Below, one piece after another: positions 1 to 64,000 of a DNA stretch of 64,000 nt (within the stretch, counting starts at the first letter, position 1; each line of letters starts with the position of its first letter). Source of the stretch: an uncultured Prevotellaceae bacterium (GTDB lineage: Bacteria > Bacteroidota > Bacteroidia > Bacteroidales > UBA3663). A program made the translations under genes and the position numbers. The notes below the pieces were generated by a model. The model was not told where the DNA came from, did no database searches, and worked only from the letters and a program-made list of their open reading frames with translations. The stretch covers positions 165,424 to 229,423 of the forward strand of contig ONNR01000002.1 of NCBI GenBank assembly GCA_900319235.1, given 5' to 3'.

Positions 1-771
1 GTGGGCTATTGCTTCCGTGAGGATTACGAGGGCAAATCGACTGAGGTCATTTCGAGCTTTGCTGTCGATGCTAACCAGAATGTGGGAGGCAATGAGTTCT
101 GGCTCTACTCACAGGGTGAATGGGATATGGCCAAGTATGGCTGCACTGCCTATGGTGCTCGCGGATACTGCTTCAACGAAGAGGCCTTGAACCGCTATGA
201 GGCTGGTGACGAGCGCCTGGAGCTTCTGGAATATGGTCCACAGTTCGACCTGAACGGCAATATGATCGATGCCGCTGGCAATGTCGTTACCAATCCTGCA
301 GACCAGCTCGTCCTGAAACCCATGACCAACAAGCGTGACTCGAAGACCGACGAGGGTTACATCGTACTGAAATATACCCCAGTGGGAGGAACAACCAAGG
401 GCAATTCGCTCAACAACGACTATGTGCTTGATCGTTATTCAAACGTCCTGCTGCTGAAGTGCGAAGCACTGGTTCGCCAGAACAAGGACCTCAATACTGC
501 ACTGAGCCTGATCAACCAGGTGCGCAACCGTTCGGAACTGCGTGACCTCACTGCTGCCGAGCTTACCCTCGACAACATCGAGCGCGAACGTGCCAACGAG
601 TTCATCTGGGAAGGCCAGCGTCGTCGCGACATGCAGCGCTTCGGTTCGTTCTTCACCGCTACCAACTGGTGGAAACCAACACCCGATGCCACCCGCGACA
701 CCCAGTTCTACCCAATTCCTGCCCAGCAGATCGCTGCCAACCCGAATCTGAAGCAGAACCCCGGTTATTGA
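1..771 (+). CDS. RagB/SusD family lipoprotein, C-terminal part (5' truncated by window edge)
   Basis: SusD C-terminal motifs RYSNVLLLKCEA, INQVRNRS, ERANEFIWEGQRRRD and YPIP..QI..NPNLKQNPGY. Confidence 0.92.
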   Translation: MGYCFREDYEGKSTEVISSFAVDANQNVGGNEFWLYSQGEWDMAKYGCTAYGARGYCFNEEALNRYEAGDERLELLEYGPQFDLNGNMIDAAGNVVTNPADQLVLKPMTNKRDSKTDEGYIVLKYTPVGGTTKGNSLNNDYVLDRYSNVLLLKCEALVRQNKDLNTALSLINQVRNRSELRDLTAAELTLDNIERERANEFIWEGQRRRDMQRFGSFFTATNWWKPTPDATRDTQFYPIPAQQIAANPNLKQNPGY

Positions 772-781
772 TTTTCCTTGA

Positions 782-1924
782 ATGAAAACAACCGCCTTAT
801 TGGCTGCATTGGCTGTCGCGTTGACGACAGCCAATGCACAGCCTTTTCTCGACTATGGCTTCGAGCGCGAGTTTCCTGCTTGCCTCGACCAGATGCAGGA
901 GACACTGACCTATCCGATGGCTTGGGGCAACAGCCCCATCAAGTCATTTGACCTTTGGAGGGTCGAAGCACGGCACTGTGTGCTCGATGCGATGCAGCTG
1001 GCACCACCTGTCTCGACTGACTACCAGCTGGAAGTGGTGGCAACGGAAAGGCGCGAGGGCTACGAGGCACGCAAGCTAAGATTCAACCTTTCGGCCTTTA
1101 CACGGGCAGAAGCGTATTACCTGGTGCCCGAGGGCAAGGGACCATTCCCCACAGTCATTCTTTTGCATGACCACGGGGGACACTATATGATCGGAAAAGA
1201 GAAGATGGTGCGCCCCTTTGCCTGTGCAGACTCCATCGTACAGGATGCCGAATGGTGGCAGACGCAATGCTACGGCGGGCAGTATGTGGGCGATTACCTT
1301 GCAAGGCAGGGATATGCCGTCTTTGTGACCGATGCACTCTACTGGGGTGACCGAGGACGACGTGAAGGACGTCGAGTGGACACCCACATGCGCATGGCAG
1401 GCAACCTGATGGAACTGGGTTATTGCTGGAGCGGTATCATCACCTACGACGACATCTATACGGCAGACTTTGTGGCCACTTTGCCGGAGGTTGACAAGGA
1501 ACGCATCGGCTGCATGGGACATTCGATGGGCGGCTACCGCACCTGGATGCTTGCGGCGATGAGTGACAAGGTGAAGGCGGGGGTTGCCGTCTGCTGGATG
1601 GTGACCACCGACGTACAGTGCTCGTGGAAATACGGCAACGAGTTTGGCGGTTTTGCCAATACATTGCCTGGCATCAAACGCTATCTGGACTATCCTCACA
1701 TCGCATCAATGGCTTGTCCGAAGGCAATGTACTTTATCAACGGACAGCATGACAAACTCTTCCATCCCGAGGGTGTGCAGAAGGCATACGACTACATGCA
1801 CAGCGTGTGGGATGGACAGGGCGCAGGCGACAAGCTCAAGACCGAGCTGTGGGATATGTCGCATTGGTGCGGTCCTGAAGTTCAGCAGGCTGCCAAGGCA
1901 TTTTTGGACGAAAACTTGAAATGA
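782..1924 (+). CDS. Secreted alpha/beta hydrolase (dienelactone hydrolase / carbohydrate esterase-like)
   Basis: Signal peptide, LHDHGG motif, nucleophile elbow GHSMGG, NGQHDKLF acid, C-terminal His; directly follows susD. Confidence 0.8.
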   Translation: MKTTALLAALAVALTTANAQPFLDYGFEREFPACLDQMQETLTYPMAWGNSPIKSFDLWRVEARHCVLDAMQLAPPVSTDYQLEVVATERREGYEARKLRFNLSAFTRAEAYYLVPEGKGPFPTVILLHDHGGHYMIGKEKMVRPFACADSIVQDAEWWQTQCYGGQYVGDYLARQGYAVFVTDALYWGDRGRREGRRVDTHMRMAGNLMELGYCWSGIITYDDIYTADFVATLPEVDKERIGCMGHSMGGYRTWMLAAMSDKVKAGVAVCWMVTTDVQCSWKYGNEFGGFANTLPGIKRYLDYPHIASMACPKAMYFINGQHDKLFHPEGVQKAYDYMHSVWDGQGAGDKLKTELWDMSHWCGPEVQQAAKAFLDENLK

Positions 1925-2022
1925 TTGGTGTTTTAAATAGATAATAATATGTGTGTATAGTATAAAATATCGTTAGTTAAAGAAATCATTTTTACTCACA
2001 AAAGGACCAGCAGTGGCGCGAG

Positions 2023-5000
2023 CTACGGCTGGTTTTTTCGATTCTTCCATTCGGTGGCCGTCATCTGATAGTACGCCTTGAACGCCTTGCCGAAGTAATG
2101 AGGGTCGTTGTAGCCCACTTCGTAGGCCACCTCTGCTATGTTAAGCTGACCGTCGTCGATAAGTTCGGCAGCGCGTTTCATGCGAGCATCGCGCAGCAGG
2201 TCGCTGGGAGTCTGGCCCAGGAGGGCCTTGATCTTCTTGTTGTAGGCGCTACGGCTCATACTGGTGGCTTGTGCCATATCGTCGACCGAATAGTCGGCAT
2301 TGGCAAGATTCTGCTGCATGTCGGCGATGACCGTATCGATGAACCGCTGGTCGGCAGGAGAGAGAAGCTCGGCGGAAATGACAGGTTGAGGAGTAAGGTT
2401 CTCCTTCATTGCCGTGTAATGAGGAGCGACAGCTGCTGACAGACGGTGCTGATAGTACTGCTGGAGGAGAAGTCGTTTCTGCAGGATGTTCTCGACACGG
2501 GCCATGAGGTAGGATGCGCTGAATGGTTTGGTGATGTAGTCGTCGATACCAGAGCGAAGTCCTTCGAGCTTGTTGTCGGTATCGGCCAAGGCAGTCAGGA
2601 GGATGAGGGGAATGTGGCATAAGCCTGGGTCCTGACGCATGCGTTGGGCCAATCCGAAGCCGTCAAGGCCCGGCATCATGACATCGCTGATGACGATGTC
2701 GGGCATCAGTTCGGTTGCTTTTTGCAGACCTTCGATGCCATCGGCCGCCTCATACACCTGGTACTTCGAGGCGAAGATCTGACGAATGAACCGACGCAGT
2801 TCGTCATTGTCCTCTACAACGAGCAAGGTCATGTCGGAGTTGACAGTGGTGGTTTCGGCATTGGGAAGAATGGCTTCGGAAGGCGTGACGTTCAGGTTGT
2901 CGCTGACAATGAATTCAGTGTCGGGAGCGAAGTGCTCGCGACCGGTGTGCAGATAGATGGTGAAGCACGTTCCGACGTTGGGCTGGCTGTGGACGGTGAT
3001 TTGCCCGTGATGCAGATCGACTAGTTCCTTGGTCAGGGACAGGCCGATGCCGGTACTTTCCATGCCCGATGGCGTATGTCGCAATTTGCTGCCGAAACGT
3101 TCGAAGAGATGCTGCAGTCCCTCGCGATTGATGCCTACGCCATAGTCGCGTACAGAGAGGATAGCCTTGCCCTTGGCCTCTTCGACAGTGACGCGGATAG
3201 GATGACCGGTGTGGGAGAACTTGAAGGCATTGCTCAGGAGGTTGCTTACCACTTGTGCAAGCTTGTCGGGGTCGGCCCAGATGGGGAGAGTGTCCACCTT
3301 GTGTTCGTAGATAAGGTCAATCTGCATGGTCTGAGCCAGCAGACGGAAGTCGTTGACCTGACGAGCCACGAAGGGGACGAAGTCGAAGTTTTCGACCGTG
3401 AGTGTCATCTTGCCGTTCTGTATCTTGCGGAAGTCGAGGATCTGGCTGACGAGATGTGACATTTTGGTAGCGTTGCTCGAGACGATGCCAAGTTGTTCGG
3501 CAAGTTCGGGCGTCAGGTCCTTGCGTTGCAGGATGTGCTCCAAAGGGCCGGTGATGAGGGTCAGAGGCGTGCGCAGTTCGTGAGAGACATTGGTGAAGAA
3601 CTTCAGCTTCATGTTGGTCAATTGCTCTTCGACCTTGACCTGATGCTTGAGGCGATAGATGACGATGGCGATGCCTATGATGAGAGCCAGTAGCGCCAAG
3701 GCAGCCAAAAACTTCAAAGTGGTAGCTAAATTTGTTTCGCCGAACGTGGGCTTTACTTCGACAGGCAGGCTTCGGACATTATCGACCCAGAATCCTCCAC
3801 TGTTGGTTGAACGCACTTCGAGCTGATATTGGCCGGGCGAGAGGTTGGTGTAGGTGGCGGTGTGGCCGGTACCCACGTAGGTCCAATCGTCGTCGAATCC
3901 CTTGAGGCGGTAGGCGTAGGTGATGACTTCGGGTGCTACGTAATCGAGGGCTGCAAAGCGTGCCACAAAACTGCGCTGCCCCGGTTGGAGCAGAATGGAG
4001 TCGTTGTTGAAGTGAATGGGCGGTACGAACTGGTCGATGTCAAGCGAACGGGGGTGGAAGTGCAGGAGTCCGCGTGTAGTGTTGAACAGCAATTCTCCAT
4101 TTTGAAGCGGGATGGCCTGACCCTCGTTGATGGTGAAACGAATGGGGAAGAGACGTGCACGGTAATTGGTTATGTTGCCCGACAGGAGATTGTAGCTGAA
4201 GAGCCCGTCTTCGGTAGCACACCAGAGCAGATTGCCTTTGGTCTCGTCGGAGGAAAGGCTACTGCGGTCCTGCAGCATAGAGAGCACTACATCACCGGTT
4301 TCGCCCTGTTCGGGGCTTCCCAAACGTTGGAATGTCGCGGTACCGTCGGATGCGAGCTTCATCTCGCTGAGACCTCCTCCAAAGGTGCAGATGAAACTAC
4401 GGCCGTCGTTGGTGAAGCAGATGCCATGTACGTCATCGCTGTTTAGTGTTGTCGGGTCGTTCTTGTCGTGGTGATAACGATGGAAAGAGACCTTGTCGGG
4501 AGATATGAAGTTCTCGGCGCAGGAAAGGAGTCCACCGGTGGTGCCTATCCAGATATTGCCCTGCCGGTCGCCCGTGATGAAACGAGCGCGATAACATGAG
4601 ATAAGGGGGTAAGAGGTGAGCTTATTGCGTGTACTGAAGAAACGGGAGGGAATACCTTGTTCGTCGCGTTCCAAGATGTTGATGCCATTTTGGAAGGTGG
4701 CTATCCAGATTCGACCGCTTGAACTTTCGTAGAGACTGTAAATCTCGTTGCTGCTGAGGCTGTAGATGTTGTCGTCGGATGATGTGAACTGACGGAGCTG
4801 GAAGGAGAGACCCTTGGAGTTTGAGGTCTTGTTTTTAGAAGGAGTGAGCATAAAGAGACCATTGCCCTTCGTGCCAATCCATATCGTTCCATCGCGGCTC
4901 TGCAGGAATCCGTATGCCAAGCCCAGACCGTCTTCCCTGTCCGTGCGTATACTGCCATCGCGGCATAGGTTGCCTACAAATCGAAAGTTGGAGTCATAGA

Positions 5001-6399
5001 CTCGAACCACACGGTCTTTGCATCCTGCCCAGATATAACCGTCGCTGTCCTGCAGAATGGCGCGAATGTTGTTGCCTGCAAAATCAAGTGCTTTACGGTC
5101 ATAACTCTCAACGGCGAAGGGGTATTGGCCGAATGAGACTTTCTCCAAACCATTGCCATAGGAGCCAAACCACAGGTTACCTTGGCTGTCGCTGTAGAGG
5201 GAGGTGAGTTTGTTGGCATTGCTCCAGCGATTCTGCAGATTGGGATTGTAGAATGGCACGAGTTCATCCTTGTCGCGGTCGTACCAAGCCAATCCACCAC
5301 CAGAGGGATGTATCCAAAGCTGGCCATCGACGTCTTCGACAACCATTTGGTCTTCGCGAGAATCGATTATTTCATAGCCATAGACACCGTGAAGGATGAA
5401 GTGTCGGGCAGAGTCGTTCGTAGGGTCAAAATGAACGACACCCGTCTTGTAGGTGCGTATCCACAATTGGCCCAATCGGTCGATGTAGATGTCGTGAATG
5501 GAATTGTCGCCCAGCGCCTTGCAATTGGCTGTAGTTATGTGTCTTGCTTTGTCGAGCGGCAGAGGAACGAGGAAGAAACCATCGGTTGCCGTGCAGGCTA
5601 CAAGGCCTCCCGAGGGGTGATGGCGCAGAAGCTTGATGGAGGAACGGGTATCGAGTTGGAGGGTCTTCACCTCACGATCGCCTTTGCGGATATACTGAAT
5701 CTTGCCATCTCTTGAACCTATGTAATAGATGCTATCGGTTTCGACAAACTCGTAGCAGGTCTGGTTGGTGATGATTGACACCTTGTCGGTTGTCGGATCG
5801 TAGCGGAAGCCACCCTCTTCGGTAAGTATCCAATGGCGGCCCTGACTGTCCATCTTCAGATCGTTGATGCGAGAAGGCTTCATCAGGTCGTAGGATGCAA
5901 AGAAGTCGCGTACGGAAACCTCCTTGTTTGCCGAGTCCCTTTGTGCTATCAACAGTTCCTGCTGCTGCGTGATGAGCCATGTCGTGCCGTCATCCATCAG
6001 CGTCAACGTTTTGACCTGATGAGCTTCGGAGGAAATTTGTTCGAACTGCTCCAGGCGTGGCTCGAAAGTATAGGCAATGCCATCGTAGGACACCATCCAT
6101 AGATATCCGTAGCGGTCCTCAGCCAGTTGGTCGAGGCGGCTATTGGTGGGTTTGATGCCATTGGGACCTGCCTCGAAGCGACGGAACTTGTAGCCGTCGT
6201 AGTTGTATAGCCCATCCCATGTGGCAAACCACATCAGGCCCTGATGGTCCTGCAGGATGTTCTGCACCACGTATTCCTCCAGACCGTCTTCGGAGGTGTA
6301 CTGGGTGAATTTGTGGGCAGGCAGAGCAAGGGCTGCATCAATGATGGAGACATACAGAAGCAGTGCGGCAAAAAGATGCTTGGGGAAAGATGCTATCAT
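2023..6399 (-). CDS. Hybrid two-component system (propeller/Y_Y_Y sensor, His kinase, receiver, AraC HTH)
   Basis: ILQDHQGLMWFATWDGL-type repeats, YTNLSPGQY, FFTNVSHELRTPLTLI, GIGLSL, DVMMPGLDG, AraC C-terminus; start reassigned to ATG 6399 (signal peptide MIASFPKHLF). Confidence 0.95.
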   Translation of the reverse strand: MIASFPKHLFAALLLYVSIIDAALALPAHKFTQYTSEDGLEEYVVQNILQDHQGLMWFATWDGLYNYDGYKFRRFEAGPNGIKPTNSRLDQLAEDRYGYLWMVSYDGIAYTFEPRLEQFEQISSEAHQVKTLTLMDDGTTWLITQQQELLIAQRDSANKEVSVRDFFASYDLMKPSRINDLKMDSQGRHWILTEEGGFRYDPTTDKVSIITNQTCYEFVETDSIYYIGSRDGKIQYIRKGDREVKTLQLDTRSSIKLLRHHPSGGLVACTATDGFFLVPLPLDKARHITTANCKALGDNSIHDIYIDRLGQLWIRTYKTGVVHFDPTNDSARHFILHGVYGYEIIDSREDQMVVEDVDGQLWIHPSGGGLAWYDRDKDELVPFYNPNLQNRWSNANKLTSLYSDSQGNLWFGSYGNGLEKVSFGQYPFAVESYDRKALDFAGNNIRAILQDSDGYIWAGCKDRVVRVYDSNFRFVGNLCRDGSIRTDREDGLGLAYGFLQSRDGTIWIGTKGNGLFMLTPSKNKTSNSKGLSFQLRQFTSSDDNIYSLSSNEIYSLYESSSGRIWIATFQNGINILERDEQGIPSRFFSTRNKLTSYPLISCYRARFITGDRQGNIWIGTTGGLLSCAENFISPDKVSFHRYHHDKNDPTTLNSDDVHGICFTNDGRSFICTFGGGLSEMKLASDGTATFQRLGSPEQGETGDVVLSMLQDRSSLSSDETKGNLLWCATEDGLFSYNLLSGNITNYRARLFPIRFTINEGQAIPLQNGELLFNTTRGLLHFHPRSLDIDQFVPPIHFNNDSILLQPGQRSFVARFAALDYVAPEVITYAYRLKGFDDDWTYVGTGHTATYTNLSPGQYQLEVRSTNSGGFWVDNVRSLPVEVKPTFGETNLATTLKFLAALALLALIIGIAIVIYRLKHQVKVEEQLTNMKLKFFTNVSHELRTPLTLITGPLEHILQRKDLTPELAEQLGIVSSNATKMSHLVSQILDFRKIQNGKMTLTVENFDFVPFVARQVNDFRLLAQTMQIDLIYEHKVDTLPIWADPDKLAQVVSNLLSNAFKFSHTGHPIRVTVEEAKGKAILSVRDYGVGINREGLQHLFERFGSKLRHTPSGMESTGIGLSLTKELVDLHHGQITVHSQPNVGTCFTIYLHTGREHFAPDTEFIVSDNLNVTPSEAILPNAETTTVNSDMTLLVVEDNDELRRFIRQIFASKYQVYEAADGIEGLQKATELMPDIVISDVMMPGLDGFGLAQRMRQDPGLCHIPLILLTALADTDNKLEGLRSGIDDYITKPFSASYLMARVENILQKRLLLQQYYQHRLSAAVAPHYTAMKENLTPQPVISAELLSPADQRFIDTVIADMQQNLANADYSVDDMAQATSMSRSAYNKKIKALLGQTPSDLLRDARMKRAAELIDDGQLNIAEVAYEVGYNDPHYFGKAFKAYYQMTATEWKNRKNQP

Positions 6400-6573
6400 T
6401 GTGTGAATCGTTATCAGATGTGAAGAACGTAACTCGTTGAAATGTGCGCCGCAAAAATAATGAATTCTTTTGAGAAAAACAAGCTTTCGCAGAGTTTTAA
6501 AGTTTTTCTTCGTATTTTGTTGCTTTTTGACGAAAAATTGCGTATCTTTGTGGCTTGAAAGTTTATTTTTTGT

Positions 6574-7959
6574 ATGGAGTATTATATTATAATAGGTGTA
6601 GTTTGCCTTGTCGTGCTGCTTGTGATGGTTGCACTGGTGGCTCATCACGTTGGGAAGGGCAAGGTGGAGTCGCAACTGGCTATTGCCAATAGAGAGAAGG
6701 AGCTGCTGGGACAGCGATTGACAGAGCTGAAGGAGATTTCGACCCGTGTGCTGGCTGATCAGAAAGACGAAGCCGCCAAACGACTGGACGAGGCGAAGGC
6801 TGAGGCTCGTGACCTGCTTGAACGAACAAAGGCTGAACAGACAGAGGCACTGGAGCGCATGGAACAGCGTCATCGTGAGGAGAAGCATCAGATGCAGGAA
6901 CGCTATCAGGCTCAATTCAATGTGCTGCATGAATTGCAGGAGCAGCAGATGAGTGCACTGAGCAATCAGATGCAGAATGCGACCCAGAAGCTTCTTGAGG
7001 AACGACAGGCGGCCCTTGAACAAGGGAACACGAGGCAGATGGATGCCCTGTTGACACCGCTGCGCGAGAAGTTGGCCGAGATGAAGAATGCCTTTGAGGA
7101 GAGCAGGGAGAGCAACCACCGAAATTCGGCTGCGTTCGAGACGCAGATGAAGGCAATGCTCGACGGGACACTGCGGCTTGGCACAGAAGCCCAGCGTCTG
7201 ACCGAGGCGCTAATCGGCAACGGAAAGGTGCAAGGCGACTGGGGCGAGCAGCTGCTGGCCACGATCCTGGAGAACAGTGGTCTGCGCGAAGGCAGCGAGT
7301 ACGAGGTGCAGGAGAACGTGAAGGACGAGGAGGGCAACAACCTGCGCCCCGACGTGGTGGTGCATTGTTCGGACGGGCGTAACATCGTGATTGACTCGAA
7401 GGTGTCGCTGACCGGCTATTATAACTACGTGAATGCGACAAATGAGACCGAACGACAGCAGGCTGAACGTGACAATCTGGTGTCGATAAAGACGCACATC
7501 CGCGAACTTGCCGACAAGAACTATAGCAAGCTCGTCCCCAATGCTGTGCCTACGGTGCTGATGTTTGTGCCCAACGAGGGCAGTTACATCCTTGCCATGC
7601 AGAAGGACAAGAACCTCGCCAACGAGGCTTTTCGCAAAGGTGTGTTGCTCATCAACCCGACAAACCTGATGCTTGCCTTGACGTTGATCTACCAGTTGTG
7701 GAAGATCGAACATCGCGAAGAGGACGACCGACGCATCGTCGAGACGGCAACCGTACTCTACGAGAAATTCTGCGTGTTTGCAGAGACCTTCGAGAAGGTC
7801 GGTGCACAATTGCAGACAGCCCAAAGGAGCTACGACCTCGCCAAGTCGCAATTGAACGAAGGACGTGGCAACATCATCAAGCGTCTTGATTCATTGCAGA
7901 ACATGGGTGTCAATTCGGGCAAGCAAATCCCTTCGAAGTTGAGAGAAGACCTCCAATAA
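6574..7959 (+). CDS. rmuC: DNA recombination protein RmuC
   Basis: N-terminal TM and coiled coil, GDWGE..L..ILE.SGL, RPDVVV, IVIDSKVSL, MFVPNEG; TATCTTTG promoter element upstream. Confidence 0.93.
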   Translation: MEYYIIIGVVCLVVLLVMVALVAHHVGKGKVESQLAIANREKELLGQRLTELKEISTRVLADQKDEAAKRLDEAKAEARDLLERTKAEQTEALERMEQRHREEKHQMQERYQAQFNVLHELQEQQMSALSNQMQNATQKLLEERQAALEQGNTRQMDALLTPLREKLAEMKNAFEESRESNHRNSAAFETQMKAMLDGTLRLGTEAQRLTEALIGNGKVQGDWGEQLLATILENSGLREGSEYEVQENVKDEEGNNLRPDVVVHCSDGRNIVIDSKVSLTGYYNYVNATNETERQQAERDNLVSIKTHIRELADKNYSKLVPNAVPTVLMFVPNEGSYILAMQKDKNLANEAFRKGVLLINPTNLMLALTLIYQLWKIEHREEDDRRIVETATVLYEKFCVFAETFEKVGAQLQTAQRSYDLAKSQLNEGRGNIIKRLDSLQNMGVNSGKQIPSKLREDLQ

Positions 7960-8110
7960 TCCCTGCTTAGGGGAACTTTTGGGGTAAATTGGGTGAAAAT
8001 GGTGATGGATTTCTGTCCATTTTATATATAATTTTGTACAGGAACCATCTTTTTTATCATTTGCAACAAAAGTTACATACGCTTGGAGCTTTTTTCGCTA
8101 ATTTTGCACC

Positions 8111-8273
8111 GCCGAAAGGAGGATGGGTAATCCCCCAATCGTTAACAAACAAGAATGTTTTTATCGCAAGGTTTAGTTATACATTCGATGTTTATTAATG
8201 GTATTAGTTTTATTCTAAGGTATAGATAGTGTTATTATAGGATAAACTGACCGTGAGGCCAGTTTATTTTTTT
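8111..8273 (+). ncRNA. Candidate small non-coding RNA
   Basis: TAATTTTG -7 element at 8099-8106, about 160 nt without a credible ORF, hairpin ATAAACTG..CAGTTTAT plus T-run at 8242-8273. Confidence 0.5.
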
Positions 8274-8339
8274 GTGGTAGCTGACCCTCTAAATCCCCCT
8301 GCTTAGGGGGACTTTTTTAGCAGGTCCTGATTATTTAGA

Positions 8340-8882
8340 TTATTCTGACATAGCCTGGTCGAGCTTCTTCTGCTGGTCGCCGTTCCAGTAGGCGCAGTCG
8401 AGCTGGAAGAAGGTGGTGGTGTAGGGCATGGTGAGCGGAGTCTTGATGATGACGATGTTGTATAGACGACCTGCTTCGTCGAGGCGGGCAATGAGTTGCT
8501 CGTGAGGCACACTTTGCACTTCGTCGCCACAGATACTGTCCATTTTGGCACGCAGGGTGGAAATGCCTTCGACGTCTTCATCGGTGAGGAAATTGAGTTC
8601 CTTGTCACGATAGACGTGCGCAAAGACATGTGGAGAATCGTCGATCATCTGTTTCACTTCCTTCAGGACGGCAGGATAGGGTTCGTTGGCAAAGAGTGTT
8701 GTGATGCCCGAGCCTGACTGCCAGGGATAGGCCATGTCGGTGATGACGATCCAATTGCGATGACCTAAGTTAGGCATCATGTTGTAGAGCTGGAGATTCC
8801 ATCTTTCCGGGACGGGCTGTGACTGAGGATTCCTGCAGGAGGAGAGGAGGACGAGAAGGAGGAAGGGAAGGAGACGTTTCAT
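8340..8882 (-). CDS. RbsD/FucU family sugar mutarotase/pyranase with lipoprotein signal
   Basis: LGHRNWIVITDMAYP, VPHEQL, IIKT..TMPYT motifs; lipobox LLSSC. Confidence 0.75.
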   Translation of the reverse strand: MKRLLPFLLLVLLSSCRNPQSQPVPERWNLQLYNMMPNLGHRNWIVITDMAYPWQSGSGITTLFANEPYPAVLKEVKQMIDDSPHVFAHVYRDKELNFLTDEDVEGISTLRAKMDSICGDEVQSVPHEQLIARLDEAGRLYNIVIIKTPLTMPYTTTFFQLDCAYWNGDQQKKLDQAMSE

Positions 8883-9009
8883 AGGGTTAATGGGTTTTAA
8901 GGAGACCCTCTCGGTCCCCCTTAAAGGGGGAGGACTTGCTTGTTCGGGCTTGATTCTTCCCCCTATGCAGGAGGACTAGAGGGGGCCTTGGGTCTGGGGA
9001 TTATGGGAA

Positions 9010-10005
9010 TTAATGTTTCCTTTGATTCTTAGCTTTCTTGAGTTCCTTGCTGCGTGCTTCGTAGCGTGGACGCAGTTCGTCGATCTGGGATTTGTCCTTG
9101 CAGATTGTGTTGTACTTGGCCCAAACGCTTTCTACATAGGGTGTGTCGATCATCAAGAAGAAGAACATCAGGTGGGAGGAGATATTGTCGAGCATCTTCT
9201 GGTTCTGCGTGCGTCGGGTCAGTTCTTCGAGGGCAGGCATGGTAGCACTACCACCCTGGTTCTTCTTCTGCACGTGGCGGCCATAGGTGATCAAAAACTG
9301 CTGAAGTGCGTCTTCGTTGACGGGATTGTTGAAGTCGAGGGCATTGATGAAGTCCATGTAGGCGGTTTCGACCGAATCGAGGTTGGCATCGTGAGTGATG
9401 TAGTTCACGAGTCGTGCATTGTGGTTGATAGGATCGTAGACAGCGTTGTACTGATCGACGAAGGCTGGATTGCCTATCTCCTTGGCACGAATCAAGCGGT
9501 CGGCATAGAAACGGTCCACACTGTCCTTGAAGTCATGGAACGTAGCGAAATCACGAGGATCGACAGAAGCATTGTCGTTTACGAACTCGGATTCAGCTCG
9601 CAGGTCACCCCCGAAAGTGGGCTCGATGTCGAAAGAATTGTTGTCGGTCGGCTGGATTTGATGAAGATCTACGGTCAACGTTTTCCCTTTTTCGAGAAAG
9701 ACCGAGATGCGGTTTGTGCCTAAACCTGGACTATTGACGATGATGGAAGCAACGGTAGGCTTCACGACCGGTTGCTTGCGGCTGAAAGAGCCATCGCCAT
9801 CGACGGGGATTTCAGCCATGATGGACTGCTTTGCGTCGTCGGCAGTAATGCCCAGGAAAAGATGGCTGCCTGGTGACCATTGGTCGATGGAGCCTGTGAT
9901 GAGGGCATTCTCCTTGTCTGACTGACAACAGGTGAAGAAGGAGAGGAGAAGCCCTAAGCCTATCATCGTTCGAAGGGTGAGAGGCATAATCGATACGTAT
10001 TTCAT
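9010..10005 (-). CDS. Hypothetical lipoprotein
   Basis: Long ORF with hydrophobic N-terminus and FFTCC lipobox-like motif; start uncertain. Confidence 0.7.
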   Translation of the reverse strand: MKYVSIMPLTLRTMIGLGLLLSFFTCCQSDKENALITGSIDQWSPGSHLFLGITADDAKQSIMAEIPVDGDGSFSRKQPVVKPTVASIIVNSPGLGTNRISVFLEKGKTLTVDLHQIQPTDNNSFDIEPTFGGDLRAESEFVNDNASVDPRDFATFHDFKDSVDRFYADRLIRAKEIGNPAFVDQYNAVYDPINHNARLVNYITHDANLDSVETAYMDFINALDFNNPVNEDALQQFLITYGRHVQKKNQGGSATMPALEELTRRTQNQKMLDNISSHLMFFFLMIDTPYVESVWAKYNTICKDKSQIDELRPRYEARSKELKKAKNQRKH

Positions 10006-10202
10006 TTGCCCTAATTTGCGAATAAAGATTCGAAAGATGCACCGCAAAGATACATCTTTCCTTGTCAAAATCCAAAAGTTTCTTCTTATTTTGTCCTTAT
10101 ACCCCTACTTTTTTTTTGAAAATTTGGAGAATTAAGATTTTGTTTTGATATTTGCAAGACAAAATCAAATAACAATTGCTAATAACGATTGATAATTGTC
10201 GC

Positions 10203-11078
10203 ATGAAAATATATAACTTGGTTACCTATCGAAGCTACAGGATATTTGGACAGACCATTACGCCTGAGACAGACCTCTTCAACCGGACATGGATAGTCTT
10301 CGACGAAGCGGCAAAGGATGAGGTGATCATCTTCCAACGCAACGGGATGGTGTGCCAAAAGAAAGGGAATGGCGCTCAGACGATGGGTAAATGGAGTTTC
10401 GAAGAAGGGGTTAAGCGGCTGCATGTTGAACTTGGCAAGTTGGATTTCGTCAGTACCCCTGTGATTTTCGAGGAGATGATGCTGGCCTTCGAGGTCAAGC
10501 CCGGAGAAGTAGTTTTCCTTGTCGATCAGGCACGACGTCATGCATTTGCACCCAAGAACTTCGAACAACTGCTGACATATCTGAAGGACTACGAACAGCG
10601 TGGCATCATCGAGATTGACGAGGGCAAACGTCCCGACTACAAACTCTTTCAGTCGTTCTTCAGCACGGTCGATTGGGGAGAGTTGCAGCGCCGATATCAC
10701 GAAGAGACCAACAGAAGGGAGGCACGTATGCGCACTCCATTGATGAACACGTTGACTGTGCTTATCATATTGGCCCTGGCTGGTGGGTTGGTGGCGCTCA
10801 GAGGAATGGATGAGGTGCGATATGCTTTGAGCATATTCCTGAGAGCCTCGACAGGGATGCAGATGGTTTATACCATAGGCCTGGTGGCCATCCTGCTACT
10901 TGCCTTTGGTATCATCAGGATGTTCATCAGTGGAACGACATTTTCGTCGAAATGGATTGAGGAGTTTGCCGACAGTTGCAAGAAGAACTATTTTGACTCC
11001 CATCCCTACCTTTCACCCCGACAGGTGCAGCAGATACGCAAGATCAAGACCGAATCGTTTGAGAGGGAGATCAGATGA
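10203..11078 (+). CDS. Hypothetical membrane protein (two C-terminal TM helices)
   Basis: ORF with two hydrophobic segments; GATATTTG promoter-like element upstream. Confidence 0.75.
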   Translation: MKIYNLVTYRSYRIFGQTITPETDLFNRTWIVFDEAAKDEVIIFQRNGMVCQKKGNGAQTMGKWSFEEGVKRLHVELGKLDFVSTPVIFEEMMLAFEVKPGEVVFLVDQARRHAFAPKNFEQLLTYLKDYEQRGIIEIDEGKRPDYKLFQSFFSTVDWGELQRRYHEETNRREARMRTPLMNTLTVLIILALAGGLVALRGMDEVRYALSIFLRASTGMQMVYTIGLVAILLLAFGIIRMFISGTTFSSKWIEEFADSCKKNYFDSHPYLSPRQVQQIRKIKTESFEREIR

Positions 11079-11160
11079 AGATTTTCAATTAACAATTAAC
11101 AATTAATAATTAGGAGGGTAACCCATATTTGCGATTATTCGTGTAAATTATAAATTTGCA

Positions 11161-11886
11161 ATGAAAAAGATACTTTTGTTGGCTGTAGCCGCCATAATGG
11201 CTACAATACGTGTAGATGCGCAGGTCATGAAGGCAGCAGACCTTGAGCAGTATGCCAAGGAACGTTATGGAGACAGGTGGCTTGATGCTGCAGCCAACCT
11301 TGCTGAGACACTTACGCTCGACAAGAACGAGAGCCTTACCTACCAGCAGATTATCCAAGCACCTGGCAAGACAAAGCAACAACTCTACGTGGCGCTCAAC
11401 TATTGGGCTGTAGCTACCTTTCAGGACAAGCAGGCCATCACGCTTAATGACAAAGAGGCAGGCTGCATCATCGTCACATCGACCCTTCAGAACATTGTGA
11501 AGCATATCGGCACCATCAACTCCTATTCGGTGAGCATCACACCTGTGATCCGTATAGATATAAAAGAGGAACGCGTGCGCGTAACCTATACCGTTCAGAG
11601 TTATGACATCCTGACCGACATCAGTGGCGGTTGGTTCAGCCTTGCCGAACCCGATGAACGCACCTACGGCGACTCGAAGCGCAAGGCCGGCGACAAAACC
11701 AATGCCAATCTCTATGACGAGCGGTGGGAGATTGCACATCATTATCCCTTCGTGCCCAAGGATTTGCAGAAACGTACCTGTGCCAAGGCACTTGTCATGA
11801 CCCATGCCTATTCGAACGCTGTGCTCGACAAGGTGGAGGAAGCCATCAAGCACGGCCTTGTGGGCAATGATGATGACGACTGGTGA
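11161..11886 (+). CDS. Exported protein, DUF4468-like
   Basis: Signal peptide; PGKTKQQLY..LNYW...I...DKEAG.II and IRIDIKEERVRVT patterns. Confidence 0.65.
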   Translation: MKKILLLAVAAIMATIRVDAQVMKAADLEQYAKERYGDRWLDAAANLAETLTLDKNESLTYQQIIQAPGKTKQQLYVALNYWAVATFQDKQAITLNDKEAGCIIVTSTLQNIVKHIGTINSYSVSITPVIRIDIKEERVRVTYTVQSYDILTDISGGWFSLAEPDERTYGDSKRKAGDKTNANLYDERWEIAHHYPFVPKDLQKRTCAKALVMTHAYSNAVLDKVEEAIKHGLVGNDDDDW

Positions 11887-11949
11887 TCCCTGTTTGTCAC
11901 GATTTCTTTTTATCACGAATTAGAGAATTAGAGAATTGATTTTTGGCCT

Positions 11950-12690
11950 ATGAGGAATACGACACTTTGTTCACTTGTGCTCGTTGTCATGATGTGCAGC
12001 TGTGTGAAACGACAGACCGGGGAGCCTGCCGAAGGTGATGCTTCGGCCCAAACATCGATTGAAACCGTAGAACACAAAGACAGCAATGAGACAGCCCAAG
12101 ACGGTAACGAGATAGCTCGAGACAGTATTGTCAAAGAAGACTGGAGTGATGCTTCGATGCCAGAAGGTATTCTGCAGACATTGCCAAAGACGGCTATTCT
12201 GTGTGACATCAAAGGCTCGTTCGAGTTATACAAGAACCTCGACATCGAGTGCTGTGACGAGCATCCCAACCAGTGGTCATTGTGGCTCAGGGACAAGGAG
12301 ACGGGCAAGGTGATCTTCCTCATCCAGACGAACAACGATGCAGAACCGCGATGGGAAGAGATGACCGACGCCAATGCCCTCGAAGTGCCCCTTGAGCAGA
12401 TAGCTGCCGGGGATTGTGACCAGGTTTCCCTCATTCCGAATGCTCCAGGCAAGGTCTTTGTGGAAGGATGTCCCGATGGACGCAACATCTGGTCGTATAT
12501 CTACGACTTCTACATGCAGCGCATCATCCAGTTGCCTACCAACGAGGGGTTCGTCGATTTTGACATTCAGAATAATTATATTCGTCTGAGCCATTATCGC
12601 TACTATCCTGAAGGTGGTCGCTACTCGGTGATCAAGACCTTCACGTACAGTGGAAGATTCATCGGCGAAGAAAAGTACAACCCAGAGTAA
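11950..12690 (+). CDS. Hypothetical lipoprotein
   Basis: Lipobox MMCSC followed by a polar linker; first gene of a tight three-gene run. Confidence 0.75.
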   Translation: MRNTTLCSLVLVVMMCSCVKRQTGEPAEGDASAQTSIETVEHKDSNETAQDGNEIARDSIVKEDWSDASMPEGILQTLPKTAILCDIKGSFELYKNLDIECCDEHPNQWSLWLRDKETGKVIFLIQTNNDAEPRWEEMTDANALEVPLEQIAAGDCDQVSLIPNAPGKVFVEGCPDGRNIWSYIYDFYMQRIIQLPTNEGFVDFDIQNNYIRLSHYRYYPEGGRYSVIKTFTYSGRFIGEEKYNPE

Positions 12691-12698
12691 AATATCCT

Positions 12699-13913
12699 AT
12701 GAAGAGACATTTTATCAATGCTTTGTTTATTATGGCAGGTTTGACTACCTTGCAGGCACAAACCGCCCGCTCGCTCGAGGAGATCGGGCAGCAATGGTCC
12801 GATGTGGCCATCCGCGATGTCAACGATGGTTCGCTTCCCGTGATGCTTCGTGCCTTCGACCGCACCTGGCACACCAACGCTGTGGGTGATGCACTCGAGA
12901 TTATGGCCAAGGGCACGACGCAGGGTAAGCTTCGCGAGGAGTCGGGTTACTCGGGATTGTATGACGCCAGGAATGGCTACATCGAGGTCTTCTTTGACGA
13001 TGAAAGCAGCGGAACGATGCAAGCCTGCTACAGACGGCGTGCCAATGGACATAGTCTCCTCGTCGTCATGCTGGGCAGTCACGACGGATTTGATGTGGAA
13101 CTGCTCCTCAGTTATGATTATGACCCGCAGGCCTGCAGACTTACTCCCGATGAGAAGGCCATCGAAGGGTTGCCCAAGGTGACAGACCCTAACATGATGC
13201 ATATCCATGAGCTGCCCCAGACGGGGGACGAACTTGAAGTGATCGAGTATTACGGAGATGATGTGACAGAGTATCGGTTTGCCTGGGATGGTTCGAAATT
13301 CGGGCTCAGCAAAAAGAACACACAGTGCTACGACTGCGGTCCCGTCGAGATTGAAGGAGAATACTATATCCAGGTCCCGTTTGAGGCTGCCGAACCCACC
13401 ATCGCCGACTTCGTTGATGTGTGCTTCAGCAATGGCGATGTGCTGCCCGAAATGCTCGGCGACATACGTTCGGCTTGGCATCGCTACAGGATGAACAAGA
13501 CATTGCCTTCGCACACCACGTTCCTCCTCGACAAGAATCGCGGCTATATGCGCTACGAAAGGAAATGGGATGAGGGGGATTATTCGGTGGCAGAGATGTG
13601 CTACTGGAATTGTGCCGATCGCCGACATAAGCTCATTGCACAGAGCATCGCCACCTACGACGAGAACTCCATGTACATATGTTCGCAGTACGACGGCTAC
13701 ATGTTCAGCCTCTACGATAACCAAAAGAAAACCATGAATCAGGCAATACTTCCGGATATCATCAGCGGAGACTACTCTGATCTGGAGGACATGGCTACTG
13801 TTGTCTTTTCGCTGCCCCGCACCGGCAAGGACATCGTGGTGAAGTACTATACGCCGTCGGGTGTGAAGCAGGAGAAGCTCCTGTGGGACGGCAATAAATT
13901 TGTAAGAAAATGA
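12699..13913 (+). CDS. Hypothetical exported protein with internally duplicated domain
   Basis: Signal peptide; two halves share D..(N/R)GY, CY, LP.TG and WDG.KF motifs. Confidence 0.75.
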   Translation: MKRHFINALFIMAGLTTLQAQTARSLEEIGQQWSDVAIRDVNDGSLPVMLRAFDRTWHTNAVGDALEIMAKGTTQGKLREESGYSGLYDARNGYIEVFFDDESSGTMQACYRRRANGHSLLVVMLGSHDGFDVELLLSYDYDPQACRLTPDEKAIEGLPKVTDPNMMHIHELPQTGDELEVIEYYGDDVTEYRFAWDGSKFGLSKKNTQCYDCGPVEIEGEYYIQVPFEAAEPTIADFVDVCFSNGDVLPEMLGDIRSAWHRYRMNKTLPSHTTFLLDKNRGYMRYERKWDEGDYSVAEMCYWNCADRRHKLIAQSIATYDENSMYICSQYDGYMFSLYDNQKKTMNQAILPDIISGDYSDLEDMATVVFSLPRTGKDIVVKYYTPSGVKQEKLLWDGNKFVRK

Positions 13914-15397
13914 TGAAACGATTTGCACTCTTGGCCATCTGCGCGATGGCGGTACTGGCAGGTTGCCAGCAGAAAGGGAAGTCCGAAGGACAGACTTCAG
14001 GTACAGTTGCCACCGATAGCCTCGGTGAAGTGACCGACACCGTCCCCAAGCCGATATTCCTCATCAAGCGGATGTCCTTTTTTGAGATGAACTATTGGAC
14101 AGACGTAGAGGAACCCTCGAAAGAGCAGCTTGATGAAGAGTATTACAAGGAATGCTACGCGTCGTGGAGCCAACAGGAGGCTTTCCGTCGTCGTGCCAGG
14201 CAATATACCCACCTGATCTCGGGCGATTCGGATGTCCCCATTGCCTTCTTCGATGAGGTGCTGAAGGACCCCGACGGCAATACGCCCAGCATCGGGCAGC
14301 TGCATGGACGCGAAGAGATCCCTTCGCTGTGCGCACGCTACAAGCTGGTCAACCCCAGTGACGCGGATGATGAGGCGTTGGGCATCGTCGCTGTCACCGA
14401 CAGTTATCTGCAGACGCGACGTCGGCTCACAGTCAAAATTGGACCGAGTAACGATGAGAGTCTGCTGCCCTTGCCGGATTCCATCGTGACCAGGCTCGAG
14501 CAGCGCTATGGTATGAAGGCATCGCGTTCCTACTGGATGAACACTATCGACGATCGCTATATCCAGGGTTGCCTGCAGTTTGAAGGCGAATATAAGGACG
14601 CACCGAAGACCGAATCGTACAAGCGCAGCCTTGCCCTGGAGGTGATTGTCGATGGCAGCGAGATCTATGCGTGCGAGGTGTTGGGCTATTACGAATCGGA
14701 AACTTCATTCGGCTGGAATGTCGATGACGAAGGCGAATACATTCCCAATTGCATCGAATGCGCCTTCGAAGGCCCCAATGGCCTGGAGCTTTGCTATACC
14801 CGCTCGGCGGTTGAGAGCTTCACGGTAGGCATGGCCTATGTGCGGGACGGGAAATATGTGCTGGATCAGTTCGACATGTACCAGTACATGATCGACGAGG
14901 AGATTCCCGTCTGGAAGGCCGACTTCGCCAAGATGAAGGAACTGTATCGGGGCGCTGCAGCCAAGGAAGACAAGGATGTCGAACTGACCAAATGGGCCCA
15001 CTGCTACATTGACTCGAGCAACGAATGGATCTGGTTGCGCGACAGCCTCGACCAGCGTGGGGCCTTCTTCATCCGCAAGGACGGGCAGTTCCGGCTTGTG
15101 GCCCTTGAGACACCGCAGCTCAAGCCCAAGGAGATGAACCGTAACTACAATGTGTACTACTTGTGCCTTTCCAGCCCTGAAGACGGAATGACCGTTCGCA
15201 CACAGGTCTTCGCCTTCAAGGATGGCGAGCAGATCGAGGAGTTTTCGGCCCTGAAGGTCAATGGCATCTTTACCGAATGCCAAATGAACGGCAAGTCGAT
15301 CAGTCCAGCTGAAGGAAAGGCGTACATCGACAAGCTTCCCGAACGGGAGGATATCACCGCCTATTTTAGCAACATCGAGGGAGGAGACTACTTCTAA
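13910..15397 (+). CDS. Hypothetical lipoprotein
   Basis: Lipobox VLAGC; ATGA overlap with the preceding stop codon. Confidence 0.78.
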   Translation: MMKRFALLAICAMAVLAGCQQKGKSEGQTSGTVATDSLGEVTDTVPKPIFLIKRMSFFEMNYWTDVEEPSKEQLDEEYYKECYASWSQQEAFRRRARQYTHLISGDSDVPIAFFDEVLKDPDGNTPSIGQLHGREEIPSLCARYKLVNPSDADDEALGIVAVTDSYLQTRRRLTVKIGPSNDESLLPLPDSIVTRLEQRYGMKASRSYWMNTIDDRYIQGCLQFEGEYKDAPKTESYKRSLALEVIVDGSEIYACEVLGYYESETSFGWNVDDEGEYIPNCIECAFEGPNGLELCYTRSAVESFTVGMAYVRDGKYVLDQFDMYQYMIDEEIPVWKADFAKMKELYRGAAAKEDKDVELTKWAHCYIDSSNEWIWLRDSLDQRGAFFIRKDGQFRLVALETPQLKPKEMNRNYNVYYLCLSSPEDGMTVRTQVFAFKDGEQIEEFSALKVNGIFTECQMNGKSISPAEGKAYIDKLPEREDITAYFSNIEGGDYF

Positions 15398-15421
15398 CGC
15401 CCTTTTCTGACAATAATCATT

Positions 15422-15470
15422 GACGGACGCGACAGATCCAGCAGGGTCTTGTCGCGTCTGTCGTCTTTTG
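15422..15470 (+). terminator. Probable intrinsic terminator
   Basis: GACGGACGCGACAGATCC / GGGTCTTGTCGCGTCTGTC imperfect hairpin followed by a short T-run. Confidence 0.55.
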
Positions 15471-15768
15471 GGCATCCTGTCGCTACAGACCACATAGAAA
15501 GTGATAAGAATGTTTGGAGCACTCACGAAAAGCCCGTACCTTTGCAGCGTCAAAATCAAGGAAACACTTGACAAGACACGAAACAAACAAGATTTTTCAA
15601 CATTAAAGAAATAAACAATGATTCGCATGTATGCAATGGTCTGTGGGCTGACCTTTCTGAGAGCCCAAGCGCAGATTCTTCCGAAGAACGAAGCTGACAT
15701 CAAGTCGAATAAAATCATCAACAATAACAATAATCAAAAACAACAATAACTCAAAAACTTCAAGCTAT

Positions 15769-16488
15769 ATGAAAAAGATTATGCTTATGGCCACAATGAT
15801 GGTGGCAACACTTACAGCCAGTGCACAGTATGATGCAGGTACCTGGTCGCTCAACGTACGTTACGGTTTCACAGGAGCAACGATGCTCAACACCCCCGAT
15901 ATGGATCTCAGCCTCGCTCTTGGCCCCGGTTCTTCCATTAACCTGCCCGGCGGCGATTTGAAGGCTTCTGCCACAGGAGGCCATGTGGTGGGCCTTGAGC
16001 TCGAAAAACAGCTGACCAAGAGGTTCAGCATCTCGGGTGGCCTCGATTGGCTTATGGCTGGAACAGGTTGGAAAGACCACAAGTGGAAAGATGGCGATGT
16101 CGAATACAAGCTCAAGGATGCTTCAGTCAAGACATATTACCTGGCCGTTCCCGTTACCGCCAACCTCTATATCTGGAAAGGCTTGGCTTTGCACGCCGGA
16201 GTACAGGCTGCATACCTTACCGGTGCACGAAGGGAGGGCACGGTGACCTATAAGGAAGATGCCGACTACACTGTCAGCATGAGCTTGAGTGACAGGTCGG
16301 AGTTCAACAAGATTGATATCTCGATTCCTGTCGGCATCAGCTACGAATGGAGCAACCATCTCTTCGTCGATGCACGTTACAACATCGGTCTGTCGAATGT
16401 CACCAAGGAGAAGACCTACGAGGACAAGGATTTGAAGAATGCCTATCTCCAGCTCTCTGTCGGTTACAAGATCAAACTCAATCGCTAA
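15769..16488 (+). CDS. Outer-membrane beta-barrel (porin family) protein
   Basis: Signal peptide ..TASAQ, YLAVPVTAN.YI.KGL, DISIPVGISYE, DARYNIGL, QLSVGYK. Confidence 0.88.
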   Translation: MKKIMLMATMMVATLTASAQYDAGTWSLNVRYGFTGATMLNTPDMDLSLALGPGSSINLPGGDLKASATGGHVVGLELEKQLTKRFSISGGLDWLMAGTGWKDHKWKDGDVEYKLKDASVKTYYLAVPVTANLYIWKGLALHAGVQAAYLTGARREGTVTYKEDADYTVSMSLSDRSEFNKIDISIPVGISYEWSNHLFVDARYNIGLSNVTKEKTYEDKDLKNAYLQLSVGYKIKLNR

Positions 16489-16514
16489 TATATCAAATCA
16501 AATAAAAACTCAAG

Positions 16515-17375
16515 ATGAAAAAGTTTCTCATATTGGCCGTAGCCGCCGTAATGGCTTCAATGAACATTAACGCACAGAATGAGGCTGCACAACCATACTA
16601 CGAATTGAACGAGATGCCCGAACTGCTCGAAATCATGCCCGAACCACCGGCTTTCGACAGCCCAGAGTTTGCCAACGACGTTGTTCGCTACTGTTGGGGC
16701 AAGCAGCAGCGTATGGATCCCGAACGTGTGGCTTTGGCCATCGCTGATGCCGAGTGGGACGACCTGACCAAATTCTTCGGACAGTATGCCGAAGCCTTCG
16801 GCCTGACCATCACCCCCGAGGATACCCCCGAGATCTATAAACTGCTCGAAACTAGCCTCGCTACCACCGATCCTATGCGCAAGAAGTGCAAGGCATACTA
16901 TGGTCGTCAGCGTCCTTTCGAGCGTTTCGACGAAGCCATGCCTTCGCATGAGGAGGACGACCTGCGCGGTGAAGGCAGTTATCCTTCGGGCCACTCTCTG
17001 CGTGGCTGGGGCGTTGCCCTGCTACTGGCTCAGATTGCTCCTGAACGTGCCAACGAGATCTTCAAGCGTGGTTGGGACTACTGCAACAGCCGTGTCATCG
17101 TAGGTGCCCACTGGCAGAGCGATGTGGATGCAAGCCGTACGGCTGCCAGCATTGGCTTCTGCGCCCTGCAGGGCAGTCCCGAATTCCGCGCCCAGATGGA
17201 GAAGGCTCAGGAGGAATATGCCGTGAAGACCGGACAGACAGTGGGCGTCGAGACAGTGGCTGCGGCTGCGCAGGCTCCTGCCCAGCAGTACATCTTCCGC
17301 GTCGATGGAAGCCGTACTGCCGAACAGACACGTGGCATCAAGGTCCAGAACGGACGTAAGTATGTTACTCAGTAA
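16515..17375 (+). CDS. PAP2 / class A non-specific acid phosphatase
   Basis: K......RP, SYPSGH and SRVIVGAHWQSDV motifs; signal peptide; T9SS-like C-terminal tail. Confidence 0.9.
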   Translation: MKKFLILAVAAVMASMNINAQNEAAQPYYELNEMPELLEIMPEPPAFDSPEFANDVVRYCWGKQQRMDPERVALAIADAEWDDLTKFFGQYAEAFGLTITPEDTPEIYKLLETSLATTDPMRKKCKAYYGRQRPFERFDEAMPSHEEDDLRGEGSYPSGHSLRGWGVALLLAQIAPERANEIFKRGWDYCNSRVIVGAHWQSDVDASRTAASIGFCALQGSPEFRAQMEKAQEEYAVKTGQTVGVETVAAAAQAPAQQYIFRVDGSRTAEQTRGIKVQNGRKYVTQ

Positions 17376-17492
17376 AAAAAGAACAGCATAAATGGTTTTA
17401 TAATAAAAAAATTCCCGATACTTTTGGAAGTGTCGGGAATTATCTTTATATTTGCGGCGTCAAACCGTGAAACTTATAAAAAGACAATACTT

Positions 17493-18419
17493 ATGAAAAA
17501 ACTATTTACTCTGCTCCTGGTCCTCTTCGCCGCCCTTCAGGCGATGGCCTATGATTTCCAGGCAACGATGTCCGACGGACGAGTCCTTTATTTCAATGTC
17601 CTTTCGAAGAATGAGTGCGAGGTGTCGCGCATGTACTACACCGAGCGAAATGCTTCGTACGTGAGTGGTAGCCTTGTCATTCCTACCCAGGTCACCGATG
17701 CCGAGGGCACGCGCTACACCGTTGTCGGTATCGGCAAGTCGGCTTTCGTGCATTGCCGCAGCCTGACTGCTGTTACTGTGCCAGCCACCGTGACCTACAT
17801 CGACAATGCTGCCTTCCAGAAGTGTCGCAGCCTGACCACCGTGAATCTTCCCGATGCCATAACAAGCATCGGCGATGAGGCGTTCGAGGAATGCAGTTCG
17901 CTCACCGAGCTCACGTTGCCACGCAGCGTCCAGAAAATCGGTATCGAAGCTTTTGAGGACTGCGAAGCGATGAAGGCGCTTTATGTCAATAGCCCCGAGC
18001 CGCCGACAGTGGCTCCTTCCGCTTTCCCGCTGAACGACAACAATAAGGTGCCATTTACCCTCTATGTGCCCTACGGTACATATTCGGCCTATCGCAATGC
18101 CAACTATTGGAGTGCATTCAGCGACATTCGCGAGACGGGAGGCAATGGCCAGCAGAACTATGGCCAGCAAGGCTATAACCAACAAGGCTCTGCGGTCAAT
18201 ACGCTAACGTCGGACAACAATGCCTATACGTCACCTGCAGGTAATTACCAGCCCAGCGAATACTATGGTTCTGCTGATGAAGTCAATGATCTACAGCGCC
18301 AGGTTATCGACCTGCAGCAGCAGAATGCCCGCCTCAAGGATGCCATCTATCAGGCGCTATTCAGCTCGAACCTCGACGAGTGCAAACGTGTGCTCAGGGA
18401 GGCTGTTTCCGCTCGATAA
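17493..18419 (+). CDS. BspA-type leucine-rich repeat protein
   Basis: IG..AF..C.SLT.V.LP repeats, TLYVP.GT...Y..A..WS.F, signal peptide; start reassigned to ATG 17493. Confidence 0.88.
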   Translation: MKKLFTLLLVLFAALQAMAYDFQATMSDGRVLYFNVLSKNECEVSRMYYTERNASYVSGSLVIPTQVTDAEGTRYTVVGIGKSAFVHCRSLTAVTVPATVTYIDNAAFQKCRSLTTVNLPDAITSIGDEAFEECSSLTELTLPRSVQKIGIEAFEDCEAMKALYVNSPEPPTVAPSAFPLNDNNKVPFTLYVPYGTYSAYRNANYWSAFSDIRETGGNGQQNYGQQGYNQQGSAVNTLTSDNNAYTSPAGNYQPSEYYGSADEVNDLQRQVIDLQQQNARLKDAIYQALFSSNLDECKRVLREAVSAR

Positions 18420-18427
18420 TCGGTCTG

Positions 18428-20074
18428 CTACTTTTTGATTCTGATAACAGGGGCAATGCCATTGAGCGGCAATTCGGGCAATGTCACTACGAGTCCCTCC
18501 TTCGTGCGTTCATATTTCAGTTTGCCGTATCCCAACAACTCCACTCTCGAGATTCCTCCTGGGTGGAGTTTGCTGTTCTTTGCCAATGAACGGATGATGA
18601 TCTGATGATTGCCGGGCCAACCCAATGGGGTAACATAGATGTACTTCGCGGTTTGGGTGAAACGTATGTCGCGTGCATCGGCCTTTGTGTAGTTGCCATC
18701 GTTGAAGCCTTGCGCATTGATGGCAATTGTGGTTTCGGCTATTGGGCCTTCGCCGAAGACCTTCCACGGACGTGTTCCGATGATGCTTTCCTTGTTGATC
18801 TTCATCCAGGCACCGAATTCCTTCAGGATTGCTTCTTCCTTCTCGTCGAAGGTGCCGTCGGCACGCAGAGGCACGGAGAGCAGCATATTGCCGTTTTTCG
18901 AAACGATATCAACCAGCAGTTTGACCACTGTGGCAGCACTCTTGTAGGTGCCTTTCTCATAGATGTCGGTATTGTAGTGCCAGCCACCGATGCAATTGCA
19001 GCATTGCCATGGCTCGGGCTGAATCTCATTTGGGGCACCTCGCTCCACGTCCCAAACCAAAGCCTGTCGCTGCTGGTCGTTCTCCAATATTTTGCCGAAG
19101 ACTACTGCCTGGTTCTTTCCTCCGTGGGTAGCCATGCTGTGGTTGTACATGTGTGCGGTGATCTTCATTCCTGCATCGCTTACGGGATAGAAGGGAAGCA
19201 CGGTGACATCGAAATAGAGCAAGTCGGGATTGTAACGGTTGATGGCATCGAGAGTGCGGTTGTAGAAGTTGGTGGCAAATTCTTGCGAAGGAGGGCAGGC
19301 TCCGTTGCCCCATCCCCATTGGCGATGAATCATTCCATTTGCCCAGGTGCCCTCGCTCAGCGGATGGTTCTGGGCATAGAGTTCCTGCGGGTCGTAACCT
19401 TCCCACCATGTTCCTTTACCGTCTTCCTTCGTCAGCCAGCCATCGTAGGGCACGCCCATCTTGTCGCCCTTGGTGTCGTAGCGGCGAGAAGGTTCGTACC
19501 ACGTCCACGCATGGTCGGCATGGAATGAGATGCCGAAGGGCAAGCCTGCCTTTTTGGCAGCAGCGGCCCAACCGGCCAGGATGTCCTTGTGAGGGCCGAT
19601 GTTCATCGAGTTCCAGCGCTGGTACTTGCTGTCCCAAAGGTCGAAGTTGTCGTGATGATTGCCCAACGCGAAGAAATATTGTGCGCCAATCTCCTTGTAG
19701 AACTGCACCAGCGAATCAGGATTCCAGCGTTCAGCCTTGAAAAGGGGCAGGATGTCCTTGAAGCCTACCTCTGAAGGATGTCCGTAGTGTTCACGGTGAT
19801 ATTCATATTGGCTCGAACCTTCTTGATAGAGGCCTCGTGCCATCCAGTCACCCGAGCCCTCTACGCATTGAGGCCCCCAGTGTGCCCAAATGCCGAACTT
19901 GGCATTGCAGAACCATTCCGGCACCTCGTAGGTGCTGAGTGATTCCCACGTAGGTTCAAACTTGCCAGTTGCCATAGGTTCGTCATCTTCGAGAACTGGG
20001 ATTGAAAAATCCTGGGCACTGATTGGCATCACAGTCAATGCTGCAATACATGCAATTAGATTGTAATACTTCAT
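18428..20074 (-). CDS. Alpha-L-fucosidase, GH29
   Basis: PTWESL..Y.VPEWF..AKFGIWAHWGPQ, HHDNFDLW, YFD nucleophile region, DIVSKNGNMLL. Confidence 0.92.
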   Translation of the reverse strand: MKYYNLIACIAALTVMPISAQDFSIPVLEDDEPMATGKFEPTWESLSTYEVPEWFCNAKFGIWAHWGPQCVEGSGDWMARGLYQEGSSQYEYHREHYGHPSEVGFKDILPLFKAERWNPDSLVQFYKEIGAQYFFALGNHHDNFDLWDSKYQRWNSMNIGPHKDILAGWAAAAKKAGLPFGISFHADHAWTWYEPSRRYDTKGDKMGVPYDGWLTKEDGKGTWWEGYDPQELYAQNHPLSEGTWANGMIHRQWGWGNGACPPSQEFATNFYNRTLDAINRYNPDLLYFDVTVLPFYPVSDAGMKITAHMYNHSMATHGGKNQAVVFGKILENDQQRQALVWDVERGAPNEIQPEPWQCCNCIGGWHYNTDIYEKGTYKSAATVVKLLVDIVSKNGNMLLSVPLRADGTFDEKEEAILKEFGAWMKINKESIIGTRPWKVFGEGPIAETTIAINAQGFNDGNYTKADARDIRFTQTAKYIYVTPLGWPGNHQIIIRSLAKNSKLHPGGISRVELLGYGKLKYERTKEGLVVTLPELPLNGIAPVIRIKK

Positions 20075-20107
20075 AATAATATGATTTAAGTAGGTGAAAA
20101 TGGAAAC

Positions 20108-20138
20108 GGGGAGAAGACATACTTTATGGCTTCTCCCC
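20108..20138 (-). terminator. Hairpin between susD and the GH29 gene
   Basis: GGGGAGAAG..CTTCTCCCC stem followed on the minus strand by GTTTCCATTTT. Confidence 0.55.
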
Positions 20139-20202
20139 TCATACACACATCTAATATTAACCTAACACGTGGTTCGAAACAGGGGAAGAGTATGTCGACA
20201 TA

Positions 20203-21876
20203 TCAGTTGTAACCCTCATTTTGAACAAGGCTCTTATTCACGTTCAAGTCATTCTGTGGAATAGGCCAATAACGATTGTGCGAAGCCCAAGCTCTTTGTT
20301 CAAACTGATAATAACCATCGGCATCACGAGCTGAGTTACCACCATAGTTGTGAGCAGTGGGATCATCGCTCAACATCACGCCGGTGAATGTATGATTGAG
20401 TTCTTTTTCTGCTATTCCCCAACGCAACACGTCGAAGAGACGGAGTCCTTCGAAAGCCAACTCTACACGACGCTCCTTGCGAACGGCATTACGTACGGCC
20501 TGCTGATTCGAAAGCGTGGACTTGTTGAGCCCTGGCAGCAAAGCTCTGTCGCGTACATCGTTGATGGTAAGGTCGAGAAGTGTTTGGTCGACCTCAGCTG
20601 GAGCATACTCGTTCACAGCTTCTAGATAGCTCAGCAACACTTCGGCATAACGAATGACAGGGACATACACGTAAGCACTCCAAATGTCTTCGTTCGATGG
20701 ATCAAGGCCCTTCTTGGGGCAATAACCATTGAAAAGGTTGAACTTGTTGTATGCATCGCTACTTGATCCACCATTGTAACAGTCGTAGATTTGACCTTTA
20801 AACTCGGTCCCAGGATAACTACCTAGGGGAGGAAGGAATACCGAAGCGTAGAGACGAATGTCGCGATTGGCATAGGGGTCAGCCTTATCATAGAGGGGCG
20901 ACTCTTCGATGCTAAGGCCATCGCTACAGAAATAATCCTTGACCAATTCGTTATAGACTGCGAACTGATGCCAACCACCATATGTCTCAGGCGTGAGATA
21001 AATGTAGCGTGACCATGTGTACTTGCCCTTGGAACCATTGATGAAAAATAATTGTTCCTTGCTGTTCTCTCCTCCATACCAGAAGAGTTTTTCATAGCTA
21101 TCAGCGCCATGGCTCCGGTCAATCTCATATTTGCCCGAGTTGATGATTGAACGATATTGATTAGCTGCATCAGACCAACGCTCTTCGGCCAGATAGAGAC
21201 GGCCGAGTAAGGCACGAGCTGCACCCTGGGTATAACGACCATAGTCGGACGATGGATGTTCAAGAGGCAGAAGTTCGATAGCTTCAAGCAGGTCTTTCTC
21301 ACACTGATCATAAACCTGCTGCTGAGGCGTTTGCTCAATCGTGTTGGCTTGCTCGATGTTGAGCGTAGTGAGCGGCATAGGAACATTCTTGTAGTGGAAG
21401 GCAAGTTTCATCAAGAAGGAAGCCCTGATGCACTTTGCTTCGGCAGCCCAAGCCTTAATCTTGTCTTCGCTCATCTTGCATGATTCGATGTTATCGAGGA
21501 AGGTATTGCAATTGGCGATGTTGGTATATGCATTTGACCAATAATAACGGAGATTGCTATTGGTAGCCAAGGTGTTGGTGCTGCACATCAGGGAAGTGAA
21601 GTTCTCTTTCTCGGTGCCGTTGCCGCCAGCGAAGTCCAAGTAGAGCATTCCTTGAGGAGAATCGAAGTTGTCGTGATTCCAGCCATGCGATGAGGTGTAG
21701 CATCCTACCAAGGCGAGCATGGCATCGCTTTCACCAGTCCAGAAGTTGCTGTTAGAGATTTCTGAGGGAGGGTTCTTCTCCAACAGGTCATCAGAACAAC
21801 TGCCCAGCACAACCATGGCTATCATTGCAAGGGCGAGAGCCCTAAATATATTGCGAATTGAATTATAGGTTTTCAT
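20203..21876 (-). CDS. RagB/SusD family lipoprotein
   Basis: Lipobox LGSC, IRYAEVLLSYLEA, ERRVELAFEGLR..D..RW, WPIPQ....N..L.QNEGY. Confidence 0.95.
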   Translation of the reverse strand: MKTYNSIRNIFRALALAMIAMVVLGSCSDDLLEKNPPSEISNSNFWTGESDAMLALVGCYTSSHGWNHDNFDSPQGMLYLDFAGGNGTEKENFTSLMCSTNTLATNSNLRYYWSNAYTNIANCNTFLDNIESCKMSEDKIKAWAAEAKCIRASFLMKLAFHYKNVPMPLTTLNIEQANTIEQTPQQQVYDQCEKDLLEAIELLPLEHPSSDYGRYTQGAARALLGRLYLAEERWSDAANQYRSIINSGKYEIDRSHGADSYEKLFWYGGENSKEQLFFINGSKGKYTWSRYIYLTPETYGGWHQFAVYNELVKDYFCSDGLSIEESPLYDKADPYANRDIRLYASVFLPPLGSYPGTEFKGQIYDCYNGGSSSDAYNKFNLFNGYCPKKGLDPSNEDIWSAYVYVPVIRYAEVLLSYLEAVNEYAPAEVDQTLLDLTINDVRDRALLPGLNKSTLSNQQAVRNAVRKERRVELAFEGLRLFDVLRWGIAEKELNHTFTGVMLSDDPTAHNYGGNSARDADGYYQFEQRAWASHNRYWPIPQNDLNVNKSLVQNEGYN

Positions 21877-21902
21877 AACTGAAATGTCTTAATGGATTAA
21901 AC

Positions 21903-24900
21903 TTAGAACTTGACATTCAAGCCGAATGAATATATTCTGGTGATAGGATAATAAGATGGAGCATCGCCGGTACCTATTTCGTTTTCGGGATCCCATCCCT
22001 TGTAGAATGAACTAAATGTGAAGAGGTTCTGTCCGCTGAAGAAGAGTCGAACATTCTCGATGCCTATTTTTCGAACCTTCTGTTTAGGCAAAGAGTACCC
22101 CAATTGGATGTTCTTGCAGCGCAGATAACTTGCATTGCGCACCCAGTAGTCGGAGGTCTGCGCATTCACATGGTTCATATTCATTGTCTCGATGCGTGGG
22201 TATTCTGCCCACTTGTTTGGATTGGCTTCAGTCCAAGCACCATCAGCTTGCCATTTTTGTATTTGTCCACCGTTATAGAACGCGTAAGCCATATACGAAC
22301 CAATCAGACGCTTATGGCCACCCAGTCCCTGGAAAAGAATCGACAGATCCAGTCCTTTGTAAGACGCTGAGAGATTAAGTCCATAGTAGAACTTGGGAGT
22401 CATCGAACCCAGTACCTTGCGGTCTTCATTGGCGGTTACCTTGCCATCGCCGTCAATATCCTTGTAGCGAACATAGCCTGGCTTGAGACTAGACTTCCCT
22501 ACAAGCTGTTCGGGAGCAGAATTAATTTCGGCCTGATCAACAAAAAGCCCCTCGGTCTCATAGCCGTAGATGATGCCAATAGGCTCGCCAACGATGCGGT
22601 TATTGTTGATGTCCTCCTTGGCTCCATCAGCAAGTTCTTCAACAGCATTCTTCACATAAGTGAAATTGGGAGCAATGCTATACTCGAAATTGTTGCCAAT
22701 GCGACCTTTCCAGTTGAGTTCTATCTCGATACCCTTGTTGGAAACAGCACCTACATTGGATTGTCCAATCCCGCGGCCCATAATTGTAGCTACTTCGACC
22801 GAAGCAAGAATGTCGCTTGTATACTTGTTGAAATAATCTACGGTGCCGCTCAATTTCCCGCCAAACAAGCCGAAGTCAACACCTACATCAAAGATACTGG
22901 TACGCTCCCAAGTGACTTCTTCATTCTTGTAAGTTGCACTATAGGCGCCCGATACCAATGATCCACCTAACACATAATTCTGACCAAGCGAGTAGGTCTG
23001 CTGATAGGGATAAACGTCAATATTCTGATTGCCAAGCACACCTTCTGATACACGAATCTTCAGATTGTCGAACCAGGATGCAATGGCAGCATCCTTCCAG
23101 AATGCTTCTTCCGAAACACGCCAACCTACAGAGACGGAGGGGAAGACGCCCCAACGCTTGCCATCGGCAAAACGCGAAGAACCGTCGGCACGTACATTGG
23201 CCTCGAGAAGATAGCGATCCTTGAACGAATAGTTTACCCTGCCGAAGAACGACAACAACGTGTATTCAGTCAGTGAACTTCCGTTGGTAGATGTCGAAGC
23301 ATCGCCTGAAGAGAGTTCGTAGAGATAGTTATTGGGGAATGTGGTTCGATAGCCATTCATGCCCTTGTTCTGTGTCTGTTCGAGAGAAGTGCCAAACAGG
23401 GCATTCAGTGAATGGTCAGATACTTTGAGTTCATAGTTAGCCAATGCCTCAACATCAGTGTATAAATTATTGGAGCTGTTGACCGAAAGGGAATTGGGGC
23501 CGATGCTCTTGTTTTCGTCAAACTGTGCAGTCGATTTGAACGTCTTGTTGTAGGATGTGTAATAATTGGTGCCTGCTTTCCCAGTTAAAGAGAGACCCTT
23601 GATAGGAGTCTTCCACTTCAGCTGTGCCGATGCTGAGATGTTGGTGGAATAATTCTTGACGAACGACTCACTATCGAGCCATCCTTCGGGACAGTAGTCA
23701 TCTTGATATCCGTAAGTGCCATCACTCTTCTTGCCGGCAATGATGGGAGTCTCACGAACGGCATAGCCAATGATGCCGTCGATACTGCCTGAGCCGTAAG
23801 GAGCACCATACCTATTGCGATAAGCGTTGAGGTTGAAGGTGAGAGTGAGATTATCGTTCAGCTCGCTTTTCATCGTAAATAGGGCAGTGAGGCGCCTATT
23901 CTGTGTTTGTGCTGTTAAACCATTCTGGTCGCGCAAACCGACAGAAAGATTATAGGTGGTATTGCCACTGCCACCCTGCACACCGATGTTGTGCTGCTGC
24001 TGGAATCCTGAACCACTATCAAGAAGCCACTTGAGGTGGTTGACGTTAGGGTAATTGTCAGGATCATTGCCGTTGCGGTACTTCTGGATATCGTCAGCTG
24101 AATAGACTTCTGCCCTGCCCATATTGGTCATTGCCATATTATAATAGGTGGCGTAGTCGGCTGACTCAAGGAATTCGGGCAGTTCGTTGGCAGTCTGCCA
24201 GCCGAACATATTGCTGTATGTCACATGCGTTTTGCCTTGTGTGCCCTTCTTGGTCTCGATGAGGATCACACCATTGGCTGCACGATTGCCGTAGATTGAG
24301 GCCGAAGCGGCATCCTTGAGGAACGAGATGCTCTGAATGTCATTGGCATCGACATCGTCAATGCTTCCAGCCAATCCATCGATGAGGATAAGAGGGTCAT
24401 TGCCTGCCGAAGAGAAGGTGCCCGTACCACGTATTTTGATGGAAGCGCCAGCGCCAGGACGACCAGAATTGGCAACAACACTAAGACCTGGGGCCACACC
24501 TGCCAGAGCCTGAGCGGTGCTCATCACTGGTTTGTTCTCCAATTCCCTTGAGGTAATAGCAGAAACCGAACCAGTGAGGTCTACTTTGCGCTGTACGCCA
24601 TAACCTACGACAACTACATCGTCGAGCAACTGAGAATCTTCGGTCATGGTGACATTGACTGCGCGGCGACCATCAATGGAGATGTCTTGCGAAGTGTATC
24701 CGATGTAAGAATATTGCAACACCTTACAGTTGTCGGGCACTTCGAGTGAATAGTTGCCATTAATGTCGGTTACTGTACCGAACTGAGTGCCTTTGGCTAA
24801 GACGGTAGCACCAGCAACAGGTTCACCAAACTCATCGAGGATGGTACCAGTCACAATATGGCCTTTGCGTGGGGCATCAGCTTTCTTGATAATGATGTGT

Positions 24901-25184
24901 TTGCCTTTCACTTCACAGGTCAGACCTGTCCCGGTAAGTATATCTTCTATGGCGGAACCGATGTTCCCGTCAATATCGTGGGCTTTGACGGCGACGTTAA
25001 CATCGATGTCCGATGCGTCATAATCCACCGAGTAGCCCGATTGCCTTTCGATGGCAGAGATGACAGCTCGCAGAGTGTTTTCCTGAGGGGAAAATCTTAC
25101 AGTTTGTGCCCAGATGGCAACGGGGGCCATCATGCATAGCGAGGCAATGACGAAGCCTCGGCTCAAGTAGTGATTTTTGTTCAT
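21903..25184 (-). CDS. SusC/RagA TonB-dependent transporter with N-terminal STN signalling domain
   Basis: STN-like N-terminus, VVVVGYG.Q, LKDAASASIYG.RAANGVILIETK, RADGSSRF, C-terminal Phe. Confidence 0.96.
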   Translation of the reverse strand: MNKNHYLSRGFVIASLCMMAPVAIWAQTVRFSPQENTLRAVISAIERQSGYSVDYDASDIDVNVAVKAHDIDGNIGSAIEDILTGTGLTCEVKGKHIIIKKADAPRKGHIVTGTILDEFGEPVAGATVLAKGTQFGTVTDINGNYSLEVPDNCKVLQYSYIGYTSQDISIDGRRAVNVTMTEDSQLLDDVVVVGYGVQRKVDLTGSVSAITSRELENKPVMSTAQALAGVAPGLSVVANSGRPGAGASIKIRGTGTFSSAGNDPLILIDGLAGSIDDVDANDIQSISFLKDAASASIYGNRAANGVILIETKKGTQGKTHVTYSNMFGWQTANELPEFLESADYATYYNMAMTNMGRAEVYSADDIQKYRNGNDPDNYPNVNHLKWLLDSGSGFQQQHNIGVQGGSGNTTYNLSVGLRDQNGLTAQTQNRRLTALFTMKSELNDNLTLTFNLNAYRNRYGAPYGSGSIDGIIGYAVRETPIIAGKKSDGTYGYQDDYCPEGWLDSESFVKNYSTNISASAQLKWKTPIKGLSLTGKAGTNYYTSYNKTFKSTAQFDENKSIGPNSLSVNSSNNLYTDVEALANYELKVSDHSLNALFGTSLEQTQNKGMNGYRTTFPNNYLYELSSGDASTSTNGSSLTEYTLLSFFGRVNYSFKDRYLLEANVRADGSSRFADGKRWGVFPSVSVGWRVSEEAFWKDAAIASWFDNLKIRVSEGVLGNQNIDVYPYQQTYSLGQNYVLGGSLVSGAYSATYKNEEVTWERTSIFDVGVDFGLFGGKLSGTVDYFNKYTSDILASVEVATIMGRGIGQSNVGAVSNKGIEIELNWKGRIGNNFEYSIAPNFTYVKNAVEELADGAKEDINNNRIVGEPIGIIYGYETEGLFVDQAEINSAPEQLVGKSSLKPGYVRYKDIDGDGKVTANEDRKVLGSMTPKFYYGLNLSASYKGLDLSILFQGLGGHKRLIGSYMAYAFYNGGQIQKWQADGAWTEANPNKWAEYPRIETMNMNHVNAQTSDYWVRNASYLRCKNIQLGYSLPKQKVRKIGIENVRLFFSGQNLFTFSSFYKGWDPENEIGTGDAPSYYPITRIYSFGLNVKF

Positions 25185-25256
25185 CTGATTTGTTGTTTAT
25201 GTTAATTAACTCGTGTGTCGTGTTGTGATGGTTATGGCAGGTCGGCAATCTGCCTT

Positions 25257-25293
25257 TTCACAAACAAGAAAGCAAGAGTTATGGGCACACACA
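25257..25293 (-). promoter_or_regulatory. Putative ECF-sigma promoter of susC
   Basis: TGTGTG-N14-GCTTTCTTGTTTGTGAA, matching the motif upstream of fecR. Confidence 0.55.
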
Positions 25294-25327
25294 AACGAAA
25301 ATCATTTTTTTTTGTTTTTTATCGAAA

Positions 25328-26341
25328 TTATTTAGTAGGCGACAAATAGATTGTATCGCCTTCTTCCCTATAGGTGAATCGCTGGCTAAGGTTGCCCAAA
25401 ATATCCAAAGCGTCGTGAAGCGTTTCATCAGCGCGGAACTTGACAAAGAACTTGCCATTCATTCTTTCAATATGGTCACAGATAATGGTCACGTTATACT
25501 TGCGTTCCAAGGCTTGGAGGATGGTCTTGAAGTCCTCTCCTTCGAAGATCAGGTTGCCTTTTTCCCAAGACAGGCGTCGGCTTGCATCTATTTCGGTGAC
25601 GGATACTTCTCCGGTTGCCTTGTTGTATACAAGGTTCTGATTGGGCGACATTATGTATGTGCGGCCTGAGGTCTTGGCCTCGGCCTCCACAATCACTACT
25701 TTGGTGCGACCTTCTTCGAGCACGGTGCTCACCGTACGGGCATCAGGGTAGGCTTGTACCTCGAACTTCGTTCCTAATGCTGTAACGTTGATGCTTTGAG
25801 TTTCTACTGTGAAGGGGCGTTTCTCGTCTCGAGTGACATCGAAATTAGCCTCGCCCGACAAGAAGACGTTTCGCTTTCCTTTGCCAAAGCGACGTGGATA
25901 GATAAGTGTCGTACCGGCATTGATGGTCACTCGTGTACTGTCCTCGAGGCAAAGGAATTTGGTCTGCCCGTAAGGAACACTGATATGCACGAACTCGTCA
26001 CCCATGTCAGAGCGGGAACTTCCAATAAAATAGGATGCGACTGCCAGCACAGCCATCAAGCCGATGGCAGCGGCTGCCGACCAATATTTACGGCGCTTTG
26101 ATGGTCGGTCGGTTGAGCTGTTATTGTAGCCGATTCTGGACTTCAAGGCTTCCAGATCTTTTAGTGTCTGCATGTCTATTCCCGCCATACTTTCTTCCCA
26201 AAGGTGCTGCATGGCTTCGTCCTTGGCATTGTCTTCATCTGAAGAGTTGACCATCCACCACGCGAACTTGCGACGTGTGGATTCAGAGAAATGACTGTGG
26301 AAGTAAGTCCTTATGATTTTTTCTATATTCAATTTGCTCAT
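25328..26341 (-). CDS. FecR-family anti-sigma factor
   Basis: TM helix, L.DST.VTINAGT.L.YP..F, LSGEANFDV, ALGTKF.V, W..G.L.F. Confidence 0.92.
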   Translation of the reverse strand: MSKLNIEKIIRTYFHSHFSESTRRKFAWWMVNSSDEDNAKDEAMQHLWEESMAGIDMQTLKDLEALKSRIGYNNSSTDRPSKRRKYWSAAAAIGLMAVLAVASYFIGSSRSDMGDEFVHISVPYGQTKFLCLEDSTRVTINAGTTLIYPRRFGKGKRNVFLSGEANFDVTRDEKRPFTVETQSINVTALGTKFEVQAYPDARTVSTVLEEGRTKVVIVEAEAKTSGRTYIMSPNQNLVYNKATGEVSVTEIDASRRLSWEKGNLIFEGEDFKTILQALERKYNVTIICDHIERMNGKFFVKFRADETLHDALDILGNLSQRFTYREEGDTIYLSPTK

Positions 26342-26351
26342 TTTTGCTTCG

Positions 26352-26388
26352 TTCATAAGTAAGAAAGCTAAATGATGGTTTGCACACA
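26352..26388 (-). promoter_or_regulatory. Putative ECF-sigma promoter of fecR
   Basis: TGTGTG-N14-GCTTTCTTACTTATGAA. Confidence 0.55.
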
Positions 26389-26403
26389 AGGGATTGAATT
26401 ATT

Positions 26404-26961
26404 TCATACTCCCCAAAGCAGGAGGGCGAGGAAGGTTACCTTGCGTATTGCTGCCAATGCGGTGGTAATGTGGTTTTCTACAGTGCGTTTGCTAATGCCA
26501 AGCTTTTGGGCTATTTCCTCGTTCGACAACCCCTCCTTACGGCTCATCTCAAAGACGCGTCGTCGTTGTTCGGGCATATTCTTTATTGTAAGTTCAATGA
26601 GTTGCAGAAGTTCTTGGGCAAAAAGCCGTTCTTCAGTGTCATCGGTCTCTGTGGGGGTATATAACATCAATTCCACATACTTGTCGGCAACAAGCTGATG
26701 GTCGAAGTGGTTGTAGATGGCAAACTTGGCCGTCTTGAAGAGGAAGGCCTTGAAGGAAAGTATCTCTCCGCATCTTTGTCTGTTTTCCCATAGTCTCAGA
26801 AAGATGTCCTGGCTTATGTCGCGAGCTTCCTCGACATCCTTAATGAAGCCGTTGATAAATGCTACCAGACGTGGCTGATAATAAAGGAACAACAGTTCGA
26901 AGGCTCGATTGTTTCCATTCGCAAATGCTTGGATGTATTCTTTTTCTTCGGTATCTGTCAT
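26404..26961 (-). CDS. ECF RNA polymerase sigma-70 factor (Bacteroides expansion type)
   Basis: ARDISQDIFLRLWENR, MPEQRRRVFEMSR.EGLSNEEIA..LGISKRTVENHI; start reassigned to ATG 26961. Confidence 0.93.
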   Translation of the reverse strand: MTDTEEKEYIQAFANGNNRAFELLFLYYQPRLVAFINGFIKDVEEARDISQDIFLRLWENRQRCGEILSFKAFLFKTAKFAIYNHFDHQLVADKYVELMLYTPTETDDTEERLFAQELLQLIELTIKNMPEQRRRVFEMSRKEGLSNEEIAQKLGISKRTVENHITTALAAIRKVTFLALLLWGV

Positions 26962-27133
26962 GAGTGTTACGCGATAAGATCGGGTGTTTCCATCGTTTTC
27001 TTTCGGCAAAGATATGGTAAATAAATGAATTGACAAAATATTTGAGAGAAAATGTGATGTAATTTCATATTTTTCAAGTCTTCATGTCGCTGAATTCCTA
27101 CTCAAGATAAAGAAACTTTGTTTTCTGTCAGAA

Positions 27134-27540
27134 GCAAGCATTGTGTCGGCCGACAGAATGCTATCTCCGATTGCGGAAGCATCGTGACGGCCGACAGAGT
27201 GTAATTTCCGATTGGAGCAAGCACTCTGACGGCCGACAGAGTGCAATTTCTGATTGGAGCAAGCATCGTGACGGCCGACAGAGTGCAATTTCTGATTGGA
27301 GCAAGCATTGTGACGGCCGGCAGAGTGCAATTCCCGATTGGAGCAAGCATCGTGACGGCCGACAGAGTGCAATTCCCGATTGGAGCAAGCATCGTGACGG
27401 CCGACAGAGTGCAATTTCCGATTGGAACAAGCATCGTGACGGCCGACAAAGTGCAATTCCCGATTGGAACAAGCATCGTGACGGCCGACAAAGTGTAATA
27501 TCCAATTGCGCAAGTATTCTGTCGGCCGTCAGAGTACTTC
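27134..27540. repeat. Tandem array of ten 41-42-bp units with palindromic core
   Basis: Unit GCAAGCATCGTGACGGCCGACAGAGTGCAATTTCCGATTGGA; CGGCCG cores at 27147, 27188, 27230, 27272, 27314, 27356, 27398, 27440, 27482, 27523. Confidence 0.97.
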
Positions 27541-27702
27541 ATCCGAATAGAGATAGTTCATGTCGCAAGTGGACATGACAAATTATACTAAAAATGAGTG
27601 AACTGCAACAAAAAACGAATGCATCTATTTTGCCGATTCGAAATAATTATTATCTTTGCCCCAGATAACCGTAAAAACACAACACTTTAAAAGGAGAATA
27701 CT

Positions 27703-28809
27703 ATGAAAGTTGGAATTCCAAAAGAAATCAAGCAGGGCGAGAGCCGTGTCGGTATGACGCCCGCAGGAGTGTCAGAATTTGTGAAACGTGGACACACCGT
27801 CTATGTGCAGCATACGGCGGGTGACGGTAGCGGTTTCCCTGACAAGGAATATGAGGAAGCTGGTGCTTCGATCTTGCCAACGATGGAAGAGGTTTATGCT
27901 GCTTCTGATATGATTGTGAAAGTCAAGGAACCCATCGCCCCCGAGTACCCGTTGATTCGCAAGGATCAGATTGTCTTCACCTATTTCCATTTTGCGTGCG
28001 AGCGTGAACTCACCGATGCCATGTTGAAGAGTGGTGCAGTCTGCATCGCCTATGAGACCGTGCAGAAGGCCGATCGCAGTCTTCCTTTGCTCATTCCGAT
28101 GAGTGAGGTGGCTGGACGTATGGCTACGCTCAACGGAGCCTACTATCTGCAGAAGACCAAGGGCGGCAAGGGCAAACTCATCAGCGCTGTGCCAGGTGTA
28201 GAGCCTGCTCGTGTGCTCGTCTTGGGAGGAGGTACGGTAGGAGAGGCCGCTGCTCGCATGGCTGCAGGCTTGGGTGCAAGTGTCATCATTGCCGACATCA
28301 ACCTGCCACGCCTGCGTCAGCTCGGCATGGAGTTGCCGCCCAATGTTCACACCATTTATTCCACCGAACACAATATCCGCAAGCTTTTGCCGACGGTCGA
28401 TATTGTAGTTGGTTCGGTGCTCATTCCGGGAGCCAAGTGCCCGCATCTGATCACACGCGACATGTTGAAACTGATGGAGCCCGGCTCGGTACTCGTCGAT
28501 GTTGCTATCGACCAGGGAGGTTGCTTCGAGACATCAAGGCCCACTACACACGAGGATCCTGTCTATACGGTCGATGGTATCGTCCACTACTGCGTGGCCA
28601 ACATCCCAGGCGCCGTGTCGCATACCTCAACCTTGGCGCTAACCAATGCCACACTGCGCTATGCTCTCGCATTGGCCGACAAGGGCTGGCAGCAGGCTTG
28701 CCGCGAAGACCACGCGCTCTATCTTGGCCTCAATGTAGTCGATGGCAAGGTCACCTTCAAGGCTGTCGCCGAGGCGTTCGGAATGAAGTTTGAGCCGGTG
28801 GAGCTTTGA
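27703..28809 (+). CDS. ald: Alanine dehydrogenase
   Basis: MKVGIPKEIK..E.RV, KVKEP, FTYFH, PMSEVAGR, DVAIDQGGCFETS, YCVANIPGAV. Confidence 0.96.
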   Translation: MKVGIPKEIKQGESRVGMTPAGVSEFVKRGHTVYVQHTAGDGSGFPDKEYEEAGASILPTMEEVYAASDMIVKVKEPIAPEYPLIRKDQIVFTYFHFACERELTDAMLKSGAVCIAYETVQKADRSLPLLIPMSEVAGRMATLNGAYYLQKTKGGKGKLISAVPGVEPARVLVLGGGTVGEAAARMAAGLGASVIIADINLPRLRQLGMELPPNVHTIYSTEHNIRKLLPTVDIVVGSVLIPGAKCPHLITRDMLKLMEPGSVLVDVAIDQGGCFETSRPTTHEDPVYTVDGIVHYCVANIPGAVSHTSTLALTNATLRYALALADKGWQQACREDHALYLGLNVVDGKVTFKAVAEAFGMKFEPVEL

Positions 28810-28819
28810 CCTCATTTTT

Positions 28820-28866
28820 TCTAGAGGATCTAGATGTTCTAGAAGCTCTAGATATTCTAGGCTCTA
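28820..28866. repeat. 9-bp-period TCTAGA short tandem repeat
   Basis: TCTAG at 28820, 28829, 28838, 28847, 28856. Confidence 0.85.
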
Positions 28867-28879
28867 ATGGAAACAAAAT

Positions 28880-28914
28880 ATTAGCGGCCCGATGGATTCC
28901 ATCAGGCCGCTAAT
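28880..28914. terminator. Terminator hairpin between convergent ald and phosphatase genes
   Basis: ATTAGCGGCC..GGCCGCTAAT inverted repeat. Confidence 0.75.
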
Positions 28915-28934
28915 GATTTTCAGATAGTCTTTTT

Positions 28935-30416
28935 TTACTTCATTGCCTTGGCATTGCCGATGCAGGAGTTAGGCATCTGGATATGGAGCATTTCACAGAT
29001 GGTTGGTGCGATGTCCACGATGTTGGTGGGCTCGGAGGTCTCGCCATGATTGACGTGCCAGCCAAAGAGGACGAATGGGATGTGGGCATCGTAGGGGTTC
29101 CACATACCGTGGGTGGTACCAACATAGTCGGGCTTGTCACTTACGTTCTCCCAACCAGCCTTTGCAACATAGAAGATATCGCCGCTGCGTGCGGGATTGT
29201 AGCCGTTGGCGATGCGTTCGCGCAAGAGCTTTGGCATAGTAGTGGTGAGTGCCTTCTCGAAATCGACCACATAGATCAGTTCATCGATTTTCTTGAGTTC
29301 CTCGATGACGGCCTGCTTTACCTCGCAAAGTTTCTTGCCACTGGAAGCAATGTACGCGCGATTGAGGAAGATGCGTCCGGCATTTTCGCCCAGGATGACC
29401 TTCTCTTCGCCCGCGAGTTCGAACTTTGCTTTGACAGTCTCCTCGACCACTTTCAACTTGTTCCACATCTCCAAACCACCCGAAGGAATGTTGTGAGCCT
29501 TCATCACGTTGGGGTTGTGGGCTGCACCATGGTCGGCCGAGAGGAACAAGAGGTAGTTGCCCTTGCCCACCTTCTCGTCGAGCACCTTGAAGAAGTTGGC
29601 CAGCTGGCGGTCGAGTTCCATATATACAGCGTAGTTTTCGGGACCACGTGTGCCGATGGCATGGCCGATGACGTCGGTCGAAGAGATGCTGATGGCCAGC
29701 ATATCGGTGATGTTGTCCTGTCCCATCTGCTCGTTCTCGAGCGCAGCGATAGCCATCTGGAAAGTCTTGATGACGCCCTCGGGTGAGCGCTTGATATCGG
29801 TACCAGGCTTTACGCCAATCTTCTTGTTCATCTCCTGCGCCCACTTGGGCAGCTCGTTCATATAGTAGGTCGAGCTGACGAAATGTCCGGCCGAGCCATC
29901 CCACCAGTAGGCAGCATCGGCGCCATGGCCGGCAGGCAGAATGGCAGCACGGTCCTTCAAGGCCACACCGATGACCTTGGCCTTGTAGTCGGTAGCGATT
30001 TTCAGCACGTCGCCGATGCCCGAGGCCAGATTGTTGCGGGGTGACATCTGTCCTTCCTTGCTGTCAGAACCGACACTCTGCACGGTTTCGTCGCCACAGC
30101 AATAGGTGCGCTTTCCGTTGATATAGAAATCGTTGCCGCAGATGCCGTGCAGGGCAGGTGTAGTGCCCGTATAGATGCTCGTGTGACCAATGGCAGTAAC
30201 TGTAGGCACGTAGTTGATCATGGTGTTCTCGAAGCTGAAACCCTCGTCGACGAGTTTGCGGAGACCGCCCTCGCCATATTGGTCATAATAATAATAGAGG
30301 TAGTCCCAACGCATCTGGTCCACCACGAGACCTACCACAAGCTTGGGCCGCTGAATTTCGGCCATTGCTGATACGCATACCAGCGCAGCAACAATCATTG
30401 AAAACAGTTTTCTCAT
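28935..30416 (-). CDS. Alkaline phosphatase, PafA type
   Basis: RPKLVVGLVVDQMRWDYL, PTVTAIGH (Thr nucleophile), KDRAAIL, D.IGH, ADHG, TTHG. Confidence 0.92.
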   Translation of the reverse strand: MRKLFSMIVAALVCVSAMAEIQRPKLVVGLVVDQMRWDYLYYYYDQYGEGGLRKLVDEGFSFENTMINYVPTVTAIGHTSIYTGTTPALHGICGNDFYINGKRTYCCGDETVQSVGSDSKEGQMSPRNNLASGIGDVLKIATDYKAKVIGVALKDRAAILPAGHGADAAYWWDGSAGHFVSSTYYMNELPKWAQEMNKKIGVKPGTDIKRSPEGVIKTFQMAIAALENEQMGQDNITDMLAISISSTDVIGHAIGTRGPENYAVYMELDRQLANFFKVLDEKVGKGNYLLFLSADHGAAHNPNVMKAHNIPSGGLEMWNKLKVVEETVKAKFELAGEEKVILGENAGRIFLNRAYIASSGKKLCEVKQAVIEELKKIDELIYVVDFEKALTTTMPKLLRERIANGYNPARSGDIFYVAKAGWENVSDKPDYVGTTHGMWNPYDAHIPFVLFGWHVNHGETSEPTNIVDIAPTICEMLHIQMPNSCIGNAKAMK

Positions 30417-30615
30417 TTCTTTTGGAATTATAGGGTTATTATAGTTACTAAAATTATAATAAGGATTTCAGGTTGTTTTTATTTGGTGCAAAAATACGGA
30501 CTTTTTTCGATTCTTCCAAATATTTTGCGTGAAAATTTGTTTTTGCAAAAAAAACTATCTATCTTTGCGCGGACAAATAATGTCTTTGCAACATAAATTA
30601 TTATCATAACAACCT

Positions 30616-32223
30616 ATGAGAACTATTTCCCGACTTCTCTTCGTGAGCCTGATGACTATGATGGCAGCAACGGTCGTTGCTCAGAATCCTTACCTTCCGC
30701 TGTGGGAGTTTATTCCCGATGGCGAACCATACGTCTTCGAGGATCCCGACAATCCGGGACAGTATCGCGTCTATATCTACGGCTCGCACGACAATCTGGT
30801 GACCATGTACTGCGGCTTGGATCAGGTTGTCTGGTCGGCTTCGGTCGATGACCTGCGTCATTGGCGTTATGATGGTGTTATTTTCGAATCGAAGAAAGAT
30901 GCGTTGGGCAATAACCTACATCCCGATGGCAAGGGAGATGTCCTTTTTGCTCCCGATGTCAACGAGGTGGTTGGCAAGGATGGTACAAAGACCTATTACC
31001 TCTATCCAAACAACCAGGCGGGAGGCCGACAGACGATGGTAGCCAAATCGAATCGTCCCGATGGTCCCTTCGAGGTATGCAACTGGAGTCCGGACAATCC
31101 TAAGCAGACTATCGGCATCTTGGGATTCGACCCAGCTGTCTTCACCGACACCGATGGACGCACCTACGCCTATTGGGGCTTTGAGCAGTCGAATGGCGCC
31201 GAACTTGACCCCACGACGATGGCCACGGTGAAACCGGGGACTAAGATTGTGGAAAATATGATACCAAGCAGCAAACAGGATCATACCTATCGCTTCTTCG
31301 AGGCTTCGTCAATGCGCAAGATCGAGGACAAGTACGTCTTCGTTTATAGTCGTGTGACCAATGATGGAGAAGATGGTTTGCCCAGTTGCAACTACACGTT
31401 GGCCTATTGCTATGGCAACAGTCCGCTTGGTCCTTGGACCTACGGAGGCACCATCATCGATGGCCGTGGAAAGGAACATCGTCCCGATGGCACCACTGTT
31501 GCCACCGCAACACCTTTCGGCAACACGCATGGCAGCATCTGTCAGATTGGCGACCAGTGGTACGTCTTCTATCATCGTCAGGCTGGTACCGATGAGTACG
31601 GACGTCAGGCTATGGTAGCTCCTATTCGTGTTGAGGTAGTGAGTGGGGAAGATGGCTATGTCCGTATCTCCGAGGCAGAGTTCACCTCTGAAGGTTTCCT
31701 CACGGAGGGACTTGATCCCTACGAGACCTATCCCGCAGGAATCGCTTGCTACTATATGGGTCCTGAACCAGCCGTGCAGGACTATCCCAACGTCCATTAC
31801 ACGGGGTCGCATACGGCTATCGTGCGCAACCAGTACGACGGCAGGAAGGACGTCTATGCCCCCGAGGTGAACCGTTGCCCCGTGGTCAACAACACGGCAG
31901 GCTCGGTGGTGGGCTACAAGTACTATGACTTCAGCAAGACCTTCGGCCAGACGGGGCTGCAGCTCGTGCTCGACTTTACGCCCGAGGGCACGGCCGGCAC
32001 GATTGACGTCCTGATTGACCGTCCGTCGGAGACCGAGGGCGGCGTGCGCCTTGCTACGCTCCGTGTGTACGACGGATGCCTCATCGAGCCTATTACAACG
32101 CGTATTGATGTGGAGCAACTGAAATACTATAACGGCAAGCATGCGCTGTTCTTCGTCTTTGATTCCGACACGAAGAAGCAGTCGATCTGCCAGCTCAACT
32201 ATCTGCATTTCGAACATCAATAA
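30616..32223 (+). CDS. Glycoside hydrolase family 43-like protein with C-terminal CBM6-like module
   Basis: NPYLPLWEFIPDGEP, YIYGSHD, LFAPD, GFDPAVF, FFEASS, NTHGSI, YVFYHR. Confidence 0.85.
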   Translation: MRTISRLLFVSLMTMMAATVVAQNPYLPLWEFIPDGEPYVFEDPDNPGQYRVYIYGSHDNLVTMYCGLDQVVWSASVDDLRHWRYDGVIFESKKDALGNNLHPDGKGDVLFAPDVNEVVGKDGTKTYYLYPNNQAGGRQTMVAKSNRPDGPFEVCNWSPDNPKQTIGILGFDPAVFTDTDGRTYAYWGFEQSNGAELDPTTMATVKPGTKIVENMIPSSKQDHTYRFFEASSMRKIEDKYVFVYSRVTNDGEDGLPSCNYTLAYCYGNSPLGPWTYGGTIIDGRGKEHRPDGTTVATATPFGNTHGSICQIGDQWYVFYHRQAGTDEYGRQAMVAPIRVEVVSGEDGYVRISEAEFTSEGFLTEGLDPYETYPAGIACYYMGPEPAVQDYPNVHYTGSHTAIVRNQYDGRKDVYAPEVNRCPVVNNTAGSVVGYKYYDFSKTFGQTGLQLVLDFTPEGTAGTIDVLIDRPSETEGGVRLATLRVYDGCLIEPITTRIDVEQLKYYNGKHALFFVFDSDTKKQSICQLNYLHFEHQ

Positions 32224-32233
32224 ACGGCTATCG

Positions 32234-33085
32234 ATGAACAGTATCCTTATCGTACTTCCTATCCTGACGCTGCTGATGTTCGACCTGGGGCTCACGTTGC
32301 GTCCCAATGACTTCTTGCTAGTATTCAAGCAGCCGAAGGCCATTTTGCTTGGTCTTGCCGGACAGTTGATTCTCCTTCCACTTATTGCCTTTGCATTGGC
32401 TGAGATGTTCCATCTGGCCCCCTTGTTCTATATAGGCGTTGTGCTCATTGCCTGCTGCCCTGGCGGTTCGTCGAGCAATGTCTTCTCAATGCTTGCCAAA
32501 GGTGATGTTGCATTGTCGGTATCACTCACGGCGCTCAGTTCGATTATTACGCTCTTTACAGTGCCTCTCATTCTCGACTGGACTACGACGCAGGTGGGCG
32601 AGGCAGTAGGCATTCATCTGCCTGTCGGAAATCTGCTGATGCAGAACCTTGTCACTATGCTTATTCCAATTCTGTTGGGTATCGGTGTGAATCATTTCTG
32701 GCCGGTTGCTGCGACACGCATGGAACGCGTGCTCTCGAAGATCGCCTTCCCCGCCCTGATGCTTCTGGCAGGTATCTTCTTTGTACAGCATCACAACACC
32801 ATTGCCGACAATTTCGGTGTCCTTGGTTTCTGCCTCACTGCTTTGATTCTCCTTGCTATCGGAGCATCATGGTTGGCAGGTCATCTGTGTGGCCTTGAGA
32901 CACGCGAGAAGCGAACCATCGTCATTGAGGTGGGCATGCAGAATGCAGCACAGGCTATTGCCATTGCTTCTAGCCCATTCATTTTCAACAATGGCGTCAT
33001 CGCCATTCCTGCCATCATCTATGCATTGATGATGAACGTAGTCCTGCTCACCTACGTCGGCATCATCATCAAGCGCAGGAAATAA
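32234..33085 (+). CDS. Bile acid:sodium symporter (BASS) family transporter
   Basis: CCPGGSSSN, GDVALSVSLT, IEVGMQN; multiple TM helices; start reassigned to ATG 32234. Confidence 0.92.
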   Translation: MNSILIVLPILTLLMFDLGLTLRPNDFLLVFKQPKAILLGLAGQLILLPLIAFALAEMFHLAPLFYIGVVLIACCPGGSSSNVFSMLAKGDVALSVSLTALSSIITLFTVPLILDWTTTQVGEAVGIHLPVGNLLMQNLVTMLIPILLGIGVNHFWPVAATRMERVLSKIAFPALMLLAGIFFVQHHNTIADNFGVLGFCLTALILLAIGASWLAGHLCGLETREKRTIVIEVGMQNAAQAIAIASSPFIFNNGVIAIPAIIYALMMNVVLLTYVGIIIKRRK

Positions 33086-33221
33086 GCCTCGTTTCATGGC
33101 ACATGTACTTGTCTATGTGCCAATTTTTCTACATCTTTTGTCATTTTTCGAAGACAAAATTTGGCATTTTCGTCAAGATGCTTTATATTTGCATCGTCAA
33201 TATCAATGAAAGCATCTTAAC

Positions 33222-33986
33222 ATGGAAAATCAAATTAGTGTCTTAAATATCAAACTCGAGGATGCTCCTTTCTATAAACGGGAAGGGGTGATGGCCTGTG
33301 AAGGTGTCGCGAGTGAAAGCGATGTCGCGTTCGTCGGGAAGATACAGAACGTGTATGTCGTTTGTGACACGAAGGGACTCATCAAAAGTGTATTGGCCTA
33401 TTTCCCCGATGACATCAAAGCCATTGACATGGCGCCAGACTACAATCTGGCTGTCAAGTATTATGTGCCACAGCGACTGGTGGCCTATCGCAACGTGCAA
33501 GGCGAGATCATCAGTGCCGCCGAGTTTATGCGTATGTATCCGGAAGTTTATGTGCAATTGCTCAAAGGATTGAAACATGCTCACTTCCGCACCGAACGAT
33601 GGCCATTGTTCCGTCAGTTCGAAGCTGATTGTTACCGTACATTGAAAGTGAATGAAAGCCTCGTCAAGCAATATGTTGCCGACGAGGAGGGTTCCACTCG
33701 TTACACTGAGATGCTTCGTGTCGTCGAGACCGATGGCTCATTGGGCAATTGCAATTTCGAAAGCAAGATTATACGATGCACAAAATCAGGCACGCCTGTC
33801 GAAATGTTCACCGATACGCTGCAGGCCAATGTCTATCAGTTGCTGGAAAAAGGATACGATTGTCTGTCGGACGATGGATATTCGGACATCCTTGCATCCA
33901 TTGAGCAGTATCGACGCGATGTGCATGAGGCGGAAATGAGGCTTTCCGAGCGTATTGAAAAGATTCTGTCGAACCCAATTAAATAG
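33222..33986 (+). CDS. Hypothetical protein
   Basis: 254-aa ORF after TATATTTG promoter element; no family recognised. Confidence 0.72.
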   Translation: MENQISVLNIKLEDAPFYKREGVMACEGVASESDVAFVGKIQNVYVVCDTKGLIKSVLAYFPDDIKAIDMAPDYNLAVKYYVPQRLVAYRNVQGEIISAAEFMRMYPEVYVQLLKGLKHAHFRTERWPLFRQFEADCYRTLKVNESLVKQYVADEEGSTRYTEMLRVVETDGSLGNCNFESKIIRCTKSGTPVEMFTDTLQANVYQLLEKGYDCLSDDGYSDILASIEQYRRDVHEAEMRLSERIEKILSNPIK

Positions 33987-33988
33987 GA

Positions 33989-35506
33989 ATGATTATGGCA
34001 GAGCTATCTTCGCAAATGTCCCCGCAGAAGGAGGCATATCTAAGGAATGAATTACACAACTTCACGACAAAGATCACCAATCTGAGGTTGCGTGTAATCT
34101 TTATGTCGATGTTCTACAAGGTGAGTGCCATCGAACCTTATTTCAACTTGTCTTTCGAGGAGTTCGTGTCCCGGATTGACCGACCATTGCGATCCATCGA
34201 TGTCAAGTTGCTCTATTTGCGGGTGCGCGATTTCCAGCGCATCTACGATAGGGTGATGAACATTCCCGTCGAACAACTTGATGTCGAGGAGATCATCCAG
34301 AAGTTCCCCTTCCTGGGCGAATCGGAGGCCGGGTTTGTGGAGTCGTTCAAGGCTGAACATGGATATTATCCGATGTTCTTCCTTCTGGAGCATCGTTTGT
34401 CGAAAGCCACCAGGAAGGAGGAAAAGATATTTGCCATGTTCAATGGCATCGGCAAATACATGGCGAAGGATCGACGCGACATAGCACAGGAGATAGGGTT
34501 GTCGAGCGAACGTGTGCGTCAGTATCTCTATAAACCTATCATGAAGAAAGACGCGTACCTGATGAAGAATCCCGATTGGAATCGTTATGACCTGATGGAT
34601 GAAATCATCCTGACGCCGACGACTTCCGATTTTGCCAAGATCTCAGAGCGTGAATCGCTGTCGACCGAGTTCGAGGGTTTCCTTGCAATGGTTTGTCTGT
34701 CGGACAAGTTTAAGATGTGCAAAATCATGAAGGAATCCTATGCCATCGCATCAACCTTGGCCGACATATACAATTGGGAAGCAGGATGCAAGGCGGTGCT
34801 GGAGGCTTCGAAGAAAAAGTACGATCATGACACCGATGTGCCCTTCCTTTCTGTTCTGCCACATGTTGATGCCTTGTTCCCCGACATCCGTGATGCCGTG
34901 TTCGATATTATGGCTATACTGGCCTACGAACTTTTTGGCATCGAGGTCCAGCAGAAGCATCATTTCCACTTTACTCAGAATGGAATCAACGAGACATATG
35001 CCTTGGTTGACATCCTTAATCACAATGGAATACCGATGCATATGCGCGAACTGCTCATGACCTTCAATACGCAGCATCCCAAGTGGGCTCTCGACGATGT
35101 GTCGACGGCCAAGAAACTGCTCAACAAGAGTGATGAGGTCTTTGCATGCGGCTATTCGGATATGTACTCTTCGGATAAATGTGCCGATCCTTTGGAGGTA
35201 TACGATGTCATCGAGAACATCGTTCGTGATATGCCCGACTATCCTGTGCATATTGACGAGATTATGGATGAGGTGCACGAATATTACCCCAATGCAAGTC
35301 GCAAAAGTGTGGAGGATCTCATCTTTTATTATGAAGCCATCGACGTGGTTCGCCTCGAAGATGACTACTACGCCTGGCGAGATAGTTACAAGGGCAGCGG
35401 CACCTATCATTCCACGCTCAAGATGCTTCCGCTCGATCGCAAGCTCGAGTACCTTCGCTATGCGCGCGATTGCCGCTATCGTGCCGAGACTTTCGGCAAG
35501 GCATAA
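33989..35506 (+). CDS. Hypothetical protein with sigma-70 region-4-like HTH and probable C-terminal winged helices
   Basis: RRDIAQEIGLSSERVRQ; IL..NG.PMH.REL and YPVHIDEI..EV...YP segments. Confidence 0.72.
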   Translation: MIMAELSSQMSPQKEAYLRNELHNFTTKITNLRLRVIFMSMFYKVSAIEPYFNLSFEEFVSRIDRPLRSIDVKLLYLRVRDFQRIYDRVMNIPVEQLDVEEIIQKFPFLGESEAGFVESFKAEHGYYPMFFLLEHRLSKATRKEEKIFAMFNGIGKYMAKDRRDIAQEIGLSSERVRQYLYKPIMKKDAYLMKNPDWNRYDLMDEIILTPTTSDFAKISERESLSTEFEGFLAMVCLSDKFKMCKIMKESYAIASTLADIYNWEAGCKAVLEASKKKYDHDTDVPFLSVLPHVDALFPDIRDAVFDIMAILAYELFGIEVQQKHHFHFTQNGINETYALVDILNHNGIPMHMRELLMTFNTQHPKWALDDVSTAKKLLNKSDEVFACGYSDMYSSDKCADPLEVYDVIENIVRDMPDYPVHIDEIMDEVHEYYPNASRKSVEDLIFYYEAIDVVRLEDDYYAWRDSYKGSGTYHSTLKMLPLDRKLEYLRYARDCRYRAETFGKA

Positions 35507-35601
35507 GATTTTTTCTGACGGTCGGTATTCGTTATTTCGCTATGCCGTAATTCCGTTATACCGTAATTCCGGAATAACGACATAAAATATAATAAACATT
35601 A

Positions 35602-35633
35602 AGCAGGGGCATCTCCATCGAGATGCCCCTGCT
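35602..35633. terminator. Terminator hairpin between convergent genes
   Basis: AGCAGGGGCATCTC / GAGATGCCCCTGCT perfect inverted repeat. Confidence 0.8.
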
Positions 35634-35653
35634 GTAGTCTTTGGGTTTTGGAA

Positions 35654-37063
35654 TCAATATGCCGAATTCTGAGTGATGACGTTAGGATTCTGGTCAATAA
35701 CCTTCTGCGGAATGGGAAGGAGGAACTGACTGTCGCTGTTGAAGGTCAGTGTGCCTAACTTCTTGCAGCTGCTCAATACACTGACGGCCTTGCCAAGACG
35801 AAGGAGGTCGAACATACGATGATACTCGAAGGCGAACTCCAGCTGACGCTCGTGCATCAAAGCTTCGACACTATAGGTCGTGGTGCGTGGTGCACCCGCA
35901 CGGTCTTGTACCTGGTTCATGTACTGGACGTCGCCTGTAGCCTCGGAGAGCATCAACAGTACGTCAGCATATCGCAGAATCATGAAGTTGTTGTCCGAAG
36001 CCTCACGCAGTCCGGTGACCTCGGCATTGTCGTCGCGCCACTTGATGGTGAATTTGGTGGGCACAAACTTGCCGTCGGCAGTGGTGTAGCCTACCTGAAT
36101 TGACTTGTCACGACGCGAATCGACTACACCGTCAGTGGTGTAGGCATCGTAAAGCTCGTCCTCTGGCTGGTTGTAGCCACCGCCCCATGCCGTAACCACG
36201 CGGTTGTCGATGGGGGAGAAGAGTGCCCAGTACATCGAGTAGGGGTTGCCAATGCCACCCTTATACTGTACTTCGAAGATCGACTCTGAACTGTTCTTGT
36301 AACTGAGGTCCCAGAGATTGGCATAATCATCGAGCAGTTTGAAGCGTCCTGAGTTATAGACCTTAAGCAGTGCATTTTTTGCATTGTCCTTCTGTCCTGT
36401 GGTCAGATAAACCTTGCCAAGGAGAGCATTGGCAGCGTCGCTAGTGGCAGCACCAGCAACGCGTTCCTTCGACTTGTCTGGCAGGTTGCTGGCTGCATAG
36501 TTCAGGTCATCAATGATCTGAGCATACACGTCGGTTACGTTCGAACGTGCGATACCATAGGCCTCTGAGCCGCTTACGGGAGTGGTCACCAATGGAATGT
36601 CACCCCACATACGCACCATGTCGAAGTAGTAGAGGGCACGCAGGAAACGCACCTCGCCTACTAGGCTGTTCAGTGCATCATTGCCTTCGGCGTTCTTGAT
36701 GATGTTGTTCATACGATAGATTGCCTGGTAGTAGATTTCCCAGTAGTTCTCTACAACCGAGTTGCTGGTGTTCATACCCTGATGGGTGTCGAAGGCTTCG
36801 GTGTCGCCCACCTGTCCTGCCGTATTGTCGGTGTGGGTCTCGTCCGACCAAATTTCTCCGAAATAGTACATCAGACCCTCGGCTCCGTAGGTGTCGTAAA
36901 GGGTGGAATAGCAGGCGGGAAGTGCTGTAAGCAACTGGTCGCTTGTCACATAGTAACCTGCTTCGCTGGCTGAACTGATTGGATTTTTCTCAAGGAAATC
37001 GTCGCAGCTGACAGCCAATGTAGCTCCTGCGGCCAAAGCTAAGATATATTTGAAGCTTTTCAT
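35654..37063 (-). CDS. RagB/SusD family lipoprotein
   Basis: Lipobox AVSC, GEVRFLRALYYFDMVRMWG.IP, LRYADVLLM..EA, ERQLEFAFE.HR.FDL.R. Confidence 0.95.
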   Translation of the reverse strand: MKSFKYILALAAGATLAVSCDDFLEKNPISSASEAGYYVTSDQLLTALPACYSTLYDTYGAEGLMYYFGEIWSDETHTDNTAGQVGDTEAFDTHQGMNTSNSVVENYWEIYYQAIYRMNNIIKNAEGNDALNSLVGEVRFLRALYYFDMVRMWGDIPLVTTPVSGSEAYGIARSNVTDVYAQIIDDLNYAASNLPDKSKERVAGAATSDAANALLGKVYLTTGQKDNAKNALLKVYNSGRFKLLDDYANLWDLSYKNSSESIFEVQYKGGIGNPYSMYWALFSPIDNRVVTAWGGGYNQPEDELYDAYTTDGVVDSRRDKSIQVGYTTADGKFVPTKFTIKWRDDNAEVTGLREASDNNFMILRYADVLLMLSEATGDVQYMNQVQDRAGAPRTTTYSVEALMHERQLEFAFEYHRMFDLLRLGKAVSVLSSCKKLGTLTFNSDSQFLLPIPQKVIDQNPNVITQNSAY

Positions 37064-37082
37064 TGTCTTATTACTTTATAGA

Positions 37083-40000
37083 TTAGAAACTCAGGTTTAC
37101 GCCCACTGTGGCTGTGAATGGATTGGGATAAGCGCCATAGTCGAAGCCGACGAAAGCGCCTGTCTGGAAGGTCGAGCCTTCGGGGTCATAGTTCTCATAG
37201 TCGCTCCATACATGGACATTTTCGAGGTTGCAATAGAGCTTGAGGCCAGCGATGTGGAGAGCATCGCATACCTTCTTGTTGAAAGTGTAGCCCAATCGGA
37301 TGTTCTTCAGACGTACGAACGAACCGTCGTCAATCCACATGTCGGTGGTCTTCTGCTGGCAGGTGTTCGAAACGGTGCGTGGCTTGGGAGTCTTGCCATC
37401 GCCTGGTTCGGCATCGCTCTTCCAGAAGTTCGAGCGGCTTGCATAAAGGTTGCGTGCACCATTGTAGAAGCCAAGGAAACGGGCGTTCTGGTTCATAATC
37501 TCATTGCCTTGTACGCCGGTCAGCATCACAGTGAGGTCAAAGCCCTTGAAAGTGAAGGTATTGGTCCATCCCCAGGTGAAATCTGCCTGATAGCTGCCCA
37601 ACTTGGTCTGGTCGTTCGAATCAATCTTGCCGTTGCCATCCACATCCACTACCTTCGGGTCACCAGCTTCCGAGCCAGCCCATTTGGGAAGATTGCTGTT
37701 GTTGATGTCTTCGGTCGAGAGCACACCATCGAGCTTGTAGCCGTAATAGTAGAAGAGCTCATCACCCACAGAAGTGCGTGCCTGACAGCTGTTCCACGAC
37801 TTGTCAATAGGCGCGTCATTGTTGCCCAGTTTCAGTACCTCGTTACGGTTGAACGAAATGTTGAAATCAGAGGTCCATCTGAAGTTTCGTGTTACTACTG
37901 GTTGGCCATAGAGGTGGAACTCCATACCCCAGTTCTGCATCTCACCGATGTTCTGGAGCGAAGAGGTAAACCCTGAAAGAACAGGAATAGGCACGTCGAG
38001 CAGCATATCGGTGGTCTTCGACTTATAGTAGTCAATCTCCGTGCCCAAGCGGTTGCCCAGGAAGCTGGCGTCGAGGCCAAGGTCAAACTGACCTGTCTTC
38101 TCCCATTTGAGGTCGGATGCGGGGTAGGAGTAGGTGTACATGCCTGAAACGACAGAGCCGTTCTCAACGTAAGTGGCATCGCTCTTCAACAGACCAATGG
38201 CGCCATAGTTGCCGATGTTGTTGTTGCCGGTCACACCATAGCTCATGCGAAGCTTCAGGTTGTCGAGCCAGCCTTTGGTGCCCTCCATGAAGGGCTCGTC
38301 AGAGATGCGCCAAGCCAGTGAGCCAGAGGGGAACCAGCCCCAGGGATTCTCGGAGCCGAAACGCGACGAACCGTCGGCGCGAACGCTTGCAGTAGCCAGA
38401 TAACGTCCCTTATATGAATAGTTGGCACGAGCAATAAATGAAGCCAGGCTCCATTCCTCTTCGTTGTTGCTCCAACTGCTGATCTTGGTGGCAGCGTTGA
38501 GTGTATATACCAGGTCATTGCCGGGATAGCCTGCACCGGTCACAGAGAGGTACTCGAACTTGTCTTCCTGCATCGTGAAGCCGACGAGGGCCGATACGAA
38601 ATGATCCTCATTGAAGGTCTTGGCATAGTTGAGTGTGTTTTCCCACGCCCAGTTGGTCTCACGCCAGTGCTGGCGTGTGCCGGTCTCGGCCACCCAACCA
38701 GAATAGCCATAGTCCTGGCCCTCGTTCCAGTGGTACTTGTACTGCCAATCTTCGATGCTGGTGTTGAAAGCTGTCTTGAAGGTCAATCCGTCGAAGACTT
38801 TCCACTCCAGTGCAGCATTGCCGAGGAAGTTGAGTTGCTCCTTGTGCTTGTCTGACTCACGGGTGAGCGAGTAGGGGTGCCACAGTTGGAAACCGTATTT
38901 CACGAAAGTGTACCACATGGAGCTTGGGTCCTTGAAGCCCAGCGAACCCACTTCATTGCGAACAGGGAAGATAGGATCGCTTTGTACGGCGAGGCTGACT
39001 ACGTCCGACTTGCCGGCGGTACCATGGTCCACCTTGTCTGAGCGGCTGAAGCTGAGATTGAGCGTAGCCTTCAGGTTCTTGTTGAGTTGCGAGGTGATGT
39101 TACTGCGTACGTTGATGCGCTTGTAGCGGGTCTTGTCTACTACGCCATCCTGATCAACCAGACCTGTCGAAATGAGGAACTGCACCTTCTCATTTCCACC
39201 GCTTGCACTCACTTGTGCATTGTGGGTTTGTGCTGTGCGGAGTACGACGTCCTGCCAATCAGTGCCGTTTCCGATACGAGCCAGCCAGGTGGCATCGGAG
39301 AACTCGTCGGGCACATAGTAGTTCGCCATCGAGGCTGAGGGTTGTAGTGCGGGGTTGGTCTTGGCAGCAGTGGCGTATGAATTGCGGCGAGCTGTCGATT
39401 CATACTCGATCCACTGAGGGCCGTCCATCATATCCATGGTACGAAGCACTTTCGAGAGACCGAATTCGTAGTTGACGTCAACTTTCGTCTTGCCGCTCTT
39501 GCCCTGACGTGTGGTGATGAGCACGACACCGTTGGCGCCACGGCTACCATAGATGGCGGCCGATGAGGCATCCTTCAGAATCTCGATACTCTCGATATCG
39601 TTGGGGTTGATGTTGTTCATTGGGTTGCGGTTGAAGTCATAGCTGCCGCCGTTTGTGCCCGTCGAATTGGAGTTGTCCTCGAGCGGGATGCCGTCGATGA
39701 CATAGAGCGGGGTAGTACCGGCATTGACCGACGATGCACCACGCACCTTGATTGAAGGAGCCAGGCCAGGGGCACCCTGCGACTGGGTGATCTGTACACC
39801 CGACACTTGTCCCTGTAATGACTGCATAGCGTTGGTGTAGCTGCGTTCCTTCAGTTTGTCGGCGCCTACGCGGGCTACCGAGCCAGTGAGGTCACGTTTC
39901 TTGACCGCACCGTAACCTACTACCACAACTTCGTCGAGGTCTTCGAGTTCACTCTTGAGGTTCACGTTGATGATGTTCTTGCCGTTCACGGCGATGTCTT

Positions 40001-40250
40001 CCTGCTGATAACCTACGTAACGAATCTGCAAAGTACTACGGGCACCTGCCATGATGCTGTAGTTGCCATCCATATCGGTGATAGTACCATTGTTAGTACC
40101 CTTCTCCTGAATGGTGACGCCGACGAGAGGATCTCCGTTCTCATCGACAATTTTACCCTTGATGACTTGGGTTTGCGCAAATGCTGCTACTGAAAGCGAG
40201 GCACATATGAGCAATGCACAAGCTTTCCTTGCGAAATTTGTCGAATTCAT
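37083..40250 (-). CDS. SusC/RagA TonB-dependent transporter
   Basis: EVVVVGYG, LKDASSAAIYGSRGANGVVLITT, RADGSSRFG, C-terminal Phe. Confidence 0.96.
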   Translation of the reverse strand: MNSTNFARKACALLICASLSVAAFAQTQVIKGKIVDENGDPLVGVTIQEKGTNNGTITDMDGNYSIMAGARSTLQIRYVGYQQEDIAVNGKNIINVNLKSELEDLDEVVVVGYGAVKKRDLTGSVARVGADKLKERSYTNAMQSLQGQVSGVQITQSQGAPGLAPSIKVRGASSVNAGTTPLYVIDGIPLEDNSNSTGTNGGSYDFNRNPMNNINPNDIESIEILKDASSAAIYGSRGANGVVLITTRQGKSGKTKVDVNYEFGLSKVLRTMDMMDGPQWIEYESTARRNSYATAAKTNPALQPSASMANYYVPDEFSDATWLARIGNGTDWQDVVLRTAQTHNAQVSASGGNEKVQFLISTGLVDQDGVVDKTRYKRINVRSNITSQLNKNLKATLNLSFSRSDKVDHGTAGKSDVVSLAVQSDPIFPVRNEVGSLGFKDPSSMWYTFVKYGFQLWHPYSLTRESDKHKEQLNFLGNAALEWKVFDGLTFKTAFNTSIEDWQYKYHWNEGQDYGYSGWVAETGTRQHWRETNWAWENTLNYAKTFNEDHFVSALVGFTMQEDKFEYLSVTGAGYPGNDLVYTLNAATKISSWSNNEEEWSLASFIARANYSYKGRYLATASVRADGSSRFGSENPWGWFPSGSLAWRISDEPFMEGTKGWLDNLKLRMSYGVTGNNNIGNYGAIGLLKSDATYVENGSVVSGMYTYSYPASDLKWEKTGQFDLGLDASFLGNRLGTEIDYYKSKTTDMLLDVPIPVLSGFTSSLQNIGEMQNWGMEFHLYGQPVVTRNFRWTSDFNISFNRNEVLKLGNNDAPIDKSWNSCQARTSVGDELFYYYGYKLDGVLSTEDINNSNLPKWAGSEAGDPKVVDVDGNGKIDSNDQTKLGSYQADFTWGWTNTFTFKGFDLTVMLTGVQGNEIMNQNARFLGFYNGARNLYASRSNFWKSDAEPGDGKTPKPRTVSNTCQQKTTDMWIDDGSFVRLKNIRLGYTFNKKVCDALHIAGLKLYCNLENVHVWSDYENYDPEGSTFQTGAFVGFDYGAYPNPFTATVGVNLSF

Positions 40251-40577
40251 ATTTAAAATATTTGGTTATAATTGGTTCTGTATTCAATGAGTGTCTGCGG
40301 CTCATAGCGGAGTCAGAACCTTTAAAGCTCTCAGCTATGGACTCGGTGTGTTTGATCTTTTCTTAGCTTTTCTTTCTTTTTTTTGTGTGATTTTTGTTTT
40401 TATGGGTTAATAATTTGTGTTAAGAGTATAAATGATGCAAATTGTATCGGTTTTGCGCTGCAAATATATGGCTTTTATTTTAAAAAAGCAAAAAAACGAA
40501 AGAAAAAATGAAAAATAATAAATATTTTTATCCTCTTTGTGATGATTTATAGTCTTTCCTAGGGTTTGCGATACCCT

Positions 40578-40620
40578 AAAAAACGCGAAGAGCCCCGACA
40601 CACGTCGGGACTCTTCGCAA
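40578..40620 (-). terminator. Intrinsic terminator closing a short upstream transcript
   Basis: Minus strand GCGAAGAGTCCCGAC-GTGT-GTCGGGGCTCTTCGC then GTTTTTT. Confidence 0.8.
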
Positions 40621-40651
40621 ATACACAGCGGCGGCCGTTCAATCAGCTCTG

Positions 40652-40702
40652 TCAGTTTCGGCCACCATTAAAATAAAATTCCCTATTCCAAATCATCATC
40701 AT
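40652..40702 (-). other. Candidate 16-aa leader peptide MMMIWNREFYFNGGRN
   Basis: Mini-ORF just downstream of a TATATTTG promoter element and upstream of paired hairpins and a terminator. Confidence 0.4.
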
Positions 40703-40870
40703 CCGCTTTTTCTGAGTGCAAATATAAAAGATTCCCGCTTTATTCGCAAATAATTTTCGAATAAAGTGGGAAAATAACGTAAAATAGTATAATATTTCGA
40801 GAATTTGATAAATATAAGTATCAAAAACGAGTAAAAGTCACGTAAAATGCTATATAAATCGTAATTCTTG

Positions 40871-42220
40871 TCAGAAATCTTGATAGAAACTCAGTGTGGT
40901 TGCTTCATCTTCTTCACGACCTATTTCTTCTTCAAGTTCTTCATTGTACGAATTTAAGAAATTCATTGTATGATGCACATATTTTTTCTTCAAGATTCTT
41001 GTAACTCCATCAGGACCTTTTTGAAATTTTCTTACGGCATCCTGTCGTATAAACTTACTGTCGAAGAGAATCAGATCGTGAGTGGCTACAAAGAGTTGAC
41101 ACTCACGATCGGCAGCCAGCGACAGATACATCTTTAAAATAAATTCCACAGCTTTCGAGTGCATCAGACGTTCAAATTCATCAATAAAGGCACTCTTTTT
41201 TCCAATAGCAATTTCATAAAGCACTATTCCAAGTTTGATGATTTGTTTTGTTCCGTCCGATTCGGGTTCAAAATCCAGCGATTGATAGACTGTCTGGTAT
41301 TCTGTCGGATCGTCCTCATTTTGTTTCGGAAGTTCGGTTTGCAATTCGTGAACGAATCTTACTACCTTTTGTTTCAGGTTTCCATTGGGATATTGTTGCT
41401 GTAATACGTTTTTCACGATGTCGGGAGTCTCATTCTTGATAAGATCATTGAGATTAATGCTCACCTCTTCTATACGATAATCAACAATTTTCGAGCCGAC
41501 ATCCTTCAGCAATTGTGTCAGCAATTCCTTGATCTTGGCATCTCTTTCCGGGTCTCCCGACGAAAGTTTTTCAGTCAACGTAATATTCGCCTTATGTACA
41601 ATACTTAGGCGGTTTACAAAATAATCATAATTTAATCTCAACAGTTTGCTTAACATATTCAGCGAACCGAACGTGGCAAGCACAGTAGCATTGTTCCATA
41701 GATTGAGTTCCAGGTCATGCTGATCAGATTCGCTCAAGTCGCAGGCACTGCCAAAATTGATCTTTATGGTCTCAGTATCCTTATCATATTTTCTACTATA
41801 AATCTTTAGTCCACGGCCTTTGATCTTAAGTTCCTCTTCTTCTATACGATCACGTGATATTTTGATGTTATAAATATAATTTACATCATCAATGTAATAA
41901 GACAACTCAAGTTCCGACGGCATCTCTTTCGATTCATTATCGAGCAGGAATGGCTTGTAATCAGGTAGGATAGTGGGTAATTGCGGCTTGACTGTAGCCT
42001 TTTCTTTAAGGTATTCAATGCCATTAAGCATTTTGGTCTTGCCTGCGCCATTCAGGCCAACACCAATCAAAAGTTTTAATATTCTTTTCCCATCAATTTC
42101 CTTATACCATGACAAAGGCAGGTCGTTATTTGGCCCGTTTTCCTTGCGGGACGCCACAAACGACAATATCGCTTCATCACGATAGGACTTGAAATTTTTA
42201 ACTTTAAAATATTCTATCAT
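40871..42220 (-). CDS. AAA_21 / RloA-like ABC-type ATPase
   Basis: FKVKNFKSY, Walker A GLNGAGKT, ESDGT signature, FIDEFE..MH Walker B region, QLFVATHD; visibly AT-rich. Confidence 0.85.
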   Translation of the reverse strand: MIEYFKVKNFKSYRDEAILSFVASRKENGPNNDLPLSWYKEIDGKRILKLLIGVGLNGAGKTKMLNGIEYLKEKATVKPQLPTILPDYKPFLLDNESKEMPSELELSYYIDDVNYIYNIKISRDRIEEEELKIKGRGLKIYSRKYDKDTETIKINFGSACDLSESDQHDLELNLWNNATVLATFGSLNMLSKLLRLNYDYFVNRLSIVHKANITLTEKLSSGDPERDAKIKELLTQLLKDVGSKIVDYRIEEVSINLNDLIKNETPDIVKNVLQQQYPNGNLKQKVVRFVHELQTELPKQNEDDPTEYQTVYQSLDFEPESDGTKQIIKLGIVLYEIAIGKKSAFIDEFERLMHSKAVEFILKMYLSLAADRECQLFVATHDLILFDSKFIRQDAVRKFQKGPDGVTRILKKKYVHHTMNFLNSYNEELEEEIGREEDEATTLSFYQDF

Positions 42221-42459
42221 AAGATATGCTTATTAATTAGCTCATTTTTCAGTGACAAAGATACGAGATTTTTTTGTTTTCTACCAAAAAAAGTGCTATA
42301 AATTTGCATCAACGGTGATTTTTGCACGGATTTCGCGCATCCTACTTTGCATTTTCCACAATCTACTTTGCATTTTCCATAATAATATATCTTCTTTCCA
42401 ACAACACGAATTATCGCATTTGGATAATCCGTGTTGCAGGGAAAGAGACAGATTGCCGA

Positions 42460-43320
42460 TCAATTGTAGGCTTTCAATTCTTTTATATGCCTGTTTTTGC
42501 GAAGCTTCTGGATGGCCCTTTCTCCAATCTGGCGTACACGTTCGCGAGTCAGTCCCAGCTCGCGGCTTATTTCCTCGTTGCTGCAAGGCGTGCAACCGAT
42601 GCCGTAGGCGTGCTTCAGCACATAGATGTCGCGTGGTTTCAGGGTTGAGCCCATCAGTTCCTCCAGTTCGATGTGCAGCGATTCCTTGTCGAGGCTCAGG
42701 TCGGCATAGTAGCTATTGGTGTCGGGAATGACATCAATCAGTGTGCCGCCATCCTCGTCGGTAAGAGGCTCGTCGAGGCTTGCGTTACGACGGCTGGCCT
42801 GTAGCAGTTCCTTGAGCTTGTCTTCGTCCAAGTCCAATTCATCAGCAACTTCTTCAATGGTGGCGGGTCGACCCTCGCGCTGTTCGATGCGGTTGAAGGT
42901 GCGACGCACGTTGCGCAGCAATGTGTCCTGATTGTGTGGAATACGAATCTGACGCGAATAGTCGGTAAGTGCCTGCATAATGGACTGGCGAATCCACCAT
43001 ACGGCATATGAAATGAACTTCACGTTCATCGTTTCGTCAAAGGCTTCGGCTGCCTTCACAAGGCCGATGTTGCCTTCCGAGATGAGGTCCGAAAGGCCCA
43101 TACCCTGATCCTGGTACTTCTTGGCTACCGACACTACAAAACGAAGGTTGGCACGCACGAGCTTGTCCAGGGCCTGCTTGTCGCCAAGATGGATGCGGCG
43201 AGCCAGTTCCTTCTCGTCCTCTGGTGTGACACTCTTCTCTTTCGAGATGTTGTTCAGATAAATGTCGAGCGAATCTTCATCACGATTCGTGATCATTGGT
43301 GTGATTTGTAAATTTTTCAT
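42460..43320 (-). CDS. RpoD/SigA-family sigma factor (short Bacteroidetes type; probably a paralog)
   Basis: ANLRFVVSVAKKYQ, DLISEGNIGL, FISYAVWWIRQSI, LGLTRERVRQI; start reassigned to ATG 43320. Confidence 0.9.
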   Translation of the reverse strand: MKNLQITPMITNRDEDSLDIYLNNISKEKSVTPEDEKELARRIHLGDKQALDKLVRANLRFVVSVAKKYQDQGMGLSDLISEGNIGLVKAAEAFDETMNVKFISYAVWWIRQSIMQALTDYSRQIRIPHNQDTLLRNVRRTFNRIEQREGRPATIEEVADELDLDEDKLKELLQASRRNASLDEPLTDEDGGTLIDVIPDTNSYYADLSLDKESLHIELEELMGSTLKPRDIYVLKHAYGIGCTPCSNEEISRELGLTRERVRQIGERAIQKLRKNRHIKELKAYN

Positions 43321-43389
43321 CCTGTTCCAAATTTTTAAATGTTTTGCGGGGGCAAAGATAGTGCCTTTTCCTTGCCCCCGCAATCTTTT

Positions 43390-44619
43390 TCAACCTTGCA
43401 TTAGCTTATCCCTTACCACCATCAAAGCGAAACCCAGCAGATTGATGCCATACCACTTTTCGGCATTCTTGGCATCCTTGTTGTCTTCTCTCATACCGAT
43501 GCCCCAGACTCTGTCGTAGGGGCTAGCTTCGACCAGAATCGCCGAGCCTGTATTCAGCAGGAACTTTCGCAGCTTTTCGTTTTGACCGAACTTCGCCAGA
43601 TTGCCCTTGACAACCACATCGAATTTGTGCTGGTCCCAGATTTCGGGATCGAAGCCCTTTACCTCGCGTCCCAAATCCTTGATAATGCTGGGCTCTTCCT
43701 CCTTCATGATGCGTTGGCGTGTTTCTTCGTCGCCGAAGATTCGTGCCTTCTCGGCCATCATGTATTGCTCGGCACTTTTGTAGGTCACTCCATCCACTTC
43801 GAACGTGCATCTCTGCCATTGGCTCAGGCAGCCATTCGATACACTTTCGAGTTTCGCACCACCCTCTCTCCAGAAGAAGATGAAGTCCAGATTCTTCTTG
43901 GCTTTCTGCTGATCCCAAACCCAGATGGGATTGTATTTCGAAGGATTGCCCTTCACGGCAGCAGCTAGTTTCATTTCTTGCCAGCGGCTATTGCGGGCTT
44001 CTCTCTTCTTGGCCTCCTCCTTCACGCGCAACTTGAGATCCTCCATCTGCTGAGGCCAAAGAGCTTTCTCTTCGTCGGTTAGCAAGCGTTCTACGGCCTT
44101 GACGATGAGTGACGCGTGACTCAATGGCTTTCTGGCATCCTCGATGTCTGGATTCGTGTCGTAGTCAAGCAGCACAACGACGCCGTTCACACACATTTCC
44201 TTGATTCGCAGTACAAGGTTCCAGCAGCGATTTTCGAGCATCCAATTGTAGGAAGGCACATAGATCTCCTTGCGTGCATCGATGTAGCTCAACAGTTCCG
44301 CGGAATGCAATCCTTTCTGGTGCCCCAGGCAGTTGCCCAGTTTCTTTCCGCTGCGCTTGATGCCGGACATCTTCCTGTTGTACAGTTTGTTCGTGTCTAC
44401 GCCTTCGTTTTCAAAGACCTTCAAGGCTTGCCAGATGCCCTCTACCGTTTCGGCTTCCTCATCAGGGCTGAAAGGTACGGGGATTCCTCCGATAGGGAAG
44501 AACGGGCTCAATCGCACAAATTCATTTTTCGACTTGCTGGTGACGTCAATGATTTGTGCCCCGGGGTACTTCTCCTTCAACGTCTCTTCCTTCGTTCTTT
44601 TGTTTTCAATTAGAATCAT
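43390..44619 (-). CDS. Fusion of DUF6939-like domain and YbiA/NADAR domain
   Basis: N-terminal IIDVTSK, RLSPF, VEGIWQALKVF, LLDYDTN, SHA; C-terminal CLSQW, SAEQYMMAEKA, LGREV..FD, VEASPYDRVWGIG, G.NLLG.ALM. Confidence 0.85.
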   Translation of the reverse strand: MILIENKRTKEETLKEKYPGAQIIDVTSKSKNEFVRLSPFFPIGGIPVPFSPDEEAETVEGIWQALKVFENEGVDTNKLYNRKMSGIKRSGKKLGNCLGHQKGLHSAELLSYIDARKEIYVPSYNWMLENRCWNLVLRIKEMCVNGVVVLLDYDTNPDIEDARKPLSHASLIVKAVERLLTDEEKALWPQQMEDLKLRVKEEAKKREARNSRWQEMKLAAAVKGNPSKYNPIWVWDQQKAKKNLDFIFFWREGGAKLESVSNGCLSQWQRCTFEVDGVTYKSAEQYMMAEKARIFGDEETRQRIMKEEEPSIIKDLGREVKGFDPEIWDQHKFDVVVKGNLAKFGQNEKLRKFLLNTGSAILVEASPYDRVWGIGMREDNKDAKNAEKWYGINLLGFALMVVRDKLMQG

Positions 44620-44793
44620 TACTCTCCTTTTTAAATAAATAACCAATTACCCACATCTCTCTCCCAATGTGGGCCTCTATTTATTAATGTCAAATCTGCG
44701 AAAATGTAAACACATTATTTATTTAAAAGAGCATAATCTTGCAAATCTCACAAAACTTTCGTATCTTTGCCCCAGATTTCAATCATTTTATCT

Positions 44794-45663
44794 ATGTATT
44801 CCCTTCGTAAACACCTTCTTTGGGTATTCGCCTTCGTTTCCTTGACGTTTACAATGAAGGCTCAGACCTCATGGCTCGAGACACTTGGCATCGATTTTGA
44901 CTTCGACGTGCCGAAACCTGTCGTTACCTACAAGGATCTGATCGGTGTAGGTTCGGCACGCCATATGTCAGGCAATATCTGCGTACTCTATCTTTTTGTG
45001 GGTACCGAAACGAGCCAATGGAGCCAGGATGAGATCGAAGCCACCGCCCAAAAACTCTATGCTGCAGAAGACTGGCTCAAGGCAGAGGCACTCCGTTATG
45101 GAAAGAAGGTGGAATTCCACAACTATTCCATCAAACGCCAGCTTACCGACAACAATATTCCAAGCGATCCCTTCAAGCCAGATGCTGTCAACTATCCCAA
45201 GACGGTTCTTCGTCGTTTCGGTTACAATAGTAACCGAGAGTTGCACAATATTCTTTTGCGCAAGACTAATTGCCAGCAGTTCCTGGTGCTTATCTTTCCG
45301 CGTATTGCCGGCCGTTGTTACGCCTCGGCAGTCAATCGCAATATGGCCCGAAACGGATCGGGCCGCACTTTGCCCGAGTGCTGTATGCTCTATCAGATCT
45401 CGAATGATACAGGTCGGGAGTTGCAGGTGGGACGCATCGCCCACGAGATGCTGCACCTCTTCGGCGCCTGGGACTTCTATGCCGTCAATGCCGATGACAA
45501 GGAGCGAAGTGATAGGGCCGCAGAACTCTATCCTACGAGCATTATGTTGCGCTCCTATGGCGATATTGCTCAGCGTTCCATTGATCCACTCACTGCCTGG
45601 CTCACTGGCCTTTCGCGTAAAGAACAGGAGTGGTACAAGGAATTGATGCCACCACAACAGTGA
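44794..45663 (+). CDS. Secreted zinc metallopeptidase-like protein
   Basis: Signal peptide, AHEMLHLFGA.D.Y zinc motif, SIM Met-turn. Confidence 0.75.
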   Translation: MYSLRKHLLWVFAFVSLTFTMKAQTSWLETLGIDFDFDVPKPVVTYKDLIGVGSARHMSGNICVLYLFVGTETSQWSQDEIEATAQKLYAAEDWLKAEALRYGKKVEFHNYSIKRQLTDNNIPSDPFKPDAVNYPKTVLRRFGYNSNRELHNILLRKTNCQQFLVLIFPRIAGRCYASAVNRNMARNGSGRTLPECCMLYQISNDTGRELQVGRIAHEMLHLFGAWDFYAVNADDKERSDRAAELYPTSIMLRSYGDIAQRSIDPLTAWLTGLSRKEQEWYKELMPPQQ

Positions 45664-45753
45664 TTCGGAGGCCTGTCAACTTTTTTTAACGTAGTATATT
45701 TGGTCGGTTTTGAAAATACACTTATATTTGCACCGACAAAACAAGTATTTTTA

Positions 45754-46431
45754 ATGATACGTCTGCAGAACATTCATAAGACCTACCAATCTGCAACACC
45801 GTTGCATGTGCTCAAAGGCATCGATCTCAATATCGAAGCAGGTGAACTCGTGAGCATTATGGGAGCTTCGGGATCGGGAAAATCCACTTTGCTGAATATT
45901 TTAGGAATCCTCGACGACTATGACGAAGGCACTTACACCCTCGATGGCACTCTCATTCGTGGGCTGAGCGAGACGCGTGCCGCCGAACTGCGCAACCAGA
46001 TGATCGGATTCGTCTTTCAATCGTTCAATCTCATCAGCTTCAAGAATGCTATGGAGAATGTCGCACTTCCTTTATATTATAAAGGTGTGGGCAGACGCAA
46101 ACGCAACGAACTCGCTTTGGAATATCTCGAGAAGATGGGCCTTCGCGAGTGGGCTGACCATTATCCGAGTGAAATGTCGGGAGGTCAGAAGCAACGTGTG
46201 GCCATCGCTCGTGCCCTCATCGCCAATCCGAAGATTATCCTGGCCGATGAGCCGACGGGTGCTCTCGATTCTAAGACCACGCTTGAGGTGATGGACTTGC
46301 TCAAGCAGGTGAACCGCGAAGAAGGGAAGACTGTCATCATCGTGACTCACGAGCGTGACATCGCCAATGCCACCGACCGCATTATTCATATCAAGGACGG
46401 ACAGATATCGAGTGACGTCAAACAACAATGA
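45754..46431 (+). CDS. ABC transporter ATP-binding protein (MacB/LolD type)
   Basis: GASGSGKST, MSGGQKQRVAIARAL, LADEPTGALD. Confidence 0.95.
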   Translation: MIRLQNIHKTYQSATPLHVLKGIDLNIEAGELVSIMGASGSGKSTLLNILGILDDYDEGTYTLDGTLIRGLSETRAAELRNQMIGFVFQSFNLISFKNAMENVALPLYYKGVGRRKRNELALEYLEKMGLREWADHYPSEMSGGQKQRVAIARALIANPKIILADEPTGALDSKTTLEVMDLLKQVNREEGKTVIIVTHERDIANATDRIIHIKDGQISSDVKQQ

Positions 46432-47669
46432 TAATAGACCAAATAGAGGAGATATATGTCTCGATGAGCCGCAACAAGCTGCGCATCGCACTGACGGGAT
46501 TCAGCATTGCCTGGGGCATCTTCATGCTCATCGTGCTGCTGGGTGCCGGCAACGGGCTGCTGCATGGTATGGAGGATGCATTTGCATCGCGGAGCATCAA
46601 CACTGTGTCGCTTAGCCCGGGCTGGACATCACAGAGCTTCGAGGGCTTGCGACGGTATCGCGAGATGTATCTCGACAGCGAGGACCTTCAGTTGCTTCGC
46701 AACAGGTTCCCTCATCAGATTGCCGATGCACAACCGACCTATGAGGCTTCGGTGCGTGCTTCTAAAGGCCTGCTCTATACGACGACGTCGCTGATGGGTG
46801 TCTTCCCAGAGTACATCACTACGAACGGATACACTGTGGTAGAAGGACGCTCAATCAACGAGATGGACCTTCGTGACAATCGCAAGGTGTGCATGGTCAC
46901 AGCCAAGACGATTGAAGAACTCTTCGGAGATGAAGAGCCACATCTGGGCGAATGGATTGACCTCTATGACATCCCGTTCCAGATCGTGGGCAATTACAAG
47001 GCTCCTATGGAAGGTGAGACCGATATCCTTTCGCCCATAACAACGGTTGGCACCATCTACAAACCCAATGGACACTTTTCGAGGATAACCTTTCTGGTGA
47101 AGAACCTCGAAACTCCTGAGGCCAATGAGGAGTTCAACAAGGCCCTAAAGACTGTCTTGTCAAGTTCCAAGCGCTACGACCCGCAGGACAGAAATGCCTA
47201 TTGGGTATGGAATTCGTATGAGGACTACTTGCAGACAATGCGCATCCTGCGTTACATCACGCTGTTTATATGGCTTATCGGTATTGCTACACTGATAGCT
47301 GGCGTGACAGGTATCTCGAACATTATGCTCATTACTGTGCGAGAAAGGACTCGCGAGTTCGGTATCCGCAAGGCATTGGGAGCACGGCCTCGTCAGATTG
47401 TTTCGCTGGTGCTGCTCGAGTCGGTTGCCATCGCACTGGTCTTCGGCTACATAGGTATGCTGGTAGGCACTCTTTTGACCAAAGGCGTCGATGCTATCCT
47501 CAAGATGAGTGGGGGCGATGGAGCAGCAATGTTCAAGGACCCGACGGTGGATTTCAAGACCGTTCTGATGGCTACCTTCGTGATGGTCATTGCTGGTATG
47601 ATAGCAGGATATATTCCCGCCAAGCGGGCTGTAAGTATCAAACCTGTGGAAGCTTTGGCTGCGAATTAA
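46428..47669 (+). CDS. ABC transporter permease (MacB/FtsX type)
   Basis: NKLRIALTGFSIAWGI, ISNIMLITVRERTREFGIRKALGA. Confidence 0.93.
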   Translation: MIIDQIEEIYVSMSRNKLRIALTGFSIAWGIFMLIVLLGAGNGLLHGMEDAFASRSINTVSLSPGWTSQSFEGLRRYREMYLDSEDLQLLRNRFPHQIADAQPTYEASVRASKGLLYTTTSLMGVFPEYITTNGYTVVEGRSINEMDLRDNRKVCMVTAKTIEELFGDEEPHLGEWIDLYDIPFQIVGNYKAPMEGETDILSPITTVGTIYKPNGHFSRITFLVKNLETPEANEEFNKALKTVLSSSKRYDPQDRNAYWVWNSYEDYLQTMRILRYITLFIWLIGIATLIAGVTGISNIMLITVRERTREFGIRKALGARPRQIVSLVLLESVAIALVFGYIGMLVGTLLTKGVDAILKMSGGDGAAMFKDPTVDFKTVLMATFVMVIAGMIAGYIPAKRAVSIKPVEALAAN

Positions 47670-47670
47670 T

Positions 47671-48921
47671 ATGGAAGAACTTTGGCAAGAGATATGGCAG
47701 ACAATTAGCCGCAACAAGTGGCGTTCGCTGATGACGGCCTTCGGTGTATTCTGGGGGTTGTTGATGTTGATTCTGCTGCTTGGTTTCGGTGCGAGCATCA
47801 CAGGTGGACTTCTGGACAGTATCAAGAGTGTCCCGAGCAATAGTATCTTTGTGATGGGATCACGCACTACGATTTCATACAAGGGCTTTGGCCGAGATCG
47901 CCGAATCTCAGTCGATAACATCGATATGCAGCTTGTGAAAAACGAGATGTCCGACCAGATTCGCTTTATTACTCCCATCAACTTTGCCGGAACCAAGAAT
48001 GCGAATGTTGGAGAATTCAATTACGATGCCTCAGTAGTGGGTACAACGCCGAGCTACTACCACGTTCTGCCTACGCAGATGATCTATGGCCGCTACCTGA
48101 ATGAAGTGGATCAACGTGAACGACGCAAAGTGTGTGTCATTGGGCGACAGACCTACGAGACACTTTTCCCCGGGGGAGGCGACCCTTGTGGACAGATGGT
48201 GCAAGTAGGTAGCATTTCCTACACCATCGTAGGCGTTGCCAAGAAACTGTCCGAATTGGTTTCCATCGGCACCGATCTGGATCGCTCGCTGCTCTTACCT
48301 ATCAATACCGAGCAGCTGATGTATAACGAAGGTTCGCAGATTGACCTGTGTGTCTTCACACTGAGAGACAAGTATCCGGTCAGCGAATGGCAGGAGCCGA
48401 TACTCAGTATTATGAAGGATCACCACTATGTGCATCCCGACGACAAGAGTGCCTTCTTTACCATCAATCTTGCCGATCTGGTCACAGCATTCTCGTTGCT
48501 GTTCCGAGGCTTGGACATTCTGCTTTGGATTGTAGGCTGTGGCTCACTGCTTGCCGGACTGATTGGTATCTCGAACATTATGCTGGTGACCGTCAAGGAA
48601 CGTACACAAGAGATTGGCATCCGCAGGGCATTGGGCGCAAAACCCCAAACCATCGTGCGCCAGATATTGGCCGAAAGTCTGGTATTGACGGCATCGGCAG
48701 GCCTGATTGGTCTGATGACAGGCGTCTGGCTGCTACGTTTGGCTGGAAAGATCATCGAGGCGAATCCCTTGGAGGATTATCCTTTGGGCAATCCCCAGAT
48801 TAGTTTCTCGGTAGCTTTGGCTGCTACGTTCGTCATCATCGTCGGTGGACTGCTTGCGGGCTGGATGCCTGCTAAGCGTGCGATGAAGATCAAGGCCATC
48901 GAGGCGCTCAGGGAAGAGTGA
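47671..48921 (+). CDS. ABC transporter permease (MacB/FtsX type)
   Basis: NKWRSLMTAFGVFWG, ISNIMLVTVKERTQEIGIRRALGA. Confidence 0.93.
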   Translation: MEELWQEIWQTISRNKWRSLMTAFGVFWGLLMLILLLGFGASITGGLLDSIKSVPSNSIFVMGSRTTISYKGFGRDRRISVDNIDMQLVKNEMSDQIRFITPINFAGTKNANVGEFNYDASVVGTTPSYYHVLPTQMIYGRYLNEVDQRERRKVCVIGRQTYETLFPGGGDPCGQMVQVGSISYTIVGVAKKLSELVSIGTDLDRSLLLPINTEQLMYNEGSQIDLCVFTLRDKYPVSEWQEPILSIMKDHHYVHPDDKSAFFTINLADLVTAFSLLFRGLDILLWIVGCGSLLAGLIGISNIMLVTVKERTQEIGIRRALGAKPQTIVRQILAESLVLTASAGLIGLMTGVWLLRLAGKIIEANPLEDYPLGNPQISFSVALAATFVIIVGGLLAGWMPAKRAMKIKAIEALREE

Positions 48922-48940
48922 TGACGCAGAAAACAGTTAG

Positions 48941-49000
48941 TCTAGATATTCTAGATATTCTAGAAAATCTAGAGACTCTAGAAAATCTAGAATCAATAGA
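48941..49000. repeat. 9-bp-period TCTAGA short tandem repeat
   Basis: TCTAGA at 48941, 48950, 48959, 48968, 48977, 48986. Confidence 0.88.
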
Positions 49001-49023
49001 ACAAAATTAAACTACTATATAAT

Positions 49024-50133
49024 ATGAAGAAGTACATCAATATTGCTGTCTGGTGCGTGATAGGACTGTTTGTCCTTTATACATTCTATTACCTCTATCA
49101 GCAGGCACAGCCCAAGGTGAAGGTCTACGAAGTGCTTGCACCTGAAACGCGTGACATTGTGAAGACTAGCGTTGCCAGTGGCAAGGTGGAGCCGCGCGAC
49201 GAGGTGAACATCAAGCCTCAGATCCAGGGAATCATCACCGAACTATATGTCGAGGCAGGCAACAAGGTGAAGCAGAACGATCCGATTGCGAAGGTTGCAG
49301 TTATCCCCGATATGGCACAACTCAACAATGCGCAAAGCAATGTACGCACGGCACAATTAACTCTTGAAGAGACCCAGCGCGAGCACGACCGACTGAAGAC
49401 CCTGCATGAGAAGGGGCTCGTTTCGCACGAAGAGTTCGAAAAGAGCCAGAATGCGCTCGACAAGGCCATCGAGTCGCGACAAGCCGCACAGGATCAGCTC
49501 GATATTGTGACCGATGGCATTAGCAAACGTTCGGGCAAGATCAATACGACCATTGTTCGAAGCACTATTTCGGGTACAATTCTCGAAGTCCCTGTCAAAA
49601 TTGGTACTTCGGTCATCAATGCGAACTCGTTCAACGAAGGTACGACAGTGGCCACGGTGGCCGATATGAGCAATATCATTTTCCGTGGCAATATTGACGA
49701 AACCGAAGTAGGACGACTGCGCCAAGGTATGCATATCGATCTCACCATCGGAGCTATTCAGGGTGTTACATTGCCTGCTACGCTCGAATACATCTCGCCA
49801 AAGGGCAACGAGAGTAATGGCGCTATCCTCTTCGAGATCAAGGCTGCAGCACAGATTCCAGACACGATTGTTGTTCGAGCTGGGTACAGTGCAAATGCAA
49901 AGATTGAGTTCGAGCGTCGAGACCAGGCACTCACCATTCAGGAAACTGCCATCGAGTTTGAAGGAGATTCAACCTTTGTCTATCGCCTCACATCGAGTGA
50001 GACCGCCAAGCCACAAAGCTTTGAGCGTATTCCAGTCGAAGTTGGACTGAGCGATGGTCTTTACATCGAGGTGACCAAAGGTGTCACAAGCGATATGAAG
50101 CTTCGTGGAAACGAAATAAATGAAGAGAACTAA
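49024..50133 (+). CDS. Periplasmic adaptor (MacA / membrane fusion protein)
   Basis: N-terminal TM, IKPQIQGII..LYV..G, coiled hairpin, VRST.SGTI, V.VGLSDG..IEV. Confidence 0.92.
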   Translation: MKKYINIAVWCVIGLFVLYTFYYLYQQAQPKVKVYEVLAPETRDIVKTSVASGKVEPRDEVNIKPQIQGIITELYVEAGNKVKQNDPIAKVAVIPDMAQLNNAQSNVRTAQLTLEETQREHDRLKTLHEKGLVSHEEFEKSQNALDKAIESRQAAQDQLDIVTDGISKRSGKINTTIVRSTISGTILEVPVKIGTSVINANSFNEGTTVATVADMSNIIFRGNIDETEVGRLRQGMHIDLTIGAIQGVTLPATLEYISPKGNESNGAILFEIKAAAQIPDTIVVRAGYSANAKIEFERRDQALTIQETAIEFEGDSTFVYRLTSSETAKPQSFERIPVEVGLSDGLYIEVTKGVTSDMKLRGNEINEEN

Positions 50134-50160
50134 TAGTAAAGTTGGATTCTTTATGGCAAC

Positions 50161-50190
50161 AAAGGGGGCGGCAAATTTGCCGTCCCCTTT
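50161..50190. terminator. Bidirectional terminator
   Basis: AAAGGGGGCGGCAAA / TTTGCCGTCCCCTTT hairpin between convergent genes. Confidence 0.8.
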
Positions 50191-50209
50191 ATCATTATTG
50201 AAATGTCGT

Positions 50210-50731
50210 TTAGAAACCTAACTCGGCCTTGACGAGCGGGAAAACATCATCGCATTGCTCGGGAGAGAAATACATGATGCCTGCCTGCTTAAGGTCGAAG
50301 ATGTAGGTGTAGCCGTACTTGTCGCCCACAGTCTGGATGGCCTGCGACACGCGTTCGATGATAGGAGCGGTCTTGGCCTCACGCTGTTCGCGAAGACTTT
50401 TGGCAGCCTTTTCGCGGAACTGCTGTATGCGCTGCTGCAGCTGCTCAATCTCCTGTGCCCTTGCTTCTGCAATGTTGGGGTCGAGTGTCTGCTGAACGGC
50501 TACGAAGTCACTTACCTTGATCTGATACTCTTCGCCCATTTTCTGAATCTCGTTGTCGTAGGAGAGCTGTATCTGTGCCAACTCATCCTCCACGGCCTTG
50601 CTTTCGGGCATAAGTCGGAAGAGCTGGGCCATGTCGATATTGCCAAACTTGGGTGCCTTTGGTTCGGACTGTGCATTTAGTCCGTAGACGAATAGGCAGG
50701 ACAAAAGACAGATTGCAAGGAAGTGCTTCAT
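50210..50731 (-). CDS. OmpH/Skp chaperone
   Basis: KFGNID...L...MPE, coiled coil, GYTYIFD, VKAELG. Confidence 0.9.
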   Translation of the reverse strand: MKHFLAICLLSCLFVYGLNAQSEPKAPKFGNIDMAQLFRLMPESKAVEDELAQIQLSYDNEIQKMGEEYQIKVSDFVAVQQTLDPNIAEARAQEIEQLQQRIQQFREKAAKSLREQREAKTAPIIERVSQAIQTVGDKYGYTYIFDLKQAGIMYFSPEQCDDVFPLVKAELGF

Positions 50732-50762
50732 AAGAGTTTATTGGATGTTCTCTTAACCAATA

Positions 50763-51269
50763 TTACTTAATGCCAAGTTCGGCCTTGACGAGACCGGTCA
50801 CGTCGGTAGTCTGCGAAGCCGAGAAATAGGTGGCATCGTTGGTTGGGAAGACGGCAAGGAACTTCTCGCGGTCGCCCACAGCCTTAACGGCCTTGAAGAG
50901 CTTCTCCTGGATCATGCCGAGCTGCTGTTCGCGATACTGGGTGATCTGCTGGTAAGCGCTCTGCTGGTACTGCTCAGCACGCTGCTGGAGTGAACGGAGT
51001 TCGTCCTCACGGACGCCACGTGTCAGCTCATCGAGGGAGTCAGCCTGCTCTACGTAAGCCTGGTACTTGGTCTGGAACTCGTCCTGCATGCTCTTGGCCT
51101 GTGTCTGGAACTTGGTAGTGCGGTCGGCCAATTCCTTCTCGAGGACCGATGTCTCAGGCATAGCCTGCATTACTTCGTCGAGGTTGACGGTACCAATCTT
51201 GAGGGTCTGAGCATAGGAAGTGATGCTTGCGATAGCAATGATGGCTGCTACAAAGAGTTTTTTGAACAT
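50763..51269 (-). CDS. OmpH/Skp chaperone
   Basis: KIGTVN..EVMQAMPE, DVT.LVKAELGI. Confidence 0.9.
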   Translation of the reverse strand: MFKKLFVAAIIAIASITSYAQTLKIGTVNLDEVMQAMPETSVLEKELADRTTKFQTQAKSMQDEFQTKYQAYVEQADSLDELTRGVREDELRSLQQRAEQYQQSAYQQITQYREQQLGMIQEKLFKAVKAVGDREKFLAVFPTNDATYFSASQTTDVTGLVKAELGIK

Positions 51270-51402
51270 AGTTTTGGTGTTTGTTTTGTTTGATTTATTT
51301 GATTTCTATTGTTTATTTTTATTTGTCGTTGTTTTATTCTAAGACACTTTTACCCCAGTCGATAAACTGGGGCTTTCGATCTAATTGGACCGTTCGGTAT
51401 CA

Positions 51403-51450
51403 TTCGAACCCTTCGAAATTTTTGAACCTTTCGAACCTTTCGAACCTTTC
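51403..51450. repeat. 9-bp-period TTCGAA short tandem repeat
   Basis: TT(C/T)GAA at 51403, 51412, 51421, 51430, 51439. Confidence 0.8.
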
Positions 51451-51451
51451 C

Positions 51452-51961
51452 TTAGTATCCCATCTTCTGCAATACCTCCTTCGAGATATCGATCTTGGGG
51501 CTTGCATAGATGACGCTTTCGGCCGAAGCGCGGTCGATGACCATCGAGAAATTGTTCTTCTCGGCAATCTCTTTCACGGCATTGTAGATGTCATCCTGGA
51601 TGTGTCCCACCAGACTGTTGCGCTTCTGATACAGTTCGCCTTCGGGACCAAAATACTTGAGACGCAGATCCTGCACCTCCTTCTCCTTAGCCAGAATGTC
51701 GTTTTCGCGCTGGATTTTCTGCTCTTGGGTCAGATAGACCATATCGGCCTCATACTGCTTGTACATCTGTTCAGCCTCGGCTGCCAATGTCTCGACTTCG
51801 GCCTGCCAACGCTTGCTGATCTGGTTGAGCTGCTCGTTGGCCATCTCATACTGCGGTATCTGCTTCAGGATATAATCCATGTCGATAAGGGCGTACTTCT
51901 GTGCAAAGGCATTCACGCTGCCCAAGAGGGCGACAACGCATGCGATGATGATTTTCTTCAT
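51452..51961 (-). CDS. OmpH/Skp chaperone
   Basis: QKYALIDMDYILKQIPQY, KYFGPEGEL, IDIS.EVL.KMGY. Confidence 0.93.
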   Translation of the reverse strand: MKKIIIACVVALLGSVNAFAQKYALIDMDYILKQIPQYEMANEQLNQISKRWQAEVETLAAEAEQMYKQYEADMVYLTQEQKIQRENDILAKEKEVQDLRLKYFGPEGELYQKRNSLVGHIQDDIYNAVKEIAEKNNFSMVIDRASAESVIYASPKIDISKEVLQKMGY

Positions 51962-52047
51962 ATAGCAAAAGGATTTTTAAGGGTTGATTTTGCTTTTAAG
52001 ACTAAAAGAAAATATTGAAGTTTAAACATTCTGTCTAGAAGTGTCAT

Positions 52048-54753
52048 TTAGAACTCCTGGCCAATGACGAAGTGGAAGTTCGAACCCGAATTGCTCGACG
52101 AGCCGAAAGTATTGTCGAAGCCATAGCCCCAGTCGATACCCAGCATACCAATCATCGGGAGGAAGATGCGGACACCGGCACCCATCGAACGTTTCAGCGA
52201 GAATGGGTTGAAGTATTTGATGTCGGTCCAGGCATTACCTGCTTCGGCAAATATCAGTCCATAGATGGTCGAAGACGACTCAAGCATAAACGGATAACGA
52301 AGCTCAGCCACTACGCGTGCATAGCAGGTAGCTACATCGTTGGTGTAACTGTAGTTCGAGGTGAGCGAACCGTTCTCGTAGCCACGCAATGGGATGTACT
52401 CTGTAATGTAGCTCGATGAATAGTACGAGTTGCCGTCACCACCCATGTAGTAGCTGTTGAAGGGTGACAGCTTGTTTGGGTTGTAGTGGCCCAGGAAGCC
52501 GAAGTCCGAACGGGTGTGGAACACGAGCGTGCGGGTATTGCCTACGATAGGGGTGAAGGTCTTGGTCGAGAACTTGATCTTCCAGAACTCCAGCCAGCGC
52601 ATCTTGTCCTGCGAATACTTCTCCTGAGCGGCAAGCTTGTCCTTGTCCTGGAAGAGAGAGTAGGGAGGAGCAAATTCAGCATCGAGGGTGAAGGTCGAAC
52701 CACGACGTGTGTAGTACGGGTTGTCGATGGAGTTACGCGAAAGGATGGCTTCGACGGAGAGACTGTTCGACGTGCCGTTCGAGACGGGGAAATACTGCCA
52801 ATCCTTGAGGATATACACGTGGTAGTTGAGCAAAGCCTGCAGCTGGAAGTAGTCGTCAGGCCAGCTCAGACGCTTGCCGAAGCCCAGCGAAGCACCGATC
52901 ATCTGGATTGACTTGTCGGGGTCGATGGCATATTCGTACGAAGCTGTGTTGCCATAGCCATATCCGTATCCGCCATAACCATATCCGCCGTAGCCATAAC
53001 CATAGGGGCTGTAGCCTCCATAGTAGCCGTTGTACATATTGTTGTAGTACGTGTTGCTATAGTAGCGCGAGTTGATGTCCGACTGGCGGGAATAGTACAC
53101 CGAAAGGTTGAGCGAATTGGGTCGCTTGCCTCCGAACCAGGGATTCATGTACGATACCGAGTACGACTGGTAATACTGGGCATTGGTCTGCACCGAAAGG
53201 GTGAACGTTTCGCCTTCGCCCGAAGGATAGATGCCGTGGTAGCGAGAAGGATGGAAGAGATCCTTCATCGATATGTTGGTCAGCTTGAGCGAGATGCGGC
53301 CGATGAGTCCGGTCGAGCCCCAACCGAGTGAGAACTCCACTTGGTCGTTGGCCTTCGACTCGAGGTCGTAGATGATGTCTACAGTGCCGTCTTCGGTATT
53401 GGGTACTGGGCGTGGGTTCATCTTCTCGGGGTCGAAGTGACCTGTCTGGGCCAATTCACGTGCCGAACGGATAAGGTCGGTCTTCGAGAAGAGTTCACCT
53501 GGACGGGTGCGAAGCTCGCGACGGATGACGTGTTCGTAGAGTCGGTCGTTACCGTTGATGACCACCTTGTTGATGCGTGCTGGAGGACCTTCAACTACGC
53601 GGAACTCGAGATCTACCGAGTCGCCCTCGATGTTCACCTCGATGGGATCCATACGGAAGAAGAGGTAGCCCTGATCCATGTAGAGGGTGCCGATGCCGTC
53701 CTCATCCTCGTCGATACGTTTCTTGATCTTCCTCTGGTTATAGACATCGCCCTTTTGGAGCTGCAGGAAGGCGAGGAGTCGTTCTTCCGACTCCACGGTA
53801 TTACCCACGATTGACATGTTGCGGATATAGTACTTCTGACCTTCCTCGACGTCGATGGTGAGGTTGATGTGCTTGTCGTCGTAGCGTTCCTGCTTATCAC
53901 TTAGGATACGTGCATCACGATAGCCCAGTTCGTGGAACTTGTCGATAAGTTTCTGCTTGTCCTCCTTGTAGGTCTCGGGCACGAACTTCTTGGCGCGGAA
54001 TGCATTGTACCACTTGTTCACGGCGTTGGTCTTCTTCAGTGCTGCATTGGCCTTGCGATAGGTCATGTAGTTCTTCTTGAGGGGCAGCAGTTTCTTGTGT
54101 CCGATGCTGTCCCAGGTATCGAGACCATTGATGACGAGGTTCTTGATCTTCACCTTCTCGTGCTTGTCCACATAGATGGTGAGGTTCACCATGTTCTTGA
54201 GTGTGGAATCATCCTGCTGATAGATCTCGACATCGGCATTCTGATAGCCCTTGCCATCGTAGTAGCGCTTGATGATGGTCTTGGCACGGTCGATGATGTT
54301 GGGCGTCACCTGGCTGCCCTTGGCTACACCGATCTGTGCATCGAGGTCTTCGCGTTCCGACTTCTTGACGCCATCATATTCGATGTTGGCGATGCGAGGA
54401 CGTGGGGTCAAGGCAATCTTGAGCCAGCAGTCGTTTTCATACACCTTTTCGAGCGTAATGGTGACGTCGCTGAAGAGACCCTGTCGCCAGAAACGCTTGA
54501 TGGCATTGGTCACTTCGTCGCCCGGCACGGTGATGGTCTGTCCGATGGAGAGACCCGAAAAACCGATGAGGACATAATCCTCGTAGTTGTCGGCACCGGT
54601 GACCTCGATACCGCGTATGGTGTATTTTTTACCGGTCTGTGCGGTCTGGTTGACCGTAGGGTGGTAAATTGTGTCGTTAGGAAGTTCCTGAGCCAAGGTG
54701 ATGCCTGCGAACGACATCACGAGGAGGAACAGTATCGTAACTTTACGTATCAT
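52048..54753 (-). CDS. bamA: Outer membrane protein assembly factor BamA
   Basis: POTRA repeats, VIRRELRT, LRGYE, RSMGAGVRIFLPMIGMLGIDWGYG, C-terminal FVIGQEF; between uppS and ompH. Confidence 0.96.
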   Translation of the reverse strand: MIRKVTILFLLVMSFAGITLAQELPNDTIYHPTVNQTAQTGKKYTIRGIEVTGADNYEDYVLIGFSGLSIGQTITVPGDEVTNAIKRFWRQGLFSDVTITLEKVYENDCWLKIALTPRPRIANIEYDGVKKSEREDLDAQIGVAKGSQVTPNIIDRAKTIIKRYYDGKGYQNADVEIYQQDDSTLKNMVNLTIYVDKHEKVKIKNLVINGLDTWDSIGHKKLLPLKKNYMTYRKANAALKKTNAVNKWYNAFRAKKFVPETYKEDKQKLIDKFHELGYRDARILSDKQERYDDKHINLTIDVEEGQKYYIRNMSIVGNTVESEERLLAFLQLQKGDVYNQRKIKKRIDEDEDGIGTLYMDQGYLFFRMDPIEVNIEGDSVDLEFRVVEGPPARINKVVINGNDRLYEHVIRRELRTRPGELFSKTDLIRSARELAQTGHFDPEKMNPRPVPNTEDGTVDIIYDLESKANDQVEFSLGWGSTGLIGRISLKLTNISMKDLFHPSRYHGIYPSGEGETFTLSVQTNAQYYQSYSVSYMNPWFGGKRPNSLNLSVYYSRQSDINSRYYSNTYYNNMYNGYYGGYSPYGYGYGGYGYGGYGYGYGNTASYEYAIDPDKSIQMIGASLGFGKRLSWPDDYFQLQALLNYHVYILKDWQYFPVSNGTSNSLSVEAILSRNSIDNPYYTRRGSTFTLDAEFAPPYSLFQDKDKLAAQEKYSQDKMRWLEFWKIKFSTKTFTPIVGNTRTLVFHTRSDFGFLGHYNPNKLSPFNSYYMGGDGNSYYSSSYITEYIPLRGYENGSLTSNYSYTNDVATCYARVVAELRYPFMLESSSTIYGLIFAEAGNAWTDIKYFNPFSLKRSMGAGVRIFLPMIGMLGIDWGYGFDNTFGSSSNSGSNFHFVIGQEF

Positions 54754-54779
54754 TAATTTAATAATGTGTAATTACTGGG

Positions 54780-55538
54780 TTATTTGGTGCCGGCTTCAGC
54801 CTGCACTTGGGCGCTGGTCTTGCCGAAACGACGTTCGCGCGACTGGTAGTCGACGATGGCATCGTAGAACTGCTCGTGGTGGAAGTCAGGCCAAAGGACG
54901 GGGGTGAAGTAAAGTTCGGAGTAGGAGATCTGCCAAAGCATGAAGTTCGAGATGCGTTCCTCGCCACCAGTGCGGATCAGCAGATCGGGGTCGGGGTACC
55001 ACGAAGTCGTCAGGTTGCGGCTGATCATCTCCTGATCGATCTCTTCGGGCTTGATGGTGCCCTCGACGCACTGGCGTGCCAGGCGTTGCATCGTATCGAC
55101 GAGCTCCCAACGTGCGCTGTAGCTCAGGGCGATGATGAGGGTGATGTCTTGGCAGTTCTTGGTCTGTTCAATCGACCATTTGAGCTTGTCCATGGCAAAC
55201 TTGGGCACGCGGCTGAAGTCGCCTATCATACCAAGGCGCACGCCCTTGCGTATCATGTCGGGTGTCTCCAGTTCGACAGCATAAGCGATGAGGTTCATCA
55301 GAGTGTCAACCTCTTTCTGCGGGCGGTTCCAGTTCTCGGTCGAGAAGGCATAGACGGTCAGGTATTTCACACCTGCCCATTTTGCGGCTTCGATGGAGTC
55401 GTGCAGCGAATCGATGCCGGCCTTGTGGCCTTCCGAACGGTCCATTCCACGCTGCCTGGCCCAACGTCCGTTACCATCCATGATGATGGCCACTGATTTT
55501 GGCGAGCGGGTTTTGTCGATTTGTTCAAGTGTTGCCAT
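54780..55538 (-). CDS. uppS: Undecaprenyl diphosphate synthase
   Basis: AIIMDGNGRWA, YAFSTENWNRP, PDLLIRTGGE.RISNF.LWQ.SY.E. Confidence 0.97.
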   Translation of the reverse strand: MATLEQIDKTRSPKSVAIIMDGNGRWARQRGMDRSEGHKAGIDSLHDSIEAAKWAGVKYLTVYAFSTENWNRPQKEVDTLMNLIAYAVELETPDMIRKGVRLGMIGDFSRVPKFAMDKLKWSIEQTKNCQDITLIIALSYSARWELVDTMQRLARQCVEGTIKPEEIDQEMISRNLTTSWYPDPDLLIRTGGEERISNFMLWQISYSELYFTPVLWPDFHHEQFYDAIVDYQSRERRFGKTSAQVQAEAGTK

Positions 55539-55584
55539 ATATTGTTGATGTTTTTCTGTTTTGGTTGAATGCCTAATGAAGGCG

Positions 55585-56271
55585 TTATTTTCTCATCTGG
55601 TTCTTCTGGTTGTGGCATTCGATGCAGCGTTCCTTGAAGTCGAAGGTAACGCTTAGTTGTATAGATGCCATCCAGTCGTTGTCGATGAGCGAACTTGTGG
55701 CGATTCCCTCGGGGTCAACTCTGCCATCGAGCTTATCGCTGAAGGTCTTGGTGAAGAGGAGGGTTACCTGGGAGTTCCAGCGTTTTGCCATCTTGAATTT
55801 GTAGCCTGCGCCGAAAGGGATTCCCAGTGCAAACGACGAGCCGTCGTCCCCTCCGTTCACCAGCCCTGCCGAGAGCCCTGCGGTGAGGAAGGGCGTATAG
55901 CGTTTCTTTTCGCGATAGTCGCTGCCTAGGCCATAGTTCCAGAAGTGTACCTCAGGACGTAGCTGTAGTTGCCAGTAGCGTCGGCTGAATTCGTAGTCAC
56001 CGCCGGGGAATGCAGCGTCGAAGTCGCGTGTGTCTCCCTTGAGACCCGAACTCTGAAGTTCTGCCGCCAACGCCCAGCGTAGGTTGAGGTTGTAGCGATA
56101 GATGAGGCTGTACGAAAGGGAAGGGCTATAGACGGCCTTCGAGGCATTCACGTCACCGTAGCCCCAACTGGCCCCTAGGCCGCCACCGATTTCGTAGAGG
56201 TATTCCTTCTCCTGTGCCCCGACGGTGGTCAGAAGGATGGCAAGGAGGCAGGTCATCAGCCATTTCTTCAT
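55585..56271 (-). CDS. PorG / DUF6089-like outer-membrane beta-barrel protein
   Basis: YEIGGGLG...YGDVN, RYNLNLRWA, IPFGAGYKFK, DKLDG. Confidence 0.75.
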   Translation of the reverse strand: MKKWLMTCLLAILLTTVGAQEKEYLYEIGGGLGASWGYGDVNASKAVYSPSLSYSLIYRYNLNLRWALAAELQSSGLKGDTRDFDAAFPGGDYEFSRRYWQLQLRPEVHFWNYGLGSDYREKKRYTPFLTAGLSAGLVNGGDDGSSFALGIPFGAGYKFKMAKRWNSQVTLLFTKTFSDKLDGRVDPEGIATSSLIDNDWMASIQLSVTFDFKERCIECHNQKNQMRK

Positions 56272-56275
56272 GCTA

Positions 56276-57817
56276 TCAACGCAGCTTGTCGAATGTGAGT
56301 GAGTTCAGACATCCTCCCCATACCGAGGTCTTGAATGTGCCATCGGCACGACGTCCACCGAAGAAGTACATCCTGAAGGACTGTGGATCGTAGAAGGCCG
56401 AGTTGCAGGCCACTTTCCCGATTGGTGTATTGTCGGCATACTGGGTGTAGTAGCGACTCAGACGATGCCAGCTCACACCGCTATCCTCCGAATAGTAAAG
56501 CGTCGTATAGTACTTGTTGTACAGTCGATTGGTGGGAACGTCACCTGTGGCAGTAAAGCCTGGATGCAGCAGCCAGAATGTCTTCGGCTTGTCGCTGTCG
56601 ATGGTGTATTCGAGCACCGATGCACCCGTCATACCTGGCATCTCATCCTGCAGGAATTCCACCCAGTTAGGCCCGTGCACATCGTCATTCCAGCCGTCGC
56701 ACGACCAGGTGCTTGACACGAACTGCCCTGAAACCGTCAATCCACCGGTGATGTAGAGCCGGGAGGTGAGGTTGCCGTAGTTGCTGCGTGCTTCAGTCCA
56801 GATGGGACGCGTGAAGCCTGTCACGGGGAAGTTGTCAGGGATTTGCTGAGCCACATGCCAATTCGATGCGTCGGCCGAAACGGCAAAGCGATATGCATCG
56901 TCCACTTTTACGATGACGTTCAACGAATCCTGGTTCCAGTTTCCATAGACGTCCTTGGTCTTATACTGATTGCCCAAAATGGCCACAAACGTTTGTCCGC
57001 TGCTGGCGACTTCCCAGTGGAAACCGTCGGCCGAGGTCATTAGCCTACCGTTGATCTTGCCGATAGCATAGAGTTGGTTGTGCCAGTTGTAGAGTGTCTT
57101 GAGGTCAAGCAGTTCGCCCTCGGCAATGCTGACGTCGGCCATCGCTTGCCATTCAGTGGGACTGTTTTCGCTGAGCTTCGAGGTGCTAACCTTGTAGCTT
57201 TGGCCATTTTCCTCCACAAACCAATAGAGCGTCTGGCCGATGGTGTCGGTGCGCTGGTCTGTGATGTTCATGTCGGCCCACATCTCATCGGTATAGTCGT
57301 GCCAGACAATAGTGTCGCCCTCCACCTTGTGGACATTGACCTTGATGTGGTAGGTTTTGCGGTTGCCGCCGCGAGCCACTATGGTCATGCGTGCATCGGG
57401 GTAGGAGCCGAAGTAGAATGCCGAGTCGGATGAGAATTGTGCATACTGGCCCAGTTCGCCGTCCAGCCCGAAGAGTTCCAGATAGACACTGTCGGGCTTG
57501 GAGAAGCTAACCGAGATCTTTACCGAGTCAGCGATGACACCACGGGGCAGCGAGTCGGGATTGAAGATGATGCCATCGTTGGGATAGAGTGCGTGGATCG
57601 AGTCGTCGCTCAATCCGTAATTGTCGATGGTAAACGAATACTTCGAAAGGCCGGAGCAGACGTTCGTGTTGTCTTCGAGCGAAAACGAAGTTACAATGCA
57701 GTTGTAGTAGTCGGTCACTACTGTCTCCGAGTCGTTGCCTGAGCCCAAACAGGAGGTGAGGCCTATGGCGACCAATGTCCAACAGATCAGACCGGATATA
57801 TGTCGAAATAGTTTCAT
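56276..57817 (-). CDS. DUF6242-like lipoprotein
   Basis: Lipobox LTSC, YSFTID..IFNPDSLP, Y.IKVNVH, FGG C-terminal segment; start reassigned to ATG 57817. Confidence 0.75.
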   Translation of the reverse strand: MKLFRHISGLICWTLVAIGLTSCLGSGNDSETVVTDYYNCIVTSFSLEDNTNVCSGLSKYSFTIDNYGLSDDSIHALYPNDGIIFNPDSLPRGVIADSVKISVSFSKPDSVYLELFGLDGELGQYAQFSSDSAFYFGSYPDARMTIVARGGNRKTYHIKVNVHKVEGDTIVWHDYTDEMWADMNITDQRTDTIGQTLYWFVEENGQSYKVSTSKLSENSPTEWQAMADVSIAEGELLDLKTLYNWHNQLYAIGKINGRLMTSADGFHWEVASSGQTFVAILGNQYKTKDVYGNWNQDSLNVIVKVDDAYRFAVSADASNWHVAQQIPDNFPVTGFTRPIWTEARSNYGNLTSRLYITGGLTVSGQFVSSTWSCDGWNDDVHGPNWVEFLQDEMPGMTGASVLEYTIDSDKPKTFWLLHPGFTATGDVPTNRLYNKYYTTLYYSEDSGVSWHRLSRYYTQYADNTPIGKVACNSAFYDPQSFRMYFFGGRRADGTFKTSVWGGCLNSLTFDKLR

Positions 57818-57992
57818 ATCTATTTTTATACCAAAAATCGTGCGCAAATTTAGTGATTTTTCTTCAAAGATGGCCCTTTTTAGGCACATAATTATAATAT
57901 TTTAGGGGAATTTCGTGTGAAAATGCATTTTTTTTAGAAATTATGACACCTTTTTATGTCAATCTTTCATAAAAAATCCCTAACTTTGCACC

Positions 57993-58952
57993 ATGCTTGA
58001 CACAATTAAAATAATACGCGCGAAGTTGTCGCAGGTGGTCGATTCCCAGGGTTTGCCGCTTTACGACGAGCGTGAAGTGCGTGCACTCGCCGACCTTTTG
58101 CTCGAGGAAGTGTGCGGCATCACACGCACCGATCGTCTCATGCATCCCGAGCGCATCCTCGCTGCCAAAGAACGTACGCGACTCTCGTCCATCGTCGCTC
58201 AAATGGAACAGGGTGTTCCCGTCCAGCAGGCCTTGGGATATGCGTGGTTCTATGGCATGCGTTTCGAGGTGAGCCCCGATGTGCTCGTTCCTCGGCCCGA
58301 AACTGCCGAACTCGTCGATTGGATTGTTACCGATTTGCGTTCGCGCCCAACGTCGTCGTCCGATGTTTCCTCGCCTGTTTCGAAGCCCCTCTCCATTTGC
58401 GACATCGGCACCGGATCGGGTTGCATCGCCATCAGTCTTGCACGTTGCTTCGAGGATGCAAGAGTCCTCGCTATCGACGTTTCTTCGGCTGCTTTGAACA
58501 TCGCTCGCCGCAATGCCTGTCAACAAAATGTTGATAACTTGCAATTCGCTCAAATAGATATACTTGAATATGTTGATAACTTGGATTCAAACATAGAAAA
58601 TACCTCCAAAAACAATACTTTTCCACAGGGTTATCAACATCTCGATATCATCGTCAGCAACCCGCCTTATGTCTGCCGAAATGAGGCTGCCCAGATGTCC
58701 GAAATCGTTCTGGAACATGAACCCGAAGTTGCCCTTTTCGTGCCTGACGACGACCCGCTCCTATTTTATCGTGCGATTGCCCGTTTGGGTCAAAAGCACT
58801 TGAAGAAAGGAGGTTTTCTTTATTTCGAGATCAATGCTGCTTTTGGTGAAGCCACGTGCCAGTTGCTTGGCCAGATGGGTTATCGCAATGTCGAGCTGCG
58901 TCGCGACATCACAGGCCGCGATCGTATGGTGAAAGCAGCCCTCTATAGTTGA
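57993..58952 (+). CDS. prmC: Release factor glutamine methyltransferase PrmC/HemK
   Basis: VLVPRPETAELV, DIGTGSGCIA, IVSNPPY, EP..ALF, FEIN, D..GRDRM. Confidence 0.95.
   Translation: MLDTIKIIRAKLSQVVDSQGLPLYDEREVRALADLLLEEVCGITRTDRLMHPERILAAKERTRLSSIVAQMEQGVPVQQALGYAWFYGMRFEVSPDVLVPRPETAELVDWIVTDLRSRPTSSSDVSSPVSKPLSICDIGTGSGCIAISLARCFEDARVLAIDVSSAALNIARRNACQQNVDNLQFAQIDILEYVDNLDSNIENTSKNNTFPQGYQHLDIIVSNPPYVCRNEAAQMSEIVLEHEPEVALFVPDDDPLLFYRAIARLGQKHLKKGGFLYFEINAAFGEATCQLLGQMGYRNVELRRDITGRDRMVKAALYS
58528..58640. promoter_or_regulatory. Cluster of four DnaA-box-like 9-mers inside prmC (candidate oriC or DnaA-binding locus)
   Basis: TGTTGATAA 58529-58537 and 58571-58579, TTTTCCACA 58619-58627, TTATCAACA 58631-58639, in an AT-rich patch. 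Confidence 0.55.
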
Positions 58953-59035
58953 ATGCTGCCCACTTCCCCTTTTCGGATGCTACCCACTTTCACTTTTAAT
59001 TATTATTTGTTAATTTTTTATTTCTCTTGTCGATT

Positions 59036-59506
59036 ATGAAATTGACTTACGATCAAGCTCTAAATCGTGCTGCCGCCCTCTGTAGCCAGAGCGAACGCTG
59101 TCCTGGCGACATCTTCACAAAGGCACAATCCTGGGGCCTCACTGAGCCGGAGGCTGCCCGCTTGGTGGGCTATCTGACGAGCGAAGGATTCCTCGATGAG
59201 GCTCGTTTTGCCCGAGCCTTCGTGAATGACAAGTTTCGCTTTGAACAGTGGGGTAGAGTCAAGATAAGATACGCCCTTCGAGCCAAGGGCATCGACGATG
59301 GCCTCATCGACGAGGCTCTCGACGAGAAGATTGATCCCGACGAATATCTTGCCACCTGTAGCGACCTTTTGAGCAAGAAGATGCGCACTCTCGACCTTCC
59401 CCTTTCGCCCGCCGATCGTGCCCGTCTCCTTCGCTTTGCCGCCCAGCGTGGCTTCGAATCCTACATTATCTCGAAGGCCCTTCATAGCCTTTCAGACCCC
59501 TCTTAA
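59036..59506 (+). CDS. recX: Regulatory protein RecX
   Basis: CSQSERC, FLDEARFARAFVNDKFRF..WG..KI..ALR.KGI, RFAAQRGF. Confidence 0.92.
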   Translation: MKLTYDQALNRAAALCSQSERCPGDIFTKAQSWGLTEPEAARLVGYLTSEGFLDEARFARAFVNDKFRFEQWGRVKIRYALRAKGIDDGLIDEALDEKIDPDEYLATCSDLLSKKMRTLDLPLSPADRARLLRFAAQRGFESYIISKALHSLSDPS

Positions 59507-59542
59507 CCTTTCGAACCCTTCGAACCTTTCATAACCCTTTCG

Positions 59543-60235
59543 ATGCTCTCCCTGATTCTTCCCCGTCGATGTCCCTATTGCGACAGCACTTTGCTGCCGG
59601 AGGAGGAGGGTGTGTGCCTGCGTTGTCTGCCCCTTTTACCCAGGGTGCATGCCGAGCACCCCAACAACGACGTTGAGCGCCGTCTTTTCGGAAGATTCCC
59701 CTTCGAGCACGCCACGTCGTTCTGCTATTATGGGCAAAAGGAACCTTTTGGCAACATCATTCGTCAGTCGAAGTTCCACGATCGCCCTTGGTTGAACGCT
59801 TGGGCAACTCGACTATTTGTGCAGGAATTGCAGTTGGCGTCCGACGAAAGGGGAGGAGAGGGCTGGCCTTACGACATTGACGTCATTGTTCCTGTTCCGC
59901 TCCATCCGTTCCGATCGCTATGGCGTGGCTACAACCAGTGCGCTGGCATTGTCGAAGTGCTGAAGCGGGCGTGGCATTTACCTTTGGAGACGCATTGTCT
60001 TTTCAAGCGTCGGCACACGCGCTCACAGGTCGGACTGTCAAGCAGCGAGCGGTTTTGGAATGTGACCAACTCCTTCGGCGTGCGTCATCCTGAGCGCCTC
60101 GCTTCACGACATGTACTCATTGTCGATGATGTGCTCACTACGGGCTCCACGATGGTAGCAGCTGCCGATGCCCTGCTCCAGGCAGTGCCCGATGTTCGCC
60201 TCAGCGTCCTCACGCTCGCCTTTGCAAGAGGTTAG
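59543..60235 (+). CDS. comF: ComF family phosphoribosyltransferase-like protein
   Basis: N-terminal CxxC..CxxC, VPVPLH..R...RGYNQ, IVDDVLTTGST. Confidence 0.88.
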   Translation: MLSLILPRRCPYCDSTLLPEEEGVCLRCLPLLPRVHAEHPNNDVERRLFGRFPFEHATSFCYYGQKEPFGNIIRQSKFHDRPWLNAWATRLFVQELQLASDERGGEGWPYDIDVIVPVPLHPFRSLWRGYNQCAGIVEVLKRAWHLPLETHCLFKRRHTRSQVGLSSSERFWNVTNSFGVRHPERLASRHVLIVDDVLTTGSTMVAAADALLQAVPDVRLSVLTLAFARG

Positions 60236-60385
60236 TCATTGCCCCCTCAAAATGTCATTTCTCTCCCGAAATGCCCTTTTTTGTGCCCATTTATATTTTT
60301 TTAGTTGTACGTACACGCGAAATGTCATTTTTTTACGTTACATTTGCAAACCTATAGCAAAACAATCAAATATTCAAACATAGAT

Positions 60386-61021
60386 ATGAAAACTATCGAA
60401 CGTCTCGTAGCTGAAAAGCTCATGGCCATCAAGGCCGTCAAGTTGCAGCCCACTCAGCCCTTCACTTGGGCATCTGGTTGGCATTCACCCATCTATTGCG
60501 ACAACCGCAAGACCCTCGCCTTCCCCGACATCCGCACCATCATCAAGACTGGTCTCGTCAGCGCCGTGCAGCGCATCTATGGTGACAAGGTCGATGCCAT
60601 CGCAGGTGTGGCCACTGGAGCCATCGCACAGGGTGCCCTCGTCGCCGATGCCCTCGGCGTACCTTTCGTCTATGTGCGTTCTGCTCCCAAGGACCATGGT
60701 ATGGGTAACCTCATTGAGGGTCAGATTGAGGAGGGTTGGAACGTTGTTGTCATCGAAGACCTCATCTCCACCGGTGGCTCCAGCCTCAAGGCCGTCGCAG
60801 CACTTCGTCAGGCTAATGTCAACGTGCTGGGTATGGTGGCCATCTTCACCTATCAGTTCCCGCAGGCCCAGCAGGCATTCGAGGAGGCTGGTGTTGAGCT
60901 GACCACTCTTTCCAACTACACAGAGCTCGTCGCCGAAGCCGCCGAACAAGGCTACATCCAGCCCAGCGATATTGAAGTCCTCAAGCTCTGGCGCGCCAAT
61001 CCCAGCGAATGGGGCCGCTAA
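60386..61021 (+). CDS. pyrE: Orotate phosphoribosyltransferase
   Basis: FTWASG..SPIYCDNR, YVRS..KDHG, VVIEDLISTGGS. Confidence 0.96.
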   Translation: MKTIERLVAEKLMAIKAVKLQPTQPFTWASGWHSPIYCDNRKTLAFPDIRTIIKTGLVSAVQRIYGDKVDAIAGVATGAIAQGALVADALGVPFVYVRSAPKDHGMGNLIEGQIEEGWNVVVIEDLISTGGSSLKAVAALRQANVNVLGMVAIFTYQFPQAQQAFEEAGVELTTLSNYTELVAEAAEQGYIQPSDIEVLKLWRANPSEWGR

Positions 61022-61128
61022 CCAGCCTTGCTTCACCCGGGTCCAGTGCCCTTGTCAGCCACGTGTTTTTGTCAGCAGCCAAGCTAGGCTGCTTCCTAAC
61101 CCCATAATAACCCCCATTCCTCATCCCT

Positions 61129-61590
61129 ATGTCCAAATATCAAAGCGAGGTAAAGATCATCCCCGCATCACAATACCAGGTTTGGAATCGCATCAGTGAC
61201 TTGTCGCAATTCCAGACCATGAAGGACAACATGTCCCCCGAAATGAAAGAAGCCCTCAAGGCAAAGATTGCCGAGCAGGGCGGCGGTAAGATTACCCTGA
61301 GCGACTTGTCGTTCACGCGCGACACTGCCCTCTTCAAGGTTAATGGTATGCAGATCGGCCTCGGTGTCGTCGATCGTGAGGAACCCATGAAGTGCGTCAA
61401 GTTCCAGGCCGACCAGAGCCCCGTTGACGTTACTCTCTGGATTCAGCTCCTCCCCAAGTCTCCCTACGAGACACGTTGCCGCGTCACCGTTGATGTCGAT
61501 ATCCCCTTCTTCCTCAAGCCGATGGTTGGCAAGAAGCTCGATGGCGTCGCCGACCAGCTTGCCGAGATGCTCACCAAGATTCCCTATTAA
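61129..61590 (+). CDS. SRPBCC / START-like protein
   Basis: S.VK.I.ASQ..V...ISDL, LWIQLLP, KPMV.K.L; typical position between pyrE and argH. Confidence 0.75.
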   Translation: MSKYQSEVKIIPASQYQVWNRISDLSQFQTMKDNMSPEMKEALKAKIAEQGGGKITLSDLSFTRDTALFKVNGMQIGLGVVDREEPMKCVKFQADQSPVDVTLWIQLLPKSPYETRCRVTVDVDIPFFLKPMVGKKLDGVADQLAEMLTKIPY

Positions 61591-61602
61591 TTGAACCTTC
61601 GA

Positions 61603-62934
61603 ATGAAACTTTGGGAAAAATCCGTCCAGGTCGATAAGGATATCGAACGCTATACCATCGGTCGCGACCGCGAGATGGACCTCTATCTCGCCCCCTACGA
61701 CGTGCTTGGTTCTATGGCGCATATCATCATGCTCGAAAGCATCGGCTTGCTCACCCGCGATGAACTTGACATCTTGCTTCGTGAGATGAAGCAGATCTAT
61801 CGCGATGCCCTCGAAGGTCGTTTCGTCATCGAAGAAGGCATCGAGGACGTCCATAGTCAGGTGGAACTTATCCTCACGCGCCGTTTGGGCGACATCGGCA
61901 AGAAGATCCATTCGGGCCGAAGTCGCAACGACCAGGTGCTCATCGACCTCAAGCTCTACATGCGTCACGAGATCGAGGCAATCGTCAAGGCCGTCCGTCA
62001 GTTGTTCGATATGCTGCAGACGCAGTCTGAACGCTATCGCAACGTCCTTATGCCGGGATATACCCACCTGCAGGTGGCCATGCCCTCTAGTTTCGGCTTG
62101 TGGTTCGGTGCCTATGCCGAGAGCCTCGTCGATGACCTGCAGGTGCTGCAGGGCGCCTATCGTGTAGTCAACCGCAACCCTCTTGGGTCGGCTGCCGGCT
62201 ATGGTTCGAGTTTCCCGCTGCGTCGCCAGATGACAACTGACCTGCTGGGCTTCGACTCGATGGCCTACAACGTCGTCTATGCGCAGATGGGACGCGGCAA
62301 GACTGAACGCATAGTCGCCCAGGCCTTGGGCGGCATTGCCGGCACCATTGCCAAACTTGCCTTCGATGCTTGCATGTTCTCGAGCCAGAACTTCGGCTTC
62401 ATCAAGCTGCACGATGCCTTCACCACCGGCTCGTCCATCATGCCCCACAAGAAGAACCCCGATGTCTTCGAACTCACGCGCGCCAAGTGTAACAAACTGC
62501 AGGGTGTGCCCGAGCAGATTATGATGATCACTAACAATCTCCCCTCGGGTTACTTCCGCGATCTGCAGATCATCAAGGAGGTCTTCCTCCCAACTTTCGA
62601 CGAACTGAAGGACATCCTGCGCATGGTGACGCTCATGATGGAGCACATCACTGTCAACGAGCACATTCTCGACGATCCGCGCTACGACCTGATGTTCTCG
62701 GTCGAAGAGGTCAATCGTCTTGCCTCCGAAGGTATGCCGTTCCGCGATGCCTACAAGAAGGTGGGACTCGACATCGAAGCCGGACGTTTCACCCCCGTCA
62801 AGGAGGTGCATCACACCCACGAGGGTTCCATCGGCAATCTCTGCACGGCCGAGATTCGTGCGCTGATGGATCGTGTGCTCGAAGGCTTTAATTTCCAAAA
62901 GGCCCATGATGCCATCGCTGCACTGGTCGGGTAG
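61603..62934 (+). CDS. argH: Argininosuccinate lyase
   Basis: EDVH, HSGRSRNDQV, MPGYTHLQ.A, GSSIMPHKKNPD. Confidence 0.97.
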   Translation: MKLWEKSVQVDKDIERYTIGRDREMDLYLAPYDVLGSMAHIIMLESIGLLTRDELDILLREMKQIYRDALEGRFVIEEGIEDVHSQVELILTRRLGDIGKKIHSGRSRNDQVLIDLKLYMRHEIEAIVKAVRQLFDMLQTQSERYRNVLMPGYTHLQVAMPSSFGLWFGAYAESLVDDLQVLQGAYRVVNRNPLGSAAGYGSSFPLRRQMTTDLLGFDSMAYNVVYAQMGRGKTERIVAQALGGIAGTIAKLAFDACMFSSQNFGFIKLHDAFTTGSSIMPHKKNPDVFELTRAKCNKLQGVPEQIMMITNNLPSGYFRDLQIIKEVFLPTFDELKDILRMVTLMMEHITVNEHILDDPRYDLMFSVEEVNRLASEGMPFRDAYKKVGLDIEAGRFTPVKEVHHTHEGSIGNLCTAEIRALMDRVLEGFNFQKAHDAIAALVG

Positions 62935-62935
62935 G

Positions 62936-63457
62936 ATGCCTTTCGTCCGCGGGTTGTCGTCGCAGCATGGAGTAGTCTTAGGCGGCTTGTCGGCATTCCT
63001 CTTCGCTGCCTGTGTCGGCGTGGAGGCTGTCGAGTCGCCCGTTCCTGCCTACAACGTGCACTACAGTTGCAACATTAGCACCATCAACGCTGCCCTCCAG
63101 CAGAACGACCTCCCCAACCTCGACAGCCAGCCCGGCGTCGTCCTGGTCAACAAGTACCAGAACGTTTCTGACAACATCGGTGTCTGCGGCCTGTTGCTCT
63201 ATCACGCTGCCACCGAAGACGTGTTCTACGCCTTCGACCTCGCTTGTCCCTACTGCTATCGTCGTGGCGCTGTGTCGGCCATCGGCATGAAGGATCCTTT
63301 CGTAGCCCGTTGTCCAGGCTGCGAGTCGGAATTCGGCGCCGTCCAGTACGGCTCGCCTGCACCCACTGCCGGTCCTGCCAATGCCGAAAACTACCACCTT
63401 CGTCAGTATCGTGCTCGTCTCACCACCTACACAACCCTCGTCGTCACCCGCAAATGA
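62936..63457 (+). CDS. Hypothetical lipoprotein with Rieske-like Cys pattern
   Basis: Lipobox FAAC, YAFDLACPYC, ARCPGCES.F, LRQY. Confidence 0.65.
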   Translation: MPFVRGLSSQHGVVLGGLSAFLFAACVGVEAVESPVPAYNVHYSCNISTINAALQQNDLPNLDSQPGVVLVNKYQNVSDNIGVCGLLLYHAATEDVFYAFDLACPYCYRRGAVSAIGMKDPFVARCPGCESEFGAVQYGSPAPTAGPANAENYHLRQYRARLTTYTTLVVTRK

Positions 63458-63513
63458 CGTGCGTTCCCTTTGTCTTTTCTGCAGCCAAGCTTGGCTGCGA
63501 CTATTGAACACCT

Positions 63514-64000
63514 ATGCGCTCCCTCCTCATAGTTATCCTCTTCCTCGCTTTGGCCACTATCGCCTCGTGCAGCGACGACATCCTCACCGATGCCGGCGCA
63601 CAGCCGTCGTATGTGCTCAACGACAGCGACTGCTACAACCTTGGCGTACTGCTTACGGGGCACAACACGGCTACGCAGAAACTGATGCTCTACAATCGTC
63701 AGAAGGGAGAACTCTCTCTCTCAAGCATCTGCCTGCGCGGAGGCGACAGCAGCATCTTCCGCATCAATGTCGATGGGATGGCAGGCACTGACTTCATCAA
63801 TCCCGACTTCCTGCACATCGCCCAAGGCGATTCGCTCTACATCCTTGTCGAAGCCACATTCGCGGGAAGACAGGACGAGCGTGACGTCGTTCGTGAGGAC
63901 TTTCTCGACATCGTATGCAATGGTCGGACGCAAAGCATACGTCTCGTTGTCACCACGCGCGACGTAGAGGAACTGCTGAACGACACCATCCGTCGCGACA
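63514..64000 (+). CDS. Hypothetical lipoprotein, 3' truncated by window edge (absent from ORF track)
   Basis: Open frame MRSLLIVILFLALATIASCSDD..FRINVDG..DSLYILVEAT running to the window end. Confidence 0.8.
   Translation, partial: MRSLLIVILFLALATIASCSDDILTDAGAQPSYVLNDSDCYNLGVLLTGHNTATQKLMLYNRQKGELSLSSICLRGGDSSIFRINVDGMAGTDFINPDFLHIAQGDSLYILVEATFAGRQDERDVVREDFLDIVCNGRTQSIRLVVTTRDVEELLNDTIRRD

Follow-up and report, generated by a model that had tools for sequence, protein, structure and literature searches.

Genomic context of the prmC locus

The window analysed here is a stretch of 64,000 nucleotides (positions 165424-229423 of contig C23 in genome G000), taken from an assembly of 3,720,789 bases in 46 contigs that is 86.5% complete. 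The nearest public relatives of this genome are uncultured Bacteroidales MAGs, several of which are of ruminant origin. The feature described below is located within prmC (Table 1). The ORF matched the Pfam families PrmC_N (PF17827), MTS (PF05175), and Methyltransf_31, and the product was assigned to the PrmC/HemK family on the basis of its PrmC N-terminal domain, class I SAM-methyltransferase fold, and NPPY motif. An AlphaFold model of the protein, built with a 27-sequence alignment, has a mean pLDDT of 88. The AT-rich intergenic region upstream of prmC is listed as context only, and no membership in the element is claimed for it. The first-pass annotation had described the housekeeping operons on both sides as pointing away from the element, which is only roughly right: the genes do diverge, but at this intergenic region, i.e. 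~540 bp upstream of the patch.

Table 1. Features of the prmC locus and of the putative DnaA-box cluster within it
Feature	Position in the window	Strand	Basis
AT-rich divergent intergenic region between the DUF6242 gene (-) and prmC (+), with presumed promoters	57890..57992	.	GC 0.28-0.30, ORFs, Pfam
prmC (release-factor glutamine N5-methyltransferase), 319 aa, host gene of the cluster	57993..58952	+	ORF, translation, Pfam
AT-rich patch with the box cluster; codes PrmC residues ~176-216, including the extended loop before LDIIVS/NPPY	58517..58641	.	GC 0.30-0.35
Degenerate box CTGTCAACA, two mismatches from TTATCAACA	58517..58525	+	Read from sequence; weak assignment
14-bp direct repeat ATGTTGATAACTTG, copy 1	58528..58541	+	Exact, read from sequence
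Box 1, TTATCAACA, codes (N)VDN	58529..58537	-	Invariant in 7/7 distinct subclade sequences
14-bp direct repeat ATGTTGATAACTTG, copy 2	58570..58583	+	Exact, 42 bp from copy 1
Box 2, TTATCAACA, codes (Y)VDN, in the second 14-bp repeat copy	58571..58579	-	Motif scan
Box 3, TTTTCCACA, codes (T)FPQ	58619..58627	+	Invariant in 7/7 subclade sequences
Box 4, TTATCAACA, codes (G)YQH	58631..58639	+	Invariant in 7/7 subclade sequences
recX, next gene 3' of prmC, same strand	59027..59506	+	Pfam RecX_HTH1/2/3

Structure and rarity of the box cluster

The patch has a GC content of 30-35%, compared with 52-61% in the remainder of prmC, and carries three copies of TTATCAACA and one of TTTTCCACA, all of which are at most one mismatch from TTATCCACA and together span 111 bp. 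Boxes 1 and 2 are oriented oppositely to boxes 3 and 4, which form the tandem TTTTCCACA-GGG-TTATCAACA at 58619-58639 with a spacing of 12 bp. Same-orientation pairs at 11-12 bp spacing are common to this cluster, the cluster in a MATE transporter gene, and the oriC-like clusters of relatives (see below). The four 9-mers, the AT-rich patch in a GC-richer gene, the exact 14-bp repeat with its 42-bp spacing, and the tandem with its GGG spacer had all been described at first pass, and each was found again as described. The degenerate box CTGTCAACA is separated from box 1 by 3 nt and inverted relative to it, and the two are paired in the RNA/DNA fold. An extended flank consensus around the boxes was inconsistent between the coding and intergenic sets. 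A single match to an IHF site was seen by eye only and was given no weight.

Two other types of element were considered for the patch and rejected. A mobile element (MITE/RPE-like) was rejected after a blastn-short search with the 151-bp patch returned the patch itself and chance matches of 13-17 nt; inverted repeats (ATGTTGATAAC...GTTATCAACAT) are present, but these repeats are the boxes themselves. An RNA element was rejected as well, there being no Rfam match and the fold z-score of -2.7 being accounted for by the inverted boxes. Conservation of an RNA fold would not be expected in any case, because the box positions and orientations differ between species.

At the protein level, the loop ahead of NPPY exceeds that of the eight aligned full-length homologues from outside the genus by 13-17 residues, which bears out the earlier remark that an odd stretch occupies a place where the PrmC loop is normally short. 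In the AlphaFold model, residues 199-216 form a low-confidence coil (mean pLDDT of 57 for the block 201-210). Box 1 is predicted to code for residues just ahead of the strand 183-187, box 2 for part of the helix 190-198, and boxes 3 and 4 for part of the coil, ahead of the strand LDIIVS. Judged from this model, the region of PrmC coded by the cluster is a tolerant surface segment.

The total number of one-mismatch boxes in the window is within chance (16, compared with 12.4 ± 3.2 in shuffled sequences; 17 of 100 shuffles reach 16), whereas their clustering is far above chance. A scan of the whole assembly identified 721 one-mismatch matches, and four matches within 120 bp occurred at two places only, i.e. 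the prmC cluster and C23:46168-46251 in the MATE gene. Exact matches to TTATC[A/C]ACA number 52 in the assembly and form only four groups. Two of these are the prmC and MATE clusters, and the other two are pairs, one located upstream of dnaA and one between surE and parA-parB. When PrmC was recoded 20,000 times using the genome codon usage, at least three exact TTATC[A/C]ACA matches, the number observed, were present in 0.085% of the recoded genes, with a mean of 0.25.

The putative DnaA box of the genus

The motif TTATC[A/C]ACA behaves as the DnaA box of the genus, and we read it as such because oriC-like, dnaA-upstream, and parAB contexts all carry it. In relatives of the window genome, AT-rich intergenic DNA (0.5-2 kb at 17-36% GC) located between spoU-mutS and nadA-U32 peptidase is rich in boxes. 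These oriC-like regions contain six exact boxes in 360 bp with others close by (genome G050), six exact and five one-mismatch boxes in 800 bp (G042), four exact and 10 one-mismatch boxes (G007), or 8-10 boxes each, for the most part with one mismatch (G021, G004, and G016). The cumulative GC-skew minimum coincides with the oriC-like region in three of three contigs (G050:C3, G042:C4, and G021:C123), with the reservations that the skew at G042:C4 covers the first 120 kb and that the minimum at G021:C123 is shallow.

Of 30 genus genomes, 29 have one or more exact boxes in the 700 nt that precede dnaA, and 23 have two or more; most of the latter share an opposed (+,-) pair 53-65 bp apart. A direct pair of the form box-N10/11-box was found in 38 of 39 genus genomes, compared with one match in total for the reversed-pattern control. 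The window genome carries its direct pair between surE and parA-parB, and the parAB context was confirmed in this genome only.

The DnaA protein is canonical, with the recognition helix GGRDHATV as against GGRDHTTV in the B. subtilis structure; any link between the DHATV substitution and the A at position 6 of the box is speculative. Together with the fact that most boxes read TTATCAACA, one mismatch from the classical TTATCCACA, this difference in the helix leaves some room for the view that the 9-mer is recognised by a different protein, for instance a transcription factor or a nucleoid protein. However, TTATCCACA and TTATCAACA are interchanged at orthologous sites (the parA-type pair consists of two copies of TTATCCACA in G011 and is mixed in G054), and the places where the motif is concentrated, skew minima and the DNA ahead of dnaA, are the two classical DnaA contexts. 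Recognition by a protein other than DnaA thus appears unlikely.

Conservation of the boxes in prmC across the genus

In 21 prmC genes of the same genus, 50 exact boxes are present in 19.6 kb, compared with one in 61.7 kb of flanking sequence. Exact boxes are absent from the prmC genes of other families of the order (n = 8), and the reversed-word control gave no match in prmC genes or flanks. The boxes of the 21 genes use each stop-free combination of reading frame and orientation: (-,2), (+,2), (+,0), (+,1), and (-,1) account for 18, 14, 9, 7, and 2 boxes, respectively. The encoded peptides vary accordingly by species (VDN, Y-Q/P-H/Q, LST, (L)IN, and LIT). Some boxes lie in the variable loop and others in otherwise conserved segments (DLST, RLINN, and GVDN); the DLST segment stands where other families have DIS-x, and RLINN follows motif I. 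In the LST boxes, Leu is encoded by TTA, a codon that represents 2% of the Leu codons in the window genome. Each of the 13 orthologues that share 50% identity or more (L023-L035) contains three to seven one-mismatch boxes in the ~300 nt before NPPY, and across prmC genes of 50-98% identity individual boxes turn over while the cluster persists.

Conservation beyond the amino-acid constraint was apparent in the subclade of the window genome, represented by seven distinct prmC sequences with 75-99% nucleotide identity. At degenerate codons whose amino acid is invariant, the third base was identical in nine of nine cases when it fell in a box and in 56 of 171 cases elsewhere (Fisher p = 7e-5). Invariant nucleotides amounted to 35 of 36 positions in the boxes, 514 of 894 outside them, and 29 of 72 between them. 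The sole change within a box was found in box 2 of L002, from a 98%-identical strain (GAT to GAA). As the compared sequences share ancestry, p-values of this kind overstate their independence, but the within-gene contrast holds.

These comparisons demonstrate that the motif is maintained as DNA, whatever peptide it encodes: the switching of frame and orientation, the density of boxes relative to the flanks, and the invariance of synonymous sites all point to selection acting on the DNA rather than on the peptide. The idea put forward at first pass, that this DNA is dual-coded as a protein loop and a DnaA-box element, gains support from the same conservation and multi-frame upkeep. The cluster is evidently dispensable in part of the genus, because four of the 21 prmC genes have no exact box; two of them (G002 and G015) have none even at one mismatch. 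This absence counts against a role of the cluster in the control of DnaA.

Some properties of the patch would be compatible with boxes that have no present function at the DNA level and are left over from AT-rich DNA inserted or duplicated in frame into tolerant loops, the source being, for example, an origin or a mobile element. The PrmC loop is lineage-specific and variable in length, local duplications are seen (the 14-bp repeat in the window prmC and, in L028, repetition of a CQ(Q)PLSTG unit), and the outer boxes form 11-bp inverted repeats. Against this, the patch occurs only once in the genome, the boxes are invariant while the DNA between them diverges, boxes also occur in the recoded conserved segments outside the loop, and the cluster outlasts the turnover of its boxes; we consider a relic origin of the boxes quite improbable. 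That the cluster is a by-product of peptide selection or mutational bias in a low-complexity loop, which is disordered and polar and whose AT-rich codons favour box-like words, is very improbable and largely refuted by the constancy of the 9-mer while the peptide shifts with the reading frame, the invariance of synonymous sites in the boxes, the recoding simulation (P = 0.00085), and the empty reversed-word control.

A second cluster in a MATE transporter gene

The other dense cluster of the assembly lies on the same contig, 178 kb from the prmC cluster, in the segment of a MATE transporter gene that encodes its central loop, on the cytoplasmic side. Among 30 MATE orthologues in the genus, 15, all with at least 62% identity to the protein of the window genome, have three or four exact boxes in the central loop, whereas the flanks of the orthologues contain one exact box in about 80 kb. 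As in prmC, the boxes are read in several frames (LST, YQQ, and VDK). The genomes that carry the MATE cluster are largely the same as those with strong prmC clusters.

Relation of the cluster to the replication origin

The first-pass annotation had also proposed the cluster as a candidate replication origin, and there is some substance to the case that, in the subclade of the window genome, it is all or part of the chromosomal oriC or else a secondary origin. The prmC cluster is one of the two strongest box clusters of the assembly, and a canonical oriC-like region was not found in the window genome, which is unsurprising because the assembly is 86.5% complete. The genes that flank the oriC-like region elsewhere in the genus were likewise not found there, searches for nadA, spoU, U32, and mutS orthologues returning distant paralogues only. 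In the subclade, U32 was not found in the nine genomes searched, and mutS has no upstream boxes in five genomes. One relative (G045; 93% complete) has groups of exact boxes at no loci other than prmC, MATE, and the stretches upstream of dnaA and parA.

Other searches for an oriC gave no candidate. The skew minima of the window genome (C36 at ~40 kb, C30 at ~17 kb, and C27 at ~86 kb) have neither a box cluster nor a long AT-rich non-coding stretch, no oriC-like region was found among all 400-bp windows of this genome with <30% GC, and the oriC-like region of G021 used as a DNA query against five subclade genomes yielded short AT-rich matches only. Gene order is too scrambled relative to G042 for a distance between prmC and oriC to be given.

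The GC skew, however, argues against an origin at prmC. Along C23, the cumulative skew climbs from 0 to 223 kb through the prmC and MATE clusters, with prmC forming a small maximum. A skew minimum is likewise absent at prmC in G021 (contig C42) and G045 (contig C52) and, in the latter genome, also at MATE and upstream of dnaA, whereas the oriC-like regions of relatives lie at skew minima. On the strength of the GC skew, an origin was rejected at all four loci with grouped boxes (prmC, MATE, and the regions upstream of dnaA and of parA). Genome G021 carries the prmC and MATE clusters together with a separate canonical oriC-like region, and the AT-rich intergenic box clusters at the skew minima of relatives, including G021, are the better candidates for the origin. 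The prmC patch has the box cluster of an oriC but lies away from a skew minimum and adjoins no long, non-coding AT-rich region for unwinding; it comprises 110 bp of coding DNA between flanks of 52-61% GC. The origin reading was rejected because of the lack of a skew minimum at prmC in three genomes and the presence of both loci in G021. The small probability that we still allow it is kept because no oriC was located in the subclade to which the window genome belongs.

A candidate secondary DnaA-binding locus

The evidence, which consists entirely of comparative sequence from MAGs, is best explained by regarding the patch as a cluster of four or five DnaA boxes, maintained by selection in the coding DNA of prmC, and a candidate secondary DnaA-binding locus rather than an origin; we assign this reading a probability of roughly 0.6. 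The cluster would be divided between a lineage-specific disordered surface loop and recoded conserved segments of the protein. DnaA may bind the patch cooperatively, aided by the 12-bp tandem boxes and the opposed pairs, and the most likely role of the locus, by analogy with datA or DARS of E. coli and the DnaA-box clusters (DBCs) of B. subtilis, would be to buffer the supply of free or active DnaA, or to modulate its availability or nucleotide state. DnaA can act as a roadblock to transcription in E. coli, and DnaA bound to the patch might, as a side effect, obstruct RNA polymerase and affect prmC-recX transcription. Our more tentative proposal, to which we give somewhat less than even odds, is that surface loops of PrmC and MATE, two unrelated housekeeping proteins, have been lengthened and recoded to accommodate replication-control loci made of DnaA boxes, analogous to datA, DARS, or the DBCs. 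One of these might even act as an auxiliary origin in the subclade where the genes of the ancestral oriC neighbourhood (nadA, U32, and spoU) were not found.

If the preferred reading of the patch as a secondary DnaA locus is correct, the genus has a conserved locus of this kind superimposed on protein-coding sequence, whereas the known loci come from a small number of model organisms. The evolutionary signal is exceptionally clear, with one 9-mer maintained in all stop-free frames while the loop peptide changes around it, and the locus would offer a testable system for regulatory DNA and protein constraints that share one sequence. The analysis also provides a working DnaA box, TTATC[A/C]ACA, and a likely oriC location for an uncultured rumen lineage. 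Tools that predict origins by ranking box clusters should be used with caution, because the strongest clusters in this assembly are not the origin.

Comparison with known DnaA-binding loci

A literature search, with supplements outside its scope, found no paper on intragenic DnaA-box clusters, and among the matches listed for TTATCAACA and for Bacteroidetes oriC none concerned such clusters. Like the DBCs, datA, and DARS, the prmC locus comprises several close boxes away from the origin, and its motif is, as judged by comparison among genomes, the DnaA box of the organism. It departs from these known loci, which are described as non-coding or intergenic (PMC3245932, PMC12371093), in lying inside an ORF.

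The DBCs of B. subtilis bind DnaA stably, and deletion of all six leads to early initiation or over-initiation (PMC3245932); some of them also regulate adjoining genes, and their host positions vary among Bacillus species (PMC3245932; PMC2533591). The prmC cluster resembles the DBCs in having several boxes away from the origin. The DBCs are intergenic, whereas the prmC boxes lie in coding sequence and occupy several frames.

In E. coli, datA, DARS1, and DARS2 are short loci with three to five DnaA boxes, which inactivate or reactivate DnaA rather than fire replication (PMC12371093). They differ from the prmC patch in being described as non-coding, and sequence homology was neither expected nor seen. 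In E. coli, datA needs IHF, and DARS promotes ADP release. A stretch of ~110 bp with opposed boxes, such as the prmC patch, resembles the DARS core.

Regions bound by DnaA in vitro inside ORFs (codV, rplB, and others) are recorded for B. subtilis, where groups of boxes in genes have been recognised (PMC4447404). The strong in-vitro site in rplB showed no detectable binding in vivo by ChIP-PCR, and the authors suspect that transcription displaces DnaA (PMC4447404), a result that counts against in vivo binding of DnaA at the prmC patch. The sections consulted do not mention conservation or multi-frame upkeep of the codV and rplB regions, whereas the prmC cluster is conserved across the genus.

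With the canonical oriC, the prmC cluster shares clustered boxes and tandem spacings of 11-12 bp; it differs in that it is not intergenic, lies off the skew minimum, and has no long AT-rich unwinding region. The classic case of DNA shared between a protein and replication is the ori of phage lambda inside the O gene, where initiator-binding repeats and AT-rich DNA code for a flexible linker. The lambda ori is, however, a true origin, used by the phage's own initiator and placed in that initiator's own gene, whereas prmC and the MATE gene are hosts unrelated to replication.

Likely replication origin of the genus

AT-rich intergenic clusters of the putative DnaA box were identified in three relatives, G050, G042, and G021, and in each of them the cluster is placed between spoU-mutS and nadA-U32 peptidase. 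The minimum of the cumulative GC skew coincides with the cluster in all three contigs (G050:C3, G042:C4, and G021:C123). This cluster is likely to be the oriC of the genus. In the whole assembly of the window's own genome (G000), orthologues of mutS, nadA, the spoU-type methylase gene, and the U32 peptidase gene were not found, with distant paralogues only being present, and G023 and G024 likewise yielded no mutS. This apparent absence could reflect either an assembly gap or a true loss.

DnaA-box features in the window's genome (G000) and in three relatives
Feature	Location	Locus	Context
Direct pair of TTATCAACA boxes, 10-nt spacer	G000:C44:4478-4505	L215	Divergent surE / parA-parB intergenic region
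Two TTATCAACA boxes in opposed orientation, 63-bp spacing	G000:C30:177973-178044	L001	~400-465 nt upstream of dnaA
Twin intragenic box cluster	G000:C23:46156-46259 (outside the window)	L110	Within MatE-family transporter gene
AT-rich intergenic box cluster, likely oriC	G050:C3:104238-104608	L057	
AT-rich intergenic box cluster, likely oriC	G042:C4:43252-43956	L146	
AT-rich intergenic box cluster, likely oriC	G021:C123:about 51294-51790	L142	

Box pairs and secondary clusters

Of 39 genus genomes, 38 contain a pair of boxes separated by 10 or 11 nt; the association with parAB was checked in the window's genome only. In 23 of 30 genus genomes, dnaA has at least two exact boxes upstream of it, and the boxes at this position are probably involved in DnaA autoregulation. 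The twin cluster in the MATE gene consists of three exact and two one-mismatch boxes in a patch of 33% GC, which codes for the central loop of the transporter (KIVDKS...GNVDKS...SYQQ), and is kept, with three to four exact boxes, in 15 of the 30 genus orthologues. The MATE orthologue of G022 (C99:13927-15252; L125) contains four exact boxes and one in-frame TGA inside the match.

Five genus members (G046, G002, G007, G009, and G022; loci L055 and L059-L062) carry 5-9 direct box pairs at scattered sites, i.e. near lrgB, hsp20, and dnaX, as well as downstream of asd. Members of the genus therefore differ greatly in how many secondary clusters they have and in where these lie.

prmC flanks and possible further insertions

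In the window, prmC is flanked by short intergenic stretches of 28-38% GC (57800-57992 and 58953-59026), and the upstream stretch divides the divergent genes for DUF6242 (-) and prmC (+). The prmC open frames in G008:C9 and G019:C74 specify 434 and 394 aa, respectively, with the match broken near residue 130, and in several U32 peptidase orthologues (open frames of 462-496 aa) the match begins at about residue 59. These frames may contain additional in-frame insertions.

DnaA recognition helix

The recognition helix in domain IV of the DnaA protein (L001:961-2343, minus strand) reads GGRDHATV, whereas that in the Bacillus subtilis structure reads GGRDHTTV, a difference that may go together with the preference for A over C at position 6 of the box.
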